Part shown: positions 1-32,000 of the stretch, one piece after another | Layout of the letters: every line of letters begins with the position of its first letter | Numbering within the stretch: position 1 is the stretch's first letter | Source: Candidatus Nanobsidianus stetteri | GTDB taxonomy: Archaea > Nanobdellota > Nanobdellia > Nanobdellales > Nanobdellaceae | Direction: 5' to 3' | Assembly: GCA_000387965.1 (NCBI GenBank) | Contig: APJZ01000003.1 | Coordinates: forward strand, 30,001-62,000 | Length of the DNA stretch: 32,000 nucleotides | Notes under the pieces: generated by a model | The model's database searches: none | The model's input: only the letters and a program-made list of their open reading frames with translations | What the model was told of the DNA's origin: nothing | Translations under genes and position numbers: made by a program

Positions 1-461
1 TTTTCCAGATTTTTCTTTATTATACCATAAAACCACCAATCTATTTCTTCTTCATACCATTTTACATCCTTTATCGGATCATAATTTCCAGGACCAATAT
101 ATTGTCCCTCCTCATTTGTTGAACCTGAAATATCTATTACATGTATCAATGCATCTGCCTGTCTTACATCATCTAAAAATTTATTACCTAAACCTCTACC
201 TTCATGTGCACCAGGAACTAATCCTGCTATATCTAATATTTCTATTGGAACAAACCTATATTTTCCCTTTATAAAACCATACCTTGGGTTTGATTTAACA
301 TTAAATTCTGGTCCTACATCTTCTACTCTAACATACCCATAACCTTTATTTGGTTCTATTGTAGTAAATGGATAATTTGCAATTGCAACATCTTGTAATG
401 TCATTGCTTTAAACATAGTAGACTTTCCAACATTTGGTTTTCCAGTAATACCTATTTGCAT
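1..461 (-). CDS. ychF: YchF/OLA1-family P-loop GTPase/ATPase, N-terminal part (C-terminus runs off the left edge of the window)
   Basis: Absent from the ORF track because it is open at the window edge. My own reverse translation from the ATG (complement of 459-461) gives MQIGITGKPNVGKSTMFKAMT..ANYPFTTIEPNKG..LDIAGLVPGAHEGRGLGNKFLDDVRQADALIHVID. G1 (GxxxxGKS), G2 (FTT) and G3 (DxxG) motifs occur in Obg/YchF order. Confidence 0.75.
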   Translation of the reverse strand, partial: MQIGITGKPNVGKSTMFKAMTLQDVAIANYPFTTIEPNKGYGYVRVEDVGPEFNVKSNPRYGFIKGKYRFVPIEILDIAGLVPGAHEGRGLGNKFLDDVRQADALIHVIDISGSTNEEGQYIGPGNYDPIKDVKWYEEEIDWWFYGIIKKNLE

Positions 462-496
462 TATAATTTAATAACTAGAATCTTTTTAAAATAAAT

Positions 497-570
497 AGCG
501 GGGGGAGGATTTGAACCTCCGACCTGGGGGTTATGAGCCCCCCGGGCACTCCTGGCTGCCCTACCCCGCT
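497..570 (-). tRNA. tRNA-Met(CAT), initiator type
   Basis: Reverse complement AGCGGGGTAGGGCAGCCAGGAGTGCCCGGGGGGCTCATAACCCCCAGGTCGGAGGTTCAAATCCTCCCCCCGCT folds as a 74-nt cloverleaf. It has an A1:U72 end pair and an anticodon stem of five G:C pairs including three consecutive G:C next to the CUCAUAA loop, both initiator hallmarks. No CCA is encoded. Confidence 0.9.
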
Positions 571-607
571 ATATTAAATAAATAATTATCAAAAAATATA
601 AAAAAGG

Positions 608-898
608 TTACTGTTTTTTAACAAGTACAATTTCTATACTTGATATTCTTCTCTTTTTACCAGTTTGATCTACTTGTCTTTCTTCAGAATCTATACTTAT
701 ACTTTTTATATCAACTTGTCCAGCCATAAATTTCTTTCTTACTACTTCTGCTACATCTACTGCTCTAGATATATATCTTCCCCTTGCCTTTATTACAACT
801 TCTTTTGCATCCTGGCTTGTAAATTGCATTGCTACAGCTGTTACATAGTTCATAAATGGCTTATTTCCTATATATATTATTGTTTGTTCTGCCATCAT
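608..898 (-). CDS. albA: Alba chromatin / RNA-binding protein
   Basis: 96-aa ORF. The pattern IYIGNKPFMNYVTAVAMQF...VVIKARGRYISRAVDVAEVVRKKF is the Sac10b/Alba family pattern. ATGA overlap with the upstream S17e stop. Confidence 0.85.
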   Translation of the reverse strand: MMAEQTIIYIGNKPFMNYVTAVAMQFTSQDAKEVVIKARGRYISRAVDVAEVVRKKFMAGQVDIKSISIDSEERQVDQTGKKRRISSIEIVLVKKQ

Positions 899-1089
899 GA
901 GCTTTGTAATTTTTTAATTTGCCTTGTTATATATCCAGCCAACATATTTCTTAATCTTTTTGATGGAACTTCAGCCACAACTTCTAATATTTTTACATTT
1001 TTCTTATAATCTGTAGTAAATAGATTGGAATATTTTTCTAATATTTTATTAGCTTCTCTTCTAAATTTACCATGAAGGATTCTACCCAT
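895..1089 (-). CDS. rps17e: 30S ribosomal protein S17e (eS17)
   Basis: 64 aa. MGRI..KILEKYSNLFTTDYKKNVKILEVVAEVPSKRLRNMLAGYITRQIKKL matches the archaeal S17e pattern (MGRIR..FTTDFE.NK..V..V....SKRLRN.IAGYITR). Confidence 0.85.
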   Translation of the reverse strand: MGRILHGKFRREANKILEKYSNLFTTDYKKNVKILEVVAEVPSKRLRNMLAGYITRQIKKLQSS

Positions 1090-1112
1090 AATTCTTTATT
1101 ATAAAAAATAAA

Positions 1113-1120
1113 TTTATAAA
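1113..1120. promoter_or_regulatory. Palindromic TATA-like octamer TTTATAAA, possibly shared by divergent rps17e and ppa
   Basis: TTTATAAA is its own reverse complement. It sits at the midpoint of the 53-nt divergent spacer, about 27 nt from the rps17e ATG (1089) and about 26 nt from the ppa ATG (1143). This is the spacing expected for archaeal TATA boxes driving leaderless mRNAs. AT-rich background makes this weak evidence. Confidence 0.35.
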
Positions 1121-1142
1121 AAGATAGTAAACTATAATAAAA

Positions 1143-1658
1143 ATGAAGGCAGGAAAACAGCCTCCAGAGGATATAAATGTATTCATAGAAATACCAAAGG
1201 GTAGTAATATAAAGTATGAATTCGATGAAGAAGAGAAAGTAATAAAAGTAGATAGAATATTATATACCGCAATGTTTTATCCATTTAATTATGGATTTAT
1301 ACCAGAAACTTTAGAAGAGGATGGAGATCCATTAGATGCTTTAGTTATTACATATGAATCATTCATTCCTGGAGTATTAATAAGGGCAAGACCAATTGGT
1401 GTATTGGTAACAGAAGATGAGGAAGGAGTTGATAGAAAAATAATTGCAGTACCACATGAAAAAATAGATCCAAGATTTTCAAATATAAAAGATATAAAAG
1501 ATTTACCAGAAGCAATATTAAATCAAATAAAACATTTCTATGAACATTATAAAGAATTGGAACCTGGAAAATTTGTTAAAGTTAAAGAATTTAAAGGAAA
1601 GGAAGAAGCATTAAAGATAATTAATGAGGCTATAGGTAGATTTAAAAATAAGAAATAA
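1143..1658 (+). CDS. ppa: Family I inorganic pyrophosphatase
   Basis: 171 aa. The pattern [16 protein letters not shown]...[34 protein letters not shown]...[12 protein letters not shown] is the canonical soluble PPase motif set. Confidence 0.9.
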
Positions 1659-1664
1659 TAAATA

Positions 1665-1670
1665 TTTTTT
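1665..1670 (+). terminator. Oligo-T (T6) candidate archaeal terminator after ppa
   Basis: T6 run 7 nt after the ppa stop codon. Oligo-T is the known archaeal termination signal, but T-runs are common in this composition. Confidence 0.3.
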
Positions 1671-1720
1671 AGTGAAGAAGCATTACGCTTCTGAAAGATG
1701 ATGAAAAAATATTTTTCTGA
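1671..1720 (+). ncRNA. Candidate C/D-box sRNA (2'-O-methylation guide)
   Basis: Layout: C box GUGAAGA (1672-1678), 12-nt guide agcattacgctt (1679-1690), D' CUGA (1691-1694), 3-nt spacer, C' AUGAUGA (1698-1704), 12-nt guide aaaaatattttt (1705-1716), D CUGA (1717-1720). The 12-nt guide spacing and short D'-C' spacer match archaeal sRNA geometry. GAAGA is a k-turn-compatible variant. Confidence 0.55.
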
Positions 1721-2790
1721 TGATAATTAAAAAGAGTTTTGAAGAACATTTTAAAGAATTATTAGGAGATAAATATGAATTGTTTTTGGAATGGTCTTTT
1801 AAATTATTAAAGAAATCTATAAGAATTAATACAATAAAAGTAAAAGATAATATAAATTTTGAAAACTTAAAAGAAATATTATTATCAAAACAGGATCATT
1901 TAAAAGAAAAAGAATTAAAAGAAATATTCGAAAAAATTGATAATTTATATAATTTAAAGCAAAATCCTTTTAATTTAAATATAAATGCAAAAGAAGTATT
2001 ATCTAGATTAAAAGAATACGGATGGGAAATTGAAAGAATACCTTTCTATAAATATGGATTTTGGATAAAGGGGGAAAGAAGAGATATTGGAAATACTACA
2101 GAATTTCAATTGGGATATTATTATCCACAGGAAGCTGCATCAATGATACCACCTTTAGCATTGGATTTAAAAAAAGATGATCTAGTTTTAGATGTAGCAG
2201 CAGCACCAGGTTCTAAAACAACACAAATTGCAATGCATATGGAAAATGAGGGATTGATAATAGCAAATGATGTATCAATTGATAGAATTAAAGCATTAAG
2301 CGAAAATTTACAAAAGATGGGTGTAATAAATACAATTATAACAATGATGGATGGAAGAAAATTATATAAATTAAATTTAAAATTTGATAAAATTTTATTG
2401 GATGCCCCATGTTCTGGAACTGGTGCAATAAGGAAATCATATAAAACATTAAAGATATGGAATGAAGATACAATAAGTAGATTAGCAAATTTACAAAAGA
2501 AATTATTATTAACCGCCTTTGATTTATTAAAGGATAATGGAATTTTAGTTTATTCTACATGTTCTGTTGAACCATTAGAAAATGAATTTATAATAGATTA
2601 TTTATTATCTAAAAGAGAAAATGCTAAAATTGAAAAAATAGAAATACCAAACTTAAAGAAATCTGAAATAATTTCTGAATATAATGGATATAAATTGGAA
2701 CATGAAGAAGAAATAAAAAATACAATAAGATTATGGCCTTGGGATAATGATACAGAAGGTTTTTATATTGCAAAGATAAAAAAAATATAA
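1720..2790 (+). CDS. NOL1/NOP2/Sun-family RNA cytosine-C5 methyltransferase
   Basis: 356 aa. SAM-binding motif DVAAAPGSKTTQIA and catalytic motifs DAPCSGTG and YSTCS. C-terminal EGFYIAKIKK is typical of the family. Confidence 0.9.
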   Translation: MIIKKSFEEHFKELLGDKYELFLEWSFKLLKKSIRINTIKVKDNINFENLKEILLSKQDHLKEKELKEIFEKIDNLYNLKQNPFNLNINAKEVLSRLKEYGWEIERIPFYKYGFWIKGERRDIGNTTEFQLGYYYPQEAASMIPPLALDLKKDDLVLDVAAAPGSKTTQIAMHMENEGLIIANDVSIDRIKALSENLQKMGVINTIITMMDGRKLYKLNLKFDKILLDAPCSGTGAIRKSYKTLKIWNEDTISRLANLQKKLLLTAFDLLKDNGILVYSTCSVEPLENEFIIDYLLSKRENAKIEKIEIPNLKKSEIISEYNGYKLEHEEEIKNTIRLWPWDNDTEGFYIAKIKKI

Positions 2791-2798
2791 TTTTAAAC

Positions 2799-2872
2799 GC
2801 CCCCGAGGGGATTCGAACCCCCGATCTCCAGGACCGAAGCCCGGAATGTTGTCCTGGCTACACTACGGGGGC
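2799..2872 (-). tRNA. tRNA-Arg(TCG)
   Basis: Reverse complement GCCCCCGTAGTGTAGCCAGGACAACATTCCGGGCTTCGGTCCTGGAGATCGGGGGTTCGAATCCCCTCGGGGGC is a 74-nt cloverleaf. Anticodon loop CUUCGGU gives anticodon UCG, and the T-loop is TTCGAAT. Confidence 0.9.
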
Positions 2873-4384
2873 TTTATTATATATTATTTCTTGATATGAA
2901 TTAAAATATTCATCAAAATATTGATCAAATGTATAATTTATATTATATTTCTTTGCTATTTTATTATATATATCTATCAATCTTTTTGGATAATTTTTAT
3001 CAGGAATTGAATTAGTTAATTTATGATATTCAAATATCTTAGAAAATCTTTTTTCTCTTTTTACATTTAATCCAATATTTTCATTATTATCTACATTATT
3101 TACCTCATATGTTGATTCAAATTTTCCAAAATTAAATCCCGAATATTCAACTGGATTCATTGCATTCATTAAATAATCTGAAAAATATTTATCATATATT
3201 AAATTTGGTAAAAACAATCCTAAAGAAATATATGGATTAAATACTGTAGAACTTTTATTATTAAATGGAATATAAATTGAAATATCATTTAAATCAAATA
3301 AATTAGAAATATATCCTATATCTTTTCCCAATAATGATAATTCTCCATATGCAGCTTTTTCTATTAAATATTTTGCAATATTATAATTTATTTCTGAAGA
3401 TTTATCCAAATTATTAAAATCAAATAATGATTTATTTAAATCTTTAATCGATACTTTTCCAATATATAACCCTTCTAGAATTGTTCCTAAAATATATCCT
3501 AAATATAATGTATCTAAACCATATCTATTTGATAAATCAATTAGATCTTTTATATATTCCTCATTTAATATTCCTAAAAATGGTCCTAAAATGTTAAATG
3601 GTTCATATGGATATTCTTTCTTTAAATTATTGACTAAAGGATAAATATATTCATCAAATATTTTTTTATTTTCTTCATCAGATAAATATATGTTTTTATA
3701 ATTTAAAATTGGAATTTTATCTGGTATAGATTGATAAAAATCTCTTATAGATTCTTTTCCTTCTTCTATTAATTCTATATCTAATCTTTTATTTTCAATT
3801 TTATTATCTCCTCCAATTGATAAACCAGATATATTATGATATCTATATAATACTGATCCAATTCCACCTTTTGTAACTTTTATTTTATTATTTTCAAATA
3901 TAATTAAATTTCCATATATTGTAAATTTTGATCCCAATCCATTTAATAAAATAATAAAATCTTTCCCACCATATATATCTTTTAAAGTATTATATAATTC
4001 TTCCTTTCTTTTATATATATCTTCAGATATATCATTTTCTAAAAATATAACATTATCATTTTCTATAATTAAAAAGTATTTTTTATCTGATTTTCCATAT
4101 AAAACTATTACATCATTACCTGTTAATTTAATATATTTACCAAAGGAAGATAAATTAATATCTAAAGAACCTGTTATCGGAGATCTATAAATAATTAATG
4201 AATTCCTATTATCTTTATTTTTTTGATGCCCAACAGAGAATATTGTTAAATTGTTTTCAAATGGGTTTTTTTCATATGTTTTATAATCAAAATGCAAATC
4301 AATTGAATGATCCAATGTTTTTGAATCAGTTACATAATTTCTTGATTCTTTTTTATATAAATCTATAAACAATACCCTAATCAT
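2858..4384 (-). CDS. Aldehyde:ferredoxin oxidoreductase (AOR)-like protein, apparently degenerate (no cysteines)
   Basis: 508 aa. N-terminal MIRVLFIDL.., GNDVIVLYGKSDKKYFLIIENDNVIFLEND.., ..KGGIGSVL and central LIDLSNRYGLDTLYLGYILGTILEGLYIGKV resemble my memory of AFOR_N/AFOR_C consensus (..cn.yGlDtis.g..ia.amEl.ekG). The protein contains no Cys at all. The last 15 nt overlap tRNA-Arg. Confidence 0.5.
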   Translation of the reverse strand: MIRVLFIDLYKKESRNYVTDSKTLDHSIDLHFDYKTYEKNPFENNLTIFSVGHQKNKDNRNSLIIYRSPITGSLDINLSSFGKYIKLTGNDVIVLYGKSDKKYFLIIENDNVIFLENDISEDIYKRKEELYNTLKDIYGGKDFIILLNGLGSKFTIYGNLIIFENNKIKVTKGGIGSVLYRYHNISGLSIGGDNKIENKRLDIELIEEGKESIRDFYQSIPDKIPILNYKNIYLSDEENKKIFDEYIYPLVNNLKKEYPYEPFNILGPFLGILNEEYIKDLIDLSNRYGLDTLYLGYILGTILEGLYIGKVSIKDLNKSLFDFNNLDKSSEINYNIAKYLIEKAAYGELSLLGKDIGYISNLFDLNDISIYIPFNNKSSTVFNPYISLGLFLPNLIYDKYFSDYLMNAMNPVEYSGFNFGKFESTYEVNNVDNNENIGLNVKREKRFSKIFEYHKLTNSIPDKNYPKRLIDIYNKIAKKYNINYTFDQYFDEYFNSYQEIIYNKAPVV

Positions 4385-4420
4385 ATAAGATAAATAATTC
4401 TTTAAACTATATTAAATTAT

Positions 4421-4503
4421 GGACCCGTGCCCGAGTGGACAAAGGGGGTCGGTTCAGGTCCGATTGGAGAGATCCTTCCGGGGTTCGAATCCCCGCGGGT
4501 CCA
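4421..4503 (+). tRNA. tRNA-Leu(CAG)
   Basis: GGACCCGTGCCCGAGTGGACAAAGGGGGTCGGTTCAGGTCCGATTGGAGAGATCCTTCCGGGGTTCGAATCCCCGCGGGTCCA is a class II tRNA with a long variable arm. Anticodon loop UUCAGGU gives CAG. Confidence 0.9.
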
Positions 4504-4537
4504 TTAATATTCAATAACTAAACTATAAAAAATATAA

Positions 4538-5131
4538 TTATTTATTTAATTTACTTTCCTTTAATTTATTTAAAAATTCTGCAAATTTCTTAGCAGATTC
4601 TTCTAATAATCCTTCTTCATTATTTATTACTTCTACTATCGTTCCATATTCAAACATAAATATTGTTGTGAAATATATTGTCAAATTTTGCTGAATTTCA
4701 ATTCTTTTTAAATTTTCTATATCCCTTCCTCTAATTTGTATATCTTTTAATCTTCTTACAAAGATTTTATCTGGATCTGATATTATTACTGCAATTCCAT
4801 CTGGTCTTAAAATTTCTGCATACTCTCTTAACATACCTGGTATATATCCCTCATATGATTCTATTACTAAATGTGTATCCAAAATTATATCACCTTCCTT
4901 TTCCATTTCTTTAATTCTCTTAATTGCTTCCTTTTGTATTTCTTTTTGTTGTTCGAATGTTAATTTCTTTCTTATTTCATCCCTGTTATTTATACCATAT
5001 TTTTCTTTTGCTAATTCAAACATAATATCTCCAGTATTTATAACTTTAAATTCATATTTTAAATATTTTTTAGCTTCATTAATTACCGAAGTTTTTCCAA
5101 CACCAGGTACTCCTACAACAATTACTATCAT
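4538..5131 (-). CDS. adkA: Archaeal-type adenylate kinase
   Basis: 197 aa. The N-terminal P-loop MIVIVVGVPGVGKTSV and the length (~195 aa) fit archaeal AdkA. Confidence 0.8.
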   Translation of the reverse strand: MIVIVVGVPGVGKTSVINEAKKYLKYEFKVINTGDIMFELAKEKYGINNRDEIRKKLTFEQQKEIQKEAIKRIKEMEKEGDIILDTHLVIESYEGYIPGMLREYAEILRPDGIAVIISDPDKIFVRRLKDIQIRGRDIENLKRIEIQQNLTIYFTTIFMFEYGTIVEVINNEEGLLEESAKKFAEFLNKLKESKLNK

Positions 5132-5219
5132 AAACTAAATAAATACTATGAAAAATAAAAATTTATTGAAAATATAATTTCTATAACAATTTAGAGTAAT
5201 TTCCAACATTTTAAATTAT

Positions 5220-5234
5220 AAAAATAAAAATTTA
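5220..5234 (-). terminator. Oligo-T tract (TAAATTTTTATTTTT on the minus strand) directly 3' of tRNA-Leu(GAG)
   Basis: Two T5 runs begin 2 nt after the tRNA 3' end. Identical 15-mer at 5151-5165, where it could instead act as the adkA TATA region. Confidence 0.3.
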
Positions 5235-5235
5235 G

Positions 5236-5319
5236 TGCGGCGGAGGGGATTTGAACCCCTGGCGGATCTTATCCAATCGGACCTCAACCGACCCCCTTTG
5301 GCCTCTCGGGCACCGCCGC
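5236..5319 (-). tRNA. tRNA-Leu(GAG)
   Basis: Reverse complement GCGGCGGTGCCCGAGAGGCCAAAGGGGGTCGGTTGAGGTCCGATTGGATAAGATCCGCCAGGGGTTCAAATCCCCTCCGCCGCA is a class II cloverleaf. Anticodon loop UUGAGGU gives GAG. Confidence 0.9.
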
Positions 5320-5453
5320 GTATTTTATTTTATATCTTCTAAAATTTTAAAATATAAGAAATTATATTTACAAACAAATAAATAATTATAACATTAAATC
5401 TTTTTATATATTGAATTAATTAAATTTTAGAGAAATATATAATATTATCATTA

Positions 5454-5948
5454 TCAACGATCGCAGCATGAATCTTCTTTATTATTTTTTGAAATCTTTA
5501 ACTTTTTGATATCTTTTCTTTTATTTAATCCTAGCAAAAATATTAAATTAACTATAAATAAAATATCACTAACAACTAATAGAATTTCTCCAAATTCAAA
5601 TATATTTAACCCAAATATTGGAGCAAGTGTTGCAACTAAGATTGCAAAAGAACCTGTACCACATCCAACCAAACATGCCTGAAATCCAGCAAAACCAAAT
5701 ATTGCAGAAATAAAAGATAAAATATTTCCTTTATAAAATTTCCTATAATTAATTATCATAAAAGATATTAAAGCAAAATTTAAAGAAAATAAAATTATAT
5801 ATAAGCATGAAAAGATTTTTACATAAATTGATGCCAATAACAAACCTAAAAATATTGATTTAATATAAAAATAACCAATTATAAAAAATATTATAATTAA
5901 AATAATTCCAATTTTACTTTTTATCATATCCTTAAAAATATTATTCAT
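5454..5948 (-). CDS. Hypothetical polytopic membrane protein with C-terminal CC motif
   Basis: Several hydrophobic segments, an ACLVGCGTG motif and a C-terminal ..EDSCCDR. The track starts at a TTG (5963); I prefer the in-frame ATG at 5946-5948. No family recognised. Confidence 0.5.
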   Translation of the reverse strand: MNNIFKDMIKSKIGIILIIIFFIIGYFYIKSIFLGLLLASIYVKIFSCLYIILFSLNFALISFMIINYRKFYKGNILSFISAIFGFAGFQACLVGCGTGSFAILVATLAPIFGLNIFEFGEILLVVSDILFIVNLIFLLGLNKRKDIKKLKISKNNKEDSCCDR

Positions 5949-6015
5949 TTTTATAATATTCAAAATATCTTTTTAAATATATTTTTATAATTAGTTAAAA
6001 TGGACAATAATCGGT

Positions 6016-7440
6016 GTGATTTATATATATAATACATTAACAAAGAAAAAAGAAATATTTGAGCCTATAGAATATCCCTTTGTAAAAATATACCATTGTG
6101 GAATAACACCATATGATACATCACATATAGGTCATTTAAGGTCAGAAATTTCTTTAGATATTATAAGAAGAATATTCAGATATTTTGGATATATAGATAT
6201 AGCAATTAGCAATTTTACAGATATAGATGATAAAATAATAAAGAGGGCGAGAGAGTTAAATTTATTAAATAATTGGCAAAAAATACCTGAAGAATATATA
6301 AAATACCATTTAGAACAAATAAAAAGATTAAATAATTTACCATTTTATATAAATCCAAGAGTTACAACACATATTAATGATATTGTAGATTTTATAAAAG
6401 ATTTAATAAATAAAGGATATGCATACAAAGGAAAATATAGTATATATTATGATATAGATAAATATCCATATTATGGACAGTTGTCTGGAACAAAAAAAGA
6501 ACAATGGGAACAAGAAACAGAATTCTTAGAAGATAAAAAACATCCATATGATTTTGCATTATGGAAATTTAAAAAAGAAGATGAACCATATTGGAATACA
6601 GAAATTGGAGATGGAAGACCTGGTTGGCATATTGAATGTTCTACAATGTCATCAAAATATTTAGGACCACAATTTGATATACACTCTGGAGGTCAGGATT
6701 TAATATTTCCACATCATGAAAATGAAATTGCTCAATCGGAGGCTAGATTTAATACACATCCTTGGGTAAAATATTGGTTACATTTTGGATTTATAAAAAT
6801 TAAAGGAGAAAAAATGAGTAAAAGTTTGGGAAATATAATACCTGCAAAAGAATTTTTAGATAAATATGGAGAAGATATAACAAGATTTTATATTGGATCT
6901 TATCATTATAGAGAACCAATTGATATAAATGAAGAAAGCATAAATCAAGCAAAAGAAAATTATAGATATATAAGTTCAACAATCAAAACAATTGTAAATG
7001 AAATAAATAGTTTGGATAGAACATTTTATTTAGATGATAATAAAATAAAAATATGGAAAGAATTATTAAATTATGAAAAAGAGTTTATAAATAGTATAAA
7101 GGATGATTTTAATACAAGAGAAGCTACAAGAATATTATTAGAAGCAACAAATTATATAAATAAAAATGTTATTGGATCTGAAACATTTACATTATATATT
7201 ACTTCATATAATTTCTATAATATTGCTTCAAGAATTTATGGATTATGGGAAGATATATTTTATGGAAAAGAAAGTAGAGAAAATTTAACAAATATTTTAT
7301 TAAATATAATAATAGATATTAGAAATGAATTGAGAAAGAATAAAAATTATGAATTATCCGATAAAATAAGGGAAGAACTCAGAAAAATTGGTATAGATTT
7401 ATTAGATCAAGGAAATAAAACAATATATAGATTTATATAA
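6016..7440 (+). CDS. cysS: Cysteinyl-tRNA synthetase
   Basis: 474 aa. IYNTLTKKKEIFEP N-terminus, HIGH motif (TSHIGHLRS), WHIECS zinc-site region and KMSKS motif (GEKMSKSLGN). GTG start at 6016; the nearby ATG at 6000 is in a different frame and hits a stop. Confidence 0.92.
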   Translation: MIYIYNTLTKKKEIFEPIEYPFVKIYHCGITPYDTSHIGHLRSEISLDIIRRIFRYFGYIDIAISNFTDIDDKIIKRARELNLLNNWQKIPEEYIKYHLEQIKRLNNLPFYINPRVTTHINDIVDFIKDLINKGYAYKGKYSIYYDIDKYPYYGQLSGTKKEQWEQETEFLEDKKHPYDFALWKFKKEDEPYWNTEIGDGRPGWHIECSTMSSKYLGPQFDIHSGGQDLIFPHHENEIAQSEARFNTHPWVKYWLHFGFIKIKGEKMSKSLGNIIPAKEFLDKYGEDITRFYIGSYHYREPIDINEESINQAKENYRYISSTIKTIVNEINSLDRTFYLDDNKIKIWKELLNYEKEFINSIKDDFNTREATRILLEATNYINKNVIGSETFTLYITSYNFYNIASRIYGLWEDIFYGKESRENLTNILLNIIIDIRNELRKNKNYELSDKIREELRKIGIDLLDQGNKTIYRFI

Positions 7441-7449
7441 AAATTATTA

Positions 7450-7464
7450 TTTTTTAACTTTTTT
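7450..7464 (+). terminator. Two T6 runs between cysS and the aIF2-gamma gene
   Basis: TTTTTTAACTTTTTT begins 10 nt after the cysS stop, giving candidate oligo-T terminators. Confidence 0.3.
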
Positions 7465-7479
7465 ATTAAAAATAAGTGA

Positions 7480-8679
7480 ATGGATGATATAATATATCCA
7501 GATCTATCAATAATAATATTGGGACATGTTGATCATGGAAAAACAACATTAGCAAAATCATTAACTGGTGAATGGTTGTCAAAACATTCTGAAGAAATAA
7601 AAAGAGGATTAACAATAAAGTTAGGATATGCAGATTTTACAATATATAAATGTGAAGAACACGGATATTTTACAGAAAAAATATGTCCAATATGTAATAA
7701 AGAAAATAAACCAATTAGAAAAATATCTATTGTAGATGCACCTGGTCATGAGAGTTTATTAATGGTAATGTTAACTGGTGCTGCAATTGTTGATGCTGCT
7801 ATATTAGTTATTGCTGCAAATGAACCTGTCCCACAACCACAAACATTAGAACATTTAGTAGCATTCAAATATTTAGGAAATAAACCATTAATAATTGTAC
7901 AAAATAAAATTGATCTAGTAACAAGAGAAGAGGCAATGAAAAATTATAAAGAAATATTAAATTTACTAGATAAGTTAAATATTGATAAAAATAAGGTAAA
8001 AATTATCCCAATATCTGCAATAAATAATATAAATATAAATTATTTATTAGAAGAATTGGTTAATTTGCCAAAACCAGAAAAAGATGAAAGTTCTGATCCT
8101 ATATTTTTAATATCAAGATCTTTTGACGTAAATAAACCCGGTACAGATATAGAAAAATTGGTTGGAGGAGTTTTGGGAGGAAGTTTACTGAAAGGTAAAT
8201 TAAAATTAAATGATGAAATAGAAATAAGACCGGGATTATTTATTAATAATAAGTGGATTCCTATAAAAACAAGGATAATTTCATTAAAACAAGGTAATAG
8301 TGATGTAGAAGAAATATTACCAAGGGGAACTGCAGGAATTGGAACAACTTTAGATCCTTCTGTTACAAAAGATGATACATTAGCAGGTCAAGTTGCTGGA
8401 TATACAAATAAATTGCCTCCACAATATGATGAAATAAAGGTAAAATATGAAGTAATAAAAGAACTATTTAATGAAAATGAGAAAATTCAAAAGGGAGAAA
8501 CAATAATTGTAGGATTATATAATATAATTTCTGATGGGGTTGTAAAAAATATAGAAAAAGGAAATATAATTACTATAAAATTAAATAAACCAGTTTTAGG
8601 ATATAAAGATGATAAAGTTATAATATTAAGAAATATTAACAAAAGATGGAAAATTTTTGCAATTGGTAAACTATTATGA
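7480..8679 (+). CDS. eif2g: Translation initiation factor aIF2 gamma subunit
   Basis: 399 aa. GHVDHGKTTL, DAPGHE and NKID GTPase motifs, plus the zinc-knuckle insert (CEEHGYFTEKICPIC). Confidence 0.92.
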   Translation: MDDIIYPDLSIIILGHVDHGKTTLAKSLTGEWLSKHSEEIKRGLTIKLGYADFTIYKCEEHGYFTEKICPICNKENKPIRKISIVDAPGHESLLMVMLTGAAIVDAAILVIAANEPVPQPQTLEHLVAFKYLGNKPLIIVQNKIDLVTREEAMKNYKEILNLLDKLNIDKNKVKIIPISAINNININYLLEELVNLPKPEKDESSDPIFLISRSFDVNKPGTDIEKLVGGVLGGSLLKGKLKLNDEIEIRPGLFINNKWIPIKTRIISLKQGNSDVEEILPRGTAGIGTTLDPSVTKDDTLAGQVAGYTNKLPPQYDEIKVKYEVIKELFNENEKIQKGETIIVGLYNIISDGVVKNIEKGNIITIKLNKPVLGYKDDKVIILRNINKRWKIFAIGKLL

Positions 8680-9083
8680 AATATAAAATATTAATTGATA
8701 CAAACATATTTTTTATTCCATTTTATGAAAATTTTGATGTAATAAATGAATTAAAAGACTTCTTAATGAAAAATAATATTGAATATGAAGGTTTTTATAC
8801 ATTAAGAAAAAATATTATTGAAATTGAAAATAAGATAAATAGTTCAAAATCTGAAAAATGGAAAAAGATATATAATTTAGTATTAGAATATATAAAAAAG
8901 AGTAATATAAATATTATAGAGACAAAAGAAAATTATGAGAAAACTGATAGACTTATAATAAAAACCGCATTATCTGATAAATTCATTGTATGTACACTAG
9001 ATAAAAATTTAAGAATGATATTAAAGAAATTACATATACCAGTAATTTTTTATTCAAATAAAAGATTACATATAATATGGTAA
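8676..9083 (+). CDS. PIN-domain protein (Fcf1/Utp24-like, COG1412-type)
   Basis: 135 aa. ILIDTNIFF start and ..TDRLIIKTAL..FIVCTLDKNLR.. fit the PIN pattern. ATGA overlap with the aIF2-gamma stop. As I recall, this gene pairing is common in archaea. Confidence 0.65.
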   Translation: MKYKILIDTNIFFIPFYENFDVINELKDFLMKNNIEYEGFYTLRKNIIEIENKINSSKSEKWKKIYNLVLEYIKKSNINIIETKENYEKTDRLIIKTALSDKFIVCTLDKNLRMILKKLHIPVIFYSNKRLHIIW

Positions 9084-9925
9084 CAAATGCCGGAGCAGAA
9101 TTTTATGCTGCCAAAGAAAAATATGAAAATGCTAAAACTCCTGAAGAAAAATTAAAATATTTATATGAAATGTTAAAAACTGCCCCAAAACATAAAGGAT
9201 CTGAACATTTAATTGCATGGATAAATAAAAAAATATCTGAATATGAAAAGATAATTGAGGAAGGTAAATATAAAAAAGGAGGGAGTGGTATAAAATTAAT
9301 AGAAAAATCTGGTGATATTTTAATAAGTATATTGGGAATAGAAAATTCTGGAAAAAGTTATTTTTTAAGGAAATTTACAAATGCAAATGTTGAAGTAAGT
9401 GAAATACCTTTTTCTACAATAAATCCAGCAATTGGTACAATATTTTATAATTGTGTATATTATCAATTTGTTGAAATCCCATCTACATTCGAAAGAAAGT
9501 TTAGATCAATTTTATCATTATCTGATTATTATATATTAATATTAGATGAAAAAAGAGATATAAAAGAACAATTGGAAAGAATAAATAAATTTTCCGAAGG
9601 GATAATTGAATTTAGTACAATTCCAAATAATAAATATAAAATAATATATAATAAATTTGATGATTTTAAAGATGTAAATTTACAAGAAATATTAGAAAAT
9701 ATAATTAAAGATTTAGATTTAATAAGGATAAAACCGATAGATTCAGATCATTGTGTAATATTAAATAAAGAATCTACTATAAAAGATTTTATTGAAAAAA
9801 TAAATAAAAAATGGATAGATAAATTTAGATATGCAAAGATAATTAGAGAAAATAAAATTATAAGAGCTGGACTAAATTATAAATTAGAAGATAAAGATAT
9901 TATTGAATTAAAATTAAAAATATAA
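9077..9925 (+). CDS. DRG/Rbg-like GTPase with C-terminal TGS domain (G3 motif degenerate)
   Basis: 282 aa. DRG-type helical N-terminus (..KTAPKHKGSEHLIAWINKKI..), G1 GIENSGKS, FST in the G2 position, NKFD G4 and a C-terminal TGS-like IRIKP..IIRAGLNYKLEDKDIIELKL. The expected DxPG G3 reads EIPS. Confidence 0.6.
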   Translation: MVTNAGAEFYAAKEKYENAKTPEEKLKYLYEMLKTAPKHKGSEHLIAWINKKISEYEKIIEEGKYKKGGSGIKLIEKSGDILISILGIENSGKSYFLRKFTNANVEVSEIPFSTINPAIGTIFYNCVYYQFVEIPSTFERKFRSILSLSDYYILILDEKRDIKEQLERINKFSEGIIEFSTIPNNKYKIIYNKFDDFKDVNLQEILENIIKDLDLIRIKPIDSDHCVILNKESTIKDFIEKINKKWIDKFRYAKIIRENKIIRAGLNYKLEDKDIIELKLKI

Positions 9926-10186
9926 TTATTTCTTCTTTTCAAGCTTTTCCTTTAATTCTACTATATCTTTTCTAGTATATTCTATTAATATTGCAATTAT
10001 AGATAACCATAATACTCCCAACCAGGTAAATAAAGATGCTATAACTATAGCAGCAGAACTTTGTAATGCGAGTGGTAATTCTATGCTCCTAAATAATAAA
10101 AGATATCCTAATATCATATTAATAAAAAATCCTACCAGCAATATTATTTCCAACAAATTTGGTGCTTTGTAATCAAAGCTAACCAT
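9926..10186 (-). CDS. Small hypothetical membrane protein
   Basis: 86 aa with predicted hydrophobic helices and a charged C-terminal tail (KDIVELKEKLEKKK). It exactly fills the gap between neighbours. Confidence 0.45.
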   Translation of the reverse strand: MVSFDYKAPNLLEIILLVGFFINMILGYLLLFRSIELPLALQSSAAIVIASLFTWLGVLWLSIIAILIEYTRKDIVELKEKLEKKK

Positions 10187-10222
10187 TATTAATTTTTAAA
10201 TTAAATACTTATATATATTTCT

Positions 10223-10696
10223 ATGAAAAGTTTAGATAAAAAATCAAGAAAAAATTTGATTGAGATATTAAAAAACAATTATAAAATAGAATGTGAAAAA
10301 TTAAAAAATGAAAACATTTTTTTGGATGAAGAAAATAATATTTACATATATAATAATATTCCAATAGCATTTATAAAAGATAATAAAATATATCCAACAA
10401 TATTTTTGATAAACGAATGTGAAACAGATATGAATTATATTAAAGTAAATATTGGAGCAAAAGAAAAAATATTAAATGGTGCAGATGTATTTAGACCTGG
10501 AATAATTGAATTTTCAGATTTCAAAAAAGATGAAATAATATTAATAATATCTGAAGATAATAAATTATTGGCAATTGGAAGAGCATTATATGATAGCAAT
10601 GATGCTATAAAAATGGAGAAGGGGAAAATAATAGAAAATATACATTATTATGGAGATAAAATAACAAAATATTATTTAAATAAAATTAAAAATTGA
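10223..10696 (+). CDS. PUA-domain RNA-binding protein (MCT-1/Tma20-like)
   Basis: 157 aa. KVNIGAKEKILNGADVFRPGIIEF..DEIILIISEDNKLLAIGRALYDSNDA is the PUA signature. Confidence 0.7.
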   Translation: MKSLDKKSRKNLIEILKNNYKIECEKLKNENIFLDEENNIYIYNNIPIAFIKDNKIYPTIFLINECETDMNYIKVNIGAKEKILNGADVFRPGIIEFSDFKKDEIILIISEDNKLLAIGRALYDSNDAIKMEKGKIIENIHYYGDKITKYYLNKIKN

Positions 10697-11821
10697 TTTC
10701 TGCTTCAATAAATTGCTATATTTTTTTAATTTATATACAGAAACATTATATTTATTCATAAATTTATTGTTTAAATATGATATTAGTTCATTATAATTAT
10801 CAAATTTTTCTACTAAATTATTTAGCATATACTTCGTTCCTTCCCTAACGACCCAAACACCCAAAGGAACTTTATATTCTCTTGTTACAAATCTAAATAC
10901 AACCAAATTTCCAATCATCTTATAATTTCTCATAAATTCTGCAAAAGATAATTTTAGAGCACTATAACCCCCAGATTCATCATCTCTACCAATTATACTA
11001 TATTTAGAGTTTAAATTATATACAGAACCTGGTATTAATGTTTCTATTAATTCACAATTTCCATTACCTGGAAAAAATACTCCATAAAAATCATTTCCAT
11101 ATAAAGAATAATAGAATAAATAATATTTATCATTAATTTTAGAATAATCCTTTATTTCTTCCTTTATTCTTTTCTCTAAAATTTCATGAACTGCAGTTAT
11201 TGCCCATTTACTTGGAACCAATTTTCTATTTATCTTATATCCAAAAAATCCCATTGAAAACAATCTTGATAAATAATAATCAGACATTCCAGATTTATAT
11301 AAGTAATATATTGAATCTTCCGCTTTCATTTCTTCTATTTTATATATTTCTTTTGGTATTTTTGGATTTTCATTTATTTTTATTTTATCTATTATTCCAG
11401 AATATCCATATAAACCGATTATCTTAGAAATTCTCATATTTTCACTTATTTTATTAAAATATATTTCCAAATTTATTGATTTAATTGATAACATAGAATC
11501 TAAAACTTCATTATATAATTTATCATTTTTTCTTGGTAAATTTGCATCTACAACTTTCTTTGCATTTATTAAACTTATTCTACTCTTTATAATTTCTTCA
11601 ACATCTATATTATTCTTTGCCCAATATATTGGATTATCATATAATTCTATATTTTCATCATAAGATGTCAATATACCTAAAGATAATTTTGGATAATTGA
11701 TTGAACTAATTAAATTTGATGGGGGAGTATAACCATTTATATCCTTTTTTAATATTATGGATTTTCCATATAATTTCTTGTATTTTTCTGCAAGTTTTTT
11801 TGCATTTATAACATCTATCAT
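10676..11821 (-). CDS. nreA: NreA-like protein (DUF650/DUF651 archaeal DNA-repair-associated family)
   Basis: 381 aa. GYTPPSNLISSINYPKLSLGIL.. and C-terminal ..KVPLGVWVVREGTKYML match my memory of the Nre family pattern. 21-nt convergent overlap with the PUA gene. Confidence 0.55.
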   Translation of the reverse strand: MIDVINAKKLAEKYKKLYGKSIILKKDINGYTPPSNLISSINYPKLSLGILTSYDENIELYDNPIYWAKNNIDVEEIIKSRISLINAKKVVDANLPRKNDKLYNEVLDSMLSIKSINLEIYFNKISENMRISKIIGLYGYSGIIDKIKINENPKIPKEIYKIEEMKAEDSIYYLYKSGMSDYYLSRLFSMGFFGYKINRKLVPSKWAITAVHEILEKRIKEEIKDYSKINDKYYLFYYSLYGNDFYGVFFPGNGNCELIETLIPGSVYNLNSKYSIIGRDDESGGYSALKLSFAEFMRNYKMIGNLVVFRFVTREYKVPLGVWVVREGTKYMLNNLVEKFDNYNELISYLNNKFMNKYNVSVYKLKKYSNLLKQKSIFNFI

Positions 11822-11855
11822 TAGATTTTTATTTATTTTTTAAATTATAAATTTG

Positions 11856-12533
11856 ATGGACATAATAAATATACCAACAAAATATAAATTAAAAGAAATC
11901 AAAAATTTGGATGAATTGAAAAAATATTTACCAAAGAAATTTGCTCTAGTATCTTTAACACAATATTCTGAATATGCTAAAAAAATATATGAAATATTAA
12001 AGAATGATTATGAAATAATGTTAAAAGAAGGATTATATGGGATAAATGTTTTAGGATGTTACTCAGAACCTGCAAATATAAATGATATAGATACAGTATT
12101 ATTAATTGGAAATGGAAAATTTCATGCAGAAAATATTATAAGGAAATTAAAGAAAAGAGTAATTGTCTATGACCCTATGTATGGAGAAATAAATGTTTAT
12201 GAACCGGATTATAATTTTGACAAAATTATAGAATTTTTATTAAATAAAATAAAAAATTCAAAAAATATTGGAATAATATTATCTATAAAACCTGGACAAT
12301 ATTATTATTTGGAAACATTAAAAGTTAAAGATAAATTGGAAAAATCCGGAAAAAATGTATACTTATTTATCGGAGATACAATTGATACTTTACAATTATT
12401 GAATTTTCCATACATAGATTTCTGGATTTTTTCTGCATGTCCAAGATTGATTGATGATGTAATAGATAATAATATAAATGGTATAACTATTGATATTCTA
12501 ATAAAAAATTTAGATAAAGTAGTTAATATTTAA
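11856..12533 (+). CDS. dph2: Diphthamide synthase Dph2-like protein (short form)
   Basis: About 225 aa from the ATG at 11856 (the track starts at TTG 11853). VLGCYSEP.., LLIGNGKFHAENI.. and FSACPRLIDD resemble Dph2 motifs. As I recall, typical archaeal Dph2 is about 330-340 aa. Confidence 0.5.
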   Translation: MDIINIPTKYKLKEIKNLDELKKYLPKKFALVSLTQYSEYAKKIYEILKNDYEIMLKEGLYGINVLGCYSEPANINDIDTVLLIGNGKFHAENIIRKLKKRVIVYDPMYGEINVYEPDYNFDKIIEFLLNKIKNSKNIGIILSIKPGQYYYLETLKVKDKLEKSGKNVYLFIGDTIDTLQLLNFPYIDFWIFSACPRLIDDVIDNNINGITIDILIKNLDKVVNI

Positions 12534-14519
12534 TATTCCCTGTACGAATATATACAATCCTATTGAAGATAATGTAGAGAATATAAAGAATACTATTATG
12601 TTCATTATATAATATTTGTATAAATAATAATAGAATCCCAATTTATCTCCGCTATTTTCTATACTATTAATTGCATATATAATTACAAAGGCTATTGCCA
12701 AATTAAATATTCCGATTATAATTATCATTGTAGCTGGGGAGGTAATAGAATTTAAGTTAAATATATTTAATATAATATTTGGCAATGAATTTATATATTG
12801 AGAAAACCCTGAATTAGATGAAGCCAAATTTGATATTTGACTAAATTGAAAAGATAATTTATATAATATTTCTATAATCATCACACTAACTGCGCCAACT
12901 ATTCCTAAAATAATTGGAGCTAAAATTCTTAATAAAGATTTCAATTGAGATAAATCTTCTGCTACAAGATCTTTAATTCTCTCTTTTACTTTTGATATTA
13001 ATAAAAAATATCTTGCAATTATACCAGTTATAACAGCAGCTTCAGAAGGAGATTGACCACTGGCTTCATATAATAATTCCATTGTAGCTCTCAATTGCGA
13101 TGATGGTATTTTAGATAGAGCTCCATATCTCATATCAAATATCGAATCATAAAATGATAAACCTACCCTTAAATTTTGATATACTTTTGATATAAAATCT
13201 CCAATTGGACTACCTTTATATTTTGGGTAAACATATATCATCGCCTTTTCGAGTGGATAACCTTCATTTAATGCAGAACTTAAAGATAATAAAAATGATG
13301 GCAAATCTGTTCCTATTCTTTCTAAACTTTTATATAAATCTTTATAATGCGAATAGTAAATGAAAGCAATTAATGAAACAGATAAACCCGTTAAAAACAC
13401 TAAAAATTCTGATAATAATATTCCTGAAATATCGAATTTATATAAATATTGATATATTACAAAAAAGATTATGAAAAATAGTAATATACCTACTGAAAGT
13501 CCACTGGCTACTGATATTAATTTATTTGTTAAATCTTCCCTCTTTAAATAATAAAATAGATATATATCATCATTTGAAAAAACATTAATAATTTTTGAGG
13601 AAATCGAATAATTAATTGCATAAAATGCTAAAAATGGTATTAAAATATCAAATAATATAAATAAAACGAGAGGACTAAATATATTTTCTAAGAATATTGA
13701 TGCAAGAGGAAATACTGTTAATAACATAACTGGTAAAGTTATACCCAACATAGATACAAGATTTATTGTAGATCTTATTTCCCTAGAAAATTCATATAGT
13801 TCATTTACCAATTCCTCCAAAGCTTCTTCTATGGATTTATCTATCTGGAAATTCCTTCTATCCTTATCTGGATCATATAAGGCACTTAATATAAGCATAA
13901 TACCAGTATAAAAGAATTTTGCATTTTTTTCCCAAGATCTTGAATATTCTACTAAAGCTTCTGATGCAGAAACATATTTTCTATTATATATATCTCTTAA
14001 CAATCTTAACAAATCTAATTTTAATGGTAAGTTAATATTTTTTGCGGCAAATAGTATAGCTTGTTCTACATTTGGATTTTGTCTTAATTTAATAGCTAAC
14101 AATAATAATAGACTTATTAATTGAGATTTCTTCTTGTTATATAAATTATTATATAAAATAACATAATAATAATCGATCAATATGTATGATAATATACCAA
14201 AGGAAATAAATAGTAAGAAATATAAAGTAGATATTATTATTGATGGAATTATTCCTATAAAGATGAATAATATTAGAAAAAATATTGCTGCCGAATCTAT
14301 TTGATCAATGCTTACATCTAAAAATAGTTCTTCATTTATTTTTTCAAAATTTTTTCTTTTTTTATTATTTGATTTTATCTTTATTATATTTCCAAATGTT
14401 TTAACAATCTTTTCATAATATTTTAATTTATTACCAAAATAGAAATATTTATATAACTTTAATTTACCTTCTAAATTCTGATTATCTAATCTATTTAACT
14501 CAATTTCTGATATATCCAT
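12510..14519 (-). CDS. FlaJ/TadC-like type IV pilus/archaellum platform membrane protein
   Basis: 669 aa, polytopic, with two cytoplasmic T2SS-F-like domains (..LRLLRDIYNRKYVSASEALVEYSRSWE.. and ..LSSALNEGYPLEKAMIYVYPKYKGSPIGDFISKVYQNLRVGLSFYDSI..). 25-nt overlap with the upstream ATPase gene. Confidence 0.75.
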   Translation of the reverse strand: MDISEIELNRLDNQNLEGKLKLYKYFYFGNKLKYYEKIVKTFGNIIKIKSNNKKRKNFEKINEELFLDVSIDQIDSAAIFFLILFIFIGIIPSIIISTLYFLLFISFGILSYILIDYYYVILYNNLYNKKKSQLISLLLLLAIKLRQNPNVEQAILFAAKNINLPLKLDLLRLLRDIYNRKYVSASEALVEYSRSWEKNAKFFYTGIMLILSALYDPDKDRRNFQIDKSIEEALEELVNELYEFSREIRSTINLVSMLGITLPVMLLTVFPLASIFLENIFSPLVLFILFDILIPFLAFYAINYSISSKIINVFSNDDIYLFYYLKREDLTNKLISVASGLSVGILLFFIIFFVIYQYLYKFDISGILLSEFLVFLTGLSVSLIAFIYYSHYKDLYKSLERIGTDLPSFLLSLSSALNEGYPLEKAMIYVYPKYKGSPIGDFISKVYQNLRVGLSFYDSIFDMRYGALSKIPSSQLRATMELLYEASGQSPSEAAVITGIIARYFLLISKVKERIKDLVAEDLSQLKSLLRILAPIILGIVGAVSVMIIEILYKLSFQFSQISNLASSNSGFSQYINSLPNIILNIFNLNSITSPATMIIIIGIFNLAIAFVIIYAINSIENSGDKLGFYYYLYKYYIMNIIVFFIFSTLSSIGLYIFVQGILNINYFI

Positions 14520-16738
14520 TTCTTCATATTATCTAATATATAATCTTTTACAATTTCATTATATTCTTTAATACTTTTATCCACATATTGATAAAACACT
14601 TCATTGTACGCAGAAACAAAATCTGCTTCTAAAATATCTTTCCTATTCTTTTCTCTTGCTATATCTACTAATATCTTTTTTGATAAACCTATTGTTTCTA
14701 TCATATTCCATATTCTTTCCCAAGATTTTGACAAATATCTTATCCTAGATGCAACAGCTTTTAATATATCAGAATCTCCATTTATTAATTCTAATGTTGG
14801 TTCTAAATTATCCTTTTCCGCATCATAAACCATTAAATCAACAAAACCTTTTTCTTTTAATGGATCCTGATCCCATAATTTTCTTACTTCAGTTATCCTT
14901 AATACTCTTCTATATCTTTTTAATCCAGAAGGTTCTTTAATTGGATTTACAATTACTATTATATCTGTAGCTTTGAATGATGTTTTAGGAACTCCAAGAT
15001 CATTTACAACTCTATCATATACTCCATAGGGGCTTTCTGCATGCAAAGTACCCATTACCGCATTCGCTACGGCACCAACTCTCATAGCTTCATATAATGT
15101 TAAAGCCTCTTTTGATCTAACTTCTCCAACAATTATAGCACTATCTCCCATTCTTAAAGATACTCTTAAACCTTCCTCAGCAGATAATTCTGCAGATTTT
15201 AATGAAAATGGACTCCTAACTTTCATAGGAACTATATTATATCCTATTGATCTAAAAAATTCCGCAGGTATTTCTAGAGTATCTTCTACAGTTATCATCC
15301 TAACTTTTTTAGGTATTTCTAACATTAAAGCTGTTAATAATGATGTTTTACCACTTCCTCTTGTACCAGCAATTAAAATTGTCCTTCCATTTGCAACTAA
15401 AAAAGATAATAAACCTGCAGCCTGATAATTTAGCATTTTATTATCTATAAATAAAGGCAAAGTCCATGGTTTACTTCTATGTCTTCTAATTATATATGAT
15501 AATCCGAAGGGAGATAATGGTGGTGATAATGCTGCAACTCTTAATAATATATTATTTCCAATTACTAAATCTGTATCTAAAACTGGATTTGCTTCATCAA
15601 ATGGTCTTCCAGATATTAATCTTAATTTTGTAGCCCAAGATTCTACCTCCCTTCTAGTTGGAGTTACATTTGTAACACACATTTCATATTTAGAATGCTG
15701 TAAATATATTGGAGTTATACCTGCTGGCGGGTTTATAAATAGATCTTCTAAATTTTCATCTAAAACTATTTTCTCTATTATTCCAAAACCAATCGTATAT
15801 CTAATAATTATACTTTTAATTAATTCCAACCTATTTTTATCTATATTTATATTATATATAGACATTAATTTCGCTAGTATATTATTTAGTATATTATTAT
15901 ATATTTCTCTCAATCTTTCTACATCTAGATAATCTTCCTTTCTAGGTTCATATTCTTGTAAAATTTCTATTGCCTTATGGGATAAAAATGTTTCTTCAGA
16001 GAATATTTTATATTCTTCTGGAAATATATAATATCTAAAAACTGTTTCTTCAGGATTCTTTAATATAAAAACTTCCGTATTTTTATCCAATCTATAAGAA
16101 TCTACAATATTATAACTTTCTGAAATTTTATTTATATATTTTGTATCTATAAATTTTGGTTTTATATCTCCCAATAATATTCTTCTATATATTTCTCTAT
16201 TCCCAATTTGATATCCGATTAGAAATGGTTTAATATACTTATATAAAGGCAATGATTCAAATTTTATTAAAAAATTATCTATCAATGATATTAAATTTGA
16301 TATTTGATTTTCTAAATCTTTATTATTTTTTAATATTGACATTAATTTTCTTTTCATTCTTCTTATAAATATATATGTACCAATTGGATCTCTCAAATAC
16401 CCTTTATCCAAATAATCTATTATAGTTTTTATTTCGGAATATAATGGATTGCCAGTTAATAAATATTTATAATATTCCGATATATTATTTTTAATAGAGA
16501 GATATACATCAAGAAAACTATTTAATACTTTTATACTATCCTCATAATATTCTATATTTTCATCTTGCTCGATTACTATAGTATTTACAAATGGATCTAT
16601 AGATAATATATTTAATATATATTCCATTATATTTGGATCATCTTCAATTGTAGCAATATTATTATAATTTTTAGCATTTACATATAATACTCTTTCTTTT
16701 CCATTCATTTTAATTTCATATTGTAAATTATTTAGCAT
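14495..16738 (-). CDS. FlaI/VirB11-family type IV secretion-type ATPase, unusually long
   Basis: 747 aa. Walker A ILIAGTRGSGKTSLL at about residue 455-468, followed by RMITVEDTLEIP, IIVGEVRSKEA and MGTLHAE. This is the secretion-ATPase core, with roughly 190-aa N-terminal and about 100-aa C-terminal extra sequence relative to my memory of ~510-550-aa FlaI proteins. Confidence 0.85.
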   Translation of the reverse strand: MLNNLQYEIKMNGKERVLYVNAKNYNNIATIEDDPNIMEYILNILSIDPFVNTIVIEQDENIEYYEDSIKVLNSFLDVYLSIKNNISEYYKYLLTGNPLYSEIKTIIDYLDKGYLRDPIGTYIFIRRMKRKLMSILKNNKDLENQISNLISLIDNFLIKFESLPLYKYIKPFLIGYQIGNREIYRRILLGDIKPKFIDTKYINKISESYNIVDSYRLDKNTEVFILKNPEETVFRYYIFPEEYKIFSEETFLSHKAIEILQEYEPRKEDYLDVERLREIYNNILNNILAKLMSIYNINIDKNRLELIKSIIIRYTIGFGIIEKIVLDENLEDLFINPPAGITPIYLQHSKYEMCVTNVTPTRREVESWATKLRLISGRPFDEANPVLDTDLVIGNNILLRVAALSPPLSPFGLSYIIRRHRSKPWTLPLFIDNKMLNYQAAGLLSFLVANGRTILIAGTRGSGKTSLLTALMLEIPKKVRMITVEDTLEIPAEFFRSIGYNIVPMKVRSPFSLKSAELSAEEGLRVSLRMGDSAIIVGEVRSKEALTLYEAMRVGAVANAVMGTLHAESPYGVYDRVVNDLGVPKTSFKATDIIVIVNPIKEPSGLKRYRRVLRITEVRKLWDQDPLKEKGFVDLMVYDAEKDNLEPTLELINGDSDILKAVASRIRYLSKSWERIWNMIETIGLSKKILVDIAREKNRKDILEADFVSAYNEVFYQYVDKSIKEYNEIVKDYILDNMKKWIYQKLS

Positions 16739-16776
16739 ATAAAGATTAATATATATTAAAATATAATAGTTTTACT

Positions 16777-17139
16777 ATGAATGATCCAGAGACACTTAGG
16801 AGATTAAAATATTTAGAAGAGAAAATTTCAATGTTCAATAATATACTGCAAACTATAGATGTAACTACCAGAAGTTCTTTAGATGATTTCAAATTAGAGA
16901 TAGAAAACATTAAGAAAGAAATAAATGATATAAAACAAGAAATAAATGATATAGAAATAAAAATAAAGGCAATAATGGATGAATTATCAAATTTTGCTAC
17001 TACAGATCAATTAAAAATTATAAATTCCATTCTAGACTACATAAATCCATTTGATTTTGTTACTAAGAAGGAACTGGATAAATTAGTAAAAGAAAAAATT
17101 ATGGAATATCTCGATAACCTATATAATCAAAAAGGTTAA
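16777..17139 (+). CDS. Hypothetical coiled-coil protein
   Basis: 120 aa with heptad-rich sequence (IENIKKEINDIKQEINDIEIKIKAIMDEL). It is divergent from the FlaI-like gene across a 38-nt spacer. No family recognised. Confidence 0.55.
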   Translation: MNDPETLRRLKYLEEKISMFNNILQTIDVTTRSSLDDFKLEIENIKKEINDIKQEINDIEIKIKAIMDELSNFATTDQLKIINSILDYINPFDFVTKKELDKLVKEKIMEYLDNLYNQKG

Positions 17140-17171
17140 ATTTATAATATTCAATATTTTTATTAAGAATT

Positions 17172-17876
17172 ATGAGAAGTCTACTCGGTCTATTTAGTAA
17201 GAAAGGTAATAAAGATCAGAGTGACCAACAGAATTTAGACAACCTATTTCAGGACTTTAATAGTCCAATACCACAAAATAATGGACCATTCAATCAATTT
17301 CAGCAGAGTAATAATATTAATCCAATAGCAAATAATTACCAGAATTTTTCTTTTGGTCAAACAAATCAGCAAATGCCATTACAGCAAAATATTTCAAGCC
17401 AATTTAATCAGTCATGGAACTTACCTCCACAACCAACCCCAAGTCCAAGTTTAAATCAATTTCAACCACAACAACAAGTTCAAAGTCAACCGGAATTTGG
17501 ACAAAGTAATTTTTCTATAGATGATAGACTTGAACAATATATAAACAATACAATAAATGATATATTAAAAGATAAATTGAATGAAGTACATGATGAATTA
17601 TCACAAATAAAAATATGGAAAGAGAAAGTAGAATATCTTATTAATAAAATGCAAGAACAAATTGATAAATTAGATAATAAAATAACCGAAATAAATAATT
17701 TAGCAACTAAAAAATTGGAAGAGTATGATAAAGGAATGCAAGAAGCAACAACAGAAATACAAGCATTACATAGATTGATAAGAACAATGATACCCGCAAT
17801 ATCTGAATCTACAAAAGAATTAAGAGAAACAGTAGAGGAATTAAAATCTTTAAGAGATTCAATTAGAAAACCTTAA
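17172..17876 (+). CDS. Hypothetical protein: N-terminal LFSKK motif, about 100-aa Q/N/P-rich low-complexity region, C-terminal coiled coil
   Basis: 234 aa. MRSLLGLFSKKGN.. is followed by NQFQQSNNINPIANNYQNFSFGQTNQQMPLQQN...QPQQQVQSQPEF, then a heptad-rich tail of about 110 aa. Uninterrupted ORF in an AT-rich context. Confidence 0.6.
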   Translation: MRSLLGLFSKKGNKDQSDQQNLDNLFQDFNSPIPQNNGPFNQFQQSNNINPIANNYQNFSFGQTNQQMPLQQNISSQFNQSWNLPPQPTPSPSLNQFQPQQQVQSQPEFGQSNFSIDDRLEQYINNTINDILKDKLNEVHDELSQIKIWKEKVEYLINKMQEQIDKLDNKITEINNLATKKLEEYDKGMQEATTEIQALHRLIRTMIPAISESTKELRETVEELKSLRDSIRKP

Positions 17877-17907
17877 ATTTTTTAATCCTTTTTAATAAAT
17901 TTTATTG

Positions 17908-18303
17908 ATGGATAAAAGGGAAACCATAATAGTAGGGATAATACTATTAATATTATTAGCATTAGGATTTATAATTGCTCCATTGTTATATCCAATAAAT
18001 AATAACCAGAACTTAAATCAGAATCAATTATATCAAATATATCAGATTGCACAATACTGTCAAGATCTATGTATATATGCAAAGTATAATTTATCTATAA
18101 GTAACTTAAGTAATACCTGTCTAGTATCAGAAAATTCTATATTATATCAATCTTGGATCTCTTATCCAAATGCATATAATTGGGGATGTGAAGTATCGGA
18201 TAATAATTTGAATTTGTGCAACAATAGTAATTATATAGTATTGGACGATAATTGTTCTATAATTAATATATATTATCAAAATAGACAATTAAATATAACA
18301 TGA
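17908..18303 (+). CDS. Hypothetical N-terminally anchored, Cys-rich, sequon-rich surface protein
   Basis: About 131 aa from the ATG at 17908 (the track starts at TTG 17905). One N-terminal hydrophobic helix (IIVGIILLILLALGFIIAPLL), 6 Cys and 5 N-x-S/T sequons in the remaining ~100 aa. The stop overlaps the tatD start. Confidence 0.55.
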   Translation: MDKRETIIVGIILLILLALGFIIAPLLYPINNNQNLNQNQLYQIYQIAQYCQDLCIYAKYNLSISNLSNTCLVSENSILYQSWISYPNAYNWGCEVSDNNLNLCNNSNYIVLDDNCSIINIYYQNRQLNIT

Positions 18304-19025
18304 GATATATTGATTCTCATTGTCATTTATATAAATTCAATGAGATAGAAATTAAAAGAATAATAAAAAATAAAGATATAACAATATTATCAGTCTCTGA
18401 AGATTTAGAGTCCTCATTAAAAAATTTGATTTTATCTCAATTAAACGAAAATGTAATACCAGCTATAGGAATTCATCCATGGAATATAGAAAAAGTAAAT
18501 GAAAATACATTTAAAATAATAGAAGATATAATAAAGGATAATAAAATAAAAATACTTGGAGAAATTGGGTTAGATAAAAAATTTAAACCAGAAACATTTG
18601 AAAAACAGAAAGAGATTTTTGAAAGGTTCTTAAATTTAGCAAAGGAATATGATCTAAATCTAAATCTTCATACTCCAAATGCTTCAAATGACGTATATGA
18701 TCTTTTAATAAAGTATGATATTAAAAAAGCATATTTTCATTGGTATAGTGGAGATGAAAAATTACTAGAAGAGATAATTGATAAAGGATATTTTATAGGA
18801 ATAAATGTTGCAACAATAGTAAATGAAAAATATAGAAAATATATAGAGATTACAAATATAAAAAATATAATAACAGAATCGGATGGTCCATATAATTATA
18901 AAGGTGTTATACTTCATCCAGATATGTTAAAAGATCTTTATAAATTAATTTCTGATATAAGAAAAATAGATCTAGAAGAACTATCAAATATTATACAAAA
19001 CAATTTTGCTAGGTTTATATATTAA
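18300..19025 (+). CDS. tatD: TatD-family metal-dependent hydrolase/DNase
   Basis: 241 aa. MRYIDSHCHL start, GIHPW, GEIGLD and ..TESDGPY motifs. Confidence 0.85.
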   Translation: MRYIDSHCHLYKFNEIEIKRIIKNKDITILSVSEDLESSLKNLILSQLNENVIPAIGIHPWNIEKVNENTFKIIEDIIKDNKIKILGEIGLDKKFKPETFEKQKEIFERFLNLAKEYDLNLNLHTPNASNDVYDLLIKYDIKKAYFHWYSGDEKLLEEIIDKGYFIGINVATIVNEKYRKYIEITNIKNIITESDGPYNYKGVILHPDMLKDLYKLISDIRKIDLEELSNIIQNNFARFIY

Positions 19026-19032
19026 CATTTTG

Positions 19033-19123
19033 TTAACATGATTTAACATGAAGTTAATATTTATAAATTTTAGGATAGATATTCATTAACGTTATATTAA
19101 ATATGATTAACATGACGTTAATC
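19033..19123. promoter_or_regulatory. Array of TTAAC/GTTAA palindromes (candidate operator sites) upstream of tfe
   Basis: TTAACATGA occurs three times (19033, 19043, 19107). Palindromes: TTAAC-ATGAA-GTTAA (19043-19057), TAACGTTA (19087-19094) and a perfect GATTAAC-ATGAC-GTTAATC (19105-19123). TTTATAAA octamers lie at 19060-19067 and 19131-19138. Confidence 0.5.
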
Positions 19124-19137
19124 AATAATGTTTATAA

Positions 19138-19677
19138 ATGTCAAAAAACCTTATAGGTATTATGAGCTACTTGCTCAATGAAAACTATTTAAAAATATTA
19201 GAATATATAGCGGATAAAAAGGAATTTACAGAAAAAGAAATAAAGAGACAATTAAAGATAAAGGAAGAAGAAATTAGGAAACTATTATATATATTAGAAG
19301 AAAATAATATAGTATATCCAATAAGCATAATAAATAATAATGGAAAATTTGATTTTAGATGGGGAAATAGAATACAAGATAAAGAAAAATTATTTAGCTT
19401 ATTAATTAATAAAGAAATTAATAGAATTAATGAAGAAATTAAAAATACACCAAAAACATTATATTATTGTAATGAATGCGGAAGTGCATATAACTTTGAT
19501 GAAGCATATGAAAATGATTTTATATGTAAAGAATGCGGATCATTATTGACCGAAAAGGAAAATTTTAGAATAATAGAGTTAGAAAATATAATACATAACT
19601 TACAAATATTATTAGATAAATATTCTTCAAAGGTTGCAAAGAAAGAAAAAGCATCAAGGGCAAAGGGTAAAAAATAA
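19138..19677 (+). CDS. tfe: Transcription factor E (TFE alpha)
   Basis: 179 aa. N-terminal winged-helix region (ILEYIADKKEFTEKEI..LLYILEENNIV) and zinc ribbon (YYCNECGSAY..FICKECGSLL). The in-frame ATG at 19162 lies about 27 nt from the TTTATAAA at 19131-19138 and may be the true leaderless start. Confidence 0.8.
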   Translation: MSKNLIGIMSYLLNENYLKILEYIADKKEFTEKEIKRQLKIKEEEIRKLLYILEENNIVYPISIINNNGKFDFRWGNRIQDKEKLFSLLINKEINRINEEIKNTPKTLYYCNECGSAYNFDEAYENDFICKECGSLLTEKENFRIIELENIIHNLQILLDKYSSKVAKKEKASRAKGKK

Positions 19678-19707
19678 TCTTTTATTTTTTATTTAAATTT
19701 ATATTTA

Positions 19708-20859
19708 ATGATATTTAAGGTTAAGATATATGATTTAACTGAAATATTTAAAGAAACAAAATCAAAACTAGTTAAAACAAATATAGATAATGGAGCAAAA
19801 GTATATGGAATAAAACTTGATAAAATGAAAGGAATGATTGGGTTTGAAATATTACCAAATAGAAGAATAGGAACTGAATTTTCTGATATTGCAAAAAGAT
19901 TTGGATTAAAGGGAATATTGCATTCGGATGAGTTACCAAACTATGGAATATCTGAAGAGGAAGTTAAAAATGTTAAAAGAATGTTAAACTGTTCGGATGA
20001 TGATGCTTTTATATTATTAATATCAAAAGATTATGAAGTAACAAAGAAGGTTTTTAGTTTAATAATAAATAGAATAAATGAATCAATTAAAAGAATACCA
20101 AAAGATACTAGACAAGCAAATGAAGATGGTACTACATCTTTTTTAAGACCACAGCCAGGTTCCGAAAGAATGTATCCCGAAACAGATCATCCCTATATAT
20201 ATATTAATAAAGATATAATTGAAAATAATGAGTACAATATAATAAGATATTATATAAATTATGGAGATATTAAAGAAACATTTGATATATACTATTTAAA
20301 AAAATTTGACAGAGATTTATATATTAAATTGTTAAATGAAGGTAAAACAATATTAAATTCTATTGATCCAGAATTTATTAAACAAATATTAAAATCTTTT
20401 GGATATAATGATAAACAAATTGAAAACATAATATGGAGTGAATATATATATGATATAATAAAAATATCTTTTGATTTAGATCCAAATACTGTATATTATT
20501 TATTCTTTCAAATGATTGGAGATACTGAAAATTTATTTAAAGAAAAAATAGAAAAATTTGATTTAGATTTTATATATAAAATAAAAGATTATTTAAAAGA
20601 TAAAAAGATTGTAAAAAATGCAATTCCAATAATATATTATCATTATGTTAAATATAATAAAGATATTGAAGATATAATAAGAGAAAATAACTTATATAAA
20701 AGAAATAGAGAAGAATTAAAGAAAGAAATTGAAGAATATTTAAAATCGATAAATACTAATGATAAAAAAGTTATTTTTTCAAATGTATTTAGTAAATTTA
20801 AATATGTGGCAGATAGTGAAGATATAAAAAGAGTATTGGAAGAAATATTAAACATATAA
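19708..20859 (+). CDS. gatE: Glu-tRNA(Gln) amidotransferase subunit E (GatE), C-terminal portion only
   Basis: 383 aa beginning in the AspRS-like insertion domain (..RRIGTEFSDIAKRFGLKGILHSDELPNYGISEEEV..). It continues through ..DGTTSFLRPQPGSERMYPETDHP and a helical tail. The N-terminal cradle segment (GLEIHQQL-type) is absent. Confidence 0.65.
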   Translation: MIFKVKIYDLTEIFKETKSKLVKTNIDNGAKVYGIKLDKMKGMIGFEILPNRRIGTEFSDIAKRFGLKGILHSDELPNYGISEEEVKNVKRMLNCSDDDAFILLISKDYEVTKKVFSLIINRINESIKRIPKDTRQANEDGTTSFLRPQPGSERMYPETDHPYIYINKDIIENNEYNIIRYYINYGDIKETFDIYYLKKFDRDLYIKLLNEGKTILNSIDPEFIKQILKSFGYNDKQIENIIWSEYIYDIIKISFDLDPNTVYYLFFQMIGDTENLFKEKIEKFDLDFIYKIKDYLKDKKIVKNAIPIIYYHYVKYNKDIEDIIRENNLYKRNREELKKEIEEYLKSINTNDKKVIFSNVFSKFKYVADSEDIKRVLEEILNI

Positions 20860-20881
20860 AATTTTTATATATTAAATTTTT

Positions 20882-21289
20882 ATGGAGGAATGCATATTTT
20901 GTAAAATAATAAATAAAGAAATACCATCATATATATTATATGAAGATGAATATTCTATAGCATTTCTAGATATAAATCCAATAAATAAAGGACATACATT
21001 ATTTGTACCAAAAAAGCATTTTGAAAGAATATCAAATATTGATGATGAATATATAAAGAACTTCTATGTTAGTTTTACAAAGTTCCTAAAATTATTTGAA
21101 GAAAGAATGTCAAAGGATTATAATATAATAGTAAATAATGGAAAAAAAGCAGGGCAAGCAGTATTTCATGCACATATACATATAATACCACAATATAATG
21201 AAAATGGATATAAAAATATATTTAATTGGAATACGCACAAATTATCAAAAGAAGAGGCTGAAGAAATAATAAAAAAATTTACTTCTTAG
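20882..21289 (+). CDS. HIT-family (HinT-like) nucleotide hydrolase
   Basis: 135 aa. CIFCKII N-terminus and histidine triad HAHIHIIP. Confidence 0.88.
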   Translation: MEECIFCKIINKEIPSYILYEDEYSIAFLDINPINKGHTLFVPKKHFERISNIDDEYIKNFYVSFTKFLKLFEERMSKDYNIIVNNGKKAGQAVFHAHIHIIPQYNENGYKNIFNWNTHKLSKEEAEEIIKKFTS

Positions 21290-21978
21290 ACTTCTTTATA
21301 TTCAATAATTCCATCATTTACTATTTTAAATTTTATAGATATCCCTTCTGGTAAATATCTATGCTTTCTTAATATTGCCTCTCTAACACCATTATCTAAA
21401 ATTCTTAATTCAACCAAACACTTTGACCAATATTTTATTAAATCACCCCCAACAATTCCGATTGTATCCCTATTATCAAATAATGAATATACCTGATTTA
21501 TAACTAGAACTGGTATATTATATTTCCTAGAAATTTCTGAAAATATTTGTAATTGTTTTGCAAGTTCTATATTTACTTCATTTACATTGCTATCGCCTCT
21601 TTCCAATCTATATAACATTGATATAGAATCTACAACAATTAATCCGATATCATTAGAATTCTTTTTTACATAATCATATGTTAAATATATTGCCTTTTTT
21701 TGTTCAGAAAAATTTACTGGCTTATATAATAATATATTTTTCATTGCGTTCTCAAAATCTTCTTTTGCAATTTGTTTTAATCTTTCAAGGGAAAAACCAC
21801 CTTCAGTATCTATATATATTACCTTTTTTCCAAATCTAGAAACATTATAAGAAGTTATTATTGCAATATTTGTTTTTCCAGATGCAGAGGGACCATAAAA
21901 TGATGTAATAATATCTGTTTCAATACCTCCATCTAATAATTTATCTATGGGATATATTCCAGTAGAAATTTTACTCAT
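21286..21978 (-). CDS. radB: RadB-type RecA/RadA paralog
   Basis: 230 aa. GIYPIDKLLDGGIETDIITSFYGPSASGKTN (Walker A) and ..LIVVDSI (Walker B). No N-terminal HhH domain, so RadB rather than RadA. Confidence 0.75.
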   Translation of the reverse strand: MSKISTGIYPIDKLLDGGIETDIITSFYGPSASGKTNIAIITSYNVSRFGKKVIYIDTEGGFSLERLKQIAKEDFENAMKNILLYKPVNFSEQKKAIYLTYDYVKKNSNDIGLIVVDSISMLYRLERGDSNVNEVNIELAKQLQIFSEISRKYNIPVLVINQVYSLFDNRDTIGIVGGDLIKYWSKCLVELRILDNGVREAILRKHRYLPEGISIKFKIVNDGIIEYKEV

Positions 21979-22012
21979 ATAAAAATTTTTTTATTATTTT
22001 TTAAAAATATAA

Positions 22013-23293
22013 CTAATACTTAATTTCAATTTCTTTTTCCCCTATCTTAATATATAGATATTTAACTTTTTTCCTAATACTATTTTTATAATTGTTTATT
22101 ATAAATTCTAATGCTTTATATATATCATTTATTTTTCTCTTTGTAACTGCATATATTTTTCCATTTCTAATTATTAATTCCTCATCCTTATGCTTTTCAT
22201 AAAATCTATTATAATCTTTTTCTTCCCATAATAATGGACCCTCTCTTATTTCATATTCTGGTAATTTATCTGGATAATATAATACATAACCATATAAATA
22301 ATTTTCATCGAAAAAATAATAGTAATTGAAAATTTTGAATCCAATATTATTTATCCATTTTTTAATATTATTAAATAATGATAAAGCTTTGCTATTTTTT
22401 ATATCTTTATTATTCGAATCTCCCTCAATTTTTAAATATATCATATTTACATTATATTTTTCAGCCAATCTTTTTATTTCATCATAATCCATATATATTT
22501 TATTAAAGAAGAATTTTTCTTTATCCTCAGATAATAAAAATATCTTAGAATAATATATAAATTCTGAAAATTTTTGTAAAGAAACTGAAGCTGCAACATT
22601 TCTATATTTATCAGTTGGATCAATTATTATTATTGGAGATTTTATTTTATCTTTAGATAAATTTTTCTTTATCTCGTTATAGTTTTTATAATATTTTTCT
22701 AAATCTATTATTACTTTTGGTCTCCAATTAGATACATTTTTTATTGTATTTTCAAAAGATCCATAATTTATTAATATTAATTCTATTGCATATCCAGAAA
22801 ATCCTCTAACATAAGATTCAGCTCCATAAACATTTATATTTTTTGTAAATAATTTTAGTAATCTAACTTCATCCTTCATTTTCTCATTTAATTTACTTAT
22901 TACATATTTAACATGAAATGGTGATAAATCTGTAGTATTTTTAGCTTCCTTTATATCATTTATCTTTAATATTGGGACTAATTCGAATATTAAACCTTTA
23001 TAACTTACTTTAAAATAATCTCTAGAACCCCTTATCCTTATATAATCCAAATTCTCTTTCTTTAATACATTTTCAACAATATTAGATATATTTTTATCAT
23101 CCTTAAATAATAAGAAAGTATCTACATCAAAATCATTTTTTATCCATGTATCCTTTGCAAAGGATCCTCCTAAAAAGGGTTCTAAATTATTTGATCTTAA
23201 TATATCAAAAAATTCATTTATTATATTATATACTTTCTTTTTTTCTTCTTCAGATGGTTTTATTTTAGATAATATTTTATTATAATCTATCAT
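22013..23293 (-). CDS. cca: Archaeal class I CCA-adding enzyme (tRNA nucleotidyltransferase)
   Basis: 426 aa. LGGSFAKDTWIKNDFDVDTFLLF is the nucleotidyltransferase G[SG]..D.D motif in archaeal CCA context. 4-nt overlap with aRF1. Confidence 0.8.
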   Translation of the reverse strand: MIDYNKILSKIKPSEEEKKKVYNIINEFFDILRSNNLEPFLGGSFAKDTWIKNDFDVDTFLLFKDDKNISNIVENVLKKENLDYIRIRGSRDYFKVSYKGLIFELVPILKINDIKEAKNTTDLSPFHVKYVISKLNEKMKDEVRLLKLFTKNINVYGAESYVRGFSGYAIELILINYGSFENTIKNVSNWRPKVIIDLEKYYKNYNEIKKNLSKDKIKSPIIIIDPTDKYRNVAASVSLQKFSEFIYYSKIFLLSEDKEKFFFNKIYMDYDEIKRLAEKYNVNMIYLKIEGDSNNKDIKNSKALSLFNNIKKWINNIGFKIFNYYYFFDENYLYGYVLYYPDKLPEYEIREGPLLWEEKDYNRFYEKHKDEELIIRNGKIYAVTKRKINDIYKALEFIINNYKNSIRKKVKYLYIKIGEKEIEIKY

Positions 23294-24372
23294 ATTTTAA
23301 ATCTTAATATTGCACCTATTTTAAAGTTTGAAAATTGTTCCCCTTCAGGATGGTTTTTTGATATTATTTCAACTTTTGCATTTGTTTGTTTTATTAAATC
23401 CATTAATTCTTTAATTTTATCTTTATAATCTTCAGATATTAATATTGTATCTACTGCACCAATTTCTAATGCTTTTTTTACATCATCAAATCCATAAACT
23501 ACAAGACCTGTACCTTTTCCAAGATGTTCAAAAAATAATTTTACTAATTCTATTTCTCTTACATATTCTGTTTTTTCTAATACATCTTTTGCCCTTTCCA
23601 ATAATTCTTTTAATCCATATTCATTTGAATATGCTGTATCATATACACCTAGAACTTTTTGTTTAAGATGATATGGTAAATAATCCCCATTAACAAATTG
23701 TTCTTTAAGTAATCCAGGTCCTCCAACCAAAATACCAACCAACTTATCTAAATCTTTTTCAAAATAGTTTCTAACTTCATCTGCTAAATATTTTAACCAT
23801 AAATGAACATCTTGTTCTATTAGCCTTTGAAATCTTACAGAAGATTGTCCTCCCGCTCTTATTTTACCAGGAACCCATGATTGTTTATTTTCTAATATTA
23901 TTAGTTGATTACCTTTTAATACTCCTATAGAAGCTTCTCCCCTATCTAAAACAATCAATCCATATATTTGTTTTGGTAATATTAGTTCTTTTAACGGATC
24001 TAATACAAATCTAGAATCACATCTATATAATCTAATATTTAATTTGTCTGGAGGTTCTATCGCCCATAACCTAATATCGACATCTCCAGGCTTATTTGAA
24101 ATATTTCCACAGAATATTACTAAACCCCTCTCAGGAAGTTTTTTTAATCCTTTTAGATAATTTATAATTTTTGCCAATGCATCCATTACATGTTGTCTGG
24201 TATTTTTATCCTTAATGTTTTGTGCAGTTGAATATTCATAACTTAAATGATCTAGAACTTTGGCTAAATCATATCCAGCTGGTATATAGTATGAAATTAG
24301 TTCTGTGGCTCTACCATTATAATTACTTAATTCTTCTATTAACATTTGTAATTCAAGTTCTTCAACATCCAT
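23290..24372 (-). CDS. prf1: Peptide chain release factor aRF1
   Basis: 360 aa. GGQ motif (KIRAGGQSSVRFQRL). The NIKS-position motif reads NIKD (TAQNIKDKNTRQ). Confidence 0.88.
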   Translation of the reverse strand: MDVEELELQMLIEELSNYNGRATELISYYIPAGYDLAKVLDHLSYEYSTAQNIKDKNTRQHVMDALAKIINYLKGLKKLPERGLVIFCGNISNKPGDVDIRLWAIEPPDKLNIRLYRCDSRFVLDPLKELILPKQIYGLIVLDRGEASIGVLKGNQLIILENKQSWVPGKIRAGGQSSVRFQRLIEQDVHLWLKYLADEVRNYFEKDLDKLVGILVGGPGLLKEQFVNGDYLPYHLKQKVLGVYDTAYSNEYGLKELLERAKDVLEKTEYVREIELVKLFFEHLGKGTGLVVYGFDDVKKALEIGAVDTILISEDYKDKIKELMDLIKQTNAKVEIISKNHPEGEQFSNFKIGAILRFKI

Positions 24373-24396
24373 TATATAGAAAATTATGAATAATTT

Positions 24397-25089
24397 TTAA
24401 ATACCAATGTATTCTCTTATATATTTCATATCATAATCTAAGTCCAATTTTTTTGATATGTTTAATATATTGTTTAAATCTCTATTAAGAAATTCTTCAG
24501 AATATGGAGAATCAGTTGGTATCGATTGAGATACATCTATTATATATGGAACATTATTAAATATAATTATATTATATTCTGAAAAATCTCCATGAATTAA
24601 TTTAGCTTTATTATATATTTTTTTATATTGATCCAATATATCAAAAAATAATCCTTCCTTATTTTCAATTGAATCATAACTATCATGTAATAATAATGGC
24701 CCTTTTTCATAACCTACATATTCCATTACTAATATATTTCCCTTATATAAGTATGGAATTGGAACTCTTACCAAATTTTTATACATTTTTCTTAAATTCA
24801 TATATTCTTTTTTTACCCATGTATATATTATTCCAATCTTTGTTCTTGGAAATTTATATATTCTTGGATCTGCCTTTAAATAATTTACCTGTTCTTTATA
24901 ACTTATTGACATTATTTTATATATCTTTATTGCAAATTTTCCAGATCTTACAACAATTGCTTCTTTACCTTCAGATATTAATGTTAAATCATCTTCAATA
25001 TAATGATCTTTATACAATTTATCTAAATAGTATAATGTATTTTTATCAAATACCTTTCCATATACCTTCCATATTTCCCTATATTTCAT
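24397..25089 (-). CDS. rio1: RIO-type serine protein kinase (Rio1-like, no wHTH)
   Basis: 230 aa. ISEGKEAIVV, AIKIYK, catalytic LIHGDFSEYNIII and metal-binding IIDVSQS. Confidence 0.85.
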   Translation of the reverse strand: MKYREIWKVYGKVFDKNTLYYLDKLYKDHYIEDDLTLISEGKEAIVVRSGKFAIKIYKIMSISYKEQVNYLKADPRIYKFPRTKIGIIYTWVKKEYMNLRKMYKNLVRVPIPYLYKGNILVMEYVGYEKGPLLLHDSYDSIENKEGLFFDILDQYKKIYNKAKLIHGDFSEYNIIIFNNVPYIIDVSQSIPTDSPYSEEFLNRDLNNILNISKKLDLDYDMKYIREYIGI

Positions 25090-25838
25090 ATTAATATATC
25101 TATAAGACTAGTTCTTAAGCCTGGTAGAAATCCTAAATAAAATAACATTAAGTATATTACATTTCTTAGATCATCCTTTAAATAATATTTTGTATAAAGG
25201 GCAATAAATAATGTTAAAAATAGTTTTAATCCATAAAATAATAATGGATTATTATATTGAAAAATAAGGATATTTAATAACTGATGTTCAGATTGTAAAT
25301 TAAAATAATATACTGAGATAATTGAAAAAATAGTTTCATAGATTTCCCCAAATATTGATAAATAGAATAATTTTTCTGTATATGATAAATAAATTAAAAT
25401 AGAAAATAATAAAATGAATATTAAAGATGGTAATAAATTTATTGGCCTTCCAAAAATAAAAAATGGAATTTCCAATATTAAAATTACCAATAATATATAT
25501 AGGTAATATTTTCTGTATTTATATAAAAATAGAACTGGTAAAAAAGATATTAAGATCCATAGTTCTAATAGAGGTGTAAATAATAAATATGTTTTTATTG
25601 TATAACCAAGATCAATATTTACTCTTGGAATAATAAATATTGTAGTTAAAATAATTAGATCTAATAAAAAATATCTATCAATAATTACTTTTTTATTTTT
25701 TACAAAGAGATAATAAAAAAGAATAAAACCTACAACAAATAATAATCCATATAAAAATGTATTATATATATTATATTGATATTGATATCCTATTACTGGA
25801 TATATAAAATATTGATAAAAAATTTGATATAAATTCAT
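25086..25838 (-). CDS. Hypothetical polytopic membrane protein (possibly DUF63-like)
   Basis: 250 aa and very hydrophobic with multiple predicted TM helices. Its start ATG shares one nucleotide with the upstream stop (TAATG). The family assignment is only a vague recollection. Confidence 0.5.
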   Translation of the reverse strand: MNLYQIFYQYFIYPVIGYQYQYNIYNTFLYGLLFVVGFILFYYLFVKNKKVIIDRYFLLDLIILTTIFIIPRVNIDLGYTIKTYLLFTPLLELWILISFLPVLFLYKYRKYYLYILLVILILEIPFFIFGRPINLLPSLIFILLFSILIYLSYTEKLFYLSIFGEIYETIFSIISVYYFNLQSEHQLLNILIFQYNNPLLFYGLKLFLTLFIALYTKYYLKDDLRNVIYLMLFYLGFLPGLRTSLIDILI

Positions 25839-26230
25839 TAACGCCTATAATATTGAAAATATTGGAGTAAATTGTTTAATAGAGCAATTATATTATCTAA
25901 CTTCGTTGCAATTGTATCTAATTTTGTATTTAGCATTTGTATTAAATTATAATCAAAATTTGAATATTGATTATTATATCCATAATTTTGTGGAAAATTT
26001 GGTAAATATGCTTGAGGATTTAATTGTCCTGGAAATTGATTTTGTTGAAGTGTATTTTGACTTTGAATTGGTGGTGGAGGAGGTGGTAATAATGGCTCAT
26101 TTGGATATGGACCTGGAGGATAATTTCCTGGTCCTTCTGGTGGGTAATTCATAAAATCTCCCTGTTGGTTTATACCATAATCTTCATTATCCCTTTTTCC
26201 AAAAAGATTCTTAATAAAATCCAATGCCAT
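25838..26230 (-). CDS. Hypothetical protein: N-terminal LFGKR motif, P/Q/N-rich low-complexity region, short C-terminal helical segment
   Basis: 130 aa. MALDFIKNLFGKRDNED.., then ..NYPPEGPGNYPPGPYPNEPLLPPPPPPIQSQNTLQQNQF..NYGYNNQYSNF.., then LIQMLNTKLDTIATKLDNIIALLNNLL. Same three-part layout as the 17172-17876 product. Confidence 0.55.
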   Translation of the reverse strand: MALDFIKNLFGKRDNEDYGINQQGDFMNYPPEGPGNYPPGPYPNEPLLPPPPPPIQSQNTLQQNQFPGQLNPQAYLPNFPQNYGYNNQYSNFDYNLIQMLNTKLDTIATKLDNIIALLNNLLQYFQYYRR

Positions 26231-26261
26231 ATAATATTATAAAATTCCTTAATATATAAAA

Positions 26262-26885
26262 TTATTCTTCTTCCTCTTCCAAACCCTTTTCCATAAATTC
26301 TTCATAAGATATAGGTAATTCTCCCTTTTTAGATAATAATCCCCTATTCCTTAAGTATTCTCTAGCAATAATATAATATAATAAAGCTAAAGATTTTGCC
26401 CCTCTATTATTTGCCGGTATAGCAATATCTATATAACTTAAAGAATTATTTGTATCAACAAAAGCAATTGTTATTTTTCCAGTTCTATATGCATCCAATA
26501 AAGCATTTCTATCAAGTATAGGATCTGTTATTATAACAACATCAACATCCTTAAATATATCTAAGGCAGGATTTGTTAATAATCCTGGAGGATATCTCTT
26601 TGGATAAACATTTATTCCAGTATACTTATTTAACATTTGAAGTGGTTTTCTTGCAGTTTCTCTTCTTCCAACTGCTAATATTTGATATGGTTCATATCTA
26701 GATAATAATTTTGTTGATAATCTCAATCTTTCATCCAATTTTATTACATCTATAATTGCCAATCCATCAGATCTTACTCTAGCAATAAACTTTTTTGTTT
26801 GTTTATTCTTTATTTTTGTACCTATATGAACACCCGCTTTTATATATTCCTCCAAACTAACCAACCAAATATTTTCTTGTGCCAT
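26262..26885 (-). CDS. rps2: 30S ribosomal protein uS2
   Basis: The pattern ..YIKAGVHIGTKIKNKQTKKFIARVRSDGLAIIDV.. is the uS2 signature. I start at the ATG 26883-26885 (MAQENIW..), 1 nt after the uL2 stop, rather than at the track start 26933, which would overlap uL2 by 47 nt. Confidence 0.85.
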   Translation of the reverse strand: MAQENIWLVSLEEYIKAGVHIGTKIKNKQTKKFIARVRSDGLAIIDVIKLDERLRLSTKLLSRYEPYQILAVGRRETARKPLQMLNKYTGINVYPKRYPPGLLTNPALDIFKDVDVVIITDPILDRNALLDAYRTGKITIAFVDTNNSLSYIDIAIPANNRGAKSLALLYYIIAREYLRNRGLLSKKGELPISYEEFMEKGLEEEEE

Positions 26886-26886
26886 T

Positions 26887-27618
26887 TTATATTGCTTTCT
26901 TTCTTCCTGTTCTCCTTGAGCCATATTTACCATACTTTATTGGATATCCATGCTTTGGTAATGGAGTCATTCCACCCTTATTTCTCTTATGTTTACCTCC
27001 CAATGGATGATCTGCAGCATTTCTTGCAGTTGGTTTACTAATTGGCCAATTTCTATGATGAGCTTTTTTAAAATAATATTTATTTCCAGCTTTAACAAAT
27101 GGTTTATCCGTTCTTCCACCTCCGGCAACTATTCCAAATATTGCTCTAGAATATAAATTGACCATCTTTGTTTTTCCAGATGGTAATTTTAATATTGCAT
27201 ATTTATCTGTTTTTTGAACTAATATACATGATGTACCAGATGTTCTTGCAATCTTTCCACCATCACCAGGAGAAATTTCTACCATACAAACACTTGATCC
27301 ATCTGGAATAACCTTTAGTGGTAAAATATTTCCATTTTCTACTGGAGCATTTACACCTGCATAAATTTCTTTTCCAACATATAAACCTTCAACAGCGGGA
27401 ACTAAAATTGTTTCCCCAGTTTCAAATTTTATCTTGGCAATTGGAGCATAATGAACCTTATCTTTTATTATATCTACAACAATACCTTTTACCTTATCTT
27501 TCATTTCTTTTTCATCTAAAGGTCTAAAATAAAATTCTCCTATTGAATAAAAATCTGGGACCTTATATATATTCTTTCCTTTACCTAACCTCTGTTGTAA
27601 TATTGTATTTCCACCCAT
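26887..27618 (-). CDS. rpl2: 50S ribosomal protein uL2
   Basis: 243 aa. ..GGGRTDKPFVKAGNKYY.. and ..ARNAADHPLGGKHKRNKG.. are uL2 hallmarks. Confidence 0.92.
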   Translation of the reverse strand: MGGNTILQQRLGKGKNIYKVPDFYSIGEFYFRPLDEKEMKDKVKGIVVDIIKDKVHYAPIAKIKFETGETILVPAVEGLYVGKEIYAGVNAPVENGNILPLKVIPDGSSVCMVEISPGDGGKIARTSGTSCILVQKTDKYAILKLPSGKTKMVNLYSRAIFGIVAGGGRTDKPFVKAGNKYYFKKAHHRNWPISKPTARNAADHPLGGKHKRNKGGMTPLPKHGYPIKYGKYGSRRTGRKKAI

Positions 27619-27619
27619 T

Positions 27620-27880
27620 TTATATTAATCCTAATTTAGATAATATATCTTGAGCCTTATATTCCTTTTCTAATGTAACATATGCCTTTTTTCTTCCTTT
27701 ATAATCTATTAATGTATTTAATTTTTTTACTTTAACATTAAATAATTTTTCAACAGCCTCTTTTATATCTTTCTTTGTAGAAGACCTATTTACAATAAAA
27801 ATGACCTTATTATATTTATCAAGTAAATACATATCTTTTTCTGTTAATTCAGCATAAAGTATAACATCTTTTATATCCAT
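27620..27880 (-). CDS. rpl23: 50S ribosomal protein uL23
   Basis: 86 aa. ..LTEKDMYLLDKYNKVIFIVNRSSTKKDIKEAVEKLFNVKVKKLNTL.. is the uL23 pattern, positioned between uL4 and uL2. Confidence 0.88.
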   Translation of the reverse strand: MDIKDVILYAELTEKDMYLLDKYNKVIFIVNRSSTKKDIKEAVEKLFNVKVKKLNTLIDYKGRKKAYVTLEKEYKAQDILSKLGLI

Positions 27881-27889
27881 CTTATAATT

Positions 27890-28717
27890 TCATATGTATA
27901 AATTTCTTAAATCTTCTATTGCCTTTTCACTCCATATAATAAATCTACCCAATTTACCACCAGGAGCCAATTTTTCTATATTTAATTGATCTACTTTTGA
28001 AAACTCTACACCATCAATGGAAACCTTTGGTAATTGAGAATCGGAAGATAATACAAATAAAATTCCTCTATATTTTTTTATTCTCCTATTCCTCATTTTT
28101 CCCTTTCCAGCTCTTTGTTTTTTATTTTCTTTTATATATTCGATAAAGTTTATTATCTTTAATTTATTAAATAAATCTCTATATTCTTTCGCTTTCTTTA
28201 ATTCTTCTAGATTAGATATAACAATTGGTAGACCAAAAGTATTAATTGATTCATTTAAATAAATAAAAGATTTTATATATCTATTTTTTATATAATCTAA
28301 ATTTGAAGATGCAGAAATTGCAGATAATATTGCTAATCTTTTTTCTTTTTTATTTATTTTTTTATACCAATTTTTTTCTGGTTTTGGTGGATGAGCTCTC
28401 CTTCCCTTTACAGAACCTGGTATTACTCTAGCTATCCATATAAAATTACCAGCAATCTTTGCAAATATTGATCTAGGAACCCTTGATATACCCCTTTTAT
28501 ATGAAGATCTATATGTATATCTCCTCTTTGATGTCCATGCAGAAGCTTCCATACCTGCATATTTATATGAACCATATGGTACTCTATGACTTAACATATA
28601 TGCTCTAAATACTTTATATACTATATCTTCTCTTATTTCATATTTAAAGTGTTCTGGTAATTCTATTTCTTTTATTTTATTACCTTCCTTATCATAAACT
28701 GGTATCATATTTTCCAT
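27890..28717 (-). CDS. rpl4: 50S ribosomal protein uL4
   Basis: 275 aa. ..VYDKEGNKIKEIELPEHF..RVPYGSYKYAGMEASAWTS..GISRVPR.. is the archaeal uL4 pattern, directly upstream of uL23-uL2. Confidence 0.88.
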   Translation of the reverse strand: MENMIPVYDKEGNKIKEIELPEHFKYEIREDIVYKVFRAYMLSHRVPYGSYKYAGMEASAWTSKRRYTYRSSYKRGISRVPRSIFAKIAGNFIWIARVIPGSVKGRRAHPPKPEKNWYKKINKKEKRLAILSAISASSNLDYIKNRYIKSFIYLNESINTFGLPIVISNLEELKKAKEYRDLFNKLKIINFIEYIKENKKQRAGKGKMRNRRIKKYRGILFVLSSDSQLPKVSIDGVEFSKVDQLNIEKLAPGGKLGRFIIWSEKAIEDLRNLYI

Positions 28718-28780
28718 GGCTATATTTTATATATAAAACATATTTAAATCTTTATAATAACTCACATTAACTATTAAGAT

Positions 28781-30430
28781 ATGTATGAACTTATTAATGA
28801 TATTATAAAAAAGAGCCTTAGAAAGATTACCATAATATTTAGTATAATAATTGCATTAATAATTATAATAGGAAAATATTTACCGGTATTAAAAATATAC
28901 TATCCAATTTTATATTTGTCAGCAGTTGTTTTTTCATTGGAGGTTATATTTCTAGAATATTATAAAACAAAAAAATCATTGGATAAATCCTTACTATATT
29001 ATATAGCATATTTATATTCTCTCTCATTTTCTACAAGTAATATTAAAAGATTATTAGAAATTGCAATTGAAGAAAAAACAGAATTTAAGGATATAAATTA
29101 TTATATGTCAAAAATTCTTTTTTTAACAAATAAATATAATTATACAATCCCAGAAGCTATAAGATATGTATTACCATATATTCCAAATAGTAATTTTAAA
29201 AGTTTTTTAGAGAGATTTGCAACTTCAATTGATATTGGCGAAGAAATATCAGAATTTTTATATAAAGAATATGAAACACAATTAGCAATATATGAAGCAA
29301 ATTATGAAAAAGGTTTAGAAAATATAAGATTATTAGATGAATTTATAATATCTTTATTATCATCTTTAGGATTTGCATTTTCTTTAATATTGTTTATACC
29401 ATTCTTAGTAAGTGCAAATATAATATTTTTACTAGCAGATTTTTTTATAATATTCATTGTAATTAATTTACTCATATATTATGTATCAAAATATTATATC
29501 CCTGATGATGGATTATGGTCTCATTCAAAAGAAAAACCAAAAGAATATATAACAATAAGATATTTATTTTACATTTTATCATTCTTATCTTATATATTAT
29601 TTTTAGCATTATTTTTAGTATTAAAATTACAATTATTAGAGGCCTTTGCAATAGCAGTTACACCCTTAGCATATGTAAGCTATAGGATGATATTATTAGA
29701 GAGAGCATTAAAAATAAAGGAAAATCATTTTCCAGCATTCTTTAGTAGTATAATAGAATATTCAGAAATATTTGGAAGTAATCAAACAAAAATATTGGAT
29801 AATGTTATTATACATGATTTTGGTTTATTAAATGAAGATATTAACAGATTAAGGAAAAGGATAAACATAACAAAAAATTATTCCGAATCTTGGAGATATT
29901 TTATAGTTGAATTGGGTAGTTCTATTGCAGAAAAAATAATAAAGGTATTTGAAAAAGTTTTATCATATAATGGAGATACAAAAAAAGCAGGAGATATGTT
30001 ATATAATATATTAATAAAGATAATTGAGCTTAGATCTAGAAAATCTCAATTTATATCAAATTTAAGGGGTATTATATATGGAACATATATAGCATTTATA
30101 GCAATTTTATTCATAATTGCTCAAATATTATATTTATTAAACCAGATGTTTCAAGGTGTATCTACAGCACTTGGTTCTGCAGTAGCTCAGATAGGTATAA
30201 ATATATATACATTTTCAATACCTTTATATATATTGCAGGATTATATATTTGTAATATCTATTATTGAAGCTTTTATTTTAGCAGGAGCATTGAAAAATAT
30301 AGATGGAGGATCTAAACTTGGAATGTTCCTGGATGCGACAGTTATGATATGGTTAAGTGCATTATTGAATATTTTGGTATATTATTTATTTACATATGTA
30401 TTTTCGGGTCTATCTTTAGTAAAGCTATAA
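28781..30430 (+). CDS. Second FlaJ/TadC-like platform membrane protein (orphan paralog)
   Basis: 549 aa, polytopic, with two T2SS-F-like cytoplasmic regions (..IPEAIRYVLPYIPNSNFKSFLERFATSIDIGEEISEFLYKEYETQ.. and ..FPAFFSSIIEYSEIFGSNQTKILDNV..). No adjacent secretion ATPase. Confidence 0.65.
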   Translation: MYELINDIIKKSLRKITIIFSIIIALIIIIGKYLPVLKIYYPILYLSAVVFSLEVIFLEYYKTKKSLDKSLLYYIAYLYSLSFSTSNIKRLLEIAIEEKTEFKDINYYMSKILFLTNKYNYTIPEAIRYVLPYIPNSNFKSFLERFATSIDIGEEISEFLYKEYETQLAIYEANYEKGLENIRLLDEFIISLLSSLGFAFSLILFIPFLVSANIIFLLADFFIIFIVINLLIYYVSKYYIPDDGLWSHSKEKPKEYITIRYLFYILSFLSYILFLALFLVLKLQLLEAFAIAVTPLAYVSYRMILLERALKIKENHFPAFFSSIIEYSEIFGSNQTKILDNVIIHDFGLLNEDINRLRKRINITKNYSESWRYFIVELGSSIAEKIIKVFEKVLSYNGDTKKAGDMLYNILIKIIELRSRKSQFISNLRGIIYGTYIAFIAILFIIAQILYLLNQMFQGVSTALGSAVAQIGINIYTFSIPLYILQDYIFVISIIEAFILAGALKNIDGGSKLGMFLDATVMIWLSALLNILVYYLFTYVFSGLSLVKL

Positions 30431-30870
30431 TTTATTTTTCTTTCTTTTGGTATAAAATCTTTCAATATATTATTTTTAATATAAACACTACATAAAATAT
30501 CATTACCATCTTTTGCTATATAAAAACCATTTTCATAATTTTTTTCCAATTTTATATTTTCATAGAATTTATAAAAAAGGTTTTCCTTTTTTATTTCAAT
30601 AATTTTATTAGAATTTATTCCAAAAATTTGTGCACCTTCTATACTAAATCTATATATATTATTTTTCTCTATTTTAATTACATATAAACCATATTTTTTT
30701 ATATATTTTTCATCTAAAAAATCTGGAAAATTTTTATTAAACATATATATTTTATCTTTATTAATGAAAAATCTATATTTCTTTATTATTGACTTATCTA
30801 TATTTATATTATAATATTCTTCTATTTTCTTGAATATTTCTTCTATATTCTTTTTATTTAATTCCTTCAT
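30382..30870 (-). CDS. Hypothetical protein, tentatively Nip7/pre-PUA-PUA-like RNA-binding
   Basis: 162 aa. ..YGLYVIKIEKNNIYRFSIEGAQIFG.. and ..GFYIAKDGNDILCSVYIKNNILKDFIPKERKI loosely resemble Nip7/UPF0113-type proteins. 4-nt overlap with the RFC gene and 49-nt convergent overlap with the FlaJ-like gene. Confidence 0.3.
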   Translation of the reverse strand: MKELNKKNIEEIFKKIEEYYNINIDKSIIKKYRFFINKDKIYMFNKNFPDFLDEKYIKKYGLYVIKIEKNNIYRFSIEGAQIFGINSNKIIEIKKENLFYKFYENIKLEKNYENGFYIAKDGNDILCSVYIKNNILKDFIPKERKINYSFTKDRPENTYVNK

Positions 30871-32000
30871 AATTTTTCTACAGCTTCTTTTATATATGAT
30901 ATTTCATTTTCATTAAATCCTAGTATTTTTGCATACTCTTTTCCTATTTTTTCATTTTCTTTCATTAAAACAATTAATGTATTTATATATACTTCCCTAA
31001 TTCTCTTTTTTGATGTATGGACCTTCTTTTGTAAATTTTTTGATAATTCTTCAATTTTTTCCCTTATTTCCTTATTTTGCGATAATTTTTTTACATATTG
31101 TGGCATTCTATATTTTGTAAATTTATTATATCTCTTTTCTTTTGCTAATGCAACTCCAGCATACATTAATGTTGTAAAATATTTTAATAGATCCCAATAT
31201 TGTCTTCTATAAATTCTTCCATAAAATACAACTGCCAAAGATAACCAATTATAAGCTTCATATATTTCTTTTATATTTTCATATTCATTTGATATATTTT
31301 CTTCAACCCATGCTTTAATTTCCTCAGGATCCATATCTACATCTGCAAATGGTAATGTAGCACCCATTATTGTGTTTGCCTTAAACATTTGACCCAATGC
31401 TCTAAATATTGTAATCTCCCTTTCTCTATAACCTAAAACTTCTAAATCTTTCAATGTAATATGATTAGTCATTGTTGCCAATGCTTGTAGATCATTTATT
31501 GCACTTCTTAAATCTCCGGATGATCTTTCTACAAGTGCAGATAATGCATTATCATCAATTGTTATCTTTTCATTTGTACAAATTCTCTTTAATTGTCTTA
31601 TTATATCGGTATTTGATAATTTTTTGAATTCAACCATATCACATGAATCTCTTAATTTCTTAAATTTTGGATCCCATGGATCATTTGCAGTCAATATTAT
31701 AGGCCATCTTGATTCTTCTACTATTTTTACCAATGCTCCAATTCCACCTTTATCTTGAAATCCAGCTAGTCCATCTACTTCATCAACCAAAATTATCCTT
31801 CCTTTTTTGAAAAATGGTTTTCCCTTTATTGCTTCTCCCAATTTTTCATGTATAACCCTTGCATTTCTATTATCAGAAGCATTTAATTCTACAACTTCAT
31901 AATCTAAATCATTTGCAATTGCATATATTGATGAAGTCTTTCCAACACCTGGAGGTCCATATATTAATAATGCTTTTTTACTTACATTTGGATATTTTTC
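30867..32000 (-). CDS. rfcL: Replication factor C large subunit (N-terminus runs off the right edge)
   Basis: The track ORF starts at an internal Met. My reverse translation of 31842-32000 continues in frame as ..KKALLIYGPPGVGKTSSIYAIANDLDYEVVELNASDNRN.. (Walker A), followed by ILVDEVDGL (Walker B) and SGDLRSAINDLQ (sensor region). Confidence 0.88.
   Translation of the reverse strand, partial: EKYPNVSKKALLIYGPPGVGKTSSIYAIANDLDYEVVELNASDNRNARVIHEKLGEAIKGKPFFKKGRIILVDEVDGLAGFQDKGGIGALVKIVEESRWPIILTANDPWDPKFKKLRDSCDMVEFKKLSNTDIIRQLKRICTNEKITIDDNALSALVERSSGDLRSAINDLQALATMTNHITLKDLEVLGYREREITIFRALGQMFKANTIMGATLPFADVDMDPEEIKAWVEENISNEYENIKEIYEAYNWLSLAVVFYGRIYRRQYWDLLKYFTTLMYAGVALAKEKRYNKFTKYRMPQYVKKLSQNKEIREKIEELSKNLQKKVHTSKKRIREVYINTLIVLMKENEKIGKEYAKILGFNENEISYIKEAVEKL

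Follow-up and report, generated by a model that had tools for sequence, protein, structure and literature searches.

Host contact is a requirement for the Nanoarchaeota and for their Woese- and Pacearchaeota relatives. A five-gene locus of Candidatus Nanobsidianus stetteri Nst1, the source of the 32-kb stretch of DNA analysed here (the window), pairs a secretion ATPase and a membrane platform with three small genes on the opposite strand, and raises the question of what kind of machine this motor serves in such a cell and which of the small genes belong to it. The initial annotation described the pair as an oversized FlaI/FlaJ-like motor facing three surface genes without recognisable families. 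We analysed each protein by domain, profile and structure-based comparison and surveyed the gene neighbourhood in relatives.

The motor pair

The features of the locus, and one further gene of the window that is needed for comparison, are as follows.

12510–14519, minus strand: platform Nst1_442, open reading frame of 669 aa
14495–16738, minus strand: ATPase Nst1_443, open reading frame of 747 aa
16739–16776, no strand: A+T-rich spacer of 38 nt separating the divergent ATPase and cc120 genes
16777–17139, plus strand: cc120 (Nst1_444), open reading frame of 120 aa
17172–17876, plus strand: qn234 (Nst1_445), open reading frame of 234 aa, 100% identical to Nst1_445
17905–18303, plus strand: cys131 (Nst1_446), 131 aa from ATG 17908 or 132 aa from TTG 17905
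28781–30430: canonical ArlJ/FlaJ in the same window, beyond the five-gene locus, with an ArlJ score of its own of 9.4e-81

The five reading frames were all confirmed where they had been described, together with the 25-nt overlap of the ATPase and platform frames, the 38-nt spacer and the 4-nt overlap between the end of cys131 and the start of tatD (18300). Domain searches and a FlaFind-like scan bear out the further claim that the locus is devoid of FlaH, archaellin, prepilin peptidase and any pilin with a class III signal; the scan returned no open reading frame with such a signal in the whole window, and no ArlH, ArlF/G or archaellin was found in the locus or its flanks.

The ATPase matches the Pfam family T2SSE (PF00437) over residues 329–596 with 78.2 bits (gathering threshold 24.9), and its catalytic motifs are intact, namely Walker A (GTRGSGKT, 458), the Asp box (ITVEDTLE, 482), Walker B (IIVGEVR, 535) and the His box (GTLH, 563), all four of which are invariant across an alignment of 13 sequences. 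Its best PDB matches are afGspE, CpaF (second-best, 1.5e-25) and FlaI. Residues from about 194 to 644 make up an N-terminal domain and ATPase core of the FlaI/GspE2/CpaF type and align with nearly the full aligned part of FlaI (4II7) and afGspE (2OAP). Because this core already covers the aligned part of both, the N-terminal extension of about 180–190 residues, which is conserved and family-specific, is real. The C-terminal region of about 100 residues is divergent, but the earlier figure of about 100 extra residues at this end is overstated, since FlaI and afGspE each carry 74–77 unaligned residues there and the net excess is only about 25–30 aa. Profile searches of the PDB with the N- and C-terminal regions gave coiled-coil or chance matches only. 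These results support the description of the pair as an ATPase and platform of type IV filament type, with an ATPase that is greatly extended at its N-terminus in a manner specific to the lineage.

Full-length homologues of the ATPase, 740–770 aa in length, occur in the Nanopusillaceae, Nanobdella, Nanoclepta and the Woese-/Pacearchaeota. The closest matches outside DPANN are haloarchaeal (39.7%, as against 32% or less elsewhere), and in hhalign the haloarchaeal 4F-type ATPase aligns over the core only, with an E-value of 1e-56 and 36% identity. Nst1_443 is entered as arCOG01818 in Supplementary Data 1 of Wurch 2016. Its N. acidilobi orthologue (Nps_02250) is present in the proteome, as is the orthologue of qn234 (Nps_02260), while the table rows considered here hold no proteome values for the other secretion ATPases of that species.

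The platform is polytopic, with about 8–10 transmembrane (TM) segments and two cytoplasmic regions in its TM profile. It reaches 19.4 bits against the Pfam family T2SSF, below the gathering threshold of 25.2; T2SSF is matched by 10 of 45 members of the platform family (best 3.5e-5). Comparison with the TadC-type platform of Haloterrigena pHTUR04 by hhalign gave a probability of 99.8% and an E-value of 7e-30 over 520 columns, and the protein is assigned to arCOG01814, TadC type, in Wurch 2016 (Supplementary Data 1) and Podar 2013 (Additional file 2). A PDB profile search yielded coiled-coil or chance matches only. The platform gene lies immediately downstream of the ATPase gene in 60 of 67 related loci.

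One reading of the pair is that it is the archaellum motor ArlI/ArlJ itself, the coiled-coil genes then being divergent equivalents of ArlC/D/E or ArlX. The NCBI name of the Nanobdella orthologue is indeed 'flagella-related ATPase FlaI', ArlI is the top NCBIfam match of the ATPase (8.5e-39, with TadA second-best), and cc120 once gave a weak match to FlaC_arch (E 0.008). However, the score against the ArlI/FlaI model NF058587 is 133.7 bits where the equivalog cut-off is 550, and the platform has no NCBIfam match at E<=0.1 to the ArlJ models NF004703-5. The true ArlJ, about 10 kb away in the window, shows no similarity to the platform family in hhalign (probability 0.7%), and Nst1 has a separate FlaD/E-FlaH-FlaI cluster (Nst1_136-139) as well as three further paralogues. 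The FlaC_arch match does not recur among 51 members of the cc120 family, so that cc120 was rejected as a FlaC/D/E homologue, and N. equitans has the system but no archaellum. The archaellum reading is thus already largely refuted and extremely improbable, and the label 'FlaI/FlaJ-like' is misleading for a TadC-type platform and an ATPase that falls this far short of ArlI.

Two coiled-coil families linked to the motor

The synteny survey covered 80 species-level loci, and linkage of the small genes was counted in the 61 that were informative. In 48 of these, cc120 and qn234 lie divergently beside the ATPase, at ATPase identities down to 40%; counted singly, cc120 divergently adjoins the ATPase in 51 loci, and qn234 stands with both of them in 49. 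In relatives, cc120 is usually separated from the start of the ATPase gene by 39–370 nt. Sampling from the side of the accessory proteins gave the same cc120/qn234/ATPase arrangement in five contexts out of five. The block cc120 - qn234 / ATPase - platform is kept at 40–45% ATPase identity, where tatD, TFE, GatE, Dph2 and Nre are gone. We show here that the motor, cc120 and qn234 form a conserved gene module. Co-occurrence in relatives, whose failure the initial annotation had named as a refutation, is thus borne out for two of the three plus-strand genes. It is this linkage that seems new, the motor itself having already been catalogued without known pilins.

The pair is absent beside the ATPase in 13 of the 61 loci, which we count against the explanation favoured below; upstream of the ATPase these loci have nitrilase-like, Lgt-like and P-type ATPase housekeeping genes and no alternative accessory proteins. 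It could be argued that only the ATPase and the platform are a unit and that the small genes, which might encode general coiled coils of the cytoskeleton or of cell division, are unrelated neighbours kept by inertia or a shared promoter region. The DPANN-specific alpha-helical family NEQ484 is described as 'typically in house-keeping context' (Makarova et al. 2019), the best N. equitans matches of the ATPase and qn234 carry distant gi numbers, so that the two genes may not be adjacent there, and cys131 is kept only where all neighbours are kept. Against this, the adjacency of cc120 and qn234 to the motor outlives a total turnover of the other neighbours in three or more genomic settings, those of the Nanopusillaceae, the Woese-type and the Pace-type loci, and the uniform arrangement in the accessory-protein-side sampling points the same way, so that we consider unrelated neighbours improbable.

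Neither coiled-coil protein shows a TM segment or a signal peptide, and on sequence evidence both are cytoplasmic and not surface proteins. The earlier view of three surface genes therefore fails for these two, for both of which a long single helix is predicted. The model of cc120 (pLDDT 82) has a long helix (residues 4–73), a short one (76–89) and a C-terminal one (97–119), and the family carries an invariant P..FVT motif. At a cut-off of E<=1e-10 it comprises at least 861 clusters at 50% identity, with lengths of 120–230 aa throughout. No PDB match of cc120 was obtained by sequence profile or by Foldseek of the AF2 model, and the Pfam search gave scattered coiled-coil noise only.

The qn234 protein begins with a short basic N-terminus ('LGLFSKK'), followed by a disordered linker (residues 15–113) with 43% Q+N and, in the AF2 model, by a single helix of 118 residues (115–232) with conserved W-KEK and EYDKG motifs. 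It has no match in Pfam, in the PDB profile search or in a Foldseek search of the AF2 model against the PDB. All that the PDB profile searches with cc120 and qn234 brought up were coiled-coil or chance matches. Relatives have P/Q-rich linkers and a small UBA-like helical domain where qn234 has the Q/N stretch, and what had been called prion-like is better described as a disordered linker. A weak similarity between cc120 and qn234 is detected by hhalign (85%, E 7e-6).

The third small gene stands apart. As described earlier, cys131 is N-anchored, Cys-rich and sequon-rich, with one N-terminal TM segment, six Cys that are invariant in seven orthologues, and five sequons where about 2.5 are expected from composition. 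It occurs only in seven Nanopusillaceae loci, in which tatD, TFE and GatE are equally conserved. Its proposed membership of the module is therefore uncertain, as its linkage does not exceed that of tatD or TFE and it is confined to the Nanopusillaceae. Two candidate identities were rejected. A class III pilin would carry a [KR][GA] cleavage motif between a basic N-terminus and a hydrophobic helix; cys131 has both of the latter, but just ahead of the helix its orthologues variously have E, N, A, K or S, and the FlaFind-like scan is negative; a relationship to the Cys-rich pilin-like family found in Pacearchaeota loci (c30) received an hhalign probability of 2%. We read cys131 as a lineage-specific surface glycoprotein, which might serve the motor as a substrate or partner or might have no part in it.

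Two further gene groups accompany the motor in relatives. Three tandem orphan genes for proteins with five TM segments are found in 40 of the 61 loci and in most Woese-/Pacearchaeota relatives, and are missing from the window and the Nanopusillaceae loci. These 5-TM proteins (c4) belong to no Pfam or NCBIfam family, and the idea that they are short TadC derivatives was discarded (hhalign 0.3% against the platform family). In the Pacearchaeota-type relatives L056, L057, L059, L065 and L066, pilin-like genes with class III signals follow the platform.

Possible function of the module

The explanation that we favour, with a probability of roughly 0.6, is that the locus encodes a non-archaellum type IV pilus-like motor of the Nanoarchaeota with a coiled-coil scaffold or regulator, its pilins being encoded elsewhere. 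The hexameric-type secretion ATPase (arCOG01818) and the TadC-type platform (arCOG01814), a branch beside subclade 4F, would constitute the assembly motor. The cc120 and qn234 proteins would associate, as homo- or hetero-oligomers, into a long coiled coil of about 10–17 nm that docks on the family-specific N- and C-terminal regions of the ATPase and acts as scaffold, positioning element or regulator, in the manner of ArlX, ArlC/D/E or the arCOG07564 protein of haloarchaeal 4F systems. This role is proposed by analogy, since for neither coiled-coil protein was a relative with a known function detected. It is possible that qn234 is tethered to the membrane through its basic amphipathic 'LFGKK' N-terminus and flexible linker. 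Powered by ATP hydrolysis, the platform would then build a filament out of pilin-like subunits whose genes lie at other sites in the genome; some Pacearchaeota-type relatives encode the likely equivalents immediately behind the platform gene. For a nanoarchaeon that depends on a host, attachment would be the most plausible use of such a filament.

We count against the pilus reading that the window contains no pilin, that none has been identified for the clade in nanoarchaea and that a prepilin peptidase is missing in two nanoarchaea (both Makarova et al.). In addition, the three 5-TM orphans found in place of pilins in most relatives could point to a function other than filament assembly. The motor may accordingly no longer build a pilus and may form, with the coiled-coil pair and in most lineages the 5-TM proteins, a Nanoarchaeota-specific membrane machine, for example for secretion, for uptake of host material or DNA, or for membrane remodelling at the contact site. 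The lack of cognate pilins in cis, the reported loss of the peptidase, the conservation of the polytopic triplet and the retention of the system in archaellum-less N. equitans all favour such a machine, and Makarova et al. consider this option for other archaeal systems without pilins. On the other side stand the pilin-like genes behind the platform in one subgroup of relatives and the absence of the triplet from the window and the Nanopusillaceae loci. Moreover, the characterised members of this ATPase/platform superfamily are all known to assemble pilin-type subunits. We regard the non-pilus reading as rather unlikely. A bolder form of it, a previously undescribed Nanoarchaeota-wide machine with the coiled coil as stalk or stator and with membrane proteins that make up a conduit for exchange with the host, is doubtful, as is a cargo such as imported host material or DNA or exported effectors; such a host-exchange machine would explain why the system is retained even in N. 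equitans.

Few envelope machines have been kept throughout the Nanoarchaeota and their relatives, and the ATPase and platform count among them; according to published tables, this extends to the 0.49-Mb genome of N. equitans. The linkage ties two orphan families to a motor. What had been 'hypothetical proteins' thereby become testable partners, at which pull-downs, tagging and cryo-ET can be aimed in co-cultures of Nanobdella and Nanopusillus. The 'FlaI/FlaJ' labels routinely given to genes of the Nst1_443/Nst1_442 type are corrected as well.

Comparison with known systems

The archaellum motor (ArlI/ArlJ/ArlH with ArlX or ArlC/D/E) is built from the same ATPase and platform superfamilies as the Nst1 pair and is surrounded or regulated by cytoplasmic coiled-coil accessory proteins, to which cc120 and qn234 are likened here. 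In contrast, Nst1_443 is 234 aa longer than the archaellum FlaI, the ArlI and ArlJ thresholds are failed, and the archaellum genes FlaD/E, FlaH and FlaI are located elsewhere in the Nst1 genome. In Nanobdella, filaments of more than one type occur and archaellin-like genes are present in several copies, which we count in favour of the pilus explanation.

The bacterial Tad/Flp pilus (CpaF/TadA with TadB/C) resembles the Nst1 system in that CpaF and TadA are near to the ATPase and the platform is TadC-like. It differs in that the Nst1 platform is a single fused protein, that TadZ, secretin and Flp pilin are absent from this archaeal system, and that the coiled-coil partners of the Nst1 motor are unknown in Tad systems. 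The archaeal 'system 2' ATPases of type IV filaments (Sivabalasarma & Albers 2026 preprint) have extended N- and C-termini and a single-gene platform, as here, and the same preprint proposes extended termini as docking sites for subsystem-specific accessories. However, the clade is a different one, its Nst1 members being Nst1_088, 227 and 260 and not Nst1_443.

A further close system is subclade 4F, found mainly in Halobacteria and Methanomicrobia, which combines an ATPase of arCOG01818 with a TadC protein of arCOG01814, the same arCOGs as the Nst1 pair. The pair is therefore not an unknown system as first suggested, Makarova, Koonin & Albers 2016 having already placed the Nst1/N. equitans ATPase in their tree as the sister branch of 4F, with no pilins identified. 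Subclade 4F has pilins of arCOG02981/10216/04673 and the coiled-coil arCOG07564, while the Nst1 locus contains neither 4F pilins nor adhesin-like genes; the haloarchaeal 4F-type locus of pHTUR04 has pilin-like genes in place of arCOG07564. In its N-terminal domain, which is not rich in Cys, the Nst1 ATPase shows no alignment to its haloarchaeal counterpart, and Nst1 differs further in having two coiled-coil genes, divergently transcribed, to which most relatives add the three 5-TM orphans. Both systems have the gene order of ATPase and then platform, an ATPase that is extended at its N-terminus and, encoded beside it, a small coiled-coil accessory protein of the cytoplasm.

Organization and conservation of the ATPase locus

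All five ORFs proposed in the initial annotation were found in their expected places and are arranged as follows.

12510-14519, minus strand: platform (Nst1_442), ORF of 669 aa
14495-16738, minus strand: ATPase (Nst1_443), ORF of 747 aa, overlapping the platform gene by 25 nt
Between the ATPase and the 120-aa ORF: A+T-rich divergent spacer of 38 nt
16777-17139, plus strand: cc120 (Nst1_444), ORF of 120 aa
17172-17876, plus strand: qn234, ORF of 234 aa, 100% identical to Nst1_445 of Candidatus Nanobsidianus stetteri
17905/17908-18303, plus strand: cys131 (Nst1_446), Cys-rich ORF of 131/132 aa whose stop overlaps tatD by 4 nt

The locus is flanked by the housekeeping genes Nre, Dph2, TatD, TFE, GatE and RadB, and G+C content is about 22% over the entire window. 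Elsewhere in the window, tRNA-Met (495-571) and tRNA-Arg (2798-2872) were called by both ARAGORN and Rfam; two tRNA-Leu genes called by ARAGORN (4420-4504, plus strand; 5235-5319, minus strand) are below the Rfam gathering score.

Relatives were compared in a sample of 80 species-level loci with full-length relatives of the ATPase, in which ORFs were called and clustered and HMMs were built. Of the 67 loci with enough sequence downstream, 60 have the platform after the ATPase. The platform is inverted, tail to tail with the ATPase, in the Pacearchaeota-type loci L050, L056, L083, L085, L087 and L089, and the operon structure is therefore not universal.

The motor and two coiled-coil proteins, cc120 and qn234, both predicted to be cytoplasmic, constitute a conserved gene module. 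Among the 61 loci with at least 1.8 kb upstream of the ATPase, a cc120 homologue is present in 51, a qn234 homologue in 49 and both in 48, invariably on the strand opposite to the ATPase and in the order qn234 < cc120 | ATPase >. Conservation of tatD, TFE, GatE, Dph2 and Nre is limited to the Nanopusillaceae loci, and therefore the cc120-qn234-ATPase block survives in at least three genomic contexts. Contexts fetched for remote qn234 or cc120 members all (5/5) carry a divergently adjacent T2SSE ATPase of 746-757 aa. Co-occurrence with the ATPase, initially expected of all three plus-strand genes, is thus seen from both sampling sides for cc120 and qn234, but not for cys131, which is present only in the 7 Nanopusillaceae loci, where all other genes are likewise syntenic; its linkage to the motor therefore lacks independent support.

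Features of the encoded proteins

The ATPase contains a T2SSE domain scoring above threshold, with Walker A, Asp box, Walker B and His box all intact. Judged from sequence, the pair combines a T4P-type ATPase with intact catalytic motifs and a TadC-type platform. ATPase residues 194-644 align with the aligned bodies of afGspE 2OAP (8e-31), CpaF and FlaI 4II7, so that the extra N-terminal stretch, about 180-190 aa long, is real, in agreement with the roughly 190 extra residues first reported. The excess of about 100 residues described at the C-terminus was overstated, since 74-77 residues at the C-terminus remain unaligned in FlaI and afGspE as well and the net excess is only about 25-30 aa. 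A PDB sequence search gave no match for either terminal region; comparison of homologues reveals conserved residues in both. The 'oversized' form is not unique to the Nst1 genome: full-length homologues measuring 740-770 aa are found in Nanopusillaceae (57-95% identity), Nanobdella (77%), Nanoclepta (54%) and a very large number of Woese-/Pacearchaeota (40-45%). One homologue, P0025 (917 aa), carries an intein domain (PF14890).

The AF2 model of cc120 (pLDDT 82) consists of a 70-residue helix, a short helix, a loop harbouring an invariant P..FVT motif and a final helix, while in that of qn234 residues 1-113 are disordered and followed by a single 118-residue helix (pLDDT ~98). For both proteins, Pfam and NCBIfam yielded nothing beyond scattered coiled-coil noise, and PDB profile searches and Foldseek gave no match. 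A FlaC_arch identity was rejected as a single match not recurring in the family. An exhaustive profile search placed 1352 clusters (50% identity) in the cc120 family at E<=1e-3 and 861 at E<=1e-10, all of 120-230 aa with full-length matches; named members are Woesearchaeota or Nanoarchaeota. Residues 7-72 of cc120 match residues 154-219 of qn234 in hhalign (85% probability), a similarity that may stem from distant paralogy or from coiled-coil bias. The Q/N-rich stretch of qn234 (43% Q+N), originally called prion-like, is rather a variable linker, in whose place relatives have linkers rich in P and Q and a small helical, UBA-like domain. Many of these relatives start with a basic 'LFGKKK' motif.

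All three small genes had been considered surface genes. This description fits cys131, which is anchored at its N-terminus and carries six invariant Cys as well as five sequons; it does not fit cc120 and qn234, for which no TM segment or signal peptide is predicted and which are probably cytoplasmic partners. No conserved [KR][GA] class III motif is present in cys131, nor is the protein related to the small Cys-rich pilin-like family of some relatives.

A 130-aa ORF (25838-26230, minus strand) ending at the start of a DUF63 membrane-protein gene has the same architecture as qn234: 'MALDFIKNLFGKRD' at the N-terminus, a low-complexity stretch rich in P, Q and N, and a short helix at the C-terminus; the qn234 HMM detected no similarity to it. 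The 'LFGK' N-terminus common to both may be a membrane- or partner-binding motif.

Associated genes, expression and possible function

A 5-TM orphan protein of ~190 aa is encoded in 40 of the 61 loci, as two to four tandem paralogues located beyond qn234 and convergent on it. Examples of these, and of pilin-like genes, are:

L040:4996-6745, plus strand: 5-TM paralogues (also L034:5126-6755 and L057:5099-6803)
L057:12535-13362 and 14526-14891: pilin-like genes downstream of the platform

The 5-TM paralogues share a conserved 'LPFLLVFTIVFAILEKTKILG' first helix and occur in Woese- and Pacearchaeota loci with differing outer flanks. Neither the window nor the Nanopusillaceae loci contain the family, which matches no Pfam or NCBIfam family and has no similarity to the platform. 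The pilin-like genes belong to a Pacearchaeota-type subgroup (L056, L057, L059, L065, L066, L071, L074), carry clear class III signals (e.g. 'NKKG|MSQEVLVGMIL', 'KKG|IELSMNVIIIAI') and include a ~275-aa and a ~121-aa Cys-rich family. They are the only direct link between the motor and pilins.

Two module components are expressed in a cultivated relative: the N. acidilobi proteome table records the orthologues of the ATPase (Nps_02250; 0.18% of spectra, IDP-MS1 rank 61) and qn234 (Nps_02260; 0.17%). Orthologues of the platform, cc120 and cys131 are undetected there, and the archaellum ATPase and two clade-2 ATPases carry no value among the table rows consulted.

It seems likely that the motor assembles a filament, probably for attachment, from pilin-like subunits encoded elsewhere; in Nanobdella, filaments of more than one type are seen and there are several archaellin-like genes. 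The coiled coils would serve as an elongated scaffold, positioning element or regulator docking on the family-specific terminal regions of the ATPase, regions of a kind proposed as accessory-docking sites (Sivabalasarma & Albers 2026 preprint), and the basic N-terminus of qn234 may tether it to the membrane. That the ATPase and platform form a machine with a non-pilus function is the main alternative, which we regard as unlikely given the pilin-like genes of the Pacearchaeota-type subgroup; it is favoured by the lack of known pilins for this ATPase clade in nanoarchaea, by the prepilin peptidase reported missing in two nanoarchaea (Makarova et al. 2016) and by the unexplained 5-TM triplet.

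Relation to the archaellum and to subclade 4F

The ATPase/platform pair is not the archaellum motor. Published tables assign FlaD/E, FlaH and FlaI of Nst1 to Nst1_136-139 and list three further FlaI paralogues (Nst1_088, 227, 260). The pair was initially named FlaI-/FlaJ-like; the T2SSE-domain ATPase does align to the FlaI core, but it scores only 134 bits against the ArlI model (cut-off 550), and the platform family has no hhalign similarity (0.7%) to the true ArlJ/FlaJ of the window (28781-30430, plus strand, 549 aa; NCBIfam NF004704, 9.4e-81). This ArlJ gene has no ATPase, ArlH or archaellin gene next to it, its neighbours being ribosomal-protein genes on one side and an RFC-like gene on the other. 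Two platform genes are therefore present in the window, and the archaellum genes of Nst1 are dispersed. Overall, the initial interpretation is partly supported: the type IV filament-type motor, the cc120/qn234 linkage and the N-terminal extension stand, but the FlaI-/FlaJ-like naming and the surface location of all small genes do not.

Nst1_442 is assigned to arCOG01814 (TadC) and Nst1_443 to arCOG01818 (Wurch et al. 2016 Supplementary Data 1). The same data assign a second 9-TM 'uncharacterized conserved membrane protein' (Nps_00520 / Nst1_638), with no ATPase listed beside it, to arCOG01814; it may be another TadC-like gene of these genomes. The Nst1 ATPase gi 490715604 and N. equitans gi 41615211 form a pair sister to subclade 4F, an archaeal type IV pilus-like clade (Makarova et al. 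2016). We infer that the window's ATPase is gi 490715604, because its best hit in Podar's table is gi 41615211 and Nst1 has a single clade-4 ATPase. The pair, with its lack of identified pilins, is already catalogued; neither the conserved partnership of cc120 and qn234 nor the 5-TM triplet was found described in the literature searched. The DPANN-specific NEQ484 'alpha helical protein' family, of 'house-keeping context' (Makarova et al. 2019), may be the cc120 or qn234 family.

A haloarchaeal plasmid, Haloterrigena turkmenica pHTUR04 (L082, 6077-10944), carries a 4F-type ATPase and platform flanked by a CDC48-type AAA ATPase and a DEAD-box helicase; a class III-like signal ('DRA|IEGLPIRLVIALVV') is present in the gene divergent from and upstream of these, and another pilin-like gene immediately precedes the ATPase. 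The plasmid's platform matches the 669-aa platform nearly end to end in hhalign (99.8%, E 7e-30), and its ATPase is 36% identical to the ATPase core (E 1e-56), whereas the N-terminal ~200 and C-terminal ~75 residues of the nanoarchaeal ATPase are unalignable with it.

Follow-up and report, generated by a model that had tools for sequence, protein, structure and literature searches.

A Q/N-rich tract in a nanoarchaeal NEQ484-family protein is most likely the flexible P/Q-rich linker of a conserved coiled-coil protein

The 32,000-nucleotide stretch of Candidatus Nanobsidianus stetteri DNA analyzed here (the window) encodes a protein with a prion-like N-terminal half and a helical C-terminal half, and it raises the question of what such a tract does in an archaeal protein. 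The gene occupies 17172..17876 on the forward strand, starts with ATG, and encodes 234 aa in the ORF listing. It is preceded by a 32-nt spacer (17140..17171, +) in which inspection of the sequence revealed a TTTATAA box ∼26 nt 5′ of the ATG, a putative promoter element. The source genome, 593,789 bp on 7 contigs with 23-25% GC (∼24%), belongs to the Nanopusillaceae, and close homologues of the target, at 86% identity, carry the names Nanopusillaceae or Ca. Nanobsidianus stetteri. A first-pass annotation had described a prion-like Q/N-rich domain fused to a long coiled coil and had proposed a membrane-proximal, self-assembling scaffold next to FlaI/FlaJ genes. As set out below, that interpretation is partly supported.

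We examined the composition of the tract against the proteome. Residues 15-116 (17214..17519, +) comprise 102 aa with 25 Q, 18 N, 12 S, 12 P, and 10 F and 5 charged residues. In 80-residue windows, the target ranked first of 651 called ORFs for Q+N (36, against a proteome median of 10), for Q (21, median 3), for Q+P (33, median 6), and for Q+N+P+S (56, median 18); with 36 Q/N it passes the classical prion-like threshold of at least 30 per 80 residues. No DNA tandem repeat was found in the tract, proline makes up 12% of it, and its longest proline-free run is 17 residues. The ORF lies exactly where first annotated and its composition is confirmed, and the PLAAC scoring proposed there as a check had in effect already been published. 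The PLAAC survey of Zajkowski et al. covered 1,262 archaeal proteomes, with proteome-specific backgrounds, and its supplement lists the 86%-identical orthologue A0A2T9WM92_NANST (233 aa) as a candidate; the 16 candidates that they assayed did not include it (bioRxiv 10.1101/2020.07.20.212902). The idea that tracts of this kind are rare fared less well in this lineage. Besides the target, 7 ORFs of the genome reach 30-35 Q/N per 80 residues, mainly via asparagine, so windows of this kind are common in the genome as a whole, and Ca. N. stetteri proteomes were the densest in PLAAC candidates among the Archaea surveyed, with 13 of 598 proteins (bioRxiv 10.1101/2020.07.20.212902).

We then turned to the identity of the protein. 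Pfam and NCBIfam models gave no match above cut-off for the target, and a scan of 137 family members returned scattered sub-threshold coiled-coil matches alone; a search of the ESM Atlas yielded nothing but "hypothetical protein" clusters. The coiled-coil family DUF7310 was considered as a bridge to haloarchaeal arCOG07564 and set aside, with matches in 3 of the 137 members and nothing relevant in the source genome, as were PDB profile matches, which were to generic coiled coils (GCN4 fusions, tail fibres, vimentin). An exhaustive profile search recovered 855 representative clusters at E ≤ 1e-3, 312 of them at E ≤ 1e-10, and all members were ∼180-320 aa long with the match extending to the C terminus. 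Matches to the family profile, mostly in single copy, turned up in 20 of the order's 21 genomes and in 295 of a phylum-wide sample of 301, where the phylum is GTDB Nanoarchaeota with the Woesearchaeota-type lineages included and the tally takes in two unpublished genomes (G262 and G263), both matched. In the sole order-level genome that gave no match (G003), the gene for the ATPase described below sits at the very start of a contig, and the target copy therefore probably lies just off the assembly. Named matches of the family were all Nanoarchaeota, Woesearchaeota, or Nanobdellota, or evident mislabels, and the records from a related-locus search with alignment A6 were all of Woesearchaeota/Nanoarchaeota type.

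In N. equitans Kin4-M, the homologue (G002:C1:429188-429658) was matched at E 1.9e-22 with the alignment of close homologues (A1) and at 1.4e-47 with the alignment across the phylum (A2). By exact look-up, the two ORFs upstream of it are NEQ482 (TFE) and NEQ483, so that it corresponds to NEQ484, a locus tag assigned from gene order. As judged from sequence, the target is the Nanopusillaceae orthologue of NEQ484, and the ORF, its 44 close homologues, and the N. equitans profile match place it in this family of alpha-helical/coiled-coil proteins, described as DPANN-specific. NEQ484 represents cls.004340, an "alpha helical protein" on the priority list of uncharacterised DPANN-specific families; 35 of 67 DPANN genomes in that study carried the cluster, which was absent outside DPANN, in a genomic context called "typically house-keeping" (Makarova, Wolf, Koonin 2019, PMC6393860). 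Among the papers searched, that one alone mentions NEQ484. Target and NEQ484 are alike in being alpha-helical and in having their named matches in DPANN-type archaea, but the published context differs from the tight linkage to a FlaI/FlaJ-like module described here.

An AlphaFold2 model of the target, computed as a monomer from 21 homologues, gave pLDDT values below 50 for residues 1-20 and 30-112, which we summarise as disorder over residues 1-112, and a single uninterrupted helix with pLDDT above 90 for residues 115-232 (17514..17867, +). Hydrophobic periodicity over residues 117-232 had its maximum at 3.55 residues, and the power at 3.5 residues was 2.12, compared with 0.24 ± 0.24 in shuffled sequences, none of 2000 shuffles reaching 2.12. 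Together, the model and the periodicity bear out the ∼110-aa heptad-repeat tail that had been annotated, and the helix is probably a coiled-coil oligomerisation rod. Its most conserved block, residues 181-228 (17712..17855, +), reads K.EEYDKG...ALHRLIRTMIPAISESTKEL... and is a candidate partner-docking surface. Within it, the EYDK...ALHRLIRTMIPAISESTKEL segment has invariant and nearly invariant columns in alignment A1, and Y185, A198, P208, E216, and L217 are conserved across the phylum in alignment A2.

At the other end of the protein, residues 1-14 (MRSLLGLFSKKGNK; 17172..17213, +) form a hydrophobic-F-basic motif with the family consensus M..LF..KKK (M..LF.KK in close homologues) in alignments A1, A2, and A6, a putative membrane-binding element. 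The basic, amphipathic N terminus of the first-pass annotation therefore stands as a conserved hydrophobic/basic motif, but its amphipathicity is weak (muH ∼0.4 for MRSLLGLFSKKG). The target has no transmembrane segment (maximum Kyte-Doolittle 19-residue window, 0.53) and no signal peptide or class III pilin-like leader. Two other proteins of the source genome, SepF (PF04472, E 6e-12) and an ArlC/D/E-like protein, begin with a similar ..IF.KK-type motif. As a proteome-wide signal, the motif was discarded: a regular expression for it occurred 9 times, compared with 6.6 ± 2.5 in shuffled N termini. The background for that count is a proteome rich in K, F, and I. We also noted two architectural twins of the target in the source genome, each with an N-terminal motif, a disordered tract, and a coiled coil, whose homology to the target was undetectable beyond the N-terminal motif.

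Across the family, a wide alignment showed an N-terminal motif, a ∼45-residue domain in many members, a P/Q-rich linker, and a conserved helix of ∼115 residues. AlphaFold2 prediction for a distant member, with 137 sequences, modelled the optional domain as a confident three-helix bundle and the C-terminal part as one helix of 113 residues. The three-helix domain was absent in the five Nanoarchaeales-order genomes examined and present in most other lineages. A Foldseek search with this second model returned no match at E ≤ 1, and weak resemblances to HTH domains and the N-terminal domain of PEX14 were not taken as evidence.

This layout puts the Q/N-rich tract of the target in the position of the family linker, and we compared the two directly. 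Linkers of 278 members range from 16 to 192 residues (median, 73) and have a pooled composition of 16.6% Q, 15.0% P, 11.1% N, and 9.5% S. In 24 genomes, the Q+P share was 35 ± 7% and followed no trend with local GC (rho 0.22), whereas the N share dropped as GC climbed (rho −0.69, p 2e-4, a p value that overstates the significance because the sequences are related). The linker of the target has 18% N at 23.5% GC; in N. equitans, the linker is a P/Q/M tract of 42 residues, 4.8% of them N, and linkers outside Nanopusillus have 0-12.5% N, mostly ≤8%. Three of the five Nanoarchaeales-order genomes have the longest or near-longest linkers among the 24 (71-104 residues). A short-motif search in 148 linkers gave modest enrichments alone: acid-hydrophobic dipeptides, and words resembling FVNPF, which occurred in 8-14 of the 148. 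Among nine genomes of the same genus, protein length varied between 231 and 242 aa and every indel fell between residues 16 and 100, and dN/dS was 0.21-0.24 in the tract, 0.08 in the helix, and 0.13 in the N terminus. A dN/dS of ∼0.2 indicates purifying selection, and the tract is thus constrained, though loosely, as expected of a linker valued for its composition and length above its sequence. The refuting case named in the first-pass annotation, a neutral low-complexity insertion, accordingly applies in part: sequence and length do vary and all indels lie in the tract, but the tract is under purifying selection.

Taken together, these comparisons suggest that Q/N richness is local to this lineage and that P/Q richness is the conserved trait of the family, so that presenting Q/N richness as the characteristic feature of the protein was an overstatement. 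To a large extent, the "prion-like" Q/N signal is a by-product of composition, the result of an AT-rich genome acting on a P/Q linker. The Q/N tract is most likely the flexible P/Q-rich linker of a conserved coiled-coil protein, and prion or condensate behaviour is less likely.

We next consider the genes around the target. Directly upstream lies the gene for a 120-aa coiled-coil protein (c3; 16777..17139, +), defined by alignment A3 and by synteny, with the conserved C-terminal motif DVKVL.KYI..W.P..FVT. Divergently transcribed from it are genes for an oversized FlaI/CpaF-like secretion ATPase of 747 aa (c1; 14495..16738, −; PF00437 T2SSE, E 6.3e-22) and for a FlaJ/TadC-like membrane platform of 669 aa (c2; 12510..14519, −; PF00482 T2SSF, E 0.0011, below cut-off). 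The FlaI/FlaJ neighbors that had been annotated are thus both present, on the opposite strand, the second with a sub-threshold domain match. This order, platform and ATPase on one strand and c3 followed by the target on the other, is kept in Nanopusillaceae and a sister family. Downstream of the target, TatD and tfe follow in Nanopusillaceae, and GatE is found 2 kb downstream in the window.

To assess synteny more widely, 17-kb regions were taken from 20 additional genomes that represent different families, and all of their ORFs were clustered. A phylum-wide module was apparent in about 19-20 of 24 diverse genomes, in which the arrangement just described is followed by three copies of a further gene, c4. 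Typical sizes are ∼730 aa for the platform, ∼760 aa for the ATPase, 120-170 aa for c3, and ∼190 aa for c4. The ATPase gene adjoins the target in 19-20 of the 24 genomes, and the platform gene is kept beside the ATPase gene in 19. A second sample of 80 further loci from public MAGs included 48 with at least 5.5 kb on each side of the target; c3 was present in 46 of these 48, the ATPase in 41, and three c4 genes in 44. Of the 73 loci that carried both c3 and the target, 63 had c3 immediately 5′ of the target on the same strand. In the source genome, the three tandem c4 genes are on another contig (G000:C2:71214-72941). In N. equitans, the ATPase gene (44% identity), c3, and three c4 genes are retained but dispersed to places far apart from one another, and the target homologue adjoins tfe.

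The c4 genes encode three paralogous polytopic membrane proteins, arranged in tandem, and on that account they were rejected as candidate pilins. No Pfam family matched c3 or c4 above cut-off; for c3, the match to FlaC_arch (E 0.008, 16.9 bits) was below the cut-off of 27.8. No pilin or prepilin peptidase was seen in the conserved module, though genes for them may lie elsewhere in the genome, and no archaellin or KaiC-like match was obtained among the module genes and the neighbors examined. The source genome has four other FlaI-like ATPases and, elsewhere, a genuine ArlC/D/E-like protein that carries both FlaC_arch and Arch_fla_DE domains (G000:C1:124727-125461), from which we conclude that the ATPase/platform module is not the archaellum. 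The target is nonetheless linked genetically to a T2SSE-family ATPase and, with the reservation that its T2SSF match is sub-threshold, to a T2SSF-family platform, and the linkage is conserved. A membrane-proximal scaffold beside FlaI/FlaJ genes, as first proposed, is consistent with this conservation of synteny across the phylum.

Several known systems resemble this arrangement. Like ArlX and ArlC/D/E of the archaellum, the target is a coiled-coil protein beside a FlaI/FlaJ-type motor, presumably membrane-proximal and possibly with a ring or stator role, and the N terminus of the source genome's own ArlC/D/E-like protein resembles that of the target. It differs in lacking FlaC_arch (PF05377) and Arch_fla_DE (PF04659) matches at cut-off, and the module differs in lacking genes for archaellin and for ArlF, G, and H. 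ArlX is anchored by a transmembrane helix, which the target does not have. With SepF and E. coli ZipA, the target shares a design logic of membrane-binding N terminus, flexible linker, and functional C-terminal domain. The ZipA linker is likewise P/Q-rich. This is a likeness in manner of working and not of family membership: there is no sequence or fold homology, and the C terminus of the target is a long helix rather than an FtsZ-binding globular domain. SepF of M. smithii, which binds vesicles, opens with an amphipathic helix at residues 1-12 that a flexible linker joins to the core domain (PMC8178401).

The locus itself also has published counterparts. In cluster-2 DPANN, Hamm et al. (2024) described two conserved loci that combine CpaF and TadC with DPANN-specific coiled-coil proteins, the latter annotated as nucleoporin-like and sigma-1-like and detected by proteomics, and GatE is a listed neighbor in their Locus 1 (PMC11291902). 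The target, a coiled-coil protein beside a CpaF-like ATPase and a TadC-like platform, agrees with these proteins by locus description; both show weak similarity to sigma-1 (6GAO), and GatE is near both loci. Our reading differs from theirs, which was viral-attachment-like or nucleoporin-like, in that no export signal was found here and a tethered cytoplasmic scaffold is favored. A coiled-coil component has also been noted in one haloarchaeal T4P subclade, whose ATPase clade is also nanoarchaeal, with pilins not identified there (Makarova et al. 2016, PMC4858521).

From gene neighborhood, we infer a link between the target and the ATPase/platform machine, and we propose that the target is a cytoplasmic three-part protein that, with c3, would serve a DPANN-specific type IV filament-like machine as its scaffold or a stator-like accessory, a reading to which we assign a probability of roughly 60%. 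The machine would consist of the oversized FlaI/CpaF-like ATPase, the FlaJ/TadC-like platform, the three polytopic membrane paralogs, c3, and the target, whose role would be analogous to that of ArlX or ArlC/D/E in the archaellum. The design of SepF and the shared N termini lead us to a proposal in three steps. The short hydrophobic/basic N terminus would sit on the inner membrane face, by analogy to the SepF amphipathic helix; the disordered P/Q-rich linker would serve as a flexible tether, which in this lineage of 24% GC has grown to ∼100 residues and filled with asparagine; and the ∼115-residue helix would oligomerise as a coiled coil, with its conserved C-terminal third docking a partner, possibly c3 and/or the ATPase. 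Some observations count against the scaffold proposal. These are the "house-keeping" context reported for the cluster (PMC6393860), tfe beside the N. equitans gene, and TatD and tfe after the target in Nanopusillaceae; the shortness of the N-terminal motif, its muH of ∼0.4, and its lack of enrichment by regular expression; and a module with no pilin or prepilin peptidase around a protein with no informative Pfam, NCBIfam, or PDB relative.

The same neighborhood data bear on whether the target is instead a general membrane-associated housekeeping scaffold, for instance in division or envelope organisation, that lies beside the ATPase operon by chance. The published housekeeping context (Makarova et al. 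2019, PMC6393860) and the adjacency to tfe in N. equitans fit this, the near-universal single-copy spread resembles that of a core cellular gene, and the two architectural twins in the source genome occupy non-pilus contexts. However, in dozens of families across the phylum the target remains adjacent to c3, the ATPase, and c4, which is hard to explain other than by a functional link, and these genes co-occur with the target even where gene order has been lost; we regard chance placement as unlikely. The secretion-type ATPase next door could also be read as pointing to an exported surface attachment fibre for contact with the host, built as a trimeric coiled coil in the manner of reovirus sigma-1. 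Hamm et al. predicted structural likeness of DPANN coiled-coil proteins to sigma-1 (PDB 6GAO; PMC11291902), and our family profile touches 6gaj/6gao at E 0.0017-0.0026, but the generic coiled coils in the PDB score similarly or better. With neither a signal peptide, a class III pilin-like leader, nor a transmembrane segment (maximum hydropathy as given above), and with a conserved basic N terminus and, in relatives, a three-helix domain that look cytoplasmic, the target is very unlikely to be such a fibre.

Whether the tract is more than a tether is a separate matter. It could be a functional prion-like or phase-separating domain that assembles as an amyloid, hydrogel, or condensate, such as a meshwork of FG-nucleoporin type at the machine's base. 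Proline residues work strongly against prion formation, and the proline content and short proline-free runs of the tract would argue against a cross-β amyloid core. The asparagine share of the bias tracks genome GC and is low in linkers outside Nanopusillus, the tract varies from 16 to 192 aa across the family with no conserved sequence, and the lineage has many tracts like it. Against this stand a Q/N count at the top of the proteome, 10 F spaced along a nearly uncharged tract, and the purifying selection acting on it; further, the orthologue A0A2T9WM92 is a PLAAC candidate against its own proteome background and half of the 16 archaeal candidates tested bound Congo red (bioRxiv 10.1101/2020.07.20.212902), and DPANN coiled-coil proteins have been annotated as "nucleoporin-like" (Hamm et al., PMC11291902). 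The tract is like the published PLAAC candidates in being Q/N-rich and disordered, with an orthologue on the list, but it differs from them in its high proline, and the tract of the family is P/Q-rich, not Q/N-rich. On balance, we consider a prion-like or condensing function quite unlikely. A more elaborate version, in which many membrane-held, coiled-coil-bundled P/Q/N/F-rich tracts would form an FG-nucleoporin-like or condensate meshwork on the cytoplasmic face of a DPANN-specific, pilin-less machine and there gate or organise symbiont-host traffic, is in our view highly improbable.

The NEQ484 family, this type of locus, and the listing of the orthologue as a PLAAC candidate were all in the literature before, and the scaffold reading builds on them. 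What is new is that the NEQ484 family is tied firmly to a pilus-like module and is near-universal and single copy in the phylum, that its members have a testable three-part architecture of candidate membrane motif, P/Q tether, and conserved putative docking helix, and that the conserved property of the linker is P/Q rather than Q/N richness. The GC dependence of asparagine in a P/Q linker also calls for care in PLAAC-type surveys, where Nanobsidianus proteomes come out as the most prion-rich of the Archaea. For the organisms themselves, NEQ484-type proteins are published priority unknowns of DPANN archaea, and the pilus-like locus in which the target lies ranks among the main candidates for a part in how these obligate symbionts interact with their hosts.

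Besides the target, the 234-aa NEQ484-family protein, the genome encodes two proteins of similar design: one of 130 aa in the window (25838-26230, - strand) and one of 219 aa outside it (G000:C2:179885-180544, + strand, equivalent to L001:2886-3545). As in the target, both combine an N-terminal ..LF.K(K/R) motif with a disordered tract rich in Q, P, G, and N and a C-terminal coiled coil, and we detected no homology of either protein to the target outside the N-terminus. The gene for the 130-aa protein lies between that of a membrane protein of the DUF63 family and the gene of ribosomal protein S2. Downstream of the gene for the 219-aa protein comes a further coiled-coil gene, encoding 146 aa. 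An N-terminus of the target type, ..IF.(K/R)KK, is also found on the genome's ArlC/D/E-like protein (FlaC_arch + Arch_fla_DE; G000:C1:124727-125461, L106) and on SepF (G000:C2:124054-124449, L104).

Among the proteins of the target's conserved gene module, the upstream 120-aa coiled-coil partner c3 (window 16777-17139, +) matched no named family, and the motifs kept across the phylum are an N-terminal RRLR.LEERY and a C-terminal DVKVL.KYI..W.P..FVT..EVEK. The c4 genes form a tandem array of three paralogs, each encoding a polytopic membrane protein of ~190 aa with no assigned Pfam family (G000:C2:71214-72941, L107); they number exactly three in all three other Nanoarchaeales genomes searched, including that of N. 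equitans, and directly adjoin the target in most Woesearchaeota-type genomes. GatE was described by Hamm et al. (PMC11291902) as a conserved neighbor in DPANN Locus 1. In the GatE-like open reading frame of the window (383 aa; 19708-20859, +), a GAD domain is present and the GatB_N catalytic domain is represented by its end alone; this frame may represent a short or split GatE.

The 594-kb genome encodes five ATPases of the FlaI/T2SSE family, namely, the 747-aa c1 and four others with open frames of 509 to 599 aa (G000 C1:79872, C1:126902, C2:52458, and C2:82749). With c1 as the query, the match to the corresponding 925-aa open reading frame of the sister family (L027 [G001:C5], 4770-7547, -) was split into two segments, covering residues 4-492 and 463-744; this split suggests that the sister-family ATPase carries an internal insertion.

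Among the public MAG records with a Nanoarchaeota-type gene of the target family (L109-L112, L114, L182, and others), many bear the title "uncultured Methanosarcinales archaeon" and one bears "Candidatus Aminicenantes bacterium"; such titles probably reflect mis-binning or the use of placeholder names. In Q/P richness the target ranks first in the proteome and a 351-aa protein second (G000:C2:144638-145693, L002), the C-terminal tail of the latter (~70 residues) having 20 Q and 31 Q+P per 80 residues. Across 148 representative family proteins, the linkers showed modest enrichment, relative to shuffles, of acidic-plus-hydrophobic dipeptides (DF, DI, and DL) and of words including QDF, DIP, and FVNPF. 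AlphaFold2 drew a weak helix at LFQDF, residues 26-30 of the target. The enriched dipeptides and words hint at short linear motifs in the family's linkers, of which this LFQDF would be an example.
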